Below are positions 1-64,000 of a stretch of DNA of 64,000 nucleotides, one piece after another. The position numbers and the translations under genes are program-made. The notes below the pieces were generated by a model, which ran no database searches, was not told where the DNA came from, and saw nothing but the letters and a program-made list of their open reading frames with translations. Each line of letters opens with the position of its first letter. The stretch's first letter is position 1. Source of the DNA: an uncultured Lentimicrobiaceae bacterium (GTDB lineage Bacteria > Bacteroidota > Bacteroidia > Bacteroidales > F082); NCBI GenBank assembly GCA_964459375.1, contig CAYWLJ010000003.1, positions 79,236 to 143,235 of the forward strand. Direction: 5' to 3'.

Positions 1-258
1 CAGATCATCAGCGAAGCCATATTGCTGACCACGGTTTCGGGTTACATAGGCCTCGTAATCAGTGTTTTTCTGCTCGAGCTTGTCAGCAAAAGTCTGCCTT
101 CGGACGGCGGACAGCAAATGTTCCTCAATCCGGGTGTGGATTTCAATGTAGCCGCGGCGGCCCTGCTCATCCTCATTGCTTCGGGCGCACTGGCCGGTCT
201 GATTCCTGCCCGTCGTGCCGTGGCTATGAAACCGATTGATGCCCTGAGATACGAATAG
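1..258 (+). CDS. ABC-transporter permease, FtsX/MacB type, 3' end only (gene begins upstream of window)
   Basis: Frame is open from nt 1 (the track M at 22 is an internal TTG). Last TM helix is followed by the tail GLIPARRAVAMKPIDALRYE*, the conserved C-terminus of FtsX-domain permeases. An adaptor gene follows 33 nt later. Confidence 0.75.
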   Translation, partial: QIISEAILLTTVSGYIGLVISVFLLELVSKSLPSDGGQQMFLNPGVDFNVAAAALLILIASGALAGLIPARRAVAMKPIDALRYE

Positions 259-291
259 ATCAAATCAACAATAAACATCAAAATAAAAGCC

Positions 292-1374
292 ATGAAAACT
301 TTTTTAAAAATTGCAGCAGCGCTCGTTGTGGTGGGCGTTTTTGCCGGAACCTTGCTGTACCTGTACAAGAAATCACAGGCTAAGCCGGTGGTTTATAAAA
401 CCGAAAATCCACTCGAAACCACCATTATCCGCAAGACCGTAGCCACCGGATCGGTGGTGCCACGTCACGAAATCGACATCAAACCCAAAGTGTCGGGCAT
501 CATCGAGGAAGTGTTCGTCGAGCCCGGCGATATGGTGCGCAAAGACCAGCTCATTGCCAGGGTGCGCATCATACCGGATATGATCAACCTGAACAATGCC
601 GAGGCCAGGGTAAAAAAAGCCGGGATACAGCTCGACGAAGCCCGTCGCAACCATCTCAGGTATAAAGAGTTGTTTCGCAAGGGCGTGATTCCCGAAGCTG
701 AATACCTCACCTACGAAGTGGCGTTTCGCACGGCCGAACAGGAACTCGAGGCCGCCGAAGACAACCTTACCCTGATCCGTGAAGGCGCCACACGCAAGGC
801 CGGAAATGCCACCAACACCCTCATTCGCAGCACCATCGATGGCATGGTATTGGCCGTGCCAGTCGAAAAAGGCCGTTCGGTGATCGAGAGCAACACGTTC
901 AACGACGGAACCACCATTGCCACCATTGCCGACATGAACGAGATGATTTTTGAAGGCAAGGTGGACGAGTCAGAGGTGGGCAAGATACGTGAGGGCATGG
1001 AACTGATCCTGACTATCGGGGCCATCGAAAACGAAAAGTTTACTGCACGTCTGGAACGCATCTCGCCCAAAGGCGTTGAAGAAAATGGCGCCATTCAGTT
1101 CGAGATCAGGGCCGCGGTTGAGCCCCGCGTTGGTCAGTTTATCCGTGCAGGCTACAGTGCCAATGCCGACATTGTACTCGAAAAGAAAGAAAACGTGTTG
1201 GCTGTAAACGAGGCACTTGTAAAATTTGAAGGCGACAGCGCTTTTGTAGAAGTGGAAACCACACCGCAGACGTTCGAAAAAAGACAGATAAAGACCGGCC
1301 TTTCGGATGGCATCGTGGTTGAGGTGTGCGAGGGCCTGGGCAAGGAAGATAAAATCAAGGCGGCTGCAAAATAG
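292..1374 (+). CDS. efflux periplasmic adaptor (membrane-fusion protein, HlyD/MacA family)
   Basis: 360 aa. N-terminal anchor IAAALVVVGVFAGTLLYLY, lipoyl-like hairpin VSGIIEEVFVEPGDMVRKDQLIARV, coiled-coil stretch (EARVKKAGIQLDEARRNH ... EQELEAAEDNL), beta-rich C-terminal half. Confidence 0.85.
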   Translation: MKTFLKIAAALVVVGVFAGTLLYLYKKSQAKPVVYKTENPLETTIIRKTVATGSVVPRHEIDIKPKVSGIIEEVFVEPGDMVRKDQLIARVRIIPDMINLNNAEARVKKAGIQLDEARRNHLRYKELFRKGVIPEAEYLTYEVAFRTAEQELEAAEDNLTLIREGATRKAGNATNTLIRSTIDGMVLAVPVEKGRSVIESNTFNDGTTIATIADMNEMIFEGKVDESEVGKIREGMELILTIGAIENEKFTARLERISPKGVEENGAIQFEIRAAVEPRVGQFIRAGYSANADIVLEKKENVLAVNEALVKFEGDSAFVEVETTPQTFEKRQIKTGLSDGIVVEVCEGLGKEDKIKAAAK

Positions 1375-1402
1375 CCGTTCTGGTTTGTGTGTTGGTTTGG
1401 TT

Positions 1403-1440
1403 GCCGCAGCCTCCCGGGCAGGAGGTTGCGGCTTTTTTTT
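1403..1440 (+). terminator. Rho-independent terminator after the adaptor gene
   Basis: 12-bp GC-rich stem gccgcagcctcc / ggaggttgcggc (one G-U pair), 6-nt loop, then T8. Lies 28 nt after the stop at 1374. Confidence 0.85.
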
Positions 1441-1453
1441 ATTTTGACAATAA

Positions 1454-1520
1454 TTTCTTTGAGTGCTTTGCGAAAGAGGTTTTTCACGCAAAGGCTGCGA
1501 AGGTTTCCACGCAAAGGTCA
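1454..1520. repeat. palindromic CTTTGCG/CGCAAAG intergenic repeat (single copy of the family arrayed at 16254-16575)
   Basis: tttctttgagtgctttgcgaaagaggtttttcacgcaaaggctgcgaaggtttccacgcaaaggtcac. Shares the ctttg(c/a)gtgctttgcg and cacgcaaagg arms and the gaggttttt spacer with the 16.3-kb array. Sits between convergent genes. Confidence 0.7.
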
Positions 1521-1560
1521 CAATGGGAGTTTACGCGCCAAGGGTTATGATAGTAATTGA

Positions 1561-2049
1561 TTACCTGGCGTGAAGCAGTTTAATCCCAAATCCTTTGTTC
1601 GACGACCAACCAGTTTTGTCGGTCAGGCTGATGAAGAAGTGGTAGTCGCCCTCTTGCAGGGTGCCAGTGTCGTTTTGGGAAGGTATGGGAATTTTCAAAA
1701 TCCCTTCGTGGGTGCGTTTGCCCGGAGGTATGTCGAATACCCCGATGAAAACGAAGGGATTGGTGGCAGGTTTTCGAAGTTCGAGCGGGCAATTGACGGC
1801 TTCAGTACTGTGCGAGTGGTGGTCGAAGTTGTGGTGTATGTCAATGCGGTAGCTGCCCAGTTCGGTATTGTCTTCGAACCTTACCCGAACACTCAGTGTA
1901 TCGCCCAGCAGCAACGTGTCGCAGGGCAGGGGAGTAGCCCCGGCAAAGCCGAATTCGATGACCGGTTTCTGGTCGTCCACTTCGGCTTTCCGGCAGGCCG
2001 TTGTCAATCCTGACAGGTAAAGCATCAACAAGAGGAATTTCCTGTTCAT
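1561..2049 (-). CDS. His-rich lipoprotein, DUF4625-like
   Basis: 162 aa. Lipoprotein signal LSGLTTAC followed by RKAEVDD. His cluster IDIHHNFDHHSHSTE. Beta-rich, paralogous in layout to the next gene. The DUF4625 assignment is from memory. Confidence 0.65.
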   Translation of the reverse strand: MNRKFLLLMLYLSGLTTACRKAEVDDQKPVIEFGFAGATPLPCDTLLLGDTLSVRVRFEDNTELGSYRIDIHHNFDHHSHSTEAVNCPLELRKPATNPFVFIGVFDIPPGKRTHEGILKIPIPSQNDTGTLQEGDYHFFISLTDKTGWSSNKGFGIKLLHAR

Positions 2050-2060
2050 GATCAGTTGAT

Positions 2061-2501
2061 TTAACGAGTAGGCAACAACACTTTAAGTTCAGCCTCAGCC
2101 TTTGCTTTGTTGCCTTTTTGGTCGATGACACTCAGGTGCACGTGATAATCGCCGGCTGGAGCAGTGATTGGTACATCAAAATGCTTGTGAAACTCGCTGT
2201 TTTTGAGTCCTTTGAATTCGTCATAAATCATTTCCAGATGCCATTCGTTCCCTTCGGAAGTGATGCGTACACTTTTGTTGCCGCCTTCCTTGTGGATCTC
2301 GAGCTCCACGCGTTCAATTTTATTCGGCGCTTCAATTTCGGCTTCGATGTGAAGTTCCTCTCCGGCCACTACCCTGCCGCTGTTCTCATAGCCCAGTTCG
2401 GTGATTTTGATAGTGGGCAGTTTGTCGTCCTTGGTGCATGAGGTGAATGTGAGCAATGCAAATACCAGGATAAAAGCGAAGTAAAAAATGTATTTTTTCA
2501 T
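2061..2501 (-). CDS. lipoprotein, DUF4625-like
   Basis: 146 aa. Signal plus lipobox LTFTSC followed by TKDDK (acidic surface-export-like signal). Repeated His (EFHKHFDVP, GDYHVHLSV). Its start overlaps the receptor stop by 4 nt. Confidence 0.7.
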   Translation of the reverse strand: MKKYIFYFAFILVFALLTFTSCTKDDKLPTIKITELGYENSGRVVAGEELHIEAEIEAPNKIERVELEIHKEGGNKSVRITSEGNEWHLEMIYDEFKGLKNSEFHKHFDVPITAPAGDYHVHLSVIDQKGNKAKAEAELKVLLPTR

Positions 2502-4921
2502 TTGAGTAAATTTTTTGTTGATGAATTTGATTTCTTTTCGTTCGAAAATTGTTTTTCCAATGGCATACTGAGCATCAGCACCAGATTTCTTCCGGTTTCG
2601 GGAAGGTTGATGCGGCGGTAATAGCTCAGGTGATTCAGGTAAGTGTTATTAGTCAGGTTGTTGAGTTGGAGGTTAAGCTCCACGATTTGCCTGCCAATGC
2701 GGATGTTGCTGTTGGCCCGCAGATTCAGGACATACCATGCCGGGGTTTTTTGCTCGGGTGGGGCAATGCGGTTTTGGGCAGCTGTCAGTCTGAGGTCGGT
2801 TGCCAGTTCGACCGGAAAGCGGGTTGGAAAAGTGTAGCTCAGGTTTAATAGTACAGAGGCCGGAGGGCTGAGCGGAAGTCCGAAACCTTTTTTGGTTCCG
2901 GAAAGCTGGTTGGTGAAAAGTCCCTCGAACATCAATCCGAGCAAAAGGTCAGGTCTCAGTCCATAGTGCAGATGCAGCTCGCCTCCGGTTCGGAATACCC
3001 TGTTTTGGATGTAAACGAACTTTTGGTTGCCGTTGCCGTATAGGTAGTCGTGCTCAGGCGTGGGATCGAGATAGATAAAGTCGGGAGAGTAGGCAGCAAA
3101 CGGACTGATTTCGAGAGCGAGGTGTTCCGTTTTCAATACAGCTGAAGCATCAACCTGCCAAGAAGTTTCGGGTTTGAGTGCTGGATTGCCCTTTTCGAAG
3201 CGAAACTGGTGGTAGTTTACACCATTGGCACCCAGTTCCGCTGCTGTTGGCAGGCGGAAACTTTTGCCCAGGTGTGCGCTCAGGTTCCATTGGCCCTTTT
3301 GCAGGCTGTATCCCACCGAGCCGGTCAGGCTTTGGTGCGACTTTCGTATGGGCAGTGTCCGTAAGGTATGTTCGCCCGACGGGGAGGTAAACCAATCGCG
3401 GTATTCGGCAATTCTGGTTATAGCGGCGTCGAGCCTCAGGCCGAGCTGCAACGTTTGTCCTGCACCGGGCTTGTGCTCCATCAAGGCAAATCCACCAATG
3501 CGTCCTGATTGGTATTCAGGAAATACAAAAGCCCAGCCGTCGATGCGGTTGCGTGTGCCATCGGCCATCAGTCCGGTAGTTAGTTTGTAATCAGCCCTGT
3601 GTGTCTCGAAAGTGGTTTCGAAGCTCATGAAGTCTTTGTCGAAGAAGCGTTCCAGTGTGGAAAGGTATTGCAGGGATTCCGGCAGCATGGGCGGCATGAA
3701 TCCGTGGTTGACATAGTCACTGCGTTCCTCAAACATATTTTTTTGATAGCCGAGCACAAGGCCTAATGTACCTTTTGGGGTGTTGAGCTGTGTTTGATGG
3801 GTGAATTTGAGGTGTGTGGACAAATGGTATGGTTGCTGCAGGTCGCGTATTGACCTGTCGTGCAATAATGTATCCACTTTTCGGGGTTCAATCCCATGCG
3901 CATGGGCAAAAAAGCCCTGTTTGGTTTGCAGCACCCCCATTCGGGTCTGATGCCGCCATATATTGTTTCCGAGATTAAAACCGGCGCGAAAGCTGCGACC
4001 GGTGGCGGCAGTATTGCGCAGTCGGCCATCGGGCAAAGCCAGGCGGAAGTTGTACACATCAGCGCTATCAGCCGGAAGTTTCATATCAGCAGCGTCCCAC
4101 CAACCAATGCCGGCATAAGCAGCATGATGGTTTTGTTTCCATCTGTACAAAGCATTGGTGCCCAGCATTCTATTAGCTGTGGCCGTGTGTGCATCAAGCC
4201 GTGCAGACCATCTGTCGTTGGCAAGGTTTTCCGTCGAGCTGATGCGCAGCACACCGCCGATGGCATCCGAGCCGTAGCGCACTGACAATGGCCCTTTTAT
4301 CACTTCTATTTTGCCGGCAGTCAGGGCATCAATCTCCAGTCCGTGTTCTTCGCCCCATTGCTGGCTTTCGTGCCTCAGGCCGTCGTCTATGACCAGTACA
4401 CGATTGGCCGCCATGCCACGAATCATTGGCTTGGAGTGTCCCATTCCGATGCGGATGCTGTTGATTCCCGGAAGGCGTTCGAGCGTGGATGCCAGGCTAC
4501 CGTCGTAAAACCGTTGCACGAATGCCCTGCTGACTGCCTCGGACGGCAACACCATTTCTGGTTTGGCTAAACGCGCCGAGGATGCATTCACCTGCACTTC
4601 ATCGAGGTTCATCAGTTTTTGGTTCAGCTTCAGATTCAAGGGGTTGGGCAGGGGCAGATGTAGCTCGAGGGAAAGTGTTTCGAAACCAAGAAATGATACT
4701 TCAAGGGTGTATTTGCCTGGTGGAATTTGTCCAAATACCACCGTACCCCGTGCATCAGCGATAGCGGCATAACGACCAGGCCTGAGCAATGCCACCGCAC
4801 CGGGCAAGGCTTCGCCCGAAGCATCACGTATGTGCAGCTCCAGCCCGTTCTTCTGTGCATTGGCCTCTAAAAAGCACAGCATCAGGACTGCCAAAATCAA
4901 GAATGATTTGTTCAAAGGCAA
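2498..4921 (-). CDS. TonB-dependent receptor with CarboxypepD_reg-like N-domain
   Basis: 807 aa. Signal peptide ...FLEANAQ. CarboxypepD_reg-like segment (IPPGKYTLEVSFLGFETLSLEL). Plug motifs (PMIRGMAANRVLVIDDG, IEVIKGPLSVRYGSDAIGGVL). Long beta-barrel region. The start codon in the track is TTG. Confidence 0.9.
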   Translation of the reverse strand: MPLNKSFLILAVLMLCFLEANAQKNGLELHIRDASGEALPGAVALLRPGRYAAIADARGTVVFGQIPPGKYTLEVSFLGFETLSLELHLPLPNPLNLKLNQKLMNLDEVQVNASSARLAKPEMVLPSEAVSRAFVQRFYDGSLASTLERLPGINSIRIGMGHSKPMIRGMAANRVLVIDDGLRHESQQWGEEHGLEIDALTAGKIEVIKGPLSVRYGSDAIGGVLRISSTENLANDRWSARLDAHTATANRMLGTNALYRWKQNHHAAYAGIGWWDAADMKLPADSADVYNFRLALPDGRLRNTAATGRSFRAGFNLGNNIWRHQTRMGVLQTKQGFFAHAHGIEPRKVDTLLHDRSIRDLQQPYHLSTHLKFTHQTQLNTPKGTLGLVLGYQKNMFEERSDYVNHGFMPPMLPESLQYLSTLERFFDKDFMSFETTFETHRADYKLTTGLMADGTRNRIDGWAFVFPEYQSGRIGGFALMEHKPGAGQTLQLGLRLDAAITRIAEYRDWFTSPSGEHTLRTLPIRKSHQSLTGSVGYSLQKGQWNLSAHLGKSFRLPTAAELGANGVNYHQFRFEKGNPALKPETSWQVDASAVLKTEHLALEISPFAAYSPDFIYLDPTPEHDYLYGNGNQKFVYIQNRVFRTGGELHLHYGLRPDLLLGLMFEGLFTNQLSGTKKGFGLPLSPPASVLLNLSYTFPTRFPVELATDLRLTAAQNRIAPPEQKTPAWYVLNLRANSNIRIGRQIVELNLQLNNLTNNTYLNHLSYYRRINLPETGRNLVLMLSMPLEKQFSNEKKSNSSTKNLLK

Positions 4922-4983
4922 AAGGTTTTTACGGAAAAAAATGGTCCTTCTCTGTGGATGTCATCAGAGGCTGTATTCAATCG

Positions 4984-5328
4984 TCAGCAGATAGTAATGA
5001 AGGCCGGGGGTGCCCTTGTGCTCGAATGATTCGTCAGGCTACACGGTAGTGGGTAATCCGGAATATGGGGATAATGAAAAACCAGTGTTTCAAGCTTGTT
5101 TATACCGGACGGAAGCTTGCTTATGCCGGGCAACACCAGCTCGTAATCGCAGACATGGCAGAGCGATGAAATTGATATATGTATTTCGTCGGCACTTTTG
5201 TGGCTAATATCACAATGCCCGTTGCAGTGGTCAAGCCCTTTGTGCGAAAGGCGATGCAGGTTTTGCCAAACCAACGGTAGGAGAAACAGACAGATGCCTA
5301 TCCAGGCTGTGCGTCGCAAAGCATTCAA
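4984..5328 (-). CDS. hypothetical Cys/His-rich membrane protein
   Basis: 114 aa, one N-terminal TM helix (WIGICLFLLPLVW), then HCNGHCDISH and CHVCDYE motifs. Has no ATG (TTG start). Wedged between the fur stop (5330) and the receptor gene. Confidence 0.4.
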   Translation of the reverse strand: MNALRRTAWIGICLFLLPLVWQNLHRLSHKGLDHCNGHCDISHKSADEIHISISSLCHVCDYELVLPGISKLPSGINKLETLVFHYPHIPDYPLPCSLTNHSSTRAPPAFITIC

Positions 5329-5329
5329 A

Positions 5330-5743
5330 TCAGCTGGCAGTGGTTTGGTTACAAATCGGGCAAAAACCGTGGAGAATAATTTCGGCTTCGGACATGCTGT
5401 ACCCTTGTGGTAGTGCTATGGGAGGCACAGGAGCCACGCTCAGGCAACGGACGCTCTGACAAGCAGTGCAATGAAAGTGAGCATGACTTTGATTCGCATC
5501 GTTTCCGGCCAAAGCATAACGTACCTTCTGGCTGTCGAGCACTATTTTGTGGATGATGCCCGATTCTTCAAGGGTTTTGAACGAACGGTAAAAGGTAGTG
5601 CGGTCGTAGGTGCCCGCAAGCCCATCGCGGATATCGTGCTCCGACAGGGCCTGTCCGGCTTGCATCATCAGATTGATGATGCCTTCGCGGCAACTGGTTC
5701 GTTTGAGGGCATACCGCCTGAGCAAATCACGTGCTTCCGACAT
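5330..5743 (-). CDS. Fur-family metalloregulator (Fur/Zur type)
   Basis: Winged-helix part (LKRTSCREGIINLMMQAGQALSEHDI ... YRSFKTLEESGIIHKIV) and metal site HAHFHCTACQSV ... CPIC. I prefer the ATG at 5743 because a TAnnTTTG box lies at 5773-5780. The track start is 5764. Confidence 0.85.
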   Translation of the reverse strand: MSEARDLLRRYALKRTSCREGIINLMMQAGQALSEHDIRDGLAGTYDRTTFYRSFKTLEESGIIHKIVLDSQKVRYALAGNDANQSHAHFHCTACQSVRCLSVAPVPPIALPQGYSMSEAEIILHGFCPICNQTTAS

Positions 5744-5772
5744 GCAAGTATGTTTTAAATGCAATGATGTTG

Positions 5773-5780
5773 CAAAAATA
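5773..5780 (-). promoter_or_regulatory. candidate Bacteroidota -7 box (TATTTTTG) for the fur operon
   Basis: Plus-strand caaaaata is the reverse complement of TAnnTTTG. Lies 30 nt upstream of the ATG at 5743. Confidence 0.45.
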
Positions 5781-5812
5781 ACAAAACTTGCAGCAGAATG
5801 TTCTTCGCAGTT

Positions 5813-6820
5813 TTATTTTTCGCGGCTCACGGCAACAAAGGGTTTTTCGCCGGCCCTCACGCTTGCGCGGAACATACCAGAGGTATTGAATGGCATGGCA
5901 ATATTTCCCTTGGCGTTGACAGCGATGATTCCTCCGCCAGCATCAAGGGCGGCTAACTTGACCATAACAACTTCGTGGGCAGCTTTTTCAAGGCTTTCGC
6001 CAAGATATTGCATGCGGGCACTGATGTCGTGGGCCACGGCATTTCGGATAAAATACTCGCCATGGCCGGTGGCCGAAATGGCGCAGGTCTTGTTGTCGGC
6101 CCAGGTGCCTGCACCGATCACGGGTGAGTCGCCGAGGCGTCCCACACGTTTGTAGTGCATTCCTCCCGTAGAGGTGCCGGCAGCCAGGTTCCCTTTCATA
6201 TCAAGTGCAACAGCTCCCACCGTGCCTTTGGGTTGCAGCGGAAATTCGCGTTCAAGTCTGGTTTTGCGTGTTTTTTCCCATGCATCGCGTCGTTCTTTGG
6301 TATAGAAATAGTCGGCCGGCATGGTATCGACACCATTTGATGCGGCAAAAACTTCGGCGCCACGTCCCACCATAAACACATGACGCCCGTCGTCCATCAC
6401 GGCTTTGGCGGCCAAGATAGGATTTTTAATACAGCTGACCATGCCCACAGCACCGGCTTTGCCTTCTCTGCCTTCCATAATGCTGGCATCGTGTGCAAGT
6501 TGACCTGCTTCGTTGTACACCGCTCCGCGTCCGGCATTGAATAGCGGGTTATCCTCCAAAACGGTGATCGCGGCCACTACGGCATCGAGGCTGCTACCTC
6601 CCGATTTGAGTATGGCCTCGCCAGCCTTCAGGGCATCGAGCAAGGCTGTTTCATAGCTATTTCTGGCTTCGGCCGACATATTTTCCCATTCCATGGTGCC
6701 GGCGCCCCCATGAATGGCCAGCGCATAGGCCGGTTGCTGCAGTTGTGTGGAATGCTGTGCAATGCCTTTCAAATCAAAAATCAGTAAAACGAAAAGAATG
6801 ATGTAGTGCTTCATACGCAT
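5813..6820 (-). CDS. isoaspartyl peptidase / L-asparaginase (Ntn hydrolase)
   Basis: 335 aa with signal peptide. HGGAG near the N-terminus, autoprocessing site GTVGAVALD, GHGEYFIR. Matches the plant-type asparaginase/IaaA family pattern. Confidence 0.9.
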   Translation of the reverse strand: MRMKHYIILFVLLIFDLKGIAQHSTQLQQPAYALAIHGGAGTMEWENMSAEARNSYETALLDALKAGEAILKSGGSSLDAVVAAITVLEDNPLFNAGRGAVYNEAGQLAHDASIMEGREGKAGAVGMVSCIKNPILAAKAVMDDGRHVFMVGRGAEVFAASNGVDTMPADYFYTKERRDAWEKTRKTRLEREFPLQPKGTVGAVALDMKGNLAAGTSTGGMHYKRVGRLGDSPVIGAGTWADNKTCAISATGHGEYFIRNAVAHDISARMQYLGESLEKAAHEVVMVKLAALDAGGGIIAVNAKGNIAMPFNTSGMFRASVRAGEKPFVAVSREK

Positions 6821-6830
6821 AGATTTCTGA

Positions 6831-6838
6831 CAAATGTA
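6831..6838 (-). promoter_or_regulatory. candidate -7 box (TACATTTG) upstream of the asparaginase gene
   Basis: Plus-strand caaatgta. Only 11-17 nt from the two possible ATGs (6820, 6814), so the leader would be very short. Confidence 0.3.
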
Positions 6839-7371
6839 GGTGTTTTAAAAAATGGGATTAGCTGAACAATGCAGCCCTTGAGCATATTGGTGGGCAGCCC
6901 GTTTTTGCAATAGATGGCAATGAAACCCATAAGGATGGGCAATTTAGAAAATGCTCAACTGGCAGGTTGTTTACTGTCCTGACTCAGAATATCCGTCACT
7001 ATGAGAACCATGATAGGCTATAAAAGATTACCTGTCTGAAATCAGCTCAAACAAAGAAATCATTATCAATGACAAAGAAAATATTTTAAAAATACTTCAT
7101 TTTTTTTGATGCGATTTTACCCCTGAGTGGTATAAATGCACAGTAAAACCCATAAATGCACCCGACGAAAAGTCGTTTGCGGACAAGCCAGTCGGCAGTG
7201 TGCAGGCTGCAGCCAAAATACGATTGGTAGGTCACCGATTGCGCAGACGGAAGTCAAATTTTTTGGATGAGGTTTGACAATAAGTAATAAACAAATTGAT
7301 GCGAAATGCTTAAATTGTAAAAAAGCTCCAACCGACGGCATCTTCATTCACACAATAATACCTTAACGATC

Positions 7372-8007
7372 TCAATCCCTAACCCAGAAAAACGATTTAC
7401 CTTTTTCGTTATCGTCATAAGTGACCACATATCTCTCTGTCCTGAGCTGCATAAAGTTAATCATGGCAAAATCGCCCATGCACGAGAGGGTGTGCAACAG
7501 GAGGGTGATGAGCAAACAAAACTGCCAGAAAGGGTTAGCGGCAACCAAAATGGCTGAAAGCAATGTCGAAATGACAACAAATGGCGCAAGGGCCACCACA
7601 TAAAAAGGCTCCCGGCCAATGACAAAACGGTCGGCCAACGCAGCCACATATAGTTTTCTCCAGTTGATGATATAGCTCACTGTTTTAGCGCCGGCCCATT
7701 TGTAAGCCAGGCCATGCAGCCACTCGTGCGCCGGAATGAGCGGCAGCAAAAGCAGCAATGCCGGCAACACGGCGCTGGCGAGGGTATCCAGTTCTGCCCT
7801 GCCATTCATGATGTGATACCCAGCGAAAGCTGCAAGCATAAACACATGTAGCGCCGTTGCGCCTATCCATATCCAGATAAACAATCCTTTGCGCCGCACA
7901 TATTGCATCAGAAACGTGGTGAGCTCTTCGTGCGAAAGTTCATCGGCCTTGTGAAAACCCAAGCCGGGCAGGTCGTCGGGATGAATCTGTCCCAGTTTTT
8001 GTGCCAT
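7372..8007 (-). CDS. DUF3267-like membrane protein (putative zincin-like HExxH)
   Basis: 211 aa, 4-5 hydrophobic helices, HEWLHGLAYK motif after the second helix. Family name from memory. Confidence 0.55.
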   Translation of the reverse strand: MAQKLGQIHPDDLPGLGFHKADELSHEELTTFLMQYVRRKGLFIWIWIGATALHVFMLAAFAGYHIMNGRAELDTLASAVLPALLLLLPLIPAHEWLHGLAYKWAGAKTVSYIINWRKLYVAALADRFVIGREPFYVVALAPFVVISTLLSAILVAANPFWQFCLLITLLLHTLSCMGDFAMINFMQLRTERYVVTYDDNEKGKSFFWVRD

Positions 8008-8037
8008 AATTTTCGGTGATTGTTTTGTGTTGAGAGA

Positions 8038-9615
8038 TTAAAGGTCAAAAATACTTACGGGCAGACGCCTGTACAGGCTTACCATTTTTTGGCTGTCCTG
8101 ATAAACAGGCGCATACAAACCTTTGAAGTAGTGTTGGTTAATCAGGCTTCCCACCGATTCAGGTGCCCTATTGCCTGGGCTGATTACCAGCACAAAGTCG
8201 GCCTGCCTGTTGCGCAAACCACCGGTAGCTGGCCAAGCCTTGACTGGTTTCGACATCTCGCCCAGATGAAGCACAGGCAAATTGCGTAAGTTCCATTGCA
8301 CCGGAAAGTAAGGTAAAGCTGCCTGATAGTTTTCGCTGATTACCACTGCACAATGCATGCCCAAATAGTTCGAAAAATGTGTGTGCAGCATTTGCCCGGA
8401 GGCATTTTCCACATAAACCATTGCTCCGGCAGGCAGCTGACGTGCAGCCATGGCCACGGCACGTGCCACGGGCTGATCGTGCCGCAAAGTCTGCATGTAC
8501 AACACCAATAGCGCTACACTCGTCATCAGTGATACTCCTCTGCTGAGCCATTTTAGCCATCGCTGCACGGCAACCGAGGCCAGCAGCACCAACAAGGCCA
8601 AAAACCACATCAGTCCTGTACGCTGGCTCATCACGCCCGAGAGCGCATTGCCATCCGGCAGCACCACAAGCGCCAGGGAGAGCAACACGAGCGAAGTAAA
8701 GGCACCTATTGCCATGAGAGATAGCTGGCTTTTGAATACCGAATGCAACATGAACAAAAACCGGATTGCCAGCAGCCAGAATAACCACTGGGTGTAGATG
8801 TTGGCTTTGCCGTAATCCAGCCCTTTGGCCGGCTGCACTTCGTAGATGATGCGCCACAGCGACGGCAGCGAAAGCCTGTGGCTTTCCCCGTCAGAAAACT
8901 GTCCGGCAGCCACGAAATAAATGGCAGGCAAGAGCGGCAACAACCAGATCAGTGCCGGCTTCCAAAATGGAAAAGCCACTGCTCCAGAACTTACGAAACG
9001 CCTGAACTGCCACAGCACAATGAGCCCCGAAAATAAAGCATACCAGGCAAATGCATAGAGGTGAGCAAAAAGGATAAGTAGTCCTGTGGCGACCAATAAG
9101 GCAGACACCCACCCTTTCCGGCTTTGGTCAGGAAAACTGACCCAAAGACTAAGTCCGAAAAGCCCGAACAGCATTCCCAGTAGAAAATTATAGAACCCCA
9201 TGAAAAACAAGAACCCGTAAACAAAGGGGAAGACAAGCAGCGCCACCTCGTCCGATTGGCCTGTACTTGCTTTTAGCAGGCGACGGAAGGTCAATGGAAA
9301 AAGGGCCACAATGAGGGTGAGCAGGATTTTTTCGGCCAGCAGGGCAGGAATGCCCGTCACCATCAGGCCGGCCAGCAGATAATGCGCCAGCACATTGGGT
9401 TGCAGGAGCGGGTTCAACCGATAAAATTCGGCCACGAAGGCATTATCCCTCCAGAGCTCGAGCAAAATGCGGGAATTGTATAGATGGGCAGGTCCGTCAA
9501 CGGTCGGAAAAGGCGTGAACAACCAAACCGGAATCAGGTGAATAGCCCACAGCAGCCAGAACAATGCCTCGTCGGGTTTTGGCCGGAAGGAGCGGACTAT
9601 GTCATTCATGTTCAT
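8038..9615 (-). CDS. polytopic membrane protein of unknown function
   Basis: About 525 aa with more than 10 hydrophobic helices, then a soluble roughly 130-aa C-terminal domain. The ATG at 9615 is preferred over the track's TTG (9639), which overlaps a -7 box. Confidence 0.6.
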   Translation of the reverse strand: MNMNDIVRSFRPKPDEALFWLLWAIHLIPVWLFTPFPTVDGPAHLYNSRILLELWRDNAFVAEFYRLNPLLQPNVLAHYLLAGLMVTGIPALLAEKILLTLIVALFPLTFRRLLKASTGQSDEVALLVFPFVYGFLFFMGFYNFLLGMLFGLFGLSLWVSFPDQSRKGWVSALLVATGLLILFAHLYAFAWYALFSGLIVLWQFRRFVSSGAVAFPFWKPALIWLLPLLPAIYFVAAGQFSDGESHRLSLPSLWRIIYEVQPAKGLDYGKANIYTQWLFWLLAIRFLFMLHSVFKSQLSLMAIGAFTSLVLLSLALVVLPDGNALSGVMSQRTGLMWFLALLVLLASVAVQRWLKWLSRGVSLMTSVALLVLYMQTLRHDQPVARAVAMAARQLPAGAMVYVENASGQMLHTHFSNYLGMHCAVVISENYQAALPYFPVQWNLRNLPVLHLGEMSKPVKAWPATGGLRNRQADFVLVISPGNRAPESVGSLINQHYFKGLYAPVYQDSQKMVSLYRRLPVSIFDL

Positions 9616-9636
9616 GGCCAGGGCAAGTGCTGCCCG

Positions 9637-9644
9637 CAAAGATA
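9637..9644 (-). promoter_or_regulatory. candidate -7 box (TATCTTTG)
   Basis: Plus-strand caaagata, 22 nt upstream of the ATG at 9615. Confidence 0.45.
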
Positions 9645-9744
9645 GGCTTATACGAGGTATCAGAAACTTGATCCTTCGCGTTGAAATTTATGAAACAGGC
9701 AATGGTAATTCCGGAACAGCAGGGTAAATTCGCAATAAAAAACG

Positions 9745-10263
9745 ATGGACTTTATCAGCCTGGCCTCATTGCGATCGAGTGTGCGCAGCTATGACCCTTC
9801 GAAGCCGGTGGAAATGGATGTATTGCTCCGAGTACTGGAGGCCGGACGCATGGCCCCATCGGCAGCCAACCGGCAGCCATGGAAGGTATTGGTAGTGCGG
9901 CAGAGACAGCTGTTGACGCGCCTGCACAAGGCCTACGAGGCACCCTGGTTTGCCGATGCCCCTGTGGTGCTGGTGGTCAAAGGCTTTCGCCAGCAGGCCT
10001 GGACGCGGCGCTACGACGGCTGGAACAGCCTCGAAACCGACCTGGCCATTCTGATGGATCATCTGATTTTGGCTGCGCATGCCAAGGGACTTGCTACCTG
10101 CTGGATTTCGGCCTTCGACCCTGCCGTGCTTTCGCATGCACTCGGATTACAAGAGGGTGAGGAAGTATTCGCCATTACACCCCTGGGTTATCCCAAAGCA
10201 GGTGAAATAGCCACCAGGCCCAAGCAACGCAAACCGCTGGACGAGGTAGTACAATGGCTTTAA
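9745..10263 (+). CDS. nitroreductase family protein
   Basis: 172 aa. RSSVRSYDPSKPV and EAGRMAPSAANRQPWK motifs typical of the FMN nitroreductase fold. Confidence 0.85.
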   Translation: MDFISLASLRSSVRSYDPSKPVEMDVLLRVLEAGRMAPSAANRQPWKVLVVRQRQLLTRLHKAYEAPWFADAPVVLVVKGFRQQAWTRRYDGWNSLETDLAILMDHLILAAHAKGLATCWISAFDPAVLSHALGLQEGEEVFAITPLGYPKAGEIATRPKQRKPLDEVVQWL

Positions 10264-10778
10264 ACCTAAATACGGACGAGATAACCAGGCTATTCGGCCG
10301 ACCGTTTGGCAAAGCAGAAAAAAAGGCCATGGCTGCGGCCTTTGTTCAGCACCCGGCGATGATTAAAGCCTTGTTCGGCGCACTGCCTTCGGCCCCTGAC
10401 AGGCAGGCTGCCCGCATGGCCTGGGTGATAGAAGAAATATCCTGCCTCGAACGGGCAATGCTGGATGCGCACAAAAGCGACATTCTCACTCTGTTGTTTC
10501 ACTCCGACCTGCAAGCTGTGCTGCGCAATTTGCTAAAGGTATTGTTGTTGTACAGCACCGATGAGGCAGAGGCTACAGCACTATTCGACCGCTGCATACA
10601 CCTGGCTGCCAATCCTGTAAACGACATTGCCGTACGCTGCAATGCCTTCAGCTTGGCACACCATATTGCCCGCCAGTTCCCCGGACTGGAACAGGAATTA
10701 TTTCTACTGACCGATTTACTCGGGCGTGATGTCAGCGTCGGACTGTATTCAAGAACAAGAAAGTTGCTCAGGAAATGA
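10254..10778 (+). CDS. hypothetical helical protein
   Basis: 174-aa ORF overlapping the nitroreductase stop by 10 nt. All-helical, Leu/Ala-rich. No motif recognised. Confidence 0.45.
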   Translation: MALNLNTDEITRLFGRPFGKAEKKAMAAAFVQHPAMIKALFGALPSAPDRQAARMAWVIEEISCLERAMLDAHKSDILTLLFHSDLQAVLRNLLKVLLLYSTDEAEATALFDRCIHLAANPVNDIAVRCNAFSLAHHIARQFPGLEQELFLLTDLLGRDVSVGLYSRTRKLLRK

Positions 10779-10839
10779 AGCGTAAAATGCACTCAGGCCA
10801 TTCTGCCGCAATGCCTTAGTTTTTGGCCGTAAAGCCGGA

Positions 10840-12351
10840 TTATTTTGAGATAATAACCTTCTTTATTTCACGAAACCCATCGGACCTGTCAAACTGCAAC
10901 AGATAAACACCCGGCTTAAGGCTTGCCGAATCCAACCGACAAACCCCTTCGAAACGGAAGCTTTTGACCAAGGCACCCTCTAACGAATAAATAGTAGCAG
11001 TGGTGGGCAATAAGGATGTGCTTTGAATAGTAAGATGGCTCCGGGCTGGCATCGGAAACATGGAATATGCCTCTATCCTGTATGGCAGATGGTTATTTTA
11101 TCTTACAATATTACAACTGGCATCCATCTTCAGGTATAAAGCATCCTGCGTAGGGTAAGTATTGTAATACGTTACCGGAATCAAACAGCCTCCGTCTGAA
11201 GTAGCCATTAAACTACCACATGCAATACCACTGGTTGTACTGAAAAATGCAGAGTAGAGCAGCTGACCAAAAGTGGCTGTTTTATAAATAAATATCTGAT
11301 TGAAATTGACTGATGGAGTTTGATGGTTATCTCTTTGATACTTAGTGCCGCCAACAAACTGTACGCCCGGGTTGTAACTGCTAATACTTGCTCCTCTGGA
11401 ATCTTGGCCTTCAAAACCGATTACAAATGTGTTGATAATATTAGCCTGATCATTGACCTGAAGAACCTCTATTTCACTTATTGGTTGAGAATAGCCGGGA
11501 ACAAACTTCATTTTGTCGCGAATGATGAAACAGCTCTGATAATTATAGGGTTGTATCCTCACTCATAAAAATTCGTGTGGCAAACCCAATGAGAAAGTGC
11601 TTTCGAAGCCGAAATTCGCATCCAGTTGCAAAACGAAATTGAACCAGCTCCACATATAATATTTGTTATTTCCGACGGGTAAAAGGTAGAATGCATTATG
11701 ATCAAGTGTTTGCTCTTTGATTTGGATCGTTTCGCCACTTTGCGAAATTTCCATGAAGTAATAATGGTTGAGCCAATGCCTTGAGCAATAATTTTCCACA
11801 ACATTGCCATACGTTACTACATTGCCGTACTGATTCAGGATGATGGAGCCACTTGGCTCAATTTTCTTACCATCCAGACCATATAATGATTGCTGAAGGA
11901 TGTTTAGCGATTCATCCATCCATATAAGGCCTAATTTTTTTTCGTTAGAATCAGGATGAAACGCTGGGCCAGCTAAAAGGACGTGCCCATTATTCAAAAC
12001 GAGACCCTGATACAACATAATGTGCCAGTTGTCAATGAATTTCACATACACGCTATCAATTTTGGTCAGGTTCTTGTCAGTCGAAAGCAGAATGCTTCCC
12101 CAGGCTGTGAACGGATCACCTAATGTGCCATTGTCCTTTATTTTACATTCGAGCATTCCCAAAACATACCTGTTGGGTGTTTCAAGCGAAAACGCTGGCG
12201 CAACATATTCACCTGTACTGACCCAAATCGGTGGGGTAACCTGGCCATGAAGAGTATCTGATTGAGTAATCATTAATAATAAACCCAGCATGCCGACATG
12301 TGAAAGCAGACTTTGTATGGGGTTATTTGCGTATGCTCCTCTTTTTTTCAT
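10840..12351 (-). pseudogene. T9SS-secreted protein gene interrupted by two in-frame stops
   Basis: ORFs 11563-12351 (signal peptide), 11098-11562 and 10840-11061 are all in one frame. They are separated only by TGA (11563-11565) and TAA (11098-11100). The 3' end encodes a T9SS C-terminal sorting domain (FPMPARSHLTIQS ... LKPGVYLLQF ... KVIISK). Confidence 0.6.
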
Positions 12352-12389
12352 TGACTATTAATTTTAAAAAACAGATGTGTTATAAAAAA

Positions 12390-13476
12390 TCAATCAGGAA
12401 ACCCAATGTACGTACGACGGTAAATCTGTGCAACATATCGGTGCGAAAACCATGATTGAGTGCCGTAAGGATTGACCGGGTTGGGACACGGCCAGTTGAA
12501 ACACTGTACATCCCAACAATAGATATAAAACCAGCCAATAACTAAGTCAGGATTTCTGGTGTAGAGCGGGTTTGTTTCATCGATAACCTCTTTTGTTGAT
12601 AACAAGTACTGATTAAGAATCGGTCCGAACATTTTAAACTGACCGCACATCCCGTAATTTCAGAAAATTCTCAGTTCCGGAGTCCCCCCGACCGGGTATG
12701 CAGTTATATAAAGAGGGTAGTAGTATGTATAAACATAGGAAGGGTCAAAATAGTGCGGTGAGCCGCTGGAGAATTTTTCAAAATATCTATAGTTAGTCCT
12801 CATATATTGCGGATGATAAATGTTTATATCAGGGCTTTGTTCGGCCCAAAGCCACTCGTTTTGATCGAACAGAGGCATGTTTGAGCCAGGGGATAATGGG
12901 GTAATTAAAAATCGAACGTTGTTTCTTGGTCCGCCAGCAAATATTGACATTAATTGAACATGGTTCAAATCAAAGTCCTTCACGATTAGAGCTAATGACC
13001 AAAAGTTGAATCCGGAAGCTTGATTCGAAACGATTCTGTTTACAAACTCCAGGTATTGATTAATAATGTCCTGACCATTAATAATGGCAAACCATTTTCA
13101 GCGAAATATTCAATAGGTAATGTTTAATAGGCAGTATCAATAACCAAATAATCAATAGAGTCATTAATAAAACCATAATTTCTGTTGATTAATGCGCTTA
13201 CTACCCAAATCGCTTCATCAAGAGTGCGATCCATGGCCACACTAACAGATTTATTCCCAAACGCTTTAACATTATCAACTTCGTTATAAAAGGAATTAAA
13301 AATCACTTTAGCGAAATACGGTGATGGTGTGTATCCGTTGATTTTATTAATGAGACAATATTTATTAGGAATTAAAATTTCAGAGTGTTGCGATTTTTTG
13401 CAGGAAGTTATGCTTGCGATTATCAAAAGCAAAATAATATTAGCAATTGGTCGAAGAAGTATCGCCTTGTTTTCAT
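12390..13476 (-). pseudogene. decayed lipoprotein gene (unknown family)
   Basis: ATG at 13476 gives MKTRRYFFDQLLILFCF*, then a 1-nt frame change at a T-run restores ...LLIIASITSCKK (lipobox). There is a further frame change and stops at 13098-13126. An in-frame TGA at 12660-12662 separates ORFs 12660-12983 and 12390-12650. Confidence 0.45.
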
Positions 13477-13798
13477 GTTTTCATCAGTTCATTGTAAAAA
13501 TAACACCTCTGGAGTCTTGTTGTCAAGCAAAGCAAACAGGATTTGAAAAACTTCAAATGTAGAATTGTCAACAAACAGTTAAATAGCGCCTTACAAATTA
13601 TTCAGAGTTATTCTAACTAATTTTATCTATTATTAGCATTTGACATCCGACTATTCAATATTCATCGCCTGAATCTGAGAAGTTCATAAGCAATGTGCGA
13701 GTTCAAAATACCACATTTATTCTTGCGCTTGCTTTACAATGCAAAACAGCTAGGCCCGTTGGGGTCTGGCTGCCTTGTTCATTAGTTGTTGACTGGTT

Positions 13799-15976
13799 TC
13801 ATGGCCTTATCTGGCGGTCATTTTGTATGATCAGCAATTCGTTCATGATATGACTGGCGCCGGCAAAGCGGTCCACAATCAGCAAAACATAGCGGATATC
13901 CACACTGATGGTGCGTTGCAGCTCGGGCTCGTAGGCGATGTCGCCGCTCATGGCTTCCCAGTTGCCGTCGAAGGCGAGGCCAATGAGCCTGCCCTGGGCA
14001 TCGATCACCGGACTGCCCGAATTGCCACCGGTAATGTCGTGGTTGGTGAGGAAGTTGACCGTCATGCTGCCGTCGGGATTGCCATATATACCGTAATCCC
14101 TGTTTAGGATTATATTTTTGAGTTTTTCGGGCACTTCAAATTCCCAGGTGATGGGGTCTTCCTTTTCGAGTATGCCTTTGGTGGTGGTGATGTAGTTGTA
14201 GTGCACCGCATCTGCGGGGTAATAATCCTGCACTGTGCCATAGGTGAGGCGCAGGGTGCGGTTGGCGTTCGGATAGAAGGTGCGTTTAGGATACATCGTT
14301 TTAAGTCCGGCCACAAAAAGCCGGTTTCCGCTGCGAAGCATTTCGTTGGGTTCGGCCATGGCTTTCTGCAGGTTTTGGTTTACTTCGCCAAATGCCTTGG
14401 CGAGGGCAAAGGCAGGATCGGCAGCAATGGCTTTTGCTGTGGGCCTGACCAGCAGAGCCTGCGATTTTTCGAGGGTGGCAAACGATGAGCGCGCAAAAAC
14501 AGCCTTGGCTAAAGCGGCAAAGTTGTTCTTGTGTTTGGCGGCCATCGTTTTCAGCAATTCCGGATGAAACTCAGCAGGAACGTCCTTGTAATACATCTCG
14601 AGCATGCGGGCCAGCATGTTTATTTCCACCTGCAGGTCGTAGTTTTTAAAAGCTGCTTCAAGACCGGCATTCAGGCGATCGATTTCCTTTTTCACAGCCT
14701 CTGCATCCAATGGTTTCGCGTTGAGCAGCTCAAGCAGTCTGTTGTAACGGTTGGCAATGTTCAGGATTTCAGAGCCCGACATGATGGCTTCGACCATATA
14801 CCAGCGGGCGAGGTTGTAACGCTTGATTTGGTCATAAGCTTGCTCTATCAATGGAAGGGCTTTACCATACTGTGATTCCCAAGAGGGATTTGCGGTCAGT
14901 TTGTTGCGAAATTCTTCTTCGATGGCCAGTTTTTTGTCAACCACATCCAGCCTTTTCAGTCCTCGGGTCTGGCCGATGAAGTATTTCCAATAATTGGCTA
15001 CGCCGGCGTATTTGCTGGAGTATTGAATTCGCACTTTGGTCGAGGCTTCCATGCCTTCGTTCATGATGCGGAGCTTTTCTTCTCTGATTTTTACCCGAGT
15101 TGGATTAGACTCATCTATGGCCAATAGCACGCCCCAGGAGGTGAGGTATCGGTCGGTGCTGCCCGGGTTGCCCATGATCATGGCATAGTCGTCCTTTTTG
15201 ATTCCGTCAAGCGATATGGGCAGAAAATGGCGGGGTTTGAATGGCTTGTTGTCTTTGCTGTAGGTGGCCGGCTTGTTGTCGACTCCGGCATACACCCTGA
15301 AAATCGCAAAGTCGCCGGTGTGACGGGGCCACATCCAGTTATCGGTGTCGGCTCCGAACTTGCCGATGGATTCGGGTGGCGTGCCTACCAGCCGCACATC
15401 GCGAAACACCTCATAAACGATGAGGTAGTAGGCATTTCCTTCGAAATATTCGCTTACCGATGCGGTGTAGTGTGTGCCATCGGTAGCAGCTTTTTCGAGG
15501 GCGGAGCTGTTTTTGCGAATCAGATCGGCGCGTTCTTTACCGCTGGCATCGGCACTCACGCCTGCAAGCACTTTTTCGGTGACTTCTTCCATGCGGATGA
15601 CAAAGGTGACGGTGAGGCCGTTGATGGGGATTTCCTCTTCGAACGATTTGGCCCAGAAACCATTGCGCAAATAGTCTTTTTCGACGGTGCTGACGCTTTG
15701 AATGGCCCCGTAGCCGCAATGATGGTTGGTGAGGATGAGGCCTTTGTCGGAAATGATTTCGCCCGTGCAGCCACGGCCAAAAATAACGATGGCATCTTTG
15801 AGGCTTGGGTTTGTTTCGCTGTAAATCTGATCGGCCGAAAGTTTAAGCCCCAGCCGTTGCATGTCGGCAATATTGAGCTTTTCGACCATTTTAGGAATCC
15901 ACATGCCCTCGTCAGCCCGTGCTGGCATAACCACCAGGCTAATCGCGACAAACAGGAAAATAATGTAGCGTTTCAT
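13799..15976 (-). CDS. S46 family dipeptidyl-peptidase (DPP7/DPP11-like)
   Basis: Signal peptide then ADEGMWIP, LTNHHCGYG (His), ITGGNSGSPVIDAQGRLIGLAFDGNWE (Ser). The ATG at 15976 is preferred because the track's TTG at 16006 overlaps a -7 box. Confidence 0.9.
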   Translation of the reverse strand: MKRYIIFLFVAISLVVMPARADEGMWIPKMVEKLNIADMQRLGLKLSADQIYSETNPSLKDAIVIFGRGCTGEIISDKGLILTNHHCGYGAIQSVSTVEKDYLRNGFWAKSFEEEIPINGLTVTFVIRMEEVTEKVLAGVSADASGKERADLIRKNSSALEKAATDGTHYTASVSEYFEGNAYYLIVYEVFRDVRLVGTPPESIGKFGADTDNWMWPRHTGDFAIFRVYAGVDNKPATYSKDNKPFKPRHFLPISLDGIKKDDYAMIMGNPGSTDRYLTSWGVLLAIDESNPTRVKIREEKLRIMNEGMEASTKVRIQYSSKYAGVANYWKYFIGQTRGLKRLDVVDKKLAIEEEFRNKLTANPSWESQYGKALPLIEQAYDQIKRYNLARWYMVEAIMSGSEILNIANRYNRLLELLNAKPLDAEAVKKEIDRLNAGLEAAFKNYDLQVEINMLARMLEMYYKDVPAEFHPELLKTMAAKHKNNFAALAKAVFARSSFATLEKSQALLVRPTAKAIAADPAFALAKAFGEVNQNLQKAMAEPNEMLRSGNRLFVAGLKTMYPKRTFYPNANRTLRLTYGTVQDYYPADAVHYNYITTTKGILEKEDPITWEFEVPEKLKNIILNRDYGIYGNPDGSMTVNFLTNHDITGGNSGSPVIDAQGRLIGLAFDGNWEAMSGDIAYEPELQRTISVDIRYVLLIVDRFAGASHIMNELLIIQNDRQIRP

Positions 15977-16003
15977 GTTGTTGTGATTGTTGTTGAACGG
16001 GCA

Positions 16004-16011
16004 CAAAACTA
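16004..16011 (-). promoter_or_regulatory. candidate -7 box (TAGTTTTG) for the S46 peptidase gene
   Basis: Plus-strand caaaacta, 28 nt upstream of the ATG at 15976. Confidence 0.45.
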
Positions 16012-16253
16012 TGCAAAAGCCGCAAACATGGACTTAAAGGCCAGTCAAAGGCGGTGGCGGGCGGATTTTCGGAGATGAAATGGCATATACGAGTGTCAAT
16101 AGAAAGGGAGCCGGACGAATTGATTTAAAATTAGAAATGCACCCTATCCGGAATTTTTCTTACTTAAACAGGCAATGAAGGTATTCATCACATAGGCTAT
16201 GAAGCTTTCGGGAAATCCGAAAACTTTACTGCCGCGCGAAGAGCACAATGTTA

Positions 16254-16575
16254 TTTCTCGCTAAGACCGCGAAGGTTAACGCAAAGATCGCAAAGGGGTT
16301 TTTAGTACTATTTCTTTGCAAGCTTTGCGCCCTGTCTTTACGTGTTTTGCGAGAAATAGGTTTCACGCAAAGAGGTTTTTAGTACTATTTCTTTGTGTGC
16401 TTCGCGCCTTCCTGGCGTGCTTTGCGAGAAATACGTTTTCACGCGAAGACCGCGAAGGCTAAAGCAAAGATCGCAAAGGGATTATGGTCTTATTTCTTTG
16501 CGTGCTTTGCGCCCTGTCTTTGCGTGCTTTGCGAGAAAATGGAATCACGCAAAGGCCGTAAAGGTTGAGCCGGAA
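16254..16575. repeat. array of alternating inverted copies of a roughly 45-nt CTTTGCG/CGCAAAG palindromic unit (REP/MITE-like)
   Basis: Three forward copies of tatttctttgcgtgctttgcgccctgtctttgcgtgctttgcgagaaa (about 16310, 16386, 16491). Two full reverse copies (tttctcgctaagaccgcgaaggttaacgcaaagatcgcaaagg at about 16254; cacgcgaagaccgcgaaggctaaagcaaagatcgcaaaggg at about 16440) and two partial ones. Adjacent copies can pair into long hairpins. Confidence 0.8.
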
Positions 16576-16645
16576 CTCAGCCACGGCATAAAACTAAGCA
16601 CATGTTAATTTAAGGTCCTGATTCACCCTGAAGTGCAGGAAAGTT

Positions 16646-17623
16646 TTACCACCCCAGAATCCAAGCAAAAATTAGCGGAGCCACTATTGTGGCGTCGGAT
16701 TCGATGATGAATTTCGGGGTGTTGATGTCGAGCTTGCCCCAGGTAATTTTCTCGTTGGGCACTGCTCCACTGTAAGAGCCATAACTGGTTGTGGAGTCGG
16801 AAATCTGGCAAAAATAGGCCCAGTAAGGCACATCAGTCCATTCGAGGTCCTGATACATCATCGGAACCACACAGATGGGGAAATCGCCGGCTATGCCTCC
16901 GCCAATCTGGAAGAAGCCCACCCCATTTCCTGCCGAATTTTTACGGTACCAGTCGGATAGCCACACCATGTAGTCGATACCGCTTTTCATGGTTGTAGAT
17001 TTGAGCTCACCTTTGATGACATAGGAAGCAAAAATGTTGCCCATAGTGCTGTCCTCCCATCCCGGCACAACAATGGGCAGGTTTTTTTCGGCAGCGGCAA
17101 GCATCCAGCTGTTTTTTGGGTCTATTTCGTAGTATTGTTCGAGCACACCCGAAAGCAACATTTTGTACATGTATTCGTGCGGGAAGTAACGTTCGCCTTT
17201 TTCGTCGGCATCTTTCCAAAGCTTGAAGACGTGTTTCTGAAGCCTGCGGAAAGCATCTTCTTCCGGGATACAGGTATCGGTCACACGGTTGAAACCGTTT
17301 TCGAGCAGTTCCCATTCGTCCTGCGGACTAAGGTCGCGGTAGTTGGGCACACGTTTGTAGTGGTTATGGGCCACCAGATTCATCAGGTCCTCCTCGAGGT
17401 TGGCGCCTGTGCACGAGATGATCTGCACCTTGTCCTGACGGATCATTTCGGCCAGCGAGATGCCCAGCTCGGCGGTGCTCATGGCTCCGGCCAGGGTGAT
17501 CATCATTTTGCCGCTGGAAACCATATGGGCTTCGTAGGCTTTGGCGGCGTCCATGAGTGCGGCAGCATTGAAGTGCCTGTAGTGATGCTGTATGAATTGC
17601 GAAACAGGACCTTTGTTTTTCAT
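16646..17623 (-). CDS. deoxyhypusine synthase-like protein
   Basis: 325 aa. HYRHFNAAALMDAAKAY, ITLAGAMSTAELG, SCTGANLEEDLMN and GGGIAGDFPI resemble the DHS/homospermidine-synthase-like NAD-binding family. Confidence 0.8.
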   Translation of the reverse strand: MKNKGPVSQFIQHHYRHFNAAALMDAAKAYEAHMVSSGKMMITLAGAMSTAELGISLAEMIRQDKVQIISCTGANLEEDLMNLVAHNHYKRVPNYRDLSPQDEWELLENGFNRVTDTCIPEEDAFRRLQKHVFKLWKDADEKGERYFPHEYMYKMLLSGVLEQYYEIDPKNSWMLAAAEKNLPIVVPGWEDSTMGNIFASYVIKGELKSTTMKSGIDYMVWLSDWYRKNSAGNGVGFFQIGGGIAGDFPICVVPMMYQDLEWTDVPYWAYFCQISDSTTSYGSYSGAVPNEKITWGKLDINTPKFIIESDATIVAPLIFAWILGW

Positions 17624-17655
17624 GGCATTGATTTTCAGAAGGGTGAATTTGCCGG

Positions 17656-17663
17656 CAAAGATA
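17656..17663 (-). promoter_or_regulatory. candidate -7 box (TATCTTTG) for the DHS-like gene
   Basis: Plus-strand caaagata, 33 nt upstream of the ATG at 17623. Confidence 0.45.
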
Positions 17664-17762
17664 CGATTTTAGGATATTTTTGTGTACTAAGCAGGGCAAG
17701 CTTGCAATAGTGGTGAAAGAGATTGCAGCCTGATGTGCGATTGCAAAAACGGTGTGCGTCGT

Positions 17763-19436
17763 TCAACCTGCCTGATACGATCGGGCATGCACGCCAGCTA
17801 CGGCACGGCCCGAGGGGTCAATCATGTTTTTGAAAGCGGGGTCCCAGGCCAGGGCTTCGGGTGTGCTGCAGGCTACAGAGGGTACTGATGGAACTGTGGC
17901 TGCAGCGGTATCGGATGGAAAATGTTCGCTGAAGATGGTGCGATAGTAATACTCCTCCTTGGTTTGGGGAGTGTTGACTGGAAAACGGAAGCGTGCATTG
18001 ACCAATTGTTCGTCGGACACCTGTTCGCTAACGAGTTTTTTCAAGCTGTCGATCCAGTTGTAGCCCACGCCGTCGGAAAATTGTTCTTTCTGGCGCCAGG
18101 CCACCTCGCTGGGCAGGTAATCTTCGAAGGCCTTGCGGAGCACCCATTTCTCGATGCGGCCGTTGCCGGGTTTTTTATCGGCCGGATTGAGCCGCATGGC
18201 CACATCCAGAAACTCTTTGTCAAGGAAGGGCACCCGACCTTCCACGCCCCAGGCCGCCAGTGATTTGTTGGCGCGAAGGCAGTCGTATAGGTGCAGCTTG
18301 CTGAGCTTGCGCACCGTTTCCTCGTGAAATGCCTCAGGGTTGGGAGCCTTATGGAAGTAGAGGTATCCGCCGAAGACCTCGTCGGCACCTTCGCCCGAAA
18401 GCACCATCTTGATGCCCATCGATTTGATCACCCTGGCCAGAAGGTACATGGGCGTGGAAGCCCTGACGGTGGTCACATCGTAGGTTTCGATGTGGTAAAT
18501 CACATCGCGTATGGCATCCAGACCTTCTTGCACGGTATAGTGGATTTCGTGGTGAACAGTGCCCAGATGGTCGGCTACTTTACGTGCAGCTGCCAGATCG
18601 GGCGATCCTTCCAGCCCAATGGCAAAGCTGTGCAGGCGGGGCCACCATGCTGTCTGCTGGTCGCCGCTTTCGATGCGTTTGGGCGCAAAACGGCTGGCAA
18701 TGGCCGAAATGATGGATGAATCTAATCCTCCTGAGAGTAAAACGCCGTAAGGCACATCCGACATCAACTGACGATGAACGGTTGCCTCAAGGGCCAGGCG
18801 CAATTGCTCCAGATCGGTTGTGCTGTCTTTCACGGCATCGTAACTGGACCAGTCGCGCTCATACCAACGCACCATCTTGCCCTCAGGGCTATGGTAATAG
18901 TGACCGGGAGGGAAGCTTTCGATGCGGTTGCATACGCCTTCGAGGGCTTTCAGCTCTGAAGCCGTGTAATAGTTACCAAGCTTGTCCCAACCAATATAGA
19001 GCGGGATGATGCCGATATGGTCGCGCGCTATGAGGTAGGTATTGTTGCGGCTGTCGTAAAGGGAAAAGGCAAAGATGCCATTGAGTTCATTGAGAAAACC
19101 GACGCCTTTTTCTTCGTACAGCGCAAGAATCACCTCGCAGTCCGACTGAGTACGGAACTTATAGGGTCGGCTGAGGGTTTTGCGCAGCTCCATATGGTTA
19201 TAAATCTCGCCGTTCACGGCAAGAACCACAGTTTTATCCTCGTTGTAAAGCGGCTGACCACCCGAGATGGGATCGACTATGGCTAGGCGTTCGTGGGCCA
19301 TAATCACACGCTCGCCCGCATAAATCCCCGACCAGTCGGGCCCGCGGTGGCGCACTTTCTTCGACATATCGAGAATCTGGGGCCTGAATGCCTGCGTGTC
19401 GCCCTTCAGGTCAAAAACACATACGATTCCACACAT
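17763..19436 (-). CDS. asnB: asparagine synthase (glutamine-hydrolysing)
   Basis: N-terminal MCGIVCVFDLKG (catalytic Cys2 after Met removal) fixes the start at 19436, not the track's 19529. SGGLDSS PP-loop. Length about 557 aa. Confidence 0.92.
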   Translation of the reverse strand: MCGIVCVFDLKGDTQAFRPQILDMSKKVRHRGPDWSGIYAGERVIMAHERLAIVDPISGGQPLYNEDKTVVLAVNGEIYNHMELRKTLSRPYKFRTQSDCEVILALYEEKGVGFLNELNGIFAFSLYDSRNNTYLIARDHIGIIPLYIGWDKLGNYYTASELKALEGVCNRIESFPPGHYYHSPEGKMVRWYERDWSSYDAVKDSTTDLEQLRLALEATVHRQLMSDVPYGVLLSGGLDSSIISAIASRFAPKRIESGDQQTAWWPRLHSFAIGLEGSPDLAAARKVADHLGTVHHEIHYTVQEGLDAIRDVIYHIETYDVTTVRASTPMYLLARVIKSMGIKMVLSGEGADEVFGGYLYFHKAPNPEAFHEETVRKLSKLHLYDCLRANKSLAAWGVEGRVPFLDKEFLDVAMRLNPADKKPGNGRIEKWVLRKAFEDYLPSEVAWRQKEQFSDGVGYNWIDSLKKLVSEQVSDEQLVNARFRFPVNTPQTKEEYYYRTIFSEHFPSDTAAATVPSVPSVACSTPEALAWDPAFKNMIDPSGRAVAGVHARSYQAG

Positions 19437-19464
19437 AAGCTGCTGGGTTGTTTTTTGCAGGCGC

Positions 19465-19472
19465 AAAATTAA
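19465..19472 (-). promoter_or_regulatory. candidate -7 box (TAATTTTG) for asnB
   Basis: Plus-strand caaaatta, 29 nt upstream of the ATG at 19436. Confidence 0.45.
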
Positions 19473-19961
19473 TATTTCAGCAATAGGGTCACACAACACA
19501 ACAAACAAGGCAGATAGAAAACCGGACAAATAACGGATCCAAAAGCTTGCTTATATTGCGAGGCAACGCAATGGACTGAAATGCGTTTAGACGCAATTAT
19601 CTGTTATCAATCAGTGATATTCGAGCAGTGTCGATATTTTTTGTTACCAAAACCTAATCTGTCTTGCGGATTTCACCTTGAGCACGAATTATTAGACCCA
19701 ATAAACTTGCTGAACCGATGATCAGCAAACATAATCGGTCTGATTTACCGGGTGTAGACAGTTGGAAAGTATTTTGCACGATAAAAAAAATTGACGGGTC
19801 GAGGCCGTAATCTGAACGCAGAACATTTTAAACTTTGTTAACACTTCTAACTTTTTTTAACATTATTTATGTTGAAGCCTCTTCAAATGTTAAATATTTA
19901 TATAGTTGATAATAAAAAACATAAACAATTTAAATGACATATATCAATATATTTTATTGTA

Positions 19962-19969
19962 TAGATTTG
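19962..19969 (+). promoter_or_regulatory. candidate -7 box (TAGATTTG) for the cytochrome cluster
   Basis: The only exact TAnnTTTG on the plus strand in the AT-rich 19.56-20.1 kb region. Implies a roughly 130-nt leader before the ATG at 20108. Confidence 0.3.
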
Positions 19970-20107
19970 GATTCAAGCAATAAAACTTCATGTTTTAGTG
20001 GGCTGGGATTTCTAAAAGCGGTGTTAACATTGCATCTGGAACAAGCTGTATTATTAAAGTGTTCCTGTATAATGAAGAGAATTGAAACCAAAACTTAACT
20101 AATATTT

Positions 20108-21163
20108 ATGAAAAGACAAATGCTTCGACTCAGCATGATGCTTTTGGCAGGTGCCATGGCATTCAGTGCATGCACAAAGGAAGGGCCGATGGGTCTATCG
20201 GGTAAAGATGGTAAAGACGGCAAAGACGGACGCGATGGGCGCGATGGTGTTGACGGCACTGCGGGTTGTATTCAGTGTCACGACAACAGCCAGGTGAACT
20301 TTGCAATCACCGCACAGTGGGAGCGCTCGACGCATGCCACTGGTGGGTTGTTTGTGCGCAACACAAACACCTGTGCCGGTTGCCACACCAGTCAGGGATT
20401 CCGCGAAATCATCCAGACCGGACTTCCGAACACAGCTGCCACTATCAACAATCCGGTTCCGCCGAATTGCTACACCTGTCATAATGTGCACACCACTTTT
20501 ACACCTGCTGACTGGGGGCTTAGCACAACTGCCAACATTACTTTCCGCCTTTTCCCCGACCGCACTCACAATTTTGGAAAAGGTAACCTTTGCGCAAGCT
20601 GTCATCAGCCCCGTCTGCCCAGCCCGATGCCTACCATTGGTGGACCGAATATAAACATTACTTCTGCCACTTGGGGACCTCATTATGGAACAGCAGGGGC
20701 TATTGTATCGGGCAAAGGTGGCTTTGAGCTAGGCACTGGATACACCAACTCGGCCCACGTTAACATGATCGGTCAGAGCTGCGTGGCATGCCACCTCACC
20801 ACAGCAAGTGGAATTAATGGCGGAGGCCACATGATGAACCTCGGCTATACCACAAGCACCGGAACAAAAGCTGTTATTACCACATCCTGCACCACATGCC
20901 ACAGTGATGATACTGCACTCAACACGCTCATTACGACAAAGAGAAATGAAATTGACACCCTCAAGATGCAGCTTGGCGATCGCCTGGTACAGATTGGCAT
21001 GCTCAACCCTACCACCCAGCGCGTTGTTACCGGCACATGGTCAGCAGCACAGGCTGGTGCCTTCATCAATTATATGCTGGTGAAGAACGACAAGGGCGCT
21101 GCATCGCACAATTTCCCTTATGCTAAGAAACTACTTGAAAATTCGCTTGCTGCCATTCAATAA
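20108..21163 (+). CDS. hexahaem c-type cytochrome lipoprotein with collagen-like N-terminal repeat
   Basis: Signal plus lipobox LAGAMAFSAC. Nine Gly-X-Y triplets. Six CxxCH: CIQCH, CAGCH, CYTCH, CASCH, CVACH, CTTCH. Confidence 0.85.
   Translation: MKRQMLRLSMMLLAGAMAFSACTKEGPMGLSGKDGKDGKDGRDGRDGVDGTAGCIQCHDNSQVNFAITAQWERSTHATGGLFVRNTNTCAGCHTSQGFREIIQTGLPNTAATINNPVPPNCYTCHNVHTTFTPADWGLSTTANITFRLFPDRTHNFGKGNLCASCHQPRLPSPMPTIGGPNINITSATWGPHYGTAGAIVSGKGGFELGTGYTNSAHVNMIGQSCVACHLTTASGINGGGHMMNLGYTTSTGTKAVITTSCTTCHSDDTALNTLITTKRNEIDTLKMQLGDRLVQIGMLNPTTQRVVTGTWSAAQAGAFINYMLVKNDKGAASHNFPYAKKLLENSLAAIQ
20183..20266 (+). repeat. collagen-like (Gly-X-Y)9 coding repeat inside the hexahaem gene
   Basis: GPM GLS GKD GKD GKD GRD GRD GVD GTA G. 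The 9-nt DNA periodicity (ggtaaagat ggtaaagac ggcaaagac ggacgcgat gggcgcgat) ends 1 residue before the first CxxCH. Confidence 0.9.
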
Positions 21164-21182
21164 CAGTCTTGCGACCTGAATT

Positions 21183-21218
21183 AAATTGAGCAGGGGCAAT
21201 CCAGTCTCTGCTCAATTT
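21183..21218 (+). terminator. perfect 11-bp hairpin between the hexahaem gene and the next gene (attenuator or partial terminator?)
   Basis: aaattgagcag / ctgctcaattt with a 14-nt loop, 20 nt after the stop at 21163. There is no strong T-run, so its function is uncertain. Confidence 0.35.
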
Positions 21219-21276
21219 CATGTTAAGCCGTTTTTACCTCAAATTCGTAACTTCGTCAATAAATTATAACAAGAAA

Positions 21277-21678
21277 ATGAAATCATTCGGCATTAACTAC
21301 TACAGGGTTTTGTTTGCCGTGATGGCTCTGGTGGCCTCAGCCGCACTCAGCTCGTGTCAGTACGAGTTTATCGAACCCGAGAGGCCAATTATTGACCCCA
21401 CTGTAGAAATCAAGTTTGCTACGGAGATCGCACCCATTTTCAGCAACAACAATGCCTGTACTGCCTGTCACCGCACCGGTGCCACACCTCCCGACCTCAC
21501 AGCCGAAAAGGCCTACAATGCCATTGTTCCTGCCTTTGTAAATACGGCAAACCCCGAACAAAGCAGCATCTATTGGTTTGCTCACCCCAACTCGACCACC
21601 CACAGCTGGAAGAAGTACACCCTTGCCGAAGCGGCACTCATACTTGAATGGATTAAACAAGGTGCCAAGAACAATTAA
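21277..21678 (+). CDS. monohaem lipoprotein, PSCyt1-like cytochrome c domain
   Basis: Start at MKSFGINYY (the track's 21220 start is less likely). Lipobox ALSSC. IAPIFSNNNACTACH ... AEAALILEWIKQGA resembles the Planctomycete cytochrome C (PSCyt1) pattern. Confidence 0.7.
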   Translation: MKSFGINYYRVLFAVMALVASAALSSCQYEFIEPERPIIDPTVEIKFATEIAPIFSNNNACTACHRTGATPPDLTAEKAYNAIVPAFVNTANPEQSSIYWFAHPNSTTHSWKKYTLAEAALILEWIKQGAKNN

Positions 21679-21686
21679 TAAATGCA

Positions 21687-22568
21687 ATGATGAAAGCAAT
21701 TATCAGCACGATTTTATTTTTCATGATTGCCAATGCTGGCATCATAGCTCAGGAGGAACAGCAGGCAGCTAAGCCCAAAGACCGCCCGGTGCGTTCGCCC
21801 TTCGAAAGTGGTTATCTGATTGACAACCAGACAACAGTTATTCCATCGCCTAAAACCCTGGAATATATTATCCAGCATAAGTTTGGCAGTATGAACAACG
21901 GTTTGACTGATCTTTTCGGGATATATGCACCCGGAGCAAACATCCGTATGGGATTGAATTATGTTCCTTACAAGAACGTTCAGGTAGGTTATGGCCTCAC
22001 AAGACTGAATATGTACAGCGACTTTTCGGTAAAGTATACTATCCTGGAACAAACCCGCCGCAATACCACACCTGTTGCAGTGGCCCTGTTTGGCAACATG
22101 GCCATCGATGGACGCAATGAAAAGGTCTATGGCAAAAACTACAGCTTTGCCAACCGTTTTTCCTACTTCAGTCAGCTCATTGTTGGCCGCCGCTTCAACG
22201 ACTGGCTGTCGGTTCAGTGCAATGCCAGCTTTACGCACTATAATGCCACCGATTCGCTCATCGACCACGATAAAATTGCTGTGGGAATCAACGGACGCAT
22301 TAAATTTTCGCCACAATCGAGCATTTTGTTCCAATACGATCATCCCCTGAAAATTAAAGATATAAGTGAGCACAGAGAGTTTACCAAGCCATCAAAACCC
22401 AACCTGGGTGTGGGATGGGAAATAAGAACAAGCACTCACGCGTTTCATATATATGTTTCGTCAGCCGATGGACTTGTTCCGCAGCACAATGCCATGTATA
22501 ACCAGAACGATTTCACGAAGGGCGATATGATGTTCGGATTTTCCATCACCCGCCTGTGGAGCTTTTAA
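21687..22568 (+). CDS. outer-membrane beta-barrel protein, DUF5777-like
   Basis: 293 aa. Signal peptide ...NAGIIAQ. Alternating beta-strand pattern. C-terminal FGFSITRLWSF (aromatic terminal residue typical of OMPs). No CxxCH. DUF number from memory. Confidence 0.65.
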   Translation: MMKAIISTILFFMIANAGIIAQEEQQAAKPKDRPVRSPFESGYLIDNQTTVIPSPKTLEYIIQHKFGSMNNGLTDLFGIYAPGANIRMGLNYVPYKNVQVGYGLTRLNMYSDFSVKYTILEQTRRNTTPVAVALFGNMAIDGRNEKVYGKNYSFANRFSYFSQLIVGRRFNDWLSVQCNASFTHYNATDSLIDHDKIAVGINGRIKFSPQSSILFQYDHPLKIKDISEHREFTKPSKPNLGVGWEIRTSTHAFHIYVSSADGLVPQHNAMYNQNDFTKGDMMFGFSITRLWSF

Positions 22569-22596
22569 ACACGTTTAACCTAATAAAACTTTTAAA

Positions 22597-23010
22597 ATGA
22601 GAAAACTCGTAATTGCAATGGCCGGATTGTTCACACTCGGCCTTCTGGCATTCGCCATGTCTCAGGAACAGAAAAAGGGCGAACCCTGGAAGATCTCAGC
22701 AGAGTACAAAAACAAGAAGAACCCACATACAGTTAATGCTGAATTTCTGAGTATCGGTAAGGATGTATATGCCAAACACTGCCGCTCATGCCACGGAAAC
22801 GCCGGCAAGGGCGATGGCCCCAAGGCACGTAACCTGAAAACACACCCCGGTGATTTTTCGGATGCCAAGTGGCATGCTTCTGTAACCGACGGTGAGGTGT
22901 ATTATATGTCAATCATCGGACGTGACGAAATGCCGAACTATGAATCCAAAATCACGGACGAAGAAGAGCGCTGGGCAATTGTTGTCTATATCCGCAGTAT
23001 GAAGAAATAA
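22597..23010 (+). CDS. class I monohaem cytochrome c
   Basis: 137 aa. Signal peptide. CRSCHGNAGKGDGP haem site and distal GRDEMP Met ligand context. Confidence 0.85.
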   Translation: MRKLVIAMAGLFTLGLLAFAMSQEQKKGEPWKISAEYKNKKNPHTVNAEFLSIGKDVYAKHCRSCHGNAGKGDGPKARNLKTHPGDFSDAKWHASVTDGEVYYMSIIGRDEMPNYESKITDEEERWAIVVYIRSMKK

Positions 23011-23021
23011 ATCGGTTAATT

Positions 23022-23061
23022 TGCTTCACAAGGGAAAGCAAATGGCTTTTCTCTTGTGAAG
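23022..23061 (+). terminator. long imperfect hairpin after the monohaem gene
   Basis: gcttcacaagggaaagc / gcttttctcttgtgaagc (10 perfect outer bp plus an inner arm), followed by acatttatt. Lies 12 nt after the stop at 23010. Confidence 0.5.
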
Positions 23062-23137
23062 CACATTTATTCTGGCATAGGGTTGCCTCATACCTTTACT
23101 GCTGTGATTCACGAATTCTGAACCAATCCCAAAACCT

Positions 23138-24094
23138 ATGACCAAGTATTTTACCTGGCTGGTAGCCTTTATGTTATTCCCATTCAATCTGCTTTTTGCA
23201 CAGCTGACCGTGGATATAGATGGCGAGCCGGCCGGGAAAACAGACAATCAGACTTGTTTCGATTGCCACGGAAAAAAGATATATTCCTACGAAAACCCAG
23301 TCACAGGCCGTATTGAGCGCAAGGCCATGAACCCCAATTTTGTTTTCGACCAACAGGCTTTTTATAGTGGGGTTCACCGCCATTTCCGGTGCACCGATTG
23401 CCATTCTCCTGATTATGAAACGTTTCCGCACAAAGCCGAGCTAAGGCTCGAAGCCAGGTATGGATGTCTGGACTGTCATGGAGGAGATCCTGCCTATGCC
23501 CATTTCCGTTTCGACGAAATTGGAGCAGAGTTCGAGAAAAGTGTGCATTTCGAGCGCCAACAGGAACGTTTCAACTGTTGGAGCTGTCATAATCCACATA
23601 CATACAAGGCTATGACACGAAGCGGTTTCAGAATTAGCGAAATTGTTCAGTACCACAACAATATGTGTGCAAGCTGCCACGACAATCCCGACCGCTTTCA
23701 AACAATCAGTGATAGCCTGAAGCTTCCGCTTGAAAAAATACATGGTTTTCTGCCAAATTTTAAACTGCACTTCAATGCCGTACGATGCATTGAGTGCCAC
23801 ACAGCTACAGCAGACACCATGTGGGTAGCCCACAACATCCTACCCAAAGAAATGGCTGTAAAACGCTGTGTTGAGTGTCATTCGAGCAATTCGCTGCTGA
23901 TGTCGTCGCTCTATAAGTATCAGAACATTGAATCGCGGAGGAGCCGTGGCACGCTTAATGCCATCATCCTCAACGAAGCATATGTGATTGGCGCCAACCG
24001 AAACATCTACCTGAACATTATGAGTATTGTAATTTTCGGCATGACCCTGCTGGGCGTGTTCATCCATATCATCTTCCGAATAAAAAAACCCTGA
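23138..24094 (+). CDS. heptahaem c-type cytochrome with C-terminal membrane anchor
   Basis: Seven CxxCH (CFDCH, CTDCH, CLDCH, CWSCH, CASCH, CIECH, CVECH). N-terminal signal. C-terminal TM helix IYLNIMSIVIFGMTLLGVFIHIIF. Confidence 0.85.
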   Translation: MTKYFTWLVAFMLFPFNLLFAQLTVDIDGEPAGKTDNQTCFDCHGKKIYSYENPVTGRIERKAMNPNFVFDQQAFYSGVHRHFRCTDCHSPDYETFPHKAELRLEARYGCLDCHGGDPAYAHFRFDEIGAEFEKSVHFERQQERFNCWSCHNPHTYKAMTRSGFRISEIVQYHNNMCASCHDNPDRFQTISDSLKLPLEKIHGFLPNFKLHFNAVRCIECHTATADTMWVAHNILPKEMAVKRCVECHSSNSLLMSSLYKYQNIESRRSRGTLNAIILNEAYVIGANRNIYLNIMSIVIFGMTLLGVFIHIIFRIKKP

Positions 24095-24095
24095 C

Positions 24096-24713
24096 ATGGC
24101 CGAAAGATTATACCTCTATCCCGTTTGGCTCCGATTCTGGCATGCCGTAAATGCGCTGATGTTTTTGGCGCTGATTGTCACAGGTATCAGCATGCAATAT
24201 TCCAATCCTGATGCGCCGCTCATCCGTTTTGATCTGGCTGTGCGCTTTCATAATATTGCCGGGGTGATTGTCACATTCAACTATCTGATATTTCTGGCAG
24301 GAAACCTTGCTACCGGCAACGGCCGGCATTACCGCATCCTCTTCGAGGGTTACTTCAGGCGTATTCTTCAGCAAATGGATTACTACCTGCGCGGGCATTT
24401 CAAGGGCGAGAAACCGCCATTCCCCGTTACAGGTGAGCGCAAATTCAACCCATTGCAGCAGGCCACCTATGTGGGCACCATGTATCTGCTGCTGCCACTG
24501 ATCATCATCACCGGTCTTGCGTTGCTTTTCCCTGAAACCATTGCCAACAGGGTTGGTAATTTCAGTGGCATTTACCTGACAGCACTGTTGCATTCAGCCG
24601 TTGGATTCCTGCTTTCCCTTTTTATGGTAATCCATATTTACTTCTCAACCATGGGTGCCACACCCTCGAGCAACTTCAAGGGAATGGCCACTGGCTGGCA
24701 CGAACCACACTGA
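24096..24713 (+). CDS. dihaem cytochrome b membrane subunit (Ni/Fe-hydrogenase/FdnI-type cytochrome b family)
   Basis: 205 aa, 4 TM helices with conserved His (RFWHAVN, VRFHNIAG, LLHSAVG, MVIHIYF). The ATG is 1 nt after the heptahaem stop (tgacatg). Confidence 0.8.
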   Translation: MAERLYLYPVWLRFWHAVNALMFLALIVTGISMQYSNPDAPLIRFDLAVRFHNIAGVIVTFNYLIFLAGNLATGNGRHYRILFEGYFRRILQQMDYYLRGHFKGEKPPFPVTGERKFNPLQQATYVGTMYLLLPLIIITGLALLFPETIANRVGNFSGIYLTALLHSAVGFLLSLFMVIHIYFSTMGATPSSNFKGMATGWHEPH

Positions 24714-24730
24714 GCGTAAGCCATTAGCTT

Positions 24731-24738
24731 TATCTTTG
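24731..24738 (+). promoter_or_regulatory. candidate -7 box (TATCTTTG)
   Basis: 27 nt upstream of the ATG at 24765. Suggests the following lipoprotein gene can be transcribed on its own. Confidence 0.45.
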
Positions 24739-24764
24739 TTGCACTTTACTAAATCATTACACCA

Positions 24765-25499
24765 ATGAACCGACTCATCGTTCTGTTTTTCGCTGTGACC
24801 CTTTTTTCATGCGGTAATCAGCAACCCAAAGTGGAATATGCACTCGACCCCAATAATACTGCCATTATTGTGTCGGAAGTATTGCAAAGCCCTATGTACA
24901 ATTATGTTCAGGGAAAAATTGACGGCAAGGAAACCTGGATAGCCGTTACAGCCGACGAGGTGGAAACCGGCAAGACCTACTACTTTTCCGAAATGTTGGA
25001 GATGACGGATTTTCATAGCAAGGAATTAGATCGCACTTTCGATCTGATTTTGTTTGTCGGAAACCTGAGCAGCAGGCCTATTCCGGTTACGGCAGCCATT
25101 CAGCATGATCATCAGCACGAAAATCGGCAATCAATGCAGCAAAGCAAAGGTGCTCCGCATCCGAGCCGGCAGGAGGTGACCATCAAACCGGTCGAAGGCA
25201 GCATCAGCTTGCAGGAATTGTGGGAAAAGCGCAAAAGTCTGGCTGGCAAAGTAGTTAAGGTTACTGGTCAGGTGGCTAAGTTCAATCCTGCAATCATGGG
25301 ACGCAACTGGCTGCATATTCAGGATGGAACAGGAAGCGAAGAATTTTTTGACCTCACCATTACCACGCTTGATCTGGCCGAGGTGGGCGATGTGGTAGTG
25401 GTTGAAGGTACAGTGGTGCTGAACAAGGATTTGGGTTCGGGCTATTTTTACGACATACTGCTCGAGGAAACTAAGGTTACTCGCCTGAGCATCTATTAA
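24765..25499 (+). CDS. two-domain lipoprotein with OB-fold-like C-terminal domain
   Basis: Lipobox TLFSC. N-domain YNYVQGKIDGKETWIAV ... DFHSKELDRTFDLILFV. His/Gln-rich linker IQHDHQHENRQ. C-domain GKVVKVTGQVAKFNPAIMGRNWLHIQDGTG ... GDVVVVEGTVV. Confidence 0.6.
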   Translation: MNRLIVLFFAVTLFSCGNQQPKVEYALDPNNTAIIVSEVLQSPMYNYVQGKIDGKETWIAVTADEVETGKTYYFSEMLEMTDFHSKELDRTFDLILFVGNLSSRPIPVTAAIQHDHQHENRQSMQQSKGAPHPSRQEVTIKPVEGSISLQELWEKRKSLAGKVVKVTGQVAKFNPAIMGRNWLHIQDGTGSEEFFDLTITTLDLAEVGDVVVVEGTVVLNKDLGSGYFYDILLEETKVTRLSIY

Positions 25500-25502
25500 A
25501 AG

Positions 25503-26147
25503 CTATTTACGGCCAAAATCGGCCGGAATCTCACCCCATTGAGCAGTGTCCCATTTCAGCAGGGCCACCTCGATGGGGTTTTCTTTTAACCATTTTTCGG
25601 CCCTTTCGATGACGGTAAAAAGGGCTTCTGTTGCCTCATTGCGAGGCAGCCTGCTTTTGGCTACGCCCTTACGCACCCATTTAATTGCCAGTTCCGAATC
25701 GGTGTAAACAGAAAGGTTTAGTCGTTTTTTTTTCTGCCAGGCCAGGGCATGAACAATGGCCAAAAACTCCCCGATATTGTTGGTGCCCAACTCCCATACC
25801 GGGCTGCGGAATATTTCGGTTCCGGTTTCAACATACACCCCGCGGTATTCCATCTTCCCGGGATTGCCGGAGCAGGCAGCATCCACACAAATGGCGTTGC
25901 CATCGGGTTTTGTGGCCAGTTGAAGGGTCGTCTTCTTCGGGTTCAGGGCTGGTGAAGCAAGCTGCGCACCATCTTCGTGCCCATGAGCAAAAGCCTTACG
26001 GGCAAGCTCAAGAGTGGGAAAACCCTTGTGCTTGGCGCCAGCATAGCCTTGCACCTGTTGCCGGCAAGCCTCCCAGCTCGTGTATATTCCGGGCTGAAAA
26101 CCCGACCATACAACATAGAATTTTGGCTTGTCTGATTTCTTTGGCAT
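25503..26147 (-). CDS. rnhA: ribonuclease HI with N-terminal hybrid-binding (viroplasmin-like) domain
   Basis: Start at MPKKSDKPKFYVVWSGFQPGIYTSWEACRQQVQGYAGAKHKGF (HBD). RNase H core DAACSGNPG ... TNNIGEFLAIVHAL ... YTDSELA. A -7 box at 26171 supports the ATG at 26147. Confidence 0.85.
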   Translation of the reverse strand: MPKKSDKPKFYVVWSGFQPGIYTSWEACRQQVQGYAGAKHKGFPTLELARKAFAHGHEDGAQLASPALNPKKTTLQLATKPDGNAICVDAACSGNPGKMEYRGVYVETGTEIFRSPVWELGTNNIGEFLAIVHALAWQKKKRLNLSVYTDSELAIKWVRKGVAKSRLPRNEATEALFTVIERAEKWLKENPIEVALLKWDTAQWGEIPADFGRK

Positions 26148-26170
26148 GCTTCGAAATAAGTCGATGACAT

Positions 26171-26178
26171 CAAAGATA
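26171..26178 (-). promoter_or_regulatory. candidate -7 box (TATCTTTG) for rnhA
   Basis: Plus-strand caaagata, 24 nt upstream of the ATG at 26147. Confidence 0.45.
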
Positions 26179-26214
26179 AGGACTTGCTTTGGGGATATCA
26201 AACCTGTTATGCCT

Positions 26215-26680
26215 TTACGCATTACATTTAAATAAAAGCCGGCTGAAATGCTCCATGCGATGAATGTCCACTTCGCCTGTAGGCTGCAAGGCCTGATAGC
26301 AAAATTGATCTCCGCTTGCATCCACACGGAAAAAATTGGCCCGCAAGCTCATGGGAAGCTCTGCCCGCAGCATAGAGAGTTCGTGTAAGGGAATAGCCAG
26401 CTCTGCAACCCATACTTTACATTGGCCCCGACTATTAACTTTCCCGTCAATCAACACCCGCGTCTGCGCACTACTCACGGCCTGCTCTACTTCGTGGAAA
26501 TGAGTGTGGAAGAATTTCTGCTTTCGGCCCGCGAGTCGGAGAAATCCACCGAGGGCTTCTGATTTCGGTAGCTAATTTGTACAAACAAGGGGCAAGAATG
26601 CCGCTAATTGTTCTTTTTAGTGACCCAGATTCCTGAATCGACCTTCCAGTCGTGGCCGAAAAAGCCTGATATTTCGACAC
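26215..26680 (-). pseudogene. remnant of a CBM9/DOMON-like carbohydrate-binding domain gene
   Basis: Only the C-terminal signature survives (ELAIPLHEL ... ANFFRVDASGDQFCYQALQPTGEVDIHRMEHFSRLLF). The frame is open from 26571 without a plausible start. The overlapping ORF 26471-26680 is in another frame. Confidence 0.3.
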
Positions 26681-26724
26681 CCTCCGGACCTTTAAATAAC
26701 CATTCAGACGTGAAAATCAACACA

Positions 26725-29100
26725 TCAGGAAAGGGCAGTGATGCCCGAGAAGTAATGATTCTGTACCGATGCCCTTGCTCCGGTCAGCCCTGTACCGCCT
26801 ACCATACCAATCAGGTTATCTTTGCTCCCGCTGCGCGGATAGACTACATAATAGCCCAGATCATCGCCTTCGATCAGCATATTTCCCAGCTCGAGAAAAC
26901 CGTTTCCGGCCTTGAATGGCATCTGGCTGCACAATGCTGTCCAGGCTTTGTTGTTGTCGGCATTGCCATACAGAATGATATTGCGCCCATCATAGCGACT
27001 GGCATCAAAAAGGGTATCGGCAATTACTTCGGGTGCGCCATTGGCCCGGTAAAGGAAGGCTTCGGCGTCGTACAGGGCTCTACGTGTATTCCAGCCTCGC
27101 TCATCACTACTTCCTCCCGTTCCATAAACAAGCACAAACTGATTGTCGAAGGCTGTTTTGAAGCCTCCGTTGCGCCCGGGGTGTTTTTCGACCTGCGGCA
27201 TTGTTCGGGCAGGCTTCCAGCGCCCGCCCTTAAGCACATAACGGCAGGCAACAGCAGGCATCCGTTGACCATCGATTTCAATGCGCCTTAATTTTTGGGC
27301 CTTGAAAGCCTCGTCCGAAATTGCCAGCCTTCGAACGTTTGAAGTGTTGAAAATCAGCTTGGATCGCTTCCTTACGGCACTTGCCCGGCTGATGGAGCCG
27401 TTGTACTGCTGCTGTTCGATGGTAAGCCAACCGTTAGTGGCATTGACTCCAATGTTGGCAGTGAGCAGTGCTATGGTGTCGCGCTCAGCTATTGGTCTAA
27501 GACGATGTTTTCTTAGGAAATCGAACAAAGGAGGCCAATCCATGCTTTCATCGCCGTACCAGTGGGTACCGCCCGGATACTCGTAATAAGTCATGTCAGG
27601 ATGCGAGGGCTCAAGCATTTCTCTCATTTTTCGGGCTTGTTGAACTGGAACCACCTTGTCGGCATCGCCATGAAGCACGTACAGTGGTGTTTGCCGATAA
27701 TTCTCCAAAAAATTGAGCATGCGGGCGTGCAGGGATGAGTTATAAATCGTTCTGAATTGGGGATGTTCAAAGAATGCCGTATCCGAACCAGTGCGCCGGT
27801 AGGCAATGATGTCGGGGTAACCGGCAGCCGGGGCCATGGCAGCAAATATCCCGGGAAACGTGCCTCCCATCACCCAGGTGCCGTGTCCGCCCATGCTGTG
27901 GCCTGTTACATAAGTGCGAAGGGTGTCGGTGTTCAGCAGCTTCCGGGCCTGATCCAGCACCTCAAAAGCGTCGAGCCTGCCCCAGTCCTCCCAGTTGAAA
28001 CCAAAAGGTCTTCGGTTGGTGGGTGCCACAAGGTGTGTCCATTCTTTTTGTTTGTAAGCCCTGATCTGGTTGGTGGCTTCCACCGAAGCGCCGTGAAGCG
28101 ACAAAACAAGCGGTTGACCCGGATTGCTGGCGAATGATGGTAAAAGGCTGAAATATTGCACGCTTCCATCTATCTTGCTTATAAAAGTGCGATCGTGATG
28201 ACTATTCGGATCTTGTACTTTCAAGAAAACGACGACCTGATGTATCAGGCTGCCATCGGCTCCGAGGAGCTCTATCCTGGCCTCGATTTTATCACCATGC
28301 GGAGGATTTGCCGGCTCAGGTATTTCCAGCGGCACTTTGCGCTGACTCATGGCAGGAACGCGTACCACTGCACTTTCGGAAGTTTCGCCCTCCGGCAGTA
28401 TAACACGGATGCTAAGATGCGTGAGGTCGTTGGTGGTTGCATTGAGCAGACGAATAGCCCCCGGGGCTTTTCCGGCTTGTCCGGTGAGGATCGGAGGCAG
28501 GGTCATGTCGCGTTTGATGAGCATTATAGGCTTTTCAGGTTCGACAAGAGCTGCCTTGAGTCGTTGAAAACGTCCATATGAAAATAGAAACTCATTCGTT
28601 CCGGCATTCAGTCGGATAGGTTGAACTGTGTATCCATAATCATAATGATCGCCTTCGAACGGGAGTCCGTTCACCATGGCCATGGTATGGCCTGTGGCAT
28701 CAAGCAGCACCACTTTTTCCACAGGGCTGTCGTAACGCGCATATAGCCAGCCCCTTTGCATACCCATGAACAGATGACTGGTGTCGGCAACCACACTGGT
28801 CCAACGCAATCCGGTTGCTCCCTGCGGGAAGTTGGCCATCACGGTATCGCCATCGACAGGTGACACCCATTTACTGGTTGCCAACTGCCAGAGTATCAGA
28901 TCCTGATTACCTAGCAACATGCCTGGTTGGATAGCCTCGTTGAGCATCAGGCCTTGACCGAAATGGTGCAAAATACGACCCTCCGCGGTGGTTTCAACCC
29001 TTTCCTTGCCAAAATACTCCACCACATTGCCCTGCTGCTGTGCCTGAACGGCATACACCGACAGAATCAGGAACATCAATAACACCAATTTTAATTTCAT
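26725..29100 (-). CDS. secreted alpha/beta-hydrolase (prolyl-oligopeptidase/esterase-like) multidomain protein
   Basis: 791 aa. Signal peptide ...VYAVQAQ. Nucleophile elbow GHSMGGHG, later HGDADKVVP. Large N- and C-terminal beta-rich extensions. Confidence 0.7.
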   Translation of the reverse strand: MKLKLVLLMFLILSVYAVQAQQQGNVVEYFGKERVETTAEGRILHHFGQGLMLNEAIQPGMLLGNQDLILWQLATSKWVSPVDGDTVMANFPQGATGLRWTSVVADTSHLFMGMQRGWLYARYDSPVEKVVLLDATGHTMAMVNGLPFEGDHYDYGYTVQPIRLNAGTNEFLFSYGRFQRLKAALVEPEKPIMLIKRDMTLPPILTGQAGKAPGAIRLLNATTNDLTHLSIRVILPEGETSESAVVRVPAMSQRKVPLEIPEPANPPHGDKIEARIELLGADGSLIHQVVVFLKVQDPNSHHDRTFISKIDGSVQYFSLLPSFASNPGQPLVLSLHGASVEATNQIRAYKQKEWTHLVAPTNRRPFGFNWEDWGRLDAFEVLDQARKLLNTDTLRTYVTGHSMGGHGTWVMGGTFPGIFAAMAPAAGYPDIIAYRRTGSDTAFFEHPQFRTIYNSSLHARMLNFLENYRQTPLYVLHGDADKVVPVQQARKMREMLEPSHPDMTYYEYPGGTHWYGDESMDWPPLFDFLRKHRLRPIAERDTIALLTANIGVNATNGWLTIEQQQYNGSISRASAVRKRSKLIFNTSNVRRLAISDEAFKAQKLRRIEIDGQRMPAVACRYVLKGGRWKPARTMPQVEKHPGRNGGFKTAFDNQFVLVYGTGGSSDERGWNTRRALYDAEAFLYRANGAPEVIADTLFDASRYDGRNIILYGNADNNKAWTALCSQMPFKAGNGFLELGNMLIEGDDLGYYVVYPRSGSKDNLIGMVGGTGLTGARASVQNHYFSGITALS

Positions 29101-29382
29101 TACGTCCTTGGTTTTGATCGGGTAAAGTTACTGAAACGATTTAGTGGAAAAACCTTTTATCACAGCTGTTTATAGGAGTTGCTCCGAAAAAAGCGCGCTG
29201 AGCTATCAGGCTGAATTTTAGATTATTTACTTCATGTAGTCTGATAATAGGTCACTTAATGGACAGAATACCCAATCTGGAATGTTTAGTGTTTGCTATG
29301 CGTATTATTCCATCAACTACATCCATAAGCAAATGGTTATATATTACCCCAAACAATTCTTGCAACACATTAATCCATTGTT

Positions 29383-29390
29383 TAATTTTG
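29383..29390 (+). promoter_or_regulatory. candidate -7 box (TAATTTTG)
   Basis: 39 nt upstream of the ATG at 29429. Confidence 0.4.
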
Positions 29391-29428
29391 AAGAAAATAC
29401 GTCTTTCGATATTTAAAAAGCTGCAGGC

Positions 29429-31941
29429 ATGAATGTTGGCGAGCCAGCTAGTTCATTGATGATTAATGCTTTGCTGCTTTTCTTTCTGGCATTGTATTTT
29501 TTCAGAAAAAAGGCAGAACCCTTTGCTGAAATATTATTGTTGTTAATGCTGGCTGCCGGCTGGTGGTCATTGTTTTACGGCTTTGAACTAACGGTAAAGA
29601 ATGAGCGTTTTCTGCATTTGTTGTTTTCGGTTAAGTATCCCGCTGTTTTTACCCTTCCGGTATTCTGGCTCATATTTTCTATCAGGCTAACCGGTTACAA
29701 ACCTCCCGAAAAGTTCCACATAAGCTGGCTGTTTCTGTTGCCTATCATCAACTGGATCCTGCTTCTGAGCAATCCGAACCATCATCTTTTTTATAAAAGC
29801 GCCAGCATTTCAACAACCTCCACTTATAGCTATGTGGAGTTTGATCCCGGTCCGGCTTTTATTTTCAGCCACTTCATTTACTCAAACATCATAGTTGGAG
29901 CAGGTCTGGTGTTGCAGCTCAGAGCCTTTGCCCTGACAAAGGGAATTGCACGCAACAAGCTATCAGTCATGATTTTAGCGGTCACATTACCATTCATTTT
30001 GAACTTTGCATGGATTTTGGGGTTCAGGCCGTATGGTTTCCTTGATACCACACCATTTGGATTTACCATACTAGGCATTCTGATTGTTGCAGTGTTCGAC
30101 CGCCTCTCCGAGTTTGAACTGAGACCCCTAATACTCGACAGCCCGCTCGAACATCAGCCTGATGCACTGTTGGCCACAGACGTACAGTCCTCACGTTTGC
30201 TGTATTCCAATATCCTTGGAACTAAACTTTTCGAGTTGCTTTCATCTCAGAACGGCATTAGGCATGGCCTCGAGTACCTAAGTAAAATGCGTAACAATTA
30301 CGGGGTTTCGATCGGCAACAGGCATTATCAGGTGCTGGTTAAGGATTTCGACGAAGGTGAGGCTGGCCGCAGGCTGAAGCTTTTCAGCTTTAGGGATGTG
30401 AGCGAACTGAAACAACACGAGACTAACCTGTCGGCACTTACACAATTAACAACAACATTTGGAAACGATGCCATTGAGAATATTGGTAAATTATTAGCCA
30501 TATTGGGGGAGATTTTCGGTGCAGACGCTTGTTTCTACAATAAAAAAGTTGGCCCAATGCTGATTACGGAGACATCGTGGAATGCCCCTCCCGGTTATCA
30601 GGATGTTGACAGGGCCGAAAGGCATATTTGTAACGATGGATTATTCAGAACAGACCGGAGCTTGTTATCCAGATCAACCTGAAGCAATCATCGTATTTTC
30701 ATACCGCCCCCAATGTTCGCCGCTAAGAACTCGATTCCTATCTTGGGGTGGTTGTACGCAATGAAGGCAAGCCTATCGCCACTCTTTGTCTGGTCTTCGT
30801 TCAAGAGCGTGATTTTACCGAAAACGAGCAGCAATTTCTCAACCTGATTTCTTTTGTGGTTGCAAACGAGGAATCCCGTCAAATTCAATTGCAAAAGCTC
30901 AACGAAGCCAAAGTTAATCTGAGGGCAATACTCGAGAACTCACTCGACAGCATCTGGTTGGTGGACAGTGAGTTTCGCAATACCTATGTGAACGAGGTCT
31001 TCAAGGCAGCATACAGTAGTACATTCAACATCGAGCTTTCTGAAGGAGTGCGCATCATCGACACTTTGCCCGTATCCCTGCAGCCTATCTGGCGCAGCCG
31101 TTATGAACAGGCGCCGAAAGGGGAGCATTTTATTTTTCTCGACAGTGTGCCGGTCAGCAATGACTTAACTTTTTATATCGAAGTTTCAGTGATGCCCATT
31201 ATTGTTGAAGGCAGGGTTTCAGGCATATCTTTCTTCGGGCGCAATATAACTGACAAATACCTGGCTGAACAACGCCTCAGGCAAAGCGAGCAGCGCCTTG
31301 CCGAACTCAATGCAGCAAAGGACCGTTTGTTTTCAATCATCAGCCATGACCTAGTCAGTCCGTTCAACAACATCATTGGCCTTAGCGAAGTGATCGAAAG
31401 GATGGCTGATGAGGCTGGCAATCAAACCCTCCGTGAGTACGCAGCAAGCATTCTGCGGGTATCAAAGAACACCTTTGCCATGCTCGAGAACCTGCTGCAC
31501 TAGTCTCGCGCTCAATCAGGCAAGATGCAGTTGTTACCCGTGGTGGTATCTTTGACCGAAGTTGTTTCGCAAGAAATTGAATTCCAGCGTCATCGGCTTG
31601 ATCAGAAGTTGATAAACGTTGTCAACAAAGTGGATTTCGGACACGCTGTTATGGCTGATGCCCTTTCGGTGGCCGTGAAGGTACGAAACCTCATTTCGAA
31701 CGCCATCAGGTTCAGCTACACTGAGGGCGAGATCGTTATTCAGACTGAAAAGCTGGATGGAAATGTGCTGCTCAGGGTGCAGGATTATGGTTGTGGATTC
31801 AGTGTTGAAGATCAAAAATCGCTTTTCCAGATTGACAGGCACCCAAGCCGCAGAGGCACGCAAAACGAAACAGGAACAGGTCTTGGTCTGATGCTCTGTA
31901 AAGAGCTGTCCGAAAAAAACGGCGGGCACCTATTGGTCTAA
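29429..31941 (+). pseudogene. sensor histidine kinase (7TM-GAF-PAS-HisKA-HATPase) with one frameshift and two nonsense codons
   Basis: ORFs 29429-30682, 30748-31503 and 31525-31941 together spell one kinase: GAF ...SYLGVVVRNEGKPIATLCLVF, H-box SIISHDLVSPFNNIIGLSE, HATPase NLISNAIRFS / GTGLGLMLCKEL. Lesions are a frame change near 30640, TAA at 30724-30726, and TAG at 31501-31503 in LENLLH*SRAQSGKM, where kinases normally have Trp (TGG to TAG). Confidence 0.75.
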
Positions 31942-32039
31942 AGCCGCACTGGCAAAGGAAGCACATTCACCCTTGTGCTCAGGGCGGCATTAGCAAACAG
32001 CTGAAAAGCTTTTCAATTTCAACAAAATTGAACCAATTT

Positions 32040-33851
32040 ATGAGAATAAAAGCCCACAATCCGTTCATCCCGTTTGTTTTGCTGATTTGGCACACATTAT
32101 GCCCGGCACAGGACACAACCAGTTGGCAAACCTTAAGGCAACGAGAATACCCCAAGTGGTTTACCGATGCCAAGCTCGGTATTTTTATTCATTGGGGTGT
32201 TTATTCGGTGCCTGCCTATGGCAGTCCTGAATCATATGCCGAATGGTACTTGCGCGGTTTGCAGACCGGGGCACCGCTCAGGGTTGAGTTCATGAAAAAG
32301 AACTTTGGCAACAACTTCACTTACCGCGATTTTGCTCCTTTGTTCAAAGCTGAACTTTTCGACCCTGAAGAGTGGGCGGCCATTTTTGAACGCGCAGTGG
32401 AAAAATACATCATCCTTGTGGCAAAGCATCACGATGGGTATTGCCTGTGGCCCAGCCGTTTTGCTCCTGGCTGGAACAGTGTTGAAAATGGGCCTGGCAG
32501 CGATGTTGTCGGCTAACTAGCACAGGCTGTGCGAAAGCGTGGCATTCGGTTCGGGCTTTATTATTCGTTGCCCGAGTGGGATCATCCCCTTCACCGTTGG
32601 GACACCGATGCGCCCGACAGCATCGGTCCCTACGTACAACAGCACATGATACCCCAGCTGAAAGAACTCATAGAACAGTATAAGCCAGACCTACTTTTCA
32701 CTGATGGTGAATGGTTCAACACCGTTGAGCAGTGGCATGCCCGCGAGCTCATCAGCTTGGTATTACAACCTTGTTGGTCCCGATGCCATCGTTAATGACC
32801 GCTGGGGTCATGGGGCCGACATCGGTTTCATTACCCCAGAATACAGCGCTACAGCCCCCGACACGCAGCGACCCTGGGCTGAGGTGCGCGGGCTGGGTCG
32901 TTCGTTTGGTCTCAACCGCAACGAAAAACTTAGTGCCTACATGAGCAGCCGCGATCTGGTGCGGCGTTTTGCGTGGACGGTGGCACACGGTGGAGGCCTT
33001 TGTATCAACCTTGGTCCCGGAGCCGCCGGACATATCCCTTTGCTTCAACAGGAACGTGTCGAAGCACTCGGCCTATGGATCGAACGCAACAGCGAAGCGT
33101 CTTTGGCGCTGCAAGGTGGATCAGGCCAGCCGATTACGTTGATGTGGAGTTGCGTCGAACCGACACCTTGCTTCAGCTCAACTGGGTTCGAAACAGTCCC
33201 GGAAAACCCATATCCGAAGACCGCTTCAGTGCCGTATGGACAGGTTGGATCAGGCCCGACAGCACTGCCAAATACACCTTCAGCCTGGAAGCCGATGATG
33301 CCGCCAGCCTTTGGATCGACGAAAAAAAATGCATCGACACCCAACAACTGGAAAACGAAAACGCCGCCGAAGCCATGCGCCAGAACGGCACACCAACGCA
33401 TGAGGCAAGCATTCAACTCGAAGGCGGAGTGTTTTACCCTATACGCCTCACCTACCACGAAACTGTGCAAAACGCCCACATCAGACTCAGCTGGCGAGCC
33501 GGTTCAGGCGAGCAGATACCTGTTGGCAAAAAGAACCTTTTCGCCCATCGCGACCTCAGCAAGGGCGATGGCCTGAATGCTGTTTACCGATCGAAACAGC
33601 CAAACATCGTTTACACCGCTAATCAAGGCAATGTTTATGCTGTTGTGTTTGGCTGGCCGGGGAAGAGCTTGCAGATGATGATGAGCCAACCACCCCGTAA
33701 GATGAAAGTGTCGCTGCTTCCCAACAAGAATTCCCTGCCCTGGCGCTGGAAAAACGGCATACTGACCATCGACCTGGGTAAGTCCGCCTGCCCGACTGGT
33801 GATGATGTGGATACATGGGTATTCCGGATGGAAAGCGTGGCCACGCCCTGA
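32040..33851 (+). pseudogene. GH29 alpha-L-fucosidase with C-terminal PA14-like domain, disrupted
   Basis: GH29 motifs GIFIHWGVYSVPAY, VAKHHDGYCLWPS, IRFGLYYSLPEW, VNDRWG, GGLCINLGP lie in three frames. In-frame TAA at 32514-32516 (DVVG*LAQAV). 1-nt insertion near 32757 and 1-nt deletion near 33100. PA14-like FSAVWTGWIRPDSTAKYTFSLEADDAASLWIDEKK. Confidence 0.75.
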
Positions 33852-33987
33852 GCCGGAGATCAGGTGTTTTTCATCCTCTGCAGTTCATATCATCGATTGA
33901 GCGGACAAAGAAAAGGCATCCATTTTGACCAATCACCGCAAAATCGTCACCTCAACCTTTGCCCACCACTACTTAACCCAAAATTTC

Positions 33988-33995
33988 TATCTTTG
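33988..33995 (+). promoter_or_regulatory. candidate -7 box (TATCTTTG) for the oxidoreductase-cys operon
   Basis: 26 nt upstream of the ATG at 34021. Confidence 0.45.
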
Positions 33996-34020
33996 CTAAC
34001 CAACGAGAAGCACATTCATA

Positions 34021-34968
34021 ATGTCGCAGCAAGCAAGTCCACTGCATTTTGCCCTCATCGGTGCTGCCGGCTACATTGCCCCCCGGCACATGAAAGCCAT
34101 CCGCGATACAGGAAACACCCTTGTGACTGCCTTAGATCCTTTTGACAGCGTGGGCATCATCGATAGTTATTTTCCCGAAGCCCAGTTCTTTACAGAGCCT
34201 GAGCGCTTCGACCGTCATCTTGACAAGCTGCGCCGCAAGGGCGATGCGGGAGTGGACTATGTAAGCATATGCTCACCCAACTACCTTCACGATGCCCATA
34301 TTCGGATAGCTTTGCGTAATCAGGCGCATGCCATCTGCGAGAAGCCCCTGGTGCTCAACCCATGGAACCTTGATGCCCTCGGTGAAATCGAAAAAGAAAC
34401 GGGCAAACGCATCTACACCATCCTGCAGCTTCGTCTTCATCCCGCCGTGCAGGCCCTCAGGCAAAAAGTGCTGTCGGCGCCCCACGGTAAGGTGTTCAAT
34501 GTGCAACTCGAATACATCACCTCACGCGGCAAATGGTATCATTATTCCTGGAAAGGTAACCTTGAAAAATCAGGAGGTATCGCTACCAACATAGGCGTCC
34601 ATTTCTTCGATATGCTCAGCTGGATATTTGGTGAGGTGAAACAGAATGTGCTCAGGCAGCATACGCACGACCGTGCTGCCGGATATCTTCAGCTCGAAAA
34701 AGCTAATATCAACTGGTTTTTAAGCATCAATGCCGAAACCCTCCCCAACGAAGTGAAGCAAAAAGGCAAAACCACCTACCGCTCGCTCAGCATCGACGGC
34801 GAAGAATTTGAGTTCAGCGAGGGTTTCACCGATCTGCATACCCAGAGCTACAGACAAATACTCGATGGCCATGGCTTCGGCATTGCCGATGCCCGTCAAT
34901 CCATCAGCATGGTACACGACATCCGTGTTCAGGCTGCCCTACTCATGAGAACAACCAATCTCATATGA
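34021..34968 (+). CDS. Gfo/Idh/MocA-family NAD-dependent oxidoreductase (WbpB-like sugar dehydrogenase type)
   Basis: 315 aa. N-terminal Rossmann FALIGAAGYIAPRHMKAI. EKPL motif (AICEKPLVLN). Stop overlaps the cysQ start (ATGA). Confidence 0.8.
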   Translation: MSQQASPLHFALIGAAGYIAPRHMKAIRDTGNTLVTALDPFDSVGIIDSYFPEAQFFTEPERFDRHLDKLRRKGDAGVDYVSICSPNYLHDAHIRIALRNQAHAICEKPLVLNPWNLDALGEIEKETGKRIYTILQLRLHPAVQALRQKVLSAPHGKVFNVQLEYITSRGKWYHYSWKGNLEKSGGIATNIGVHFFDMLSWIFGEVKQNVLRQHTHDRAAGYLQLEKANINWFLSINAETLPNEVKQKGKTTYRSLSIDGEEFEFSEGFTDLHTQSYRQILDGHGFGIADARQSISMVHDIRVQAALLMRTTNLI

Positions 34969-35798
34969 AACAAATTACTCCCGAAACTTTCGAGCAGCTT
35001 ATTCTTGTAGGCATCAGGGCCGGAAAAGCCATCATGGAAGTGTATGCCACCAATTTTAATGTCGAAATCAAGCCCGACCAGACCACGCTTACACTGGCCG
35101 ACACACGTGCCAATGATATCATTCAGCAATTTCTTGCCCAAACCAGCATCCCTGTGATCAGCGAAGAAGGCCGCAACGTCCCCTGGCACATCAGGGAAAC
35201 CTGGGAACAATTCTGGCTGGTCGACCCCCTAGATGGCACCAAGGAATTCGTGCACCGCAATGGTGAGTTCAGCGTCAATATTGCCCTTATCACCAAACGC
35301 ATTCCTGTGCTGGGGATCATCTATGCCCCGGTGACCGATACGCTGTACTGGACCGATGGCTATGGCGCCTTCAGGCTGGATCATGCTGCCGGACAGGCCG
35401 AAGGAAACACCCACCTTCCGGCACTGCGCCGTCTGGCCTTGCAACTGCCGCTGCAACGCACCGACAGCGATTATACCATTGTGGCCAGCCGTAGCCACCT
35501 GACCTCCGAAACCATGAGCTACATCAACCGTGTAAAGCGCGAGCACCACAACATCCGCATCGTATCGCGCGGTAGCTCGTTAAAGATGTGTATGGTGGCC
35601 GAAGGACAAGCCGATGTTTATCCCCGTTTCGGTCAGACCAGCGAATGGGACACCGCTGCCGGTCACGCCATTATCCTGGCCGCGGGAGGTAAAGTAGTAC
35701 TGGCTGATCAACCCCAACAGGCCTTGACCTATAATAAGCCCGACCTACAAAACCCCTCTTTCCTGGCCTTCCCATATGAGAAAGAACATCAGCATTAA
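34965..35798 (+). CDS. cysQ: 3'(2'),5'-bisphosphate nucleotidase
   Basis: IMPase-fold motifs VISEEG, WLVDPLDGTKEF, and WDTAAGHAIILAAGG near the C-terminus. Confidence 0.85.
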   Translation: MKQITPETFEQLILVGIRAGKAIMEVYATNFNVEIKPDQTTLTLADTRANDIIQQFLAQTSIPVISEEGRNVPWHIRETWEQFWLVDPLDGTKEFVHRNGEFSVNIALITKRIPVLGIIYAPVTDTLYWTDGYGAFRLDHAAGQAEGNTHLPALRRLALQLPLQRTDSDYTIVASRSHLTSETMSYINRVKREHHNIRIVSRGSSLKMCMVAEGQADVYPRFGQTSEWDTAAGHAIILAAGGKVVLADQPQQALTYNKPDLQNPSFLAFPYEKEHQH

Positions 35799-35813
35799 AT
35801 CAGCGCTATAATA

Positions 35814-36728
35814 ATGGAACTGTACAACTATTCGCTCAATAACCTGCGCGAGCTCGAAGCCGAAGCCATCCACATCATCCGCGAAGTGGCCGCCTCGTTC
35901 GAAAAACCGGTGATGCTCTATTCCATCGGCAAAGACAGCTCGGTGATGGTGCGTCTGGCCGAAAAAGCCTTTTACCCGGGCAAGGCACCTTTCCCTCTTA
36001 TGCACATCGATACAACATGGAAGTTTCGCGAAATGGTGGAGTTTCGCGACCGCTACGCTACCGAGAATGGCTGGGAGCTCATCGTGGAGATCAACCATGA
36101 GGGCATCGCCGCCGGAATCGGTCCGTTTACACATGGCTCCAAAGTGCACACCGATGTAATGAAAACCCAGGCCCTGCTCAAAGCACTCGATAAGCACCGT
36201 TTCGATGCAGCCTTCGGCGGAGCACGACGCGATGAGGAAAAAAGCCGCGCCAAAGAGCGCATCTTCAGCTTCCGCGACCGCTTTCATCAGTGGGACCCAA
36301 AGAACCAACGTCCCGAACTGTGGGACATCTACAACACCAAAGTGCATAAAGGGGAGTCAATTCGTGTGTTTCCGCTGAGCAACTGGACCGAGCTCGACAT
36401 CTGGCAATATATCCGCCTCGAAAACATTCCCATAGTGCCCCTTTATTTTGCCAAAGAAAGGCCTATCGTGGAGTACGAAGGCACCCTCATCATGGTGGAC
36501 GACGAGCGCATGCCGGCGCATATTGCATCCAGAGCCACCATGCGCAGGGTACGTTTCCGCACCCTCGGCTGCTACCCTCTCACCGGTGCAGTGGAATCGG
36601 ATGCCGATACCATCGAAAAAATTGTCGAGGAAATGATGACCACCACCAAAAGTGAGCGCACCACCCGCGTGATCGATTTCGATCAGGAGGGCAGCATGGA
36701 ACAGAAAAAGAGGGAAGGGTATTTTTGA
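35814..36728 (+). CDS. cysD: sulfate adenylyltransferase subunit 2
   Basis: [43 protein letters not shown] is near-identical in pattern to enterobacterial CysD. 304 aa. Confidence 0.95.
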
Positions 36729-36803
36729 ATGTTCCGCGTTGCGGGTTATGAAGTTCAGGGTTTAAACCATCAGCCAACATGTTAACATAGAAATGAATTG
36801 AAA

Positions 36804-38729
36804 ATGCAGATACAAACCGGAAATATTACCACTTTCCTCGATCAGGACCAGCAAAAAGACCTGCTGCGGTTTCTCACTGCAGGCTCGGTGGACGATGGCA
36901 AATCGACCCTCATCGGCAAGCTGCTCTTCGATAGCAAGAAGATTTACGAAGACCAGCTCATGGCGCTGGAGCGCGACAGCAAGCGCATAGGCCATGCCGG
37001 CGACGAAACCGACTACGCCCTGCTGCTCGATGGGCTGCAGGCCGAACGCGAACAGGGCATCACCATCGACGTGGCGTACCGCTATTTTTCGACCAACAAG
37101 CGTAAATTCATCATAGCCGACACCCCGGGCCACGAACAATATACCCGCAACATGGTCACCGGTGCCAGCACTGCCAATCTGGCCATCATTCTGGTGGATG
37201 CCCGCAAAGGCGTCATCACCCAGACACGCCGACATACATTTCTTGTCTCATTACTGGGAATCAAGCATATTGTTCTAGCTGTGAACAAGATGGACCTGAT
37301 GGACTACAGCGAGGAGGTGTTCGAGCAAATCTGCAACGACTACAAGAAGTTTGTCACAAGGCTCTCCATGCCCGACATTTATTTCATTCCGCTGTCGGCC
37401 CTCAAAGGCGACAATGTCGTGGAGATTTCCGATAAAATGCCCTGGTATCATGGCAAAAGTCTGCTGCATTACCTCGAAACGGTGCATGTGAGTTCCGACC
37501 GCAACTTTGAAGACCTGCGTTTTCCTGTGCAGGTGGTTTTACGCCCTGATCTGGGTTTCAGAGGCTTTGCCGGAAAGATGGCTTCGGGCATTGTGCGCAA
37601 AGGCGAAAAACTTATGGCATTGCCATCGCGCAGAACCAGCACCGTAACACGCATCATTGGCCCCGACGGCGATCTGGACTACGCATTTCCACCACAAAGC
37701 GTAACCATCACACTGGAAGACGAGATCGACCTTTCGCGGGGCGAGATGCTGGTGCATCCATCGAATCTGCCACGCATCGAAAGGCAGTTTGAGGCTATGC
37801 TGGTGTGGATGGACGAAAAACCAATGGATCCCTTCGCCCAGTTTTTTATCAAACACGCCAACAACACCACCCGCGCCCACATCGATCAGATCCGCTACCG
37901 CGTGGATGTGAACACCCTGGAACGAGCCGAAACCAATGCGCTGGTACTTAACGAAATAGGTCGTGTGGTCATCACAGCGGCCAAGCCTTTGATGTTCGAC
38001 CCCTACCACCGCAACCGCAATACAGGCGCCTTCATCCTCATCGACCCCATCACCCACAACACTTCGGCGGTGGGTATGATCATCGACAAGGTGAACCCAA
38101 GCGATTTGCCTTCACGTCTAGTTGACCCTGAGGCCAAACGCCTGATCGAAGAGGGCAAGAGTCTGATCGACCGGCAAGAACTCGAGAAACGATACAGACA
38201 GCGCGGGCACTCCCTATGGATCACCGGACTGCATGGAAGCGGAAAGAACGTGCTGGCTTATTCGCTCGAAAAACAACTCTTCGAGGCCGGAGCCACCGTG
38301 GTAATGGTGGACGGCAGCACCGCCCGCTCGGGCCTGAATCGTGAACTTGATTTCAGTCCGGCCGGCCGTGCCGAACAAATGCGCCGTGTGGCCCATGTGT
38401 GCCGCATCCTCAACGATCAGGGTATCATTACCATCTGTTCGTTCATCTCGCCCCGCGAGCAAGTGCGCAGGCAACTGGCCGAAATCGTCGGGCCCGAACG
38501 CTTCCACCTGCTGTATATGGATGCCGGTATCGAATATTGCCGCAACAACAAACCCGAACTCTACGACCTGGCCGATAAAGGCGAACTGCGGTTCCTGCCA
38601 GGCGCCGACGAACCATACGAAATTCCGGAAAACCCCGCCCTGCGTCTTAAGCCGGACAATATGGCCGGAAGCATAGCACAGGTTGTGGAGTATCTGCAGA
38701 AAAATAAAATATTTCCGCTGACACACTGA
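36804..38729 (+). CDS. cysN: sulfate adenylyltransferase subunit 1 fused to an APS-kinase-like domain
   Basis: GTPase motifs [24 protein letters not shown]. The C-terminal roughly 175 aa are APS-kinase-like ([16 protein letters not shown]). The ATG at 36804 is preferred over the track's TTG at 36798. Confidence 0.9.
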
Positions 38730-39139
38730 GGTCAGGAAGCCTGTCTTGGAGCAGGGCAGATTTGATCAGCTTTGCGTCATCCTTCGGAAACAGAGATCAA
38801 AGTATCACGCTTTTCGGCACATCTGTTCCAAGAGGTTGACCAAAACGCCCTCAGCCGAAAAAGCCTCTATGATTAGCTAAATCCTGAAATGGGCTAAGCT
38901 TGGGATTAGGTTCTGCTTCAGCATTATAATGGTCTGAAAGGAGATCGCAGATGTTGCCAGATTTTTCATTTAACCCAGCCCCAAAGCCTTAGGCATTTCT
39001 CCCGGCTATCAACCATCCCGAAAAACGAATTCAGTTGCTTCAACTATCAACGTTCGGAAATAAAACATGGGAACTTCTGAATGCTGCGGCCATGAAACAT
39101 GCCGCAAAAAAGTCGGTTTTCAAATAAAGGAAGACGCTT

Positions 39140-40441
39140 CTACTTTGTTTTACAAACGGCATCAAGCACCCGCTCAAAATTGTTTGGAAGCCTGATCTGG
39201 TTTTCATTCTTTTCGAAAAATGCCGCCAGCTGTTCGGGCACTTCTACCTCAATGCCAAGGGCTTTCTTCACCGTTTCGGGGAACTTGGCCGGGTGGGCGG
39301 TTTCGAGAAATACAAAGGCTGCCTCAGGAAAGCTTTCGTTAAACCGTTTTGCCCCCAGATAGCCAATGGCGCCATGGGGGTCGGCCACAAAGCCATAGCT
39401 TTCATAGAGTTCGTGCATGGCAGCAAGGGTCTGCTGATCGGTAAATCCAGTCCCGCTCACCGATGCTCTCATCCTTTCGCGGTCGTAGCCGAAAAGCATC
39501 TGCACGCGCTCGAAATTGCTCGGATTGCCCACGTCCATGGCGTTGCTCAGGGTGCTTGCCGAGGGTCGAGGTTGGTAATACCCGGTATGCAGGAAGTGAG
39601 GCACCACATCGTTGATGTTGGTGGCCGCCACAAAATGTTTCACCGGCACACCCATGGCAGCAGCCATGAGCCCGGCAGAGAGGTTGCCGAAGTTGCCGCT
39701 CGGAACACTGAATACCACCTCCCTGCCACTTAGCTTCTGGCTTGCAGCAGAATAATAAACCATCTGGGGCAGGAGTCTGGCCAGATTAATGCTATTTGCC
39801 GAGGTGAGCAGAAAATCATCATTGTGATCTGGATTCGAAAGGAGCTGCTTCACAAGCTGCTGGCAGTCGTCGAAGCTGCCTTCAATTTCGAGCGCCGTGA
39901 TGTTGTCGCCCCAGGTGGTGAGCTGTTTTTGTTGGCCGGGGCTCACCCTGCCTCTGGGATACAGAATAAATACCCTGATGCCAGGAGCACGGAAAAAGCC
40001 GGCTGCCACTGCACTGCCCGTGTCGCCCGAGGTAGCCACCACCACCCTGATTTCCAAGCCCTTTTCCTGAGCAATGCTGCTCAGCACCCTTGCCATGAAC
40101 CGTGCCCCAAAGTCTTTGAATGCCAGGGTGGGCCCGTGAAATAGTTCAAGACAATACAGGTTATTATCGAGCGGCACCAGCGGGTGCGGAAAGTTGAAAG
40201 CTTCGCGACACAAACGTTCAAGGCTAGCAAGATCAAACACCCCATCGGTAAATGGTCGAAGCGTGTGGGCCGCCAACAGGCCCGTGTTGACGGCATCTGA
40301 CCCTGTGAAGCGCGAAAAATCAACAACCGGAATCTGCTCCGGCATATACAATCCGCCATCCGGAGCCAAACCATTGAGCACTGCGGTTGTAAAATCTACC
40401 CCAAACTGCTTGCTTTTGTCGCGGGTCGAAAAGTAAATCAT
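39140..40441 (-). CDS. thrC: threonine synthase
   Basis: 433 aa. PLP-Lys context GPTLAFKDFG, ATSGDTGSA. Last gene of thrA-thrB-thrC. Confidence 0.9.
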   Translation of the reverse strand: MIYFSTRDKSKQFGVDFTTAVLNGLAPDGGLYMPEQIPVVDFSRFTGSDAVNTGLLAAHTLRPFTDGVFDLASLERLCREAFNFPHPLVPLDNNLYCLELFHGPTLAFKDFGARFMARVLSSIAQEKGLEIRVVVATSGDTGSAVAAGFFRAPGIRVFILYPRGRVSPGQQKQLTTWGDNITALEIEGSFDDCQQLVKQLLSNPDHNDDFLLTSANSINLARLLPQMVYYSAASQKLSGREVVFSVPSGNFGNLSAGLMAAAMGVPVKHFVAATNINDVVPHFLHTGYYQPRPSASTLSNAMDVGNPSNFERVQMLFGYDRERMRASVSGTGFTDQQTLAAMHELYESYGFVADPHGAIGYLGAKRFNESFPEAAFVFLETAHPAKFPETVKKALGIEVEVPEQLAAFFEKNENQIRLPNNFERVLDAVCKTK

Positions 40442-41373
40442 AAGTTGGTCATCAATTTGGCCCCATTTGTGTTGAAGGATGAAACATAAAAACTGCTCCC
40501 CACTCCGGTCTCGGCAAGCATTTGTTGAAGCTGCTGACCGCAGGCGGATGCCGGCCCAGGTTGCTCGAAAAAGGCAAACACAGTCGGGCCTGAGCCCGAG
40601 ATGCCAAAAGCCAGCGCTTCATTTTTCAGTGCATATGTTTTCATTTCTGAAAACAAGGGTATGCGTGGAGCGCGCACCGGTTCGGCAATCAGGTCGGTCA
40701 TGCTGCGGCTAAGCAGGCCAAGGTCGTTGCTGTGGCAGGCCGATACAAAGCCTGCCAGATTGGCCCATTGGGCAATGGCGATTTTCAGTGGGATGTGTTT
40801 AGGCATGGCCTCGCGCGCTTCGCGCGTAGAAATATGTACGTGCGGGTGTACAACAAGGCAGGTCAAAGGTGCAGGCACCGGGAGTTCGATCACTTCCAGA
40901 GGGTCGTAGGAGCGGATGAGTACCAGGCCGCCGTAGAGGCACGGGGCTACGTTGTCGGCATGTGCGCTGCAGCAGGCCAGACGCTCGCCTTCCATGGCCA
41001 GTTGCAGCATGTCGGGCTTTTCCATCGGATGACCTGTCAGATGGTTGATGGCCACAAGGGCAGCCACGCTGCTGGCGGCACTCGAGCCCAACCCGCTGTT
41101 GAGCGGCATGCCCTTGTGCAGCCAGACCCTGGCACCAAAAGCCAGTTGAAGGCGGTCGAGAAACAGACGCACAACAGCGGTGGCGGTGTTGAGTTGCGGA
41201 TCAACAGGCAACAGTCTTCCATCGCCTGTGATGCCCATGAGCTGCACTTTGCCGCTGTTGTCGAGTTCAATTTCCACCACATCACCCGGTTCATCAAGGG
41301 CAAACCCTAGCACATCGAAACCGCAGTTGAGGTTCGATACCGTGGCGGGTGCAAAAGCTTTGATACGATTCAT
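40438..41373 (-). CDS. thrB: homoserine kinase
   Basis: GHMP-kinase motif PLNSGLGSSAASSVA. N-terminal APATVSNLNCGFDVLG. Overlaps thrC by 4 nt. Confidence 0.9.
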   Translation of the reverse strand: MNRIKAFAPATVSNLNCGFDVLGFALDEPGDVVEIELDNSGKVQLMGITGDGRLLPVDPQLNTATAVVRLFLDRLQLAFGARVWLHKGMPLNSGLGSSAASSVAALVAINHLTGHPMEKPDMLQLAMEGERLACCSAHADNVAPCLYGGLVLIRSYDPLEVIELPVPAPLTCLVVHPHVHISTREAREAMPKHIPLKIAIAQWANLAGFVSACHSNDLGLLSRSMTDLIAEPVRAPRIPLFSEMKTYALKNEALAFGISGSGPTVFAFFEQPGPASACGQQLQQMLAETGVGSSFYVSSFNTNGAKLMTNL

Positions 41374-41384
41374 GCCAATATAAT

Positions 41385-43832
41385 TTATTGATAACTAACC
41401 CTCAGAACATCCGCAAACACGCCTGCCGCCGTAACGCCGGCACCCGCACCGGGGCCTTTGACCACCAGTGGATTGCTGTGGTAACGCGTTGTGGTAAATG
41501 CAATAATATTGTCGCTACCGTCAAGATTGTAGAAAGGATGCCGGATATCCACCATCTGCAGGCTGATAGAGGCTTTTCCACTGGCAATGCTTCCTATATA
41601 GCGAAGCTTTTTCTGTTGTAATTCAGCCTGTTGCAACAATGCGACAAAGTACGATTCAGCTTTTTCCAGTTCAATAAAGAACGATTCCACCTCGGGTGCT
41701 GCAAGGCAGGCATCGGGCAATACGGGCTGCAGCTCAATGTCGTCTGCATCGAGCTTCAAACCTGTTTCTCTGGCCAGGATCAATACCTTACGGCGAAAGT
41801 CCATCCCGCTGAGGTCGTCGCGCGGATCGGGCTCTGTAAAGCCCTTTTCGCGGGCTTCTCGGACCACCGAGGCGAAGGTTCGACCACCACGGTAGTTGTT
41901 GAAAATATAAGAGATGGTTCCTGAGAGTATGGCTTCGATGCGTAAAAAGCGATCACCGCTGGCCAGCAGGTCGGTCATTGTTTTGATAACGGGTAGCCCT
42001 GCTCCTACATTGGTTTCATACAGAAAATCAACACCAGCCCTGCGCGCAGTGCTTTTCAAACGGTCGTACTGTTCCTGTGTGCCCGAGGCGCCCAGCTTAT
42101 TGCAGGCCACCACCGATACATTATTGCGCAGCAATAGTTCGTATTGTTCAACCAGCTTCTCACTGCTGGTATTGTCCACAAATATGGTGTTGGGCAGGTT
42201 GCGGCCGATGATATGCCTGATAAAAGTTTCAATCTCGGCTTTCTGGCCTTTCTGCTCAAGCATTTCATTCCATTGGGTCGGTGCAACGCTCTGATCTTCT
42301 GCGAGCAACATACGACGGCTGTTGGCGATTCCCATCAGGCGCAAGTTGATATGAAGCTCGTCCTGAAGGTATTTTTTGGAAGCTGCTATCTGATTTAACA
42401 GTTCGCGCCCAATATTGCCGGTGCCGGCTACAAAGAGGTTGAGACTCTTATAGGGCGACAGAAAGAGCTCGTCGTGCACGGCATTAAGGGCTTTGGCCAG
42501 ATCGTTGTACGAAATGACCACTGAAATATTGAGTTCGGACGAACACTGTGCAATGGCCACCACATTAACCCCACTGCGCCCCAGCGATTGAAACAGTTTG
42601 CCGCTCAAACCTCTGGTGCGGCGCATATTCTCGCCCACTACGGCTAAAATACTCAGTTGCTGTTTGGCAGTAGGGGATTCAACCTTTTGTGTGCTTATCT
42701 CCCATTCGAAAGTTTTTTTGATGGCTTCGAGGGCCGGGCCGGTATCGTCGGGCGCTACAGCAAAGCTGATGCTGTGCTCCGAGCTGGCCTGGGTGATGAG
42801 GATAACATTCACGCCGGCCTCGGCCAGTCCGTTGAAAAGCCTGCCACCAAATCCTTTCAGGCCTACCATTCCGCTACCTTCAACGTTGATGAGGCTTACA
42901 CGGTTGATTGACGAGATACCCTTGATCAGACTGCCATTGGCCGATGGCTTTGGAAGAATGGTGGTTCCGGGATGACAGGCGTTGAAGGTGTTTTTTATCA
43001 GAATAGGGATGTTGTGCGCTATGGCCGGGATCATTGTGGGGGGATAAATCACCTTTGCGCCAAAATAGGACAGCTCCATTGCTTCTTTGTAGCTGAGCTC
43101 CGGCAGGGTGAAGGTATTGCGCACCAATCGCGGGTCGGCGGTCATAAACCCGTCCACATCGGTCCATATCTGAATTTCGTCTGCCTGCAGTGCGGCGCCA
43201 AAGATGGCCGCCGTCAGGTCCGACCCACCCCGCCCGATCGTCGTAGTCTGACTCTGAGCATTGGTAGCAATGAATCCGGTCACCACCGGAACAACATCGC
43301 CAACGCCCGAAAACCACTGGCTAATGTTTCGATAGGTGTCTTCTTCCAGAACGGTAGCATTTCCATAGCGGCTGTCGGTAATCACCAGCTGCCGGCTATC
43401 GGTATATTCCGCTTTAAGGCCTGCCTCGGAAAGACAGGCTGTGACCAACCGGCACGAAAGTTGCTCGCCAAAGCTCATCACCAGATCGAGGGTGCGGGCC
43501 GAAAGCTCCCCCACTACGCTGATGCCGCTCAACAGGTTTTCGAGCCGCGCAAAGAGCGACATCATTTCGCCGCGCAATGGCTGGCTGTTGACGAGTAAGT
43601 CCGCGGATGCCTCAAGATGCAGGCTCACCAATTGCTGAAAGCCGGCCGCAGTATTGTTATTCTCCCTGGCATGTGAAGCCAGGGCAATGAGCTGATTGGT
43701 AACGCCTGCCATGGCCGAACACACCACAAGAGGTTGATCGCCATTCATCGCACTTTCTGATACAATTTTGGTAAGGTTACGGATGGCCTCCACACTACCA
43801 ACCGAAGTGCCACCAAATTTTAAAACCTTCAT
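41385..43832 (-). CDS. thrA: bifunctional aspartokinase / homoserine dehydrogenase
   Basis: MKVLKFGGTSVGS start (ATG 43832; the track's TTG is at 43838). ACT repeats. C-terminal HSDH (FVAGTGNIGRELL ... ). About 815 aa. Confidence 0.92.
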   Translation of the reverse strand: MKVLKFGGTSVGSVEAIRNLTKIVSESAMNGDQPLVVCSAMAGVTNQLIALASHARENNNTAAGFQQLVSLHLEASADLLVNSQPLRGEMMSLFARLENLLSGISVVGELSARTLDLVMSFGEQLSCRLVTACLSEAGLKAEYTDSRQLVITDSRYGNATVLEEDTYRNISQWFSGVGDVVPVVTGFIATNAQSQTTTIGRGGSDLTAAIFGAALQADEIQIWTDVDGFMTADPRLVRNTFTLPELSYKEAMELSYFGAKVIYPPTMIPAIAHNIPILIKNTFNACHPGTTILPKPSANGSLIKGISSINRVSLINVEGSGMVGLKGFGGRLFNGLAEAGVNVILITQASSEHSISFAVAPDDTGPALEAIKKTFEWEISTQKVESPTAKQQLSILAVVGENMRRTRGLSGKLFQSLGRSGVNVVAIAQCSSELNISVVISYNDLAKALNAVHDELFLSPYKSLNLFVAGTGNIGRELLNQIAASKKYLQDELHINLRLMGIANSRRMLLAEDQSVAPTQWNEMLEQKGQKAEIETFIRHIIGRNLPNTIFVDNTSSEKLVEQYELLLRNNVSVVACNKLGASGTQEQYDRLKSTARRAGVDFLYETNVGAGLPVIKTMTDLLASGDRFLRIEAILSGTISYIFNNYRGGRTFASVVREAREKGFTEPDPRDDLSGMDFRRKVLILARETGLKLDADDIELQPVLPDACLAAPEVESFFIELEKAESYFVALLQQAELQQKKLRYIGSIASGKASISLQMVDIRHPFYNLDGSDNIIAFTTTRYHSNPLVVKGPGAGAGVTAAGVFADVLRVSYQ

Positions 43833-44079
43833 ATACAATATATTACAACATGATTAAAATTAAAACTATCCGTTCAGGCCAAACGAGGATATTTTCATCA
43901 GCGGTATGCAGACTTAGAAAAACGATAGCTCAACGGCAGGTTGCCACAAAAGTAGGATAAAGCTCCTGATTGTAGCCATTACCAAACTGCCTGTGCAATT
44001 ATACGCGGCTACATCGTTTGAGGAACGAGAAGCTTTATAGCTAATCATGGTTTTCGTAAAGCACAATGTTGAATCGGGT

Positions 44080-44087
44080 TAACTTTG
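44080..44087 (+). promoter_or_regulatory. candidate -7 box (TAACTTTG)
   Basis: 23 nt upstream of the ATG at 44110. Confidence 0.45.
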
Positions 44088-44109
44088 CAGCAACCAACAC
44101 TGCCTGACG

Positions 44110-44943
44110 ATGGAAAAAAGCCCGATGAATGCCCTGGTCGAGAACCCCGAAATGGTGATAAAAATTCTGGTTGATTTTGGTTTCAAACTATTTGGGGGCA
44201 TTGTTGCCCTTGTTATTGGTTTCTGGATTGTCGGGAGGTTCAAAGCCGGACTGATGCGGATTATGGAGCGCCGCAATGTGGATCCGTCGCTGCGCACCTT
44301 TCTTCGCAGTTTTTTGAGTATAGCCCTGAAAATCCTTGTGATCATCACCGTGTTGGGGATGATTGGGGTGCAGATGACGAGCTTTATTGCCATGCTGGGC
44401 GCTGCAGGCCTTGCAGTAGGTTTGGCCTTGCAGGGCACACTGCAGAACGTTGCCGGAGGAGTTATTATTCTAATTTTTAAGACGTTGCGTGTGGGCGATG
44501 TGATTGAAAGCGGGAGCTATATTGGCACCGTGCGCGAGATTCAGATGATGTACACCCTGCTCAACACCTTCGACAACCGCGTGGTTACCATCCCCAACAG
44601 TGCATTGGCCACAGGTTCGCTCATCAACTACAGCAAGATGCCCGAAAGGCGGGTCGATTGGGTATTCAGCATTTCGTATGGCGACTCTTATGCGAAGGCA
44701 GAGTCCATCCTTAAACGGTTGATCGAAGCTGATGCACGCATTCTTACCGAACCAGAGCCGTTTATTGCCCTGCAACGGCTCAACACCAGTTCGGTGGATA
44801 TTGTGGTGCGGTGCTGGACAAAACAGGATGACTTCTGGCCGGTGTTTTTCGAAATGAACAGGAGGGTTTATGAAATCTTTACCCGCGAAGGCCTCACTAT
44901 ACCTTTTCCACAAATGGACGTGCATCTCCGTCAGAAAAGTTAA
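44110..44943 (+). CDS. small-conductance mechanosensitive channel (MscS family)
   Basis: 277 aa. 3 TM helices, pore helix GAAGLAVGLALQGTLQNVAGG, beta-domain VGDVIESGSYIGTVREIQMMYT. Confidence 0.85.
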   Translation: MEKSPMNALVENPEMVIKILVDFGFKLFGGIVALVIGFWIVGRFKAGLMRIMERRNVDPSLRTFLRSFLSIALKILVIITVLGMIGVQMTSFIAMLGAAGLAVGLALQGTLQNVAGGVIILIFKTLRVGDVIESGSYIGTVREIQMMYTLLNTFDNRVVTIPNSALATGSLINYSKMPERRVDWVFSISYGDSYAKAESILKRLIEADARILTEPEPFIALQRLNTSSVDIVVRCWTKQDDFWPVFFEMNRRVYEIFTREGLTIPFPQMDVHLRQKS

Positions 44944-45010
44944 TCCGTTCAGGCTTATTTTTTTGCAGTCGGGTCGGCGAAAGTGTTCTTATTAATCAAA
45001 CGACTTCACT

Positions 45011-45577
45011 ATGATCATCATACGCAACACCATTATTTCAGACGATTTTCTTGAAGTCCGCTTTATTTGCGATCTACCCCGCTGCAAGGGCGAGTGCTGC
45101 GTGGGCGGCGATGCCGGAGCACCACTCGAAGAAGACGAAATAAGCATTTTGGAAGACGAAATCGAAAAAATACTGCCTTATTTGACCGAAGATGGAAAGG
45201 CTGTGGTGACCGAAAACGGAGTTTTCGACTACGACGATGCCGGCAACTTTGTTACGCCTCTGGTGCGAGGACGAGAATGTGCATTTGCGGGTTTTCACCC
45301 TGATGGGGTGAGCTATTGCACCATTGAGCGTGCATGGAGCGAGGGACGTACCAGCCTGCGAAAACCAATAAGTTGTCACCTATACCCTGTGCGATTATCC
45401 CTCAAGAGTGGATTCACCCACGTAAACTACCACAAGTGGAACATCTGCAATCCTGCCCGTAAACTTGGTGCGCGAATCGGTATACCCCTGTACAGGTTTC
45501 TGAAAGAAGCGCTTATCCGCAAGTTTGGGCAAGAGTGGTACGAGCAGCTTGAGAAAGAGATGAGTCAGCGCGAATAA
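45011..45577 (+). CDS. DUF3109-like Cys-rich protein
   Basis: 188 aa. CDLPRCKGECCVGGDAGAPLEEDE and later Cys residues. Family name from memory. Confidence 0.6.
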   Translation: MIIIRNTIISDDFLEVRFICDLPRCKGECCVGGDAGAPLEEDEISILEDEIEKILPYLTEDGKAVVTENGVFDYDDAGNFVTPLVRGRECAFAGFHPDGVSYCTIERAWSEGRTSLRKPISCHLYPVRLSLKSGFTHVNYHKWNICNPARKLGARIGIPLYRFLKEALIRKFGQEWYEQLEKEMSQRE

Positions 45578-45581
45578 AAAA

Positions 45582-45599
45582 TCCGGCGCCTGGGCCGGA
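45582..45599. terminator. short bidirectional hairpin between convergent genes
   Basis: tccggc-gcctgg-gccgga flanked by A6 on the left and a T-rich run on the right. Lies between the stops at 45577 and 45607. Confidence 0.45.
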
Positions 45600-45606
45600 C
45601 TTTCTC

Positions 45607-46032
45607 TTACTTGTTTTTCAGGATATCCCTGATTTCGGTGAGCAACAACTCTTCCTTGCTTGGTGGCGGAGGTGCAGGCGCCGGAGCAGGCTCTTCCACT
45701 TTTTTCTTCGCCATATTGTTCACGCCCTTGATCAGCAGGAAGATGGCAAAAGCTACAATGGTGAAGTCGATCACTGTGTTGAGGAATAAGCCGATGTTCA
45801 TCGTCACAGCCGGCGAAACCACCTCGGCACCGTTCATCTCGGCAGCTTTGAGGGTGAGCCTGATATTGCTGAAATCGACACCGCCCACAAGCAAACCAAT
45901 AGGCGGCATAATGACATCAGCCACAAAGGAGGACACTATTTTCCCGAAGGCACCACCAATAATGATCCCCACAGCCATGTCGAGCACATTGCCTCGCATG
46001 GCAAACGTCTTGAATTCGGATACGAAACCCAT
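45607..46032 (-). CDS. mscL: large-conductance mechanosensitive channel
   Basis: [46 protein letters not shown] is the canonical MscL N-terminus. Confidence 0.95.
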
Positions 46033-46219
46033 AATGTTGATTTTTGGTTAAACAATAGACGTGCAAGGTAAGGATAATTGCGACCAAAAAGCAACATAAT
46101 TATGCGCTGTGGGCGTATGCTCGCCTGAGGATCCATCTCGATGGCCCGGATATTAAACCAGGAGCCGCTTATGGCCTGATCCCAACCGCCAAACTCCGAA
46201 CCCCCTGACCCTTAGATCA

Positions 46220-47221
46220 TCATGTTCCCAACGTGGCCACCATGACGGCCTTTATGGTATGCATGCGGTTCTCGGCCTGATCGAAGACTACTGAGTGTTC
46301 CGATTCGAAAACATCGTCGGTAACTTCCATGGCTTCGAGACCAAATTTCTGAAAAATCTGTTCGCCAATGGCCGTTTCGCGGTTGTGGAACGAGGGCAGG
46401 CAGTGCAGAAACTTGACCTTAGGATTGCCGGTTTTCTCCACCATCTCTTTGTTTACCTGATAAGGCCTGAGCAACTTGATACGCTCTTCCCAAACATGGT
46501 CTGGCTCGCCCATCGACACCCAAACATCTGTATAGAGGAAATCAACGCCTTTTACACCTTCGTCCACACTTTCGGTAAGCGTGATGTTGGCACCGGTTTG
46601 TGCAGCAATCTCGCGGCATCTGCCCACCAGTTCCTCATTGGGCCACACCTGTTTTGGAGCTACTGCCCTGAAATCCATGCCCATCTTGGCAGCACCCACC
46701 ATGAGCGAGTTGCCCATATTGTTGCGGGCATCGCCGCAGTAGGCAAATCTCATCTGGTGCAGCGGCTTGTCGCTATGTTCCATCATGGTCAGCAGGTCGG
46801 CCAGAATTTGTGTGGGGTGAAACTCATTGGTCAGCCCGTTCCAAACCGGAACACCGGCATAGCGGGCCAGCACTTCAACAATAGCCTGTCCGAAACCACG
46901 GTACTCAATGCCGTCGTAAAACCGTCCAAGCACACGGGCAGTGTCTTTCATCGATTCTTTTTTACCAATCTGCGAACCCGAAGGGCCAAGGTAGGTTACG
47001 TGCGCACCCTGATCGAATGCAGCCACCTCAAAGGCACAACGCGTACGGGTGGAATCCTTCTCGAAAATCAGGGCAATGTTTTTGCCTTTCAGGCGCTGCT
47101 GTTCGGTGCCGGCGTACTTGGCTTTTTTAAGATCGATGGATAAGTCGAGCAAAAACCGAATCTCGGCCGGAGTGAAGTCTAGCAGTTTGAGAAAACTGCG
47201 GTTGCGAAGGTTAAATGCCAT
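46220..47221 (-). CDS. argF: ornithine carbamoyltransferase (canonical ArgI/ArcB type)
   Basis: [56 protein letters not shown]. Confidence 0.9.
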
Positions 47222-47267
47222 ATTGTTAATGTTTTGTGTGATTGTTTCTGTGGCTTGTGATCAGTGG

Positions 47268-47275
47268 CAAAAGTA
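47268..47275 (-). promoter_or_regulatory. candidate -7 box (TACTTTTG) for the OTC gene
   Basis: Plus-strand caaaagta, 47 nt upstream of the ATG at 47221. Confidence 0.4.
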
Positions 47276-47451
47276 GCCAGTTTTTGTTAATTAATTCACA
47301 TTTTGACTAAAAACAGCCATTTTCTGGATATGCACTCATGCGTTTTGTTCGATTTCGGACATTTGGCGGATAGTTGGGTCAATCTGACCAATGATTTCAG
47401 GCCCCAATTTCACGAGGCCTGTCAACGCAAAAACGTGCAGAAGATACTATT

Positions 47452-48297
47452 CTATTCAAGGGCCTTTTCATGCCAGCCGTTGCTGCCATACACAAGGACT
47501 GTACGATAACCTGCATGTCGGATGGCATTGGTGGCATGGTCGAATCCGAGCTGCAATTCGGCCGGGAGGTGGGCATCGGAGCTGATGATTACTGGTATGC
47601 CCTTCCGGCACATTTCTTCCAACAGCCATTGCGAAGGATAAAGGTTATCGGACCGTTTTTTGTACAATCCACGCGTATTGACTTCGGCAATCAGACCCTT
47701 TTCAGCAATCAGACCAAGGGTTTCGAGGGCCAGCTGCCGGTACCAAACTTCATCTTCGGTGAAAAAGCGGTTCTGATTATGCATCTTGATCTTGTCCCAA
47801 TGCCCGATCACATCAAACTGCTGTGTTTCGATCATTTCGTTGGTTTGGTGATAAAAGGCCCTGACGGCCCTGCGGATATCGCCCTCATAAAACTCTTGTA
47901 GCCCGGCATCGTAAACGGCAACATCAGGCCCATCGGTAAACCACAGGTTTTCTTTAGCATGGCTGCCGACCAGATGCACCGAGCCGATCACGTAGTCCAG
48001 ATCGCATTGCTGGCTACGCGCGGAAAACGCTTGTGAGATGCCGGGGATGTAGTCCATTTCGATCGAGAGGTAAATCTGAAGTTCATCCTGGTATAGCTGC
48101 GCTAGATTTCTAACCTCCTCAACATAGTTTTGCAATTCAGATTCTTTAAGGCTAAACTTGTTGCTGAATGGCAGAGGCGAGTGGTCGCTGAAGCCAAGAG
48201 CCTTCATTTCCAAAGCTATAGCTTGTTTCACAAAAGCTTCAGGTGTGTCGCGACCGTCGGAATAGTGCGTGTGGGTGTGAAAGTTATAGCCAATCAT
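47452..48297 (-). CDS. histidinol-phosphatase, PHP family
   Basis: MIGYNFHTHTHYSDG ... GFSDHSPLPF. The start at 48297 is supported by a -7 box at 48314 that would lie inside the track's longer ORF (48339). Confidence 0.75.
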   Translation of the reverse strand: MIGYNFHTHTHYSDGRDTPEAFVKQAIALEMKALGFSDHSPLPFSNKFSLKESELQNYVEEVRNLAQLYQDELQIYLSIEMDYIPGISQAFSARSQQCDLDYVIGSVHLVGSHAKENLWFTDGPDVAVYDAGLQEFYEGDIRRAVRAFYHQTNEMIETQQFDVIGHWDKIKMHNQNRFFTEDEVWYRQLALETLGLIAEKGLIAEVNTRGLYKKRSDNLYPSQWLLEEMCRKGIPVIISSDAHLPAELQLGFDHATNAIRHAGYRTVLVYGSNGWHEKALE

Positions 48298-48313
48298 AGC
48301 AGAGATTTTCCGG

Positions 48314-48321
48314 CAAAGATA
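48314..48321 (-). promoter_or_regulatory. candidate -7 box (TATCTTTG)
   Basis: Plus-strand caaagata, 17 nt upstream of the ATG at 48297. Confidence 0.4.
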
Positions 48322-48391
48322 CCTCGTGCTTTCCGACAATTTCGGGAAACAAATTGTACTTTTAATCGTTTAGTGTTAAAGAACGCTAATC

Positions 48392-49012
48392 ATGGAAACC
48401 AAAGAAACTATGAACGTCAAAATTGCCAGTCCTGACCACGAAATAATGCCCCTTATTGCACAACGCTGGAGTCCCAGGTCTTATGCTGCCCGCATGGTGG
48501 AAAACGAAAAGCTGCAGCGCATTTTTGAGGCTGCCCGGTGGGCCCCTTCAAGCAGCAACAAGCAGCCCTGGCGTTTTATCGTCGGTTTTGCCGACGATGC
48601 GGCCTATCAGAAAATATTCTCGACCCTGGTGGAATTCAATCAGTTGTGGGCAGGTGCAGCGCCGGTGTTATTCCTTGCACTTGCAAAAATAAGCTCCGAT
48701 AAGAATCCGGGAAAAGAGAATAAATCTGCCCATTATGATCTTGGCCAAGCCATGGCCTACCTGACCTTTCAAGCCATGCACGAGGGCCTGTATGTGCATC
48801 AGATGGGCGGATTTGATGCCAAAAGGGCTGCGGAATTGTTCGGATTGACAGATGAATATAAAGTAGTTACTGCCAATACTATAGGTTATCTGGGCAATCC
48901 GGAAGCACTTCATCCCAATCTCAGAAAAATGGAAGTGAGTGCACGGGAGCGAAAGCCGCTTACTGAGCTGGTTTTTCACGAAGAGATGGGACGGGCAGCC
49001 GGGTTTCTCTGA
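48392..49012 (+). CDS. nitroreductase family protein
   Basis: RWSPRSY and EAARWAPSSSNKQPWRF motifs. 206 aa. Confidence 0.8.
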   Translation: METKETMNVKIASPDHEIMPLIAQRWSPRSYAARMVENEKLQRIFEAARWAPSSSNKQPWRFIVGFADDAAYQKIFSTLVEFNQLWAGAAPVLFLALAKISSDKNPGKENKSAHYDLGQAMAYLTFQAMHEGLYVHQMGGFDAKRAAELFGLTDEYKVVTANTIGYLGNPEALHPNLRKMEVSARERKPLTELVFHEEMGRAAGFL

Positions 49013-49044
49013 GGACGCGCGCAACAGCCGCTGCCCGGAATGAT

Positions 49045-49052
49045 TACTTTTG
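49045..49052 (+). promoter_or_regulatory. candidate -7 box (TACTTTTG)
   Basis: 16 nt upstream of the ATG at 49068. Overlaps the track's TTG start (49050). Confidence 0.4.
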
Positions 49053-49067
49053 CCAAAAAATAAGCCC

Positions 49068-50075
49068 ATGAGCCGTTTCACTGTCTTCATAAGCATTCTT
49101 GCTGTTTTTACTGCCTGCAACGCAACCACACGCAAGCCTGCTGTCTCCGAAGGTGGAAAGCAGCAAACGCGACAGGTGGAAATTCCTACTTTTTCTTCCG
49201 ATTCAGCATACAGATATGTCGCCGAGCAACTTGCTTTCGGGCCACGTGTGCCGGGCACTAATGCCCATGCAAAGGCATCCCAATGGCTTTATAAAAAAAT
49301 GAAGCAGTGGTCAGATACGGCTATCATTCAGGAGTTTAAAGCCAGAGTGTACAACAACAGCATTTTTGACGGGAAGAATATCATCGGCAGTTTCAATCCA
49401 CAATCCAAAAAGCGCATATTGCTTGCAGCTCATTGGGATTCAAGACCTTATGCTGATCATGACCCCGATCCCGCCAATCGGCGTAAACCCATCGACGGAG
49501 CCAACGACGGAGCAAGCGGTGTGGGTGTGCTGCTCGAGATAGCCCGCCTTTTGCACAACCATCCACTTGAGTCCGGCATAGGTATCGACATCATCTTTTT
49601 TGATCTTGAGGATTATGGGCCCCATCAGGACGACACGCGCAGCGGAAATAACGACGAACACTGGGCGCTCGGCTCGCAGCACTGGTCGCGCAATCCCCAT
49701 GTAGCGGGCTATCGTGCTCTGTTTGGTATTCTGCTCGATATGGTCGGGGCGCCGGGGGCTGTTTTTCCCCGCGAATATTTCTCGCAGCAATATGCCTCGT
49801 GGGTGCTCGATAAGGTTTGGCGCACCGCCCAGCGCATGGGCTACGACTATAAGTTTGTGAACAAACCCGGAGCGCCCATCAGCGACGACCACCTGCCCGT
49901 GAACCAGATCGCCGCAATCCCGATGATTAATATCATTCACCTCGACCCTGACAGCCGAAACGGTACTTTCTACGAATACTGGCACACCCTCGGAGATAAC
50001 CTGAGCCAAATCGATCCAAAGACCTTAAAAGCTGTGGGCGAAGTGGTTACAAGAGTGATTTACGAGAGTAAATAG
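49068..50075 (+). CDS. M28-family metallopeptidase / glutaminyl-cyclase-like lipoprotein
   Basis: Lipobox AVFTAC. LLAAHWDSRPYAD, DGASGVGVLLEIAR, FFDLEDYG metal-ligand motifs. Confidence 0.75.
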   Translation: MSRFTVFISILAVFTACNATTRKPAVSEGGKQQTRQVEIPTFSSDSAYRYVAEQLAFGPRVPGTNAHAKASQWLYKKMKQWSDTAIIQEFKARVYNNSIFDGKNIIGSFNPQSKKRILLAAHWDSRPYADHDPDPANRRKPIDGANDGASGVGVLLEIARLLHNHPLESGIGIDIIFFDLEDYGPHQDDTRSGNNDEHWALGSQHWSRNPHVAGYRALFGILLDMVGAPGAVFPREYFSQQYASWVLDKVWRTAQRMGYDYKFVNKPGAPISDDHLPVNQIAAIPMINIIHLDPDSRNGTFYEYWHTLGDNLSQIDPKTLKAVGEVVTRVIYESK

Positions 50076-50277
50076 TTCCGGCCGGCTATTGGGTAATCCC
50101 TTTGGCCACATTCGGCACAGCTTGATGCCTGCACTGAATGTCCTTTTCAATGGCGCACGTTATTCTCGTCTCAAAAAATAGGGAGTTTGCGCGAAACTGA
50201 TTGCTCGCGATGGTGAGTCGAAGTCAGGGGAAATTGACTGAACAACAAATCGATTCAGTACTGCATATTAATTGTAT

Positions 50278-50784
50278 TCAGGAAGCCGGGCCGTAGATAT
50301 CCTGAATCTCGCTTGCCAGATTTTCGGAAGCTTCCTCGAGCAGGTCTATAACCAGGTCGAAGCCATCGGCCCCGCCATAATATGGATCAGGGATGTGATC
50401 AAAATCCTTGCGATCGAGGAAATCAGCCATACGTACAACCTTATCGTTTTCTTCAATGGTATTGGCCAATTGGCGCAGGTTGTCGTAGTTGCTGTCGTCC
50501 ATGGCCACCAGCAGGTCGAAACGGCTGAAGTCGCTTCGGCGCACAGGCCGCGAAATGCTTGTCAGCTCGTATCCGCGATTACGCGCAGCCCGGCGCATCC
50601 GACCATCGGCAGGCTCACCTTCGTGCCATCCCGATGTGCCGGCCGAATCAACTTCAACATTGAGTCCGCGCTCGTGAGCGATGCGCTTGAAGATTCCCTC
50701 GGCAGCCGGCGAGCGGCAGATGTTGCCCAGACAAACAAAAAGAATACGATAAGGTTTCTTTTTATCAAAATCGCTGCGATTCAT
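50278..50784 (-). CDS. low-molecular-weight protein-tyrosine phosphatase
   Basis: P-loop ILFVCLGNICRSPAAEG and a C-terminal DPYYG. Confidence 0.88.
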   Translation of the reverse strand: MNRSDFDKKKPYRILFVCLGNICRSPAAEGIFKRIAHERGLNVEVDSAGTSGWHEGEPADGRMRRAARNRGYELTSISRPVRRSDFSRFDLLVAMDDSNYDNLRQLANTIEENDKVVRMADFLDRKDFDHIPDPYYGGADGFDLVIDLLEEASENLASEIQDIYGPAS

Positions 50785-50798
50785 TGCTTTGAAAGGGT

Positions 50799-51437
50799 TT
50801 ATTCGGGTGGCCGGTATTTGTGTTCGGGTTCTTCAGGAATAAGCTCATCATAGCGTCCTTCCCTGATCAGTTGCTGATTATAGGCCCGGCGATTGCGTTC
50901 AAGGCGACGCTGCATTCTGGCCGCGTCGTTGAAAAGATCATATAGCGTCTGAATAGGCCCTTTGATGGTCATGGGGGCAGGCTGCATATAAAGCAGGATG
51001 TCTTTCAGTTCCTCGTTGATCGACTCCAGATTCACCGGCTTGATCGAAGGCATGCGAACGAACATATGCCTGAAAGTAGGCCAGTCGTAAAATGACCTTA
51101 CAACTACTTCATCCATAGTTATGGTGTCTTTGGTAATCAGCACCTTCCAGCTTTCCTCAGGCCGCAGAAACGATTGATCGAAGGCCACAATTCGCCTCCT
51201 GAACCCAACCGCACTGAAAAAAACAGTATCCACCGGCAACGACCTGAGCGAAAAACGACCATGCTCATCGCTGATGGTGCCCGAGCGAGTCATCCTGCTG
51301 ATGATATGTACGTTCTTTTGCGGCAGCAAACTGTCGGACGATAACACAATTCCCTCGAGCCGTATATATTCCTGTGACACAGCAGGCAAAAATGGCAACG
51401 TCAGAAACAGCAAAAAAATAAAGTGCCTCTTCAACAT
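50799..51437 (-). CDS. CarboxypepD_reg-like domain protein
   Basis: Signal peptide. IRLEGIVLSSDSLLPQKNVHII ... SDEHGRFSL ... VFFSAVGF is the carboxypeptidase-regulatory-like beta-sandwich pattern. Confidence 0.55.
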   Translation of the reverse strand: MLKRHFIFLLFLTLPFLPAVSQEYIRLEGIVLSSDSLLPQKNVHIISRMTRSGTISDEHGRFSLRSLPVDTVFFSAVGFRRRIVAFDQSFLRPEESWKVLITKDTITMDEVVVRSFYDWPTFRHMFVRMPSIKPVNLESINEELKDILLYMQPAPMTIKGPIQTLYDLFNDAARMQRRLERNRRAYNQQLIREGRYDELIPEEPEHKYRPPE

Positions 51438-51589
51438 ATGGGATTGAACAACGAAAATAGTGTGAACATTCGTGCACTGAAGGTAATCGCCTGATAAAAA
51501 ATGTTAAGCATTGGCCAACAGAGTTTCCCCCTCATCGGAGCATAGTTATGTAATTCTGTTACTTTTACGCATCAAAAAATACGAAACCA

Positions 51590-52645
51590 ATGAAGATACT
51601 TTTCAGTGTTATTGCAGGAATAATCCTGATACCGGCGCTGGCTTTCGGATTGTTTTTGCTATACATCAACCTCACCGACTATCAACCTGAGCCTGTTGAG
51701 GAGCTCAGTACGCTTTATGCTTCGGTCAATCCGGGACTGGATACCGAAAATATTAGTCTGATTACATGGAATATTGGTTATGCCGGGCTGAACAGTGACA
51801 TGGACTTTTTTTACGATGGAGGGCATAGGGTACGCGATTCCAAAGAAGCCACACGTGACAACCTGAACCAGATCATCACTTTCATGCTGGCCAACCCGGC
51901 GGATATCTGGCTGATACAGGAAATTGATTTCAATGCACACCGCACCTATGGGCTCGATCAGTCAGCCATACTCGGTCAGGCCCTGCGAGACTATCACCAA
52001 ACCAAGGCCATCAACTACAAAGTGCCCTTTGTGCCTGTTCCGCTACGCGAACCCATGGCAAAAGTGCTGGCTGGACAAACCACCCTGAGCAAACCAATGC
52101 CGCGACTGGCCCGACGTTATGGTTATCCGTTGATTGCCGGATGGCCCGACCGGATCTTTCTGCTTGATCGATGCTTCATTGAGACCCGTTTTGAGCTGCA
52201 AAACGGAGCCGAGCTTGTGGTGCTCAACACCCACAACTCAGCTTTTGTGAAAAATCAACTCCTTATGGACAAAGAACTGGAGGTGATACGCAACAAAATG
52301 CTGCGCGAATTCGAGCTGGGAAACTATGTGATAGCCGGAGGCGACTGGAACATGAACCCACCTGATTTCAGACCTTCGGAGGGCTATGGCGGACATCGCT
52401 TCGAAGCCGTGCCTGTGAGTATTCCTGCCGAACTCCTGCCCAAGGGGTGGCAGCTGGCCTACGACAGCAGCATTCCTTCCAACCGTTTTCTCGATCAGTC
52501 ATACGTCAAAGGTACTACACGCACGACAACCATCGACTTCTTTGTGGTTTCGCCCAACATCAGCGTCAAATCGGTCAAAGCCATTGATCTGGATTTCGGC
52601 CCAAGCGACCATCACCCAGTGAAGCTCGAAGTGGCTCTGCGCTGA
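51590..52645 (+). CDS. endonuclease/exonuclease/phosphatase (EEP) family protein, membrane-anchored
   Basis: N-terminal TM helix. LITWNIGY, WLIQEID, NTHNSAF, GDWNM and a C-terminal SDHHPV. Confidence 0.75.
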   Translation: MKILFSVIAGIILIPALAFGLFLLYINLTDYQPEPVEELSTLYASVNPGLDTENISLITWNIGYAGLNSDMDFFYDGGHRVRDSKEATRDNLNQIITFMLANPADIWLIQEIDFNAHRTYGLDQSAILGQALRDYHQTKAINYKVPFVPVPLREPMAKVLAGQTTLSKPMPRLARRYGYPLIAGWPDRIFLLDRCFIETRFELQNGAELVVLNTHNSAFVKNQLLMDKELEVIRNKMLREFELGNYVIAGGDWNMNPPDFRPSEGYGGHRFEAVPVSIPAELLPKGWQLAYDSSIPSNRFLDQSYVKGTTRTTTIDFFVVSPNISVKSVKAIDLDFGPSDHHPVKLEVALR

Positions 52646-52777
52646 TTGAACCTTTTAGCCTTCACTGCAGTTATTAGTGAGGGAAAGTGAAAACAAAACG
52701 TTAAAGTTTTGATTATAATTATTTGATTGACAATTTGATGTATGAGTTCCGCGTTATCCGGCCTCAACATAAAAACC

Positions 52778-53215
52778 ATGAACAAAAAGACTTCTTTAAT
52801 GCTACTTGCTGTGGTGGTAATCGGAGCCATAGCCGCTGCCTGGGTGTATTTTTTTGTTTATAACAAAAAGCACCCTGAATTTGAGAAACTGAAACCCGCG
52901 TTCACCCTTGAGGCTGCGGAACTCTTTGAATCATACCGCAACGACAACCATGTTGCCTCTGCCCTTTACAACGGTAAAATGGTGGCTGTGCGCGGAACGC
53001 TGAGCGCCATTGAACAGACCGACGCACTGACAATCGCCGTATTTGTTATCGAACAGGGCATGTTTGGCGACGAAGGGCTGCGCGTAAGCATGCTTCCGGC
53101 GCAAGCCGAAAAACTGAAGTCAATAGCACCGGGTTCGCCAGTCAGCATCAAAGGGTATGTTACAGGTTTCAACGAGTCCGATGTAGTGCTCGAACATGGT
53201 TCAATCAATGAATAA
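52778..53215 (+). CDS. OB-fold (tRNA_anti-like) membrane-anchored protein
   Basis: MNKKTSLMLLAVVVIGAIAAAWVYF anchor. ELFESYRNDNHVASALYNGKMVAVRGTL pattern. An alternative ATG lies at 52742. Confidence 0.55.
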   Translation: MNKKTSLMLLAVVVIGAIAAAWVYFFVYNKKHPEFEKLKPAFTLEAAELFESYRNDNHVASALYNGKMVAVRGTLSAIEQTDALTIAVFVIEQGMFGDEGLRVSMLPAQAEKLKSIAPGSPVSIKGYVTGFNESDVVLEHGSINE

Positions 53216-53233
53216 TCGTTAAAAACATTTATT

Positions 53234-53785
53234 ATGAAAACTTTGCTTTCCTTCACCATCGTATTACTGCTCAGCGTTCAGCTGAATGCTCAGCGCTATG
53301 CCACCAAAACAGGCTTCATCCGCTTCTATTCCGAAGCCCCTGCCGAAAACATCGAAGCTGTTAACCGACAGGTAAACAGTGCCCTCGACACACAAACAGG
53401 CGATTTTGTGTTTCGCCTGTTGATGAAGGGGTTTCAGTTCGAAAAGGCACTGATGCAGGAGCATTTCAATGAATACTATGTGGAGTCGCATAAATTTCCA
53501 AATGCCACATTTAATGGCAAGGTTGTCAATTCCGGAAGCATCGACTGGAGCAAAAATGGAACGCACAATGTGGAAGTAAGTGGCGATCTGACCATTAAAG
53601 GTGTAACAAGAAAGGTGACGGAAAAAGGAACCTTTGAGGTAAAAGACGGTGTAATAATTGGAAAATCAAAATTTTACGTCAAGCTCGCCGATTACGACAT
53701 CAAGATTCCAAAGGCGGTCGTAAAAAACATTGCAGAAACAATCGAAATAAATGTGGATGTTTCGCTCACTGCATTGAACAATTAG
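53234..53785 (+). CDS. YceI-family periplasmic protein
   Basis: Signal peptide. SKITFxxxxP-like FIRFYSEAPAENIEAVN, FQFEKALMQEHFNEYYVES, GDLTIKGVTRKV. Confidence 0.8.
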   Translation: MKTLLSFTIVLLLSVQLNAQRYATKTGFIRFYSEAPAENIEAVNRQVNSALDTQTGDFVFRLLMKGFQFEKALMQEHFNEYYVESHKFPNATFNGKVVNSGSIDWSKNGTHNVEVSGDLTIKGVTRKVTEKGTFEVKDGVIIGKSKFYVKLADYDIKIPKAVVKNIAETIEINVDVSLTALNN

Positions 53786-53839
53786 CGGCCGGTTGATGTT
53801 TGAGGATTGGTTTTGGTTATACATTTCAATTCACGCTTT

Positions 53840-53879
53840 AAACCGGATCTGAGGTTCCCCACCCAATCCGGTTTTTTTT
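53840..53879 (+). terminator. Rho-independent terminator after the YceI gene
   Basis: Stem aaaccggat / atccggttt, 17-nt loop, followed by T8. Confidence 0.7.
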
Positions 53880-53894
53880 GTGTAATTTGGCTGT

Positions 53895-54593
53895 ATGCCT
53901 TTTCCGGTCGAGATCATCTACAACAAAGAGGATTTGCTGGCCATCAACAAGCCGCACGGTTTGCTAGTGCACCGAAGTCAGATGGCAGGTCAAGTGCACG
54001 AGTATGCCCTTCAGATGGTGCGAAATGCCCTTGGACGTAAGGTTTACCCGGCTCACCGCATTGACAGGAAAACTGCCGGAGTGCTGCTTTTTTCCACTAC
54101 ACCCGAGCTGAACAGCCTGATGCAGCAGGCATTCATGAACCGTGAGGTCGAAAAAACCTATCATGCCATAGTTCGTGGCTGGATTGAAGATGAGGGGACC
54201 ATCGATTATCCTCTGGCCAACGAGACGGGACAACTTCAGGATGCTATTACTTTCTACAGATGCCTATCTCGTACTGAGATGCCCTGGACATCTGCAGGCT
54301 TTGGCACCTCGCGCTATTCCATGGCCGAAATCAGGCCGGGCACCGGACGGCTGCATCAGATCAGAAGGCACTTTGCCCACATTTTTCACCCTGTGATCGG
54401 CGATGTAAAACATGGCTGCAACAAGCAAAACCGACTGCTGCGGCAACAGTTCAACCTCAACATCATGCTCCTGCATGCCTGTAGTTTGCGATTTAAGCAT
54501 CCCTTAAGTGGCAACGAAGTGTTTATTCATGCTCCGTATCAGGGCGAGTTTCGCCGTTTTGCCCGACTGTTGGGCTTTGAGGTTTTTGATTAG
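53895..54593 (+). CDS. truC: tRNA pseudouridine synthase, RluA family (TruC-like)
   Basis: LLAINKPHGLLVHRS, HRIDRKTAGVLLFS (catalytic Asp), YHAIVRGW ... IDYPL, HQIRRHF. Confidence 0.7.
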   Translation: MPFPVEIIYNKEDLLAINKPHGLLVHRSQMAGQVHEYALQMVRNALGRKVYPAHRIDRKTAGVLLFSTTPELNSLMQQAFMNREVEKTYHAIVRGWIEDEGTIDYPLANETGQLQDAITFYRCLSRTEMPWTSAGFGTSRYSMAEIRPGTGRLHQIRRHFAHIFHPVIGDVKHGCNKQNRLLRQQFNLNIMLLHACSLRFKHPLSGNEVFIHAPYQGEFRRFARLLGFEVFD

Positions 54594-54604
54594 CCTCCGA
54601 TCTC

Positions 54605-54612
54605 TATCTTTG
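54605..54612 (+). promoter_or_regulatory. candidate -7 box (TATCTTTG)
   Basis: 20 nt upstream of the ATG at 54632. Confidence 0.4.
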
Positions 54613-54631
54613 TTGCTTTTAAAATTTGCGT

Positions 54632-55282
54632 ATGGATTGGATTCAAAACGTGAGCCCGCTCGAATGGCTGGGTTATGCTGCTTCGGCGGTGGTGGCTGTT
54701 TCGCTGGCTTTAAGTTCGGTGGTTAAGTTCAGGATAATCAATCTGATTGGTGCCGCCATGTTTTCGGCCTACGGTTTTATTATTGGTGCCTATCCGGTGG
54801 GAGTGATGAACGGGCTGATTGTGTTGCTGGACTTGTATTATCTGGTCAGGATTTTTGGTGCCAAAGAGGTTTTTGAGGTGCTCGAAATCCAGCCCGACAG
54901 CCGCTACTTAAGACGATTCCTTGGGTTTCACCGCAAAGAGATTCAGCGCTTTTTCCCCAAATACCATTTTAACCCTTCAGCCGATACCATTTCGTATTTT
55001 GTGTTGCGCAATATGGAGGTGGCCGGAGTATTTGCCGGATCGCCCGACAAGGAAGGCCGGCTTAATGTGAACATCGATTATGTGATACCCCGTTTTCGCG
55101 ACTTCAAGAATGGGAAGTTTGTTTACGGCCATCTTGGGCAGAAACTGGCTGAGGCAGGCATAAAAACCATCATCACCCGGCCTGCTACAAAAACACACGC
55201 CCAATACCTGATCAGGATGGGATTCGAAAACACGCCTGAGGGTTATTATTCAAAGGCCCTTTTAATGGACATCGCTATTTAA
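54632..55282 (+). CDS. YgjV-like membrane domain fused to a soluble C-terminal domain
   Basis: EWLGYAASAVVAVSLALSS ... IINLIGAAMFSAYGFIIGAYPVGVMNGLIVLLDLYYL (3 TM helices), then a roughly 140-aa alpha/beta domain. The track start at 54626 is TTG. Confidence 0.5.
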   Translation: MDWIQNVSPLEWLGYAASAVVAVSLALSSVVKFRIINLIGAAMFSAYGFIIGAYPVGVMNGLIVLLDLYYLVRIFGAKEVFEVLEIQPDSRYLRRFLGFHRKEIQRFFPKYHFNPSADTISYFVLRNMEVAGVFAGSPDKEGRLNVNIDYVIPRFRDFKNGKFVYGHLGQKLAEAGIKTIITRPATKTHAQYLIRMGFENTPEGYYSKALLMDIAI

Positions 55283-55895
55283 GGGTGCTTAATCCCTGAA
55301 GGGCATCGGCATCGTTGGGCCTAATGAGCAGGGCTTTCTGAAACATCACTTTGGCTTCGCGGAGTTGTCCCGATTTGAGGCGGGTCCATGCCACCATAAT
55401 CACGGTGTCATAGTCGAAGGGATAAAGGTTGAGCACCTTTTCAAAAAACCGCAAAGCCTGTGCATATTCCTGTCGTCCGTAGTGAATGAGCCCCATGCGG
55501 TAGTTGGCCAGTGTATTCATGGGGTCGATTTTCAGAATGTCGCGGTATTGTTTTTCAACCTGTGCCCAATTGCCAAGGGCAGCTGCCGGAAGCACATAAC
55601 CCAGCTTAGCCTCGGTAGAAACAGGCATCAGCTCGATACTCTTCTGGTAGTAGGGCAGAGCGTCGGTAAAGCGGCCCGACATATAGTAGAGCCATCCCAG
55701 CCTCAGGTTGAGTTCGTAGCTGTCTGGCCTGTAAACATTGAGCAAAGCCTGAATGGCCTGCGGGTACTCGCCCTTGTTTTCGGCTGCGTAAGAGGTTTCG
55801 AATGCTTTGACCAGTTTTTCCTGATCCTGGGCGTAGCTGCCTGATGCAAAGGCAAGCAAAAACATCATGAAAAGGGCTTTTCTCAGAAATTCCAT
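55275..55895 (-). CDS. secreted tetratricopeptide-repeat protein
   Basis: Signal peptide MMFLLAFASGSYAQ. Four to five TPR units (YPQAIQALLNVY ... , FTDALPYYQKSIEL ... , WAQVEKQYRDILKIDP ... , YAQALRFFEKVLNLYP ... ). Confidence 0.7.
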   Translation of the reverse strand: MEFLRKALFMMFLLAFASGSYAQDQEKLVKAFETSYAAENKGEYPQAIQALLNVYRPDSYELNLRLGWLYYMSGRFTDALPYYQKSIELMPVSTEAKLGYVLPAAALGNWAQVEKQYRDILKIDPMNTLANYRMGLIHYGRQEYAQALRFFEKVLNLYPFDYDTVIMVAWTRLKSGQLREAKVMFQKALLIRPNDADALQGLSTLK

Positions 55896-57349
55896 ATCAA
55901 TCCTCCGATAATTCCATGTGAAGTTAGTGATTTAGCTGAAATCTGCAGCTGCTGCTCGTTGTCGATTTGTTCTTCCAGATAAAAACTCCTGCTCTGACGG
56001 TAGCGTATGTTGATGCCGAGCCGGGGTATAAGTTGGTGGTAGAAAGTGGCGTCACCAAACAGCATAATTTTTTCACGATGGTTTAAGGTGACATAACCCC
56101 ATTGATCGGCCATGCCATTAAGATGTCCGGCTATTGCCACTGCCGAGAGGTAGGTTTTCCGGCCAAGCCATTGCCCGGCAGAGACTTTCACAGCCGGACG
56201 CAAGCTGCCTCGTGTGCCAAGCAAAAATATTTCGGTCTGTTGCCAGGTTCTGGCATTCCCTGCCACCCGCCAGGTATAACCCAGCTGTAGTTGCAATATG
56301 CTGGTATCGTTTACCCTGCCGAGGTGTATTGCGGCTCCGGGACTTACCCCTCCAAAATGCATCACCCCTCCCAGCACAAAGCGGTAGTCGGTGGTCTGCC
56401 ATAAAGTATTACTAACACGAATGGCAGGCACATCGATGCTGAATAAGGTGGCAAGGCCGGTGTTGAGGTCAAGCCGGGCCGTGTCGGTGAATGTTTTGCT
56501 TATTTCCTGAGCATAAGGATATTCGCCCTCAAGCTTTGAGATCCCTGCCGAAGCCACCAGCATGATATGGTGCGCAGGGGCGTGGCGCATCTGAAGGTAG
56601 GCCGTGTTCTGAACTACAGAGGCCCCGGAAGTAAACACTGTCGGTTCAGTATCGATACGGTAGTAGAAATCTTTGTAATTCCCGTTGATTTCCACCCTGT
56701 CGGTTTTCATTTTCGGATTCAGGTAAGCATAGTTTTGCCCGAAAATATGAGCAAAGTGTTGCGCTCCGGCATATAACATCCAGCCGGGCTTAAGTTGCAT
56801 CCACAATCCGGCATCAGCCACTCCGCTGCTGGTAAGTCCTGACTGACTACCGTACACCCCTGCTTCGCCAGCCAGGGTTTCGAAGTTTTCCGATGTTTTG
56901 TGGTTGGATATGGTATTTCCGACATCCACATGAGCGGTCAGCAGTCCAAATCCGGAACGAATAGGCAGGTCATTGCGCTGACTTTCGGGCAGTTTGGCAA
57001 ACACCGCCCCGGCCTCAGTTGGCATAAGGCTGTATTGTCGGGCCAGCACTAAAAGGCGTCTTGCCTGTGGATCGGACGGGTTAAACTGCAACGCTTTGCT
57101 CAGATGCCTTGCGGCCTGATCGTATTTGTGAGTTTCTATCGCAGCCACTGCCAGACGCATCCGCAAAAAATAATAGTCGACACCCTGACGATGAAGCTGC
57201 CGGCCGGTGCGCAACAAATCGTCCCACCTGCCCTGCTGATAAAGCTGCCAGCTGAGGCTGTCGGGATTGAGCGAACGACTCCATGATTGCGCGCGCAATG
57301 CCATAGCAACAAACAGCAATAGCAATGTAAACAATATATTCCTAAACAC
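55883..57349 (-). CDS. outer-membrane beta-barrel protein with N-terminal TPR-like region
   Basis: Signal peptide ...AMALRAQ. Helical repeat region (about aa 25-115). Then alternating beta-strand pattern ending GIIGGLIWNF (aromatic C-terminus). Confidence 0.5.
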   Translation of the reverse strand: MFRNILFTLLLLFVAMALRAQSWSRSLNPDSLSWQLYQQGRWDDLLRTGRQLHRQGVDYYFLRMRLAVAAIETHKYDQAARHLSKALQFNPSDPQARRLLVLARQYSLMPTEAGAVFAKLPESQRNDLPIRSGFGLLTAHVDVGNTISNHKTSENFETLAGEAGVYGSQSGLTSSGVADAGLWMQLKPGWMLYAGAQHFAHIFGQNYAYLNPKMKTDRVEINGNYKDFYYRIDTEPTVFTSGASVVQNTAYLQMRHAPAHHIMLVASAGISKLEGEYPYAQEISKTFTDTARLDLNTGLATLFSIDVPAIRVSNTLWQTTDYRFVLGGVMHFGGVSPGAAIHLGRVNDTSILQLQLGYTWRVAGNARTWQQTEIFLLGTRGSLRPAVKVSAGQWLGRKTYLSAVAIAGHLNGMADQWGYVTLNHREKIMLFGDATFYHQLIPRLGINIRYRQSRSFYLEEQIDNEQQLQISAKSLTSHGIIGGLIWNF

Positions 57350-59540
57350 GCTTCAAGGTTTTAACATTTCCATTCCGCCTGATGATTACCTGCCTCAGTT
57401 GTTCGTCGTTGAAGTGCAGTTCGCAGTCTTGTGCTGCCAGAACTTTTCCGAATATTGAAAATTTCGTTTGGCTGGTCATCACAAAGCCCTCGTCGAACAA
57501 ATCGCCTTTTCTTGCGCTGTGTTCCAAACGATAGGACGTTTTGAGAAACCTGTATAAGGGTGCTACGATATCCAGTAGCATCCTCAGGGTTTTGTTCGGA
57601 AAATAATGAAGGCTGATGCTTTCGTCGAGTTGGATTCCGGGCTCAAACCCGGTGGTGAGCTGATAGGCTCCCAGAAAAAAATCGCGCAGCAGACTGTTCT
57701 CCGGTCCCTCGTAATGGGTGAAAAAAAGGATATCGGGCAGCCTCACCATCCAGGCCCTTGCACCGGTCTGGCTACATTCGAGGTAAGTATTGTTGAAAAT
57801 ATCGGTTTCAACCCGCCATACCACCTGTTCATTCGCCTCTTGCTGATCGATGACCTCGAAGCAAAGTTCCTGACCGGGCACAAAATGCAGGGCCTTGTCG
57901 AGCAGGGTTTCAGTATTGAGGTTGGATACAAATTCATTGATCCTGGGCTGACCGGATGCAATGAAATGCTTTTTGTGAGTCTTATTCAGGTATCCGGAGA
58001 ACGAATAATTGAGAGTGGCAGCACCTATTTCGGGTGCCGTCTGAAACTGCACATGCAGATGCGGGTAGGGCGAGCGCCCCGAATTGCCACAACGTCCAAT
58101 CTGCTCGCCTTTGCGCACGGGCTGTCCCGCCTTGACTGCAATACTGCCTTTTTTCAGGTGGCTTAGTTGGCTGTAGAGGCCTGTGGTGTGCCAGATAAGC
58201 ACTGTATTGCCCCAATTCTTGTTCAGGTTTATATCGCCAATGGCGTTATCGGGGATGCCGTCGGCTACCTCCTGCACCACCCCGTCGGCAGGTGCCACTA
58301 CAGGTTTGTCGAAACAATAATAATCCTCGCAGTTGAGGCCTTCGCCCCGAAAAGTTTTCCCCTCCTCATCGGTCATCTCAAAATCCCAGGCATGTCGCCA
58401 GGCGTCCTTGTGGGTGAACTCGCCATCGAAAGCCTGAGTCACTTTCCATATCCCCCAGAAAGGCAGCTTTACGGGAAAGCTGTAGAGGTGAGCAAGGCGC
58501 TTGCGGTTCACAAGGTAATTATACTGGTTTTGTTCGGGGCTGTATTGCTGGTAAAAAACCAGGGGTGGATTTTCGGTAAAACGCTCGCGCAGACGCAGCA
58601 AATAGAGCACCAGCAACACCACCACGTTGAAAGGCAGCGAATAGATGCCCATCTGCCAGTTGCCAAACACGGCATTGCCCGATGCTATCACAAACGCAGT
58701 GAGCGGAACCGCCAGCAACAGCCATATCAGCGAGCCTGCCGAAGGCACCAGAAAAAACCCTCCGATGGCAATGCTGGTGAGAATATAGTTGAAACCGATA
58801 TAGCTGTACGAAACCGACTGCATGTTGATGCCCAGCAGCTTGTATAACCACCAGGCAGTCGCAAAACCCACAACTGAAAACAGCAAGGCCTGCCGCGACC
58901 ACCTGAAAAGGGCAATGGCTACAAGCAGTCCGGCAAACAGATGGTATTGAAAAAATATGGCTCCCAGCGACCGGAAATAGATCTTGACCACCTCGGGCAG
59001 ACTGAGGTTGTTGATCCATTCATAGCCATCGAGCAGGGGAAGTCCGCCCAGCAGAAACATTTCGTTGAGTTTATATAAACCATGGGTGCTAAGCTCGAGC
59101 TGACCAAAGTCGCGGGTGCTCAAGAGGCTCATCCAGTAGGTGATCAGGAACGGCAGGCTCAGAAAAGGCAGATTGTATTTCGAAAGGATGCCTTCGAGCA
59201 GGGTGGTGACCAGCAGACTCAGCAGGGCAGCAAACAAAATAACCAGCAGAAATGCCGCGTTGAAGTGGTAATACGATCCCAGACCCAGACCAACCAGTAA
59301 GGCATTGAACCCATAAAGCCCGTCGGTGATTTTCTGTCTGTTAAGTCCACTAAGATATGCTGCAAGGTTGGCCACCACCACCGAAAGCCATCCGGCCAAT
59401 CCAGCCTGCCAGTCGAAAAAGGAAATGAGAATGAGTGTCCAGCCCAGAATTTTATCTTTCGAAAAAAGTATCTGGGTGTAGCTGTTGCGGATGCTCAGCC
59501 TGAAATGAGGGAATACCAGCCTGAACTGCGCGATGCTCAT
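57342..59540 (-). CDS. urea-transporter-family membrane domain fused to an M23 (LytM) peptidase domain and an unknown C-terminal domain
   Basis: N-terminal roughly 330 aa polytopic with NSYTQILFS ... GLYGFNALLVGLGLG (UT family). Middle has GNTVLIWHTTGLYSQLSHLKKGS ... GEQIGRCGNSGRSPYPHLHVQ (M23 HxH). About 200-aa tail. Confidence 0.75.
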   Translation of the reverse strand: MSIAQFRLVFPHFRLSIRNSYTQILFSKDKILGWTLILISFFDWQAGLAGWLSVVVANLAAYLSGLNRQKITDGLYGFNALLVGLGLGSYYHFNAAFLLVILFAALLSLLVTTLLEGILSKYNLPFLSLPFLITYWMSLLSTRDFGQLELSTHGLYKLNEMFLLGGLPLLDGYEWINNLSLPEVVKIYFRSLGAIFFQYHLFAGLLVAIALFRWSRQALLFSVVGFATAWWLYKLLGINMQSVSYSYIGFNYILTSIAIGGFFLVPSAGSLIWLLLAVPLTAFVIASGNAVFGNWQMGIYSLPFNVVVLLVLYLLRLRERFTENPPLVFYQQYSPEQNQYNYLVNRKRLAHLYSFPVKLPFWGIWKVTQAFDGEFTHKDAWRHAWDFEMTDEEGKTFRGEGLNCEDYYCFDKPVVAPADGVVQEVADGIPDNAIGDINLNKNWGNTVLIWHTTGLYSQLSHLKKGSIAVKAGQPVRKGEQIGRCGNSGRSPYPHLHVQFQTAPEIGAATLNYSFSGYLNKTHKKHFIASGQPRINEFVSNLNTETLLDKALHFVPGQELCFEVIDQQEANEQVVWRVETDIFNNTYLECSQTGARAWMVRLPDILFFTHYEGPENSLLRDFFLGAYQLTTGFEPGIQLDESISLHYFPNKTLRMLLDIVAPLYRFLKTSYRLEHSARKGDLFDEGFVMTSQTKFSIFGKVLAAQDCELHFNDEQLRQVIIRRNGNVKTLKRV

Positions 59541-60898
59541 AGGTCGAAATGGGCCAGATGAGCAGGGATGAGTTCCTGACTGGTGAGGGTTTCGAGGGTT
59601 TCGGCTCTGCGGATCAGGTGCTTGCCTCCTTCTTCATCGATAAGGATTACGTTGGGCCTGAGGGTGATAAACTGCAACCATTGGGTCATATTGTAAGCAC
59701 CCACATGATGCACTACCACGTGATCGCCCCGGTTGAGCAGGGGCAGGTTGATGTTTTCGCGCACAACGTCGATATTCATGCAAAGCGGCCCGTAAAGTGC
59801 GGTGTCCTCAGTGTAGGAAGTGATGGGTTGGGCCGGGGTGATTAGATGGTCATACCAAAAAGCAGTGAATAGGGTGTTTACACCAATGTCGAGAATGGTA
59901 GCCCTTCGTCCATCGCTCAGGCGCTTATTGGCCAGCACGGTTCCAAGCAACCAGGCTGCATCGTCGATCAGGGCGCGGCCCGATTCGATGATAAGTACTG
60001 GCGATGTTTTCGGGCGGTAATCGCTGTTCATCAGGGCCGAAGTGATGGCCTCGGCAAAGTCGTTAATCGATGGGCTGATGTCGGTGCCCGGCAGGTAAGA
60101 GCCTTTAAGGGTGTTTTTGCTTGCAAATCCCCCTCCGATATCGATGTATTTGATTTCGTGGTTGTACTTGTTCAGCACACTCTGGGCAAGATGGGCCAGC
60201 TTGGAAGCTGCCACAGCATAGGCGTTGGGCGAGAGCATGAAAGTGCCGATATGGGTGTGCAGCCCTACCAGATCCATCAGCCCCGAAAACATGATCTTGT
60301 TGAGCGCATCCCAGGCCTGCCCGTTTTCGTAGTTAAAGCCAAAACGATCCCACATAGGATAGACTCCGGTGTCCATGTTCACCCTGATGGCAACCCGCGG
60401 CCGTAACTTCGAATCCCGGGCAATGTCCTGCAGCAGGTAAAGCTCATCCAGATGGTCAATGTGAATCAGCGAGTTGTTGGTAATGGCCTTTCGCAGATCT
60501 GCTTCGGTTTTGTCAGGCCCATTGAAAATAATTTTACCTCCGGGCACTCCGTTGCGAATGGCTTTATCGTACTCGAATCCTGAAACTACCTCGGCCCACG
60601 AGCCCTCCTGATGATAGATATTGCAAATGGCATCGAGGTAGTTGGTTTTATAACTCCATGCAAACTGCACTTTTGGATAACGGGTTTGAAATGCCTGTCG
60701 CGCATTACGGTAATTCTTGCGCAGCTTTTTTTCCGACACCACAAACAGCGGTGAACCAAACTCCTTGATAAGGTCTTTAACCATCAGTCCTTCAATGGAC
60801 TGGGTGGGATCCTGTGCCGACCTCATTCCGAATTTGTTAGGCATATTGCCCTCAAGTTTCTTGATGACAGGTCTTTCGTAAATTTTTCTCGTTGGCAT
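59537..60898 (-). CDS. PLP-dependent decarboxylase, fold type III (Orn/DAP/Arg decarboxylase family)
   Basis: FGSPLFVVSE, PLP-Lys context FAWSYKTNY, HTHIGT, DIGGGFAS, IIESGRALI, YGPLCMNIDV. The ATG at 60898 avoids overlap with the upstream gene (track start is 60967). Confidence 0.8.
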   Translation of the reverse strand: MPTRKIYERPVIKKLEGNMPNKFGMRSAQDPTQSIEGLMVKDLIKEFGSPLFVVSEKKLRKNYRNARQAFQTRYPKVQFAWSYKTNYLDAICNIYHQEGSWAEVVSGFEYDKAIRNGVPGGKIIFNGPDKTEADLRKAITNNSLIHIDHLDELYLLQDIARDSKLRPRVAIRVNMDTGVYPMWDRFGFNYENGQAWDALNKIMFSGLMDLVGLHTHIGTFMLSPNAYAVAASKLAHLAQSVLNKYNHEIKYIDIGGGFASKNTLKGSYLPGTDISPSINDFAEAITSALMNSDYRPKTSPVLIIESGRALIDDAAWLLGTVLANKRLSDGRRATILDIGVNTLFTAFWYDHLITPAQPITSYTEDTALYGPLCMNIDVVRENINLPLLNRGDHVVVHHVGAYNMTQWLQFITLRPNVILIDEEGGKHLIRRAETLETLTSQELIPAHLAHFDL

Positions 60899-60917
60899 GA
60901 TGCAATAATTAACGGTT

Positions 60918-61970
60918 TTATAGCTCGCCCTGGGTCGATATGGTTTCAAATTCACTGATGTCCACAATCATATCCCAGGCATAGCGGACAAACATTTTTC
61001 CTGTTTCGTATTGGCTAAAAGGCTCCACCGGCCAGCCCATGGCAAGGCGGGCAACCGCCTCCGGAATGTTTTGTCCACACCCTACGGACAGATAGATCCA
61101 TGCCGGCATGCGGGGATTGATTTCCAGAAGGTGGTATTGCCCGTCTTTGTTTTTCATCAGCTCCAGCTCGAAGGGCCCGCGCCATCTGGATGCCTTGATA
61201 AATTGACGTGTCAGTTCGAGGGCCTGCTGATCGGCTATCGAAATGCCTCCCCAGGCTTTGCCTTTGTCGGTGATGTATTGCTTGCGCATGGGTACTGCCG
61301 CCAGGGTATTGCCTTTGCCATCGCCCAGCCCTGTAACATTAAATTCCGTGCCATGAATAAATTTCTGTATGATGATGGGCAGACCCCATTTGGCCGAAAT
61401 CTTATTGAAGGCAGATCTCACCTGTTCGTTGTTATAGGCCAGGCTGGCGTCGTAATATTTTCCCTTGACCACCAGCGGCCAATCGAATTCTTTATCCAGA
61501 TTCTGTGCTTCGCCCAGGGTATAAATCACCTTTGCCGGTGGAACGTTTATGTTATGCTCCTTGCCGAACTTGTACAGATTCACTTTCTGACGGGCTTCAA
61601 ACTGCTCGTTTTCAGGTAAGAACGTGTGGACTCCCATGCTGCGCAGTGTGCCCGAAAGGCGCATAAACGAAAAGAGCTCTGCATCGAAATTCGGAATGAT
61701 CACATCCAGCTTTTCTTGCTGATGGATATAATTCAGCCGCTGCATCAGGGCTTCGGTTCCGGCCGAGGGATAGGGAATCTGGTAGGTTTTGTCAACAAGC
61801 TCGTGCATATAGATACCCGGTTCGAGCGATTCGTAGAACAGCCCGATAATGCGGCAATCGAAACTCCGGGCCTCCCGCAGACCGCGGATGACGGCCACAC
61901 CGGGCCCTGGGCTGTCGATGGCATTGAGTCCCGAAACAGCGATGGTAAGCTTGGGCCTAATCTTCGTCAT
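60918..61970 (-). CDS. ATP-grasp domain ligase
   Basis: 350 aa. Pre-ATP-grasp LTIAVSGLNAIDSPGPGVAV, WPLVVKGKYY, IIQKFIHGTEFNV, ELELMKNKDGQYHLLEINPRMPAW (Mg/ATP site pattern E-x-N). Confidence 0.8.
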   Translation of the reverse strand: MTKIRPKLTIAVSGLNAIDSPGPGVAVIRGLREARSFDCRIIGLFYESLEPGIYMHELVDKTYQIPYPSAGTEALMQRLNYIHQQEKLDVIIPNFDAELFSFMRLSGTLRSMGVHTFLPENEQFEARQKVNLYKFGKEHNINVPPAKVIYTLGEAQNLDKEFDWPLVVKGKYYDASLAYNNEQVRSAFNKISAKWGLPIIIQKFIHGTEFNVTGLGDGKGNTLAAVPMRKQYITDKGKAWGGISIADQQALELTRQFIKASRWRGPFELELMKNKDGQYHLLEINPRMPAWIYLSVGCGQNIPEAVARLAMGWPVEPFSQYETGKMFVRYAWDMIVDISEFETISTQGEL

Positions 61971-62208
61971 AACTTAAAAGGTGATATTGACGCATCATCT
62001 CGATGAAGTCCTGAAGGTCGCGCTCAGCTTGCGTTGACTCAACCTGAAACACCTCACATAGACTTTCGGTAATCTCCTTTGCCTCTGCGCCGCGCCGTAT
62101 AAGGTTCATGATTTCGAGACCAGTGGGATTGGCTGTAAACGATTCGCCTGTCACCGGGTTGAAAACGAAACCGTTGTCGCTGATGGCTATGTTGCTTTTG
62201 ATTTTCAT
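61957..62208 (-). CDS. PqqD-family (RRE-fold) small protein
   Basis: 83 aa. FVFNPVTGESFTANPTGLEIMNLIRRGAEAKEI ... AERDLQDFIEMMRQYHLL fits the PqqD pattern. Acidic C-terminus SYDED. Overlaps the ATP-grasp start by 14 nt. Confidence 0.7.
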   Translation of the reverse strand: MKIKSNIAISDNGFVFNPVTGESFTANPTGLEIMNLIRRGAEAKEITESLCEVFQVESTQAERDLQDFIEMMRQYHLLSYDED

Positions 62209-62271
62209 GGCCGCTTATTTAAATGCAAGATTAGACCTTTTTCATTGTAATTATTGTTCATAAAAATGTGT

Positions 62272-62889
62272 TTATGGTTCAAAATTTTCGACCTTGTTCA
62301 GCATACTGGATTCAGATAACCTGATGCCCATGCGTCCTTTCTCGGGCAAGCTGCGATAATCCGTCACCGAGTAACCTGTTATCTGCTTAAACTGGGTGGA
62401 CAGGTATTGAACGCTGCTGTAGCCCATCATATAGGCAATTTCACTTAATGTAATATATTCGTCCTGAAGCAGTTCTTTCACTTTCTCAATTTTTTGAAGG
62501 ATGATGTATTTCTCCAGTGTAATGTGCTCGTGTCGCGAAAATAAGGTGGATAGATACTGATAGCTCCGGTCGAAGCGGCTGACAATAAAATCGGAATTAC
62601 GTACCATGGCATTAAAGGTAGTATGCCAGACCAGTTCTACAACCACTCTTTTAATGTCCTCGACCATGGCCTTCTCGTGATCGTCTATCAGACTGAACCC
62701 CAACTTCTCGAACAGGCTCAGGATGTCATGCTCCGACACTTTTTCTTCGTCCCAGCGCAGGTTTACCTCTCCAATCCGGGCTTTTTTCACTTCCACACCC
62801 AGCTTTTCCAGCTCAAGCATCAACAGCTTCAGGCAACAGTCGCTGAGCATATTGCGGAGCAGGTATCGTGTCTGGCGAATAGCGGGCAT
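62272..62889 (-). CDS. AraC-family transcriptional regulator
   Basis: C-terminal HTH pair (ITLEKYIILQKIEKVKELL ... LSEIAYMMGYSSVQYLSTQFKQITGYSVTDYR). N-terminal ferredoxin-like domain. Confidence 0.8.
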   Translation of the reverse strand: MPAIRQTRYLLRNMLSDCCLKLLMLELEKLGVEVKKARIGEVNLRWDEEKVSEHDILSLFEKLGFSLIDDHEKAMVEDIKRVVVELVWHTTFNAMVRNSDFIVSRFDRSYQYLSTLFSRHEHITLEKYIILQKIEKVKELLQDEYITLSEIAYMMGYSSVQYLSTQFKQITGYSVTDYRSLPEKGRMGIRLSESSMLNKVENFEP

Positions 62890-62904
62890 GGTTTAAAGCT
62901 TATA

Positions 62905-62912
62905 CAAAGTTA
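62905..62912 (-). promoter_or_regulatory. candidate -7 box (TAACTTTG) for the AraC gene
   Basis: Plus-strand caaagtta, 16 nt upstream of the ATG at 62889. Overlaps the stop codon of the upstream gene. Confidence 0.35.
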
Positions 62913-63971
62913 GCTTTTAGGTAATTGCAAATGCAGGAATTGCTGTTTGGCCCGATTCCAGAGCAAAACCAGCACAGCACTTGTAATGATAACAACAACA
63001 AACCACATCAGCAACTGCAGCGGATATTGCGTTTGATAAATGAGTGTGGCAATATTGCCGATTATCAGCCATTGGATAACATAGAAAGCGGTTACATTGC
63101 GCCCATTCCAGCATAAAAAATTTGTTGCCGGGTCGTTGTCGAATGCCTTGGTTATCAGAACAGCAAGGGCTGCAATAGTGGCCACAAACAGCAGATTCCA
63201 AAATACAACCGGAGCCTGGTGGTGATACCACTTATCCATAGAGGTGGCTGCATTCCAGCCAACATTAAAGGTAATGGCAAGAACCAATAGCCCGGCAAAA
63301 GCCATCAGGCCGTAGTGCCACTCACTCAATGCCAGCATCCTCGTCCATCGGATCAATCCGGAAGCTACAAAACCAGATAACGGATAGGCTGCCCATGGAA
63401 CAAGTGGAAAATAACTCCACGCGGCATCAGAATGGATAAAAGCCATGAGGTATACAGGGATTGTTTCGTTTGTCGACCAGGGCTCGAGGTATGATGCAAA
63501 AAGCACCACAATGAGTAAAACCAGCGCAGCTGAATATGAAAATTTGCCGGTTGCTGACAGTAAAGCCAATATAATCAGGCTGAATCCGGCCAAAAAAAGA
63601 ATATCCACACCAAACAGGTAATGAAGCGGATTTTGTGGCCAGGCTTCGATCCAGATCTTCATAAACAAATGGACGTTCATGCCAATATTGAGCAGGAGGC
63701 CCCAGAGCAGGAGCTTCGAACCACGACGAATTAAATAGCCTGTTTTGTGCCCCGAAAAGCCGGCCAGATAACCCATCACAACCATAAACATTGGCGCAGC
63801 TGCAGGACCTCCCAAAAACAAGCTTATACGTCCCAACACACTCTGCTGCCATACCGGCACGGCAAACAATTCAGTGATATGAACCTGAATCATGGCCATA
63901 ACTGCCAGCCCTTTCAACAAATCCAGACTCCTTAGCCGCGAATGCACTTGTGCTGAATTAGCCTCATTCAT
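62910..63971 (-). CDS. polytopic membrane acyltransferase-like protein (DUF1624 / heparan-alpha-glucosaminide N-acetyltransferase-like)
   Basis: 353 aa. RLRSLDLLKGLAVMAMIQVHITELF N-terminus followed by about 9 further hydrophobic helices. Family name from memory. Confidence 0.6.
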   Translation of the reverse strand: MNEANSAQVHSRLRSLDLLKGLAVMAMIQVHITELFAVPVWQQSVLGRISLFLGGPAAAPMFMVVMGYLAGFSGHKTGYLIRRGSKLLLWGLLLNIGMNVHLFMKIWIEAWPQNPLHYLFGVDILFLAGFSLIILALLSATGKFSYSAALVLLIVVLFASYLEPWSTNETIPVYLMAFIHSDAAWSYFPLVPWAAYPLSGFVASGLIRWTRMLALSEWHYGLMAFAGLLVLAITFNVGWNAATSMDKWYHHQAPVVFWNLLFVATIAALAVLITKAFDNDPATNFLCWNGRNVTAFYVIQWLIIGNIATLIYQTQYPLQLLMWFVVVIITSAVLVLLWNRAKQQFLHLQLPKS

Positions 63972-64000
63972 TGTTGTAGTATTTAGACTGCTAAAGTATC

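Follow-up and report, generated by a model that had tools for sequence, protein, structure and literature searches.

Fold-type III PLP decarboxylases such as LysA, FslC and BtrK act on a free alpha-amino acid moiety and not on a peptide chain. In lasso precursors, the cleavage site lies 15-17 residues after the Tyr of the recognition motif. Discrete lasso-type RREs bind the motif [Y/W]xxPx[L/V/I/F/A]; in LppB, the grip is provided by N33, an Asn at the end of strand beta-3, by D70, which bonds the Tyr hydroxyl, and by F74, a Phe that splits the pockets (PMC13381572). In the mining of peptide natural products, RREs serve as a marker that is independent of class, and the authors of RRE-Finder noted thousands of discrete RREs of the lasso type that lack lasso machinery, which they termed 'false positive' (PMC7470986). 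In this work, we analyzed an operon with an RRE gene in a 64,000-nt stretch of DNA (the window) from an uncultured Lentimicrobiaceae bacterium; our literature search found no paper on this gene combination.

Genomic context of the RRE gene

The operon and its surroundings comprise the following features, listed in the direction of transcription:

62272..62889, minus strand: AraC-family regulator upstream of the operon (Pfam HTH_18)
62209..62271, minus strand: 63-nt gap upstream of the RRE gene, without a conserved ORF (ORF list, small-ORF comparison)
61957..62208, minus strand: PqqD-family RRE gene, 83 aa, discrete and lasso-B1-like (Pfam PF05402, E=2.6e-12; AF2; Foldseek)
61957..61970, minus strand: 14-nt overlap of the RRE stop and the ATP-grasp start (ORF coordinates)
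60918..61970, minus strand: ATP-grasp ligase, 350 aa, PF15632 ATPgrasp_Ter type (Pfam/NCBIfam)
59537..60898, minus strand: fold-type III PLP decarboxylase, 453 aa (Pfam Orn_Arg_deC_N, Orn_DAP_Arg_deC)
60827..60898, minus strand: N-terminal tail of the decarboxylase, residues 1-24, MPTRKIYERPVIKKLEGNMPNKFG, proposed built-in leader (extension relative to the LysA and FslC profiles)
60863-60880, minus strand: tail motif Y7-E-R-P-V-I12, matching the B1 recognition motif
57342..59540, minus strand: urea-transporter-family channel with an M23 peptidase domain and a further C-terminal region, 732 aa (Pfam UT, E=3e-57; Peptidase_M23, E=9e-16)
55883..57349, minus strand: secreted TPR and beta-rich protein, 488 aa, putative outer-membrane component
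55275..55895, minus strand: secreted TPR protein, 206 aa, final gene of the operon

The sequence-only reading had described an 83-aa PqqD-like ORF sharing 14 nt with the start of the ATP-grasp gene, and its coordinates, its ending (...QYHLLSYDED*) and the 63-nt gap upstream were all confirmed; the ATP-grasp ATG lies inside the final 14 nt of the small ORF. The gene immediately preceding that of the ATP-grasp enzyme encodes an RRE orthologue in 29/30 loci of one set and in 79/80 of another; therefore, the 83-aa ORF is not a chance ORF. The sole RRE-less locus is truncated by a contig end, and another locus carries an extra ORF between the RRE and ligase genes. At this junction, most orthologous loci show an overlap of 4-26 nt or a gap of less than 30 nt, and the 14-nt overlap of the window probably couples the translation of the RRE to that of the ATP-grasp enzyme. 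The order ligase-decarboxylase is conserved in all loci, while the AraC-family regulator is found upstream in a minority (about 22/80) and the 488-aa TPR and beta-rich protein is missing from some lineages.

The best NCBIfam and Pfam matches of the ATP-grasp protein were the ATPgrasp_Ter and 'carbamoyl phosphate synthase-like' PRK12767 models, all under their cut-offs; when clustered at 90% identity, its relatives number more than 7000, the 120 best-listed of which all measure 344-350 aa. Hydrophobic segments extend to about residue 315 of the UT-M23 protein, the stretch LRLRERF comes next, and the M23 domain is probably cytoplasmic.

Fold of the 83-aa protein and its predicted groove

The PqqD profile PF05402 matched the 83-aa protein with 47.3 bits against a cut-off of 23.4, and the gene is the only PqqD gene of its own, 98%-complete genome. 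The AF2 model (pLDDT 92.4) places strands at residues 14-17 and 22-25 and helices at residues 28-38, 43-54 and 58-74; together with Foldseek, it shows the three-stranded sheet and three-helix winged-helix fold of the PqqD/RRE family, with the last five residues (the YDED tail) disordered. The model superposes on TbiB1 (5v1u) with a TM score of 0.87, an rmsd of 1.5 Å and 28% identity. Profile matches in the PDB were to TbiB1 (2e-11), TfuB1 and PbaB1, and the ERDLxDF segment of the 83-aa protein aligns to ERDLRDF of TbiB1. By profile and predicted fold, the 83-aa protein belongs to the discrete, lasso-B1-type RREs, in agreement with the RRE/PqqD identity first assigned to it.

The LppB residue spacings (37 and 4 residues), when transferred to the 83-aa protein, lead to N27, D64 and F68, so that an Asn after beta-3 and an Asp and a Phe in alpha-3 are all present. 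N27 is kept in 126/126 orthologues and F68 in 122/126. We propose that these three residues line a peptide groove between strand beta-3 and helix alpha-3.

The acidic C-terminal tail pointed out by the sequence-only reading is real in the window protein but is a clade feature rather than a family feature. Only 35 of 77 orthologues (about 45%) end in Asp or Glu, the outcome that this reading had itself named as speaking against its carrier proposal; the other C-terminal residues are A, N, K, G, S, V, R, L, P, I, T and Q, with Y and M in the phylum-wide set, and some orthologues end ...INRK, ...IRTK or ...YNLY. In a phylum-wide set of 32 loci, tail length is not constant, and the summed charge of the six C-terminal residues lies anywhere between a net 4 acidic and a net 3 basic. 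The RRE orthologues share no invariant Ser, Cys or Lys; as to candidate phosphopantetheine Ser residues, S10 is not invariant (N or R in some members across the phylum) and S/T23 lies in strand beta-3. Judging from these alignments, the acidic end of the small protein has no conserved role.

The N-terminal tail of the decarboxylase

The decarboxylase starts at the ATG at 60898 and not at the TTG at 60967 given in the ORF list, as its N-terminus is conserved from the ATG. Its nearest solved structures are FslC (7kh2, E=7.5e-59), LysA (1e-39) and BtrK (1e-25), and the last of these bears out the proposed resemblance of the ligase-decarboxylase pair to BtrJ/BtrK; the NCBIfam FslC profile scored 233.7 bits, under its cut-off of 500. 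Relative to the LysA and FslC profiles, the protein carries an N-terminal extension, the FslC profile beginning only at decarboxylase residue 40. This tail of about 24 residues is family-specific, and all loci inspected have in it the motif [Y/F/W]xxPx[I/L/V] recognized by B1 proteins: [YF]xxPx[LIVFA] was found at tail residues 5-9 in 77/77 loci, and the motif was also present in all 24 loci of an earlier set (22 with Tyr, 2 with Phe). The pattern Y..P.[LIVM] also occurs in conserved structural segments of both the M23 and the UT parts of the UT-M23 protein; thus, the bare motif alone is weak evidence.

In the alignment, tail residues E8, R9, P10, K22 and G24 are invariant. In the AF2 monomer model, residues 1-27 have a pLDDT below 50 and the enzyme body one above 90; a tail that is invariant yet predicted to be disordered is what one would expect of a motif that becomes ordered on binding a partner. 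The invariance of E8 and R9, within the motif, is more than leader recognition alone requires; therefore, the tail may function, additionally or alternatively, within the decarboxylase, for example at a dimer interface, which a monomer model does not reveal.

Beyond the motif, at 15-17 residues past the Tyr, the main clade has an invariant N21-K22-F23-G24, while in the wider tailed family this is replaced by NTFG, SKSG, NPFR and others, and no post-motif residue is conserved. Among 103 distant representatives, the motif was found in 34, in 27 of which it lies 40-42 residues ahead of the FGSPLF anchor; it is thus the motif, and not the NKFG portion, that is kept at this distance. The tail was also read in the manner of a lasso precursor, G24 being core residue 1 and the ring acid lying at +7 to +9, but this was rejected, as the alignment has no conserved Asp or Glu there. 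A search of the tail profile against PDB chains gave no meaningful match to deposited lasso leaders, which tells little, the leader chains being short.

Co-occurrence and covariation of the RRE and the tail

The ligase, the tail and the RRE subfamily were found in the same 31 of 401 Bacteroidota genomes, i.e., about 8% of those sampled, and were absent from the other 370, save for one borderline tail match (E=0.0084). In all, the operon is present in at least 590 species representatives, and a distinct Trp-tail clade of it occurs in metagenomes. A context-blind DNA pattern for Trp tails, run on metagenomes, recovered 46 real tailed decarboxylases; an RRE and a ligase are encoded upstream in 30 of the 31 that have enough upstream DNA.

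At RRE residue 64, Asp is found in 85/87 loci with Tyr tails (otherwise Asn), in 16/30 with Trp tails and in 0/8 with Phe tails, where the residue is Ser, Tyr or His. All four changes from Asp to another residue fall in the Phe and Trp parts of the tree and none among the 87 Tyr rows, a pattern that stems from few events of independent origin (a single clade each for Phe and for Trp, plus one reversal), for which a sign test cannot reach significance. A clean code linking Tyr, Trp or Phe in the tail to residue 64 was only partly borne out, Asp being kept in about half of the Trp-tail loci.

Proposed assembly of the ligase and the decarboxylase

From the fold, the groove residues, the tail, its strict co-occurrence with the RRE and the lack of a gene for a free peptide, we infer RRE-tail binding, a ternary complex and its chemistry. 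Based on sequence conservation and the models, the most likely ligand of the RRE is the conserved leader-like tail of the decarboxylase encoded two genes downstream, and not the acidic end of the RRE itself. A lasso-B1-type RRE would have been recruited into a non-lasso operon that is now widespread in Bacteroidota and also present in a separate clade of metagenome contigs. Translational coupling would yield the RRE in a 1:1 ratio with the ATP-grasp ligase, and the groove between beta-3 and alpha-3 would grip the disordered tail at Y7-E-R-P-V-I12, thus keeping the ligase and the decarboxylase together. The ligase would form an amide, with an amino acid joined via its side chain, and the product would be handed straight to the decarboxylase, as in FslA/FslC and BtrJ/BtrK. 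We give this reading, in which the RRE grips the tail to assemble a ligate-then-decarboxylate complex, a probability of roughly 0.55.

If the RRE does read a leader motif inside a full-size enzyme, a share of the orphan lasso-type RREs would be protein-docking modules rather than signs of hidden peptides, and leader recognition would have found a second use in the assembly of a metabolic enzyme complex. The tail-RRE pair offers a simple entry point, with a 30-residue peptide and the 83-residue protein.

Search for a free precursor peptide

RREs normally bind free precursors, and the groove residues of the 83-aa protein are intact; its ligand might then be a conventional precursor, encoded elsewhere or too short or variable to cluster, which the ligase and the decarboxylase would modify. 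ORF screens can miss such precursors, and the bare YxxPx[LIV] is too short for a genome-wide search. Nevertheless, when ORFs were compared all against all, with a minimum length of 18 aa for a set of 24 loci and of 12 aa for a set of 80, no small-ORF family was common to more than three closely related loci; the clusters obtained were pairs or triplets from near-identical loci, mostly antisense. A 37-aa ORF upstream of the RRE in one locus (L005) was discarded as a precursor, since it is hydrophobic, lies in an AT-rich spacer and has no relatives in other loci. The earlier remark that no precursor was visible consequently holds at the family level, with neither a conserved small ORF nor an adjacent precursor gene seen in 104 loci. 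The genome itself encodes no other N-terminal [YFW]E[RK]Px[LIVM], and a search with the tail against 5.8 billion proteins of 22-70 aa returned no free-standing relative, only a decarboxylase with an in-frame stop; the separately encoded precursor typical of the PqqD/RRE family was found in neither the loci nor these proteins.

Two further points argue against a free precursor: fold-type III PLP decarboxylases require the free alpha-amino acid moiety described above, and the residue-64 pattern follows the decarboxylase tail. We therefore consider a conventional precursor unlikely, and the earlier suggestion of one encoded elsewhere survives only in altered form, with the decarboxylase tail of the same operon as the best candidate ligand.

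The usual processing enzymes were likewise sought. No lasso B2 transglutaminase-type leader protease is encoded in the operon, and PF13471 was not found in the 98%-complete genome; no Asn-synthetase-like lasso cyclase is present among the operon proteins, which match only ATP-grasp, Orn/DAP decarboxylase, UT, M23 and TPR families. The graspetide maturase models of NCBIfam and Pfam did not match the ATP-grasp protein, nor did the small-ORF comparison reveal a graspetide precursor.

Other roles for the tail and the small protein

The PqqD-like protein could also be a mere structural or allosteric subunit of the ligase that binds no leader, while the tail has a separate role, for instance as a lid over the active site or in dimer contacts. 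The tight translational coupling to the ligase fits such a subunit, and so does the invariance of E8, R9, K22 and G24, in excess of what leader recognition needs. Moreover, tailed decarboxylases without an adjacent RRE exist (G089, L144 and L139), and a natural ligase-decarboxylase fusion (P0172) retains the tail even though it needs no tether. However, the conservation of N27 and F68, and that of D64 conditional on the tail aromatic, is hard to explain with an unused groove; the tail is predicted to be disordered and not packed; and distant relatives keep only its leader motif. On balance, a subunit of this kind seems improbable.

A bolder proposal is that the tail is itself the substrate or carrier: the RRE would present it, the ATP-grasp enzyme would add an amino acid (e.g., at K22), the decarboxylase would act in cis and the M23 domain would free the product. 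In RiPP systems, the segment past the leader enters the active site, and the invariant N21-K22-F23-G24 of the main clade stands at the motif-to-cleavage-site spacing of lasso precursors; the operon also encodes the probably cytoplasmic M23 domain and a relative of BtrK. The variability of every post-motif position across the wider tailed family and the want of any precedent speak against the proposal, which we regard as a long shot. If it were true, a small molecule would be built on the enzyme's own leader-plus-core segment, with a pearlin-, LysW- or BtrI-like logic that dispenses with a separate scaffold.

The suggestion that the ligase extends the acidic C-terminus of the small protein in the manner of LysW, RimK or BtrI drew on the YDED ending, the overlap with the ligase gene and the adjoining ATP-grasp and BtrK-like decarboxylase genes, but it retains almost no probability given the variable, sometimes basic or absent tails, with Asp or Glu last in the minority counted above, an RRE fold in place of a zinc ribbon or ACP, and the lack of an invariant nucleophile among the orthologues.

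Comparison with known systems

In this operon, as in LysW/LysX and RimK-S6, a small protein accompanies an ATP-grasp enzyme, and in this genome the small protein is acidic-ended; however, the conserved C-terminal Glu and the zinc-ribbon fold of LysW have no counterpart in the 83-aa protein, which also has no conserved Cys. The butirosin genes btrI, btrJ and btrK offer a small protein, an ATP-grasp enzyme and a fold-type III PLP decarboxylase side by side, with a ligate-then-decarboxylate logic, and in our operon the ATP-grasp ligase does adjoin a decarboxylase of the LysA/FslC/BtrK clade. BtrI differs in that it is a four-helix ACP, whereas the 83-aa protein is an RRE with neither a phosphopantetheine site nor a conserved terminus.

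The closest solved relative of the decarboxylase is FslC, the N-citrylornithine decarboxylase of the rhizoferrin pathway of Francisella (FslA/FslC, or FigA/FigC), and this kinship suggests that the substrate here is an amino acid amide-linked via its side chain. The rhizoferrin steps differ in that they use an NIS synthetase in place of an ATP-grasp ligase, a decarboxylase without the tail, and no RRE.

The lasso B1 proteins (TbiB1, 5v1u/5v1v; TfuB1/FusB1, 6jx3; PbaB1, 9x90) and LppB of the linear polyphosphorylated peptides have the same size and fold as the 83-aa protein. The likeness to TbiB1 and LppB extends to the ERDLxDF helix, to the leader-gripping Asn, Asp and Phe and, for the ligand proposed here, to the motif [Y/W]xxPx[L/V/I/F/A]. 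In contrast to the lasso and LppB systems, the present operon has no free precursor gene, B2 protease or Asn-synthetase-type cyclase; its RRE is instead accompanied by an ATP-grasp ligase and a PLP decarboxylase, and the motif stands at the start of a 453-aa enzyme.

Organization of the operon

The sequence-only reading had described an 83-aa ORF ending in ...QYHLLSYDED, an overlap with an ATP-grasp gene and a 63-nt gap upstream. All three were confirmed, and the gap is bounded by the end of an AraC-type gene at 62272. The operon comprises the following features:

61957-62208, minus strand: RRE gene (83 aa), PqqD match
60918-61970, minus strand: ATP-grasp ligase gene, whose start lies inside the last 14 nt of the small ORF
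Four genes 3′ of the ligase, same strand, overlaps of 4-13 nt: fold-type III PLP decarboxylase; UT-M23, a urea-transporter-family channel with a fused M23 peptidase domain; 488-aa TPR/beta-rich secreted protein; 206-aa TPR protein

Because its N-terminus is kept in about 100 orthologues, we placed the decarboxylase start at the ATG at 60898, 19 nt past the ATP-grasp stop. The same conservation rules out the TTG at 60967 chosen by the automatic ORF call, which would give a 50-nt overlap with the ATP-grasp gene. The spacer (62209-62271) contains TAATCTTG about 20 nt 5′ of the RRE ATG, a sequence that differs at one position from TAnnTTTG, the -7 promoter consensus of Bacteroidota; this may be a promoter of the operon's own, downstream of the AraC gene.

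The small protein resembles lasso-type leader-binding RREs

The small protein matched the Pfam PqqD model with 47.3 bits (cut-off 23.4), and the closest NCBIfam models describe PqqD chaperones of lasso peptides and the PqqD protein of the "HPr-rel-A system" (34.2, cut-off 35). Its AlphaFold2 model, based on an alignment of 41 homologues, is confident (pLDDT 92.4), with the last five residues disordered. The top structural matches are TbiB1 (TM 0.87, rmsd 1.5 Å, 28% identity) and TfuB1, each solved in the presence of a lasso leader peptide, and in the profile alignment E62-R63-D64-L-x-D67-F68 falls on ERDLRDF of TbiB1.

Discrete lasso-type RREs and LppB bind the leader motif [Y/W]xxPx[L/V/I/F/A] (PMC13381572, 2026). 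In LppB, N33, an Asn following beta-3, fixes the backbone kink at the leader Pro; D70 is hydrogen-bonded to the leader Tyr hydroxyl; and F74 divides the two pockets (PMC13381572). The spacing is identical in the small protein: N33-D70 corresponds to N27-D64 (37 residues) and D70-F74 to D64-F68 (4 residues). Q79 and F83 of PbaB1 share alignment columns with D64 and F68. Given these spacings and the retention of N27 (126/126 orthologues) and F68 (122/126), the groove looks fully competent for a motif of this kind. Profile, fold and groove residues all place the protein in the PqqD/RRE family, while a separately encoded precursor, usual for that family, was not found.

Conservation of the module

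ATP-grasp orthologues were found in 31 of the 401 Bacteroidota genomes sampled; at least 590 GTDB species representatives have one as well. A PqqD-like gene lies directly 5′ of the ATP-grasp gene in 29/30 and 79/80 loci of two sets; the remaining locus is truncated by a contig end, and one locus, L133 (JANTGF010000080.1), has an inserted ORF of about 250 aa, unlike any module protein, which separates the two genes by about 820 nt. The order RRE, ligase, decarboxylase, UT-M23, (barrel), TPR is retained across classes. In nearly all loci the RRE and ligase genes overlap or almost touch, an arrangement that fits 1:1 co-production of the two proteins. In another locus, L064 (CAWDBP010000004.1), the PqqD gene 5′ of 9001 is apparently frameshifted, giving a product of 68 aa whose C-terminal half is scrambled; both the ligase and the decarboxylase with its tail are intact there.

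The decarboxylase tail as a candidate RRE ligand

The decarboxylase N-terminus is about 24 residues longer than the LysA or FslC profiles: MPTRKIYERPVIKKLEGNMPNKFG. This tail carries [Y/F]xxPx[I/L/V] at residues 5-9 in 77/77 loci, and none of the 24 earlier loci lacks the motif (Tyr in 22, Phe in 2). E8, R9, P10, K22 and G24 are invariant. In the AlphaFold2 model (71 orthologues), the body has pLDDT above 90; residues 1-27 are below 50 and have no secondary structure. An invariant and disordered tail of this kind looks like a motif that folds upon a partner. Among 103 distant representatives with intact N-termini (50% identity clusters), 34 have [Y/W/F]xxPx-hydrophobic, in 27 of them 40-42 residues ahead of the FGSPLF anchor; in tail-less relatives the anchor is preceded by a median of just 22 residues. 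The distant tailed enzymes retain the motif alone, without NKFG.

We propose, with a probability of roughly 0.55, that the RRE docks this tail. The tail profile matched 31/401 genomes: in 30 the hit was the decarboxylase adjoining the ligase, and one was a borderline match (E=0.0084) in a ligase-less genome; the 31st ligase genome has a tail too divergent for this profile to detect. The RRE subfamily matches the same 31 ligase genomes, and save for that borderline match neither was found in the other 370. A context-blind search of metagenome contigs with a DNA pattern for W-x-x-P-x-I-x-x-H-(5 residues)-N-K-F-G returned 50 stretches, 46 of them tailed decarboxylases. Ligase and RRE lie upstream in 30 of the 31 stretches having enough upstream DNA. 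The exception, L144 (1-2545), encodes a 461-aa Trp-tailed decarboxylase with neither gene upstream; its upstream genes, read by eye, resemble a DUF692/DUF2063 pair, and the tailed enzyme may serve another purpose there.

Residue 64 of the RRE varies with the aromatic residue of the tail. It is Asp in 85/87 Tyr-tail loci (Asn in 2), never Asp in Phe-tail loci (S 4, Y 3, H 1), and mixed in Trp-tail loci (D 16, S 8, N 2, H 2, A 2). On the ATP-grasp tree (124 rows), the Phe loci form one clade and the Trp loci another, Asn occupies position 64 where Phe has reverted to Tyr, and the four Asp-to-non-Asp changes all fall within the Phe/Trp parts, with none among the 87 Tyr rows. The pattern fits retention of Asp for the Tyr hydroxyl; the independent events are few, and a sign test is unable to reach significance.

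Several observations count against tail docking. On its own, the motif is also seen in conserved structural parts of UT-M23. E8 and R9 are invariant beyond the demand of leader recognition alone, and the tail may make further contacts, with the ligase or with the dimeric decarboxylase. In one sampled genome, G089, the ligase and the tailed decarboxylase have no RRE beside them, and there is only a distant PqqD paralogue elsewhere. This paralogue (L058, G089:C10:80739-83966; 1498-1743, minus strand) has retained the gripping Asn, Asp and Phe; its neighbours, in a separate operon, are a protein of 168 aa, a beta-rich protein of 281 aa and a large FG-GAP-like protein whose C-terminus is of the T9SS type. 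L144 and a further locus, L139, have tails outside the module; in the genome sample and in the metagenome sample alike, 1 of 31 lay outside. Finally, in the 871-aa library protein P0172, a natural or mis-called fusion, the ligase (1 to about 345) is joined through a low-complexity linker to a tailed decarboxylase, with YVRPSI retained at 412-417 between the two halves.

Alternative ligands and roles

A free precursor that escaped detection is an unlikely ligand. The sequence-only reading had seen no precursor, and this held across the family: clustering of small ORFs on both strands outside larger genes (≥18 aa in 24 loci, ≥12 aa in 80) revealed no shared precursor and nothing in common beyond near-identical loci. 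The 40-residue tail, compared with 5.8 billion proteins of 22-70 aa, yielded a single entry, a decarboxylase interrupted in frame by a TAA at codon 41. This is L139 (831-1006, JGI contig Ga0480401_0218771); an identical 40-aa product is annotated on an independent metagenome contig from ENA. On the JGI contig, the only one with readable DNA, the frame resumes as a normal decarboxylase past the TAA, and a Por_Secre_tail protein lies upstream in place of the ATP-grasp. In the genome of the window, N-terminal [YFW]E[RK]Px[LIVM] occurs, among plausible genes, only in the decarboxylase and one unrelated membrane protein. Since no lasso B2 protease and no other PqqD gene was found in that genome (98% complete), the small protein does not serve a distant lasso cluster.

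It is also improbable that the RRE is solely a ligase subunit. A tail serving as a built-in carrier is more doubtful still.

The sequence-only reading had proposed, as one of two alternatives, that the small protein's own acidic C-terminus is a carrier extended by the ligase, an idea left with almost no likelihood by the lack of conservation that it had itself named as refuting: the acidic end is confined to near relatives of the window protein, and the orthologue alignment contains no invariant Ser, Cys or Lys. In 32 phylum-wide loci, C-terminal length varies, the final six residues carry a net charge anywhere between 4 acidic and 3 basic, and some ends read ...INRK, ...IRTK, ...LALL or ...YNLY; another 77 orthologues end in E (18), D (17), A (14), N (10), K (4) or, in the rest, one of nine other residues.

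Proposed mechanism and comparison with known systems

Under tail docking, the RRE, co-produced with the ligase, would grip the decarboxylase tail and hold both enzymes together. The ligase would join an amino acid through its side chain, forming an amide, and the decarboxylase would then strip the free alpha-carboxyl. The nearest solved relatives of the decarboxylase are FslC (E=7.5e-59), LysA and BtrK, all of which require a free alpha-amino acid moiety. The product would be handled by UT-M23 and the secreted TPR and barrel proteins. In UT-M23, the final hydrophobic segment extends to about residue 315; a basic stretch, LRLRERF, and the M23 domain come next. By the positive-inside rule, this domain probably lies in the cytoplasm, an unusual place for a cell-wall hydrolase family. 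The first zinc motif of the domain is H-A-W-D (HxxD) rather than the usual HxxxD.

Our literature search found no paper describing this gene combination. The RRE-Finder authors remarked on many orphan discrete lasso-type RREs (PMC7470986). With neither a B2 protease nor a cyclase, this operon is no lasso system; the enzyme logic of its ligase-decarboxylase pair appears similar to that of BtrJ/BtrK and FslA/FslC. If the RRE does dock the decarboxylase tail, what is new relative to these systems would be the reuse of leader recognition between two enzymes.
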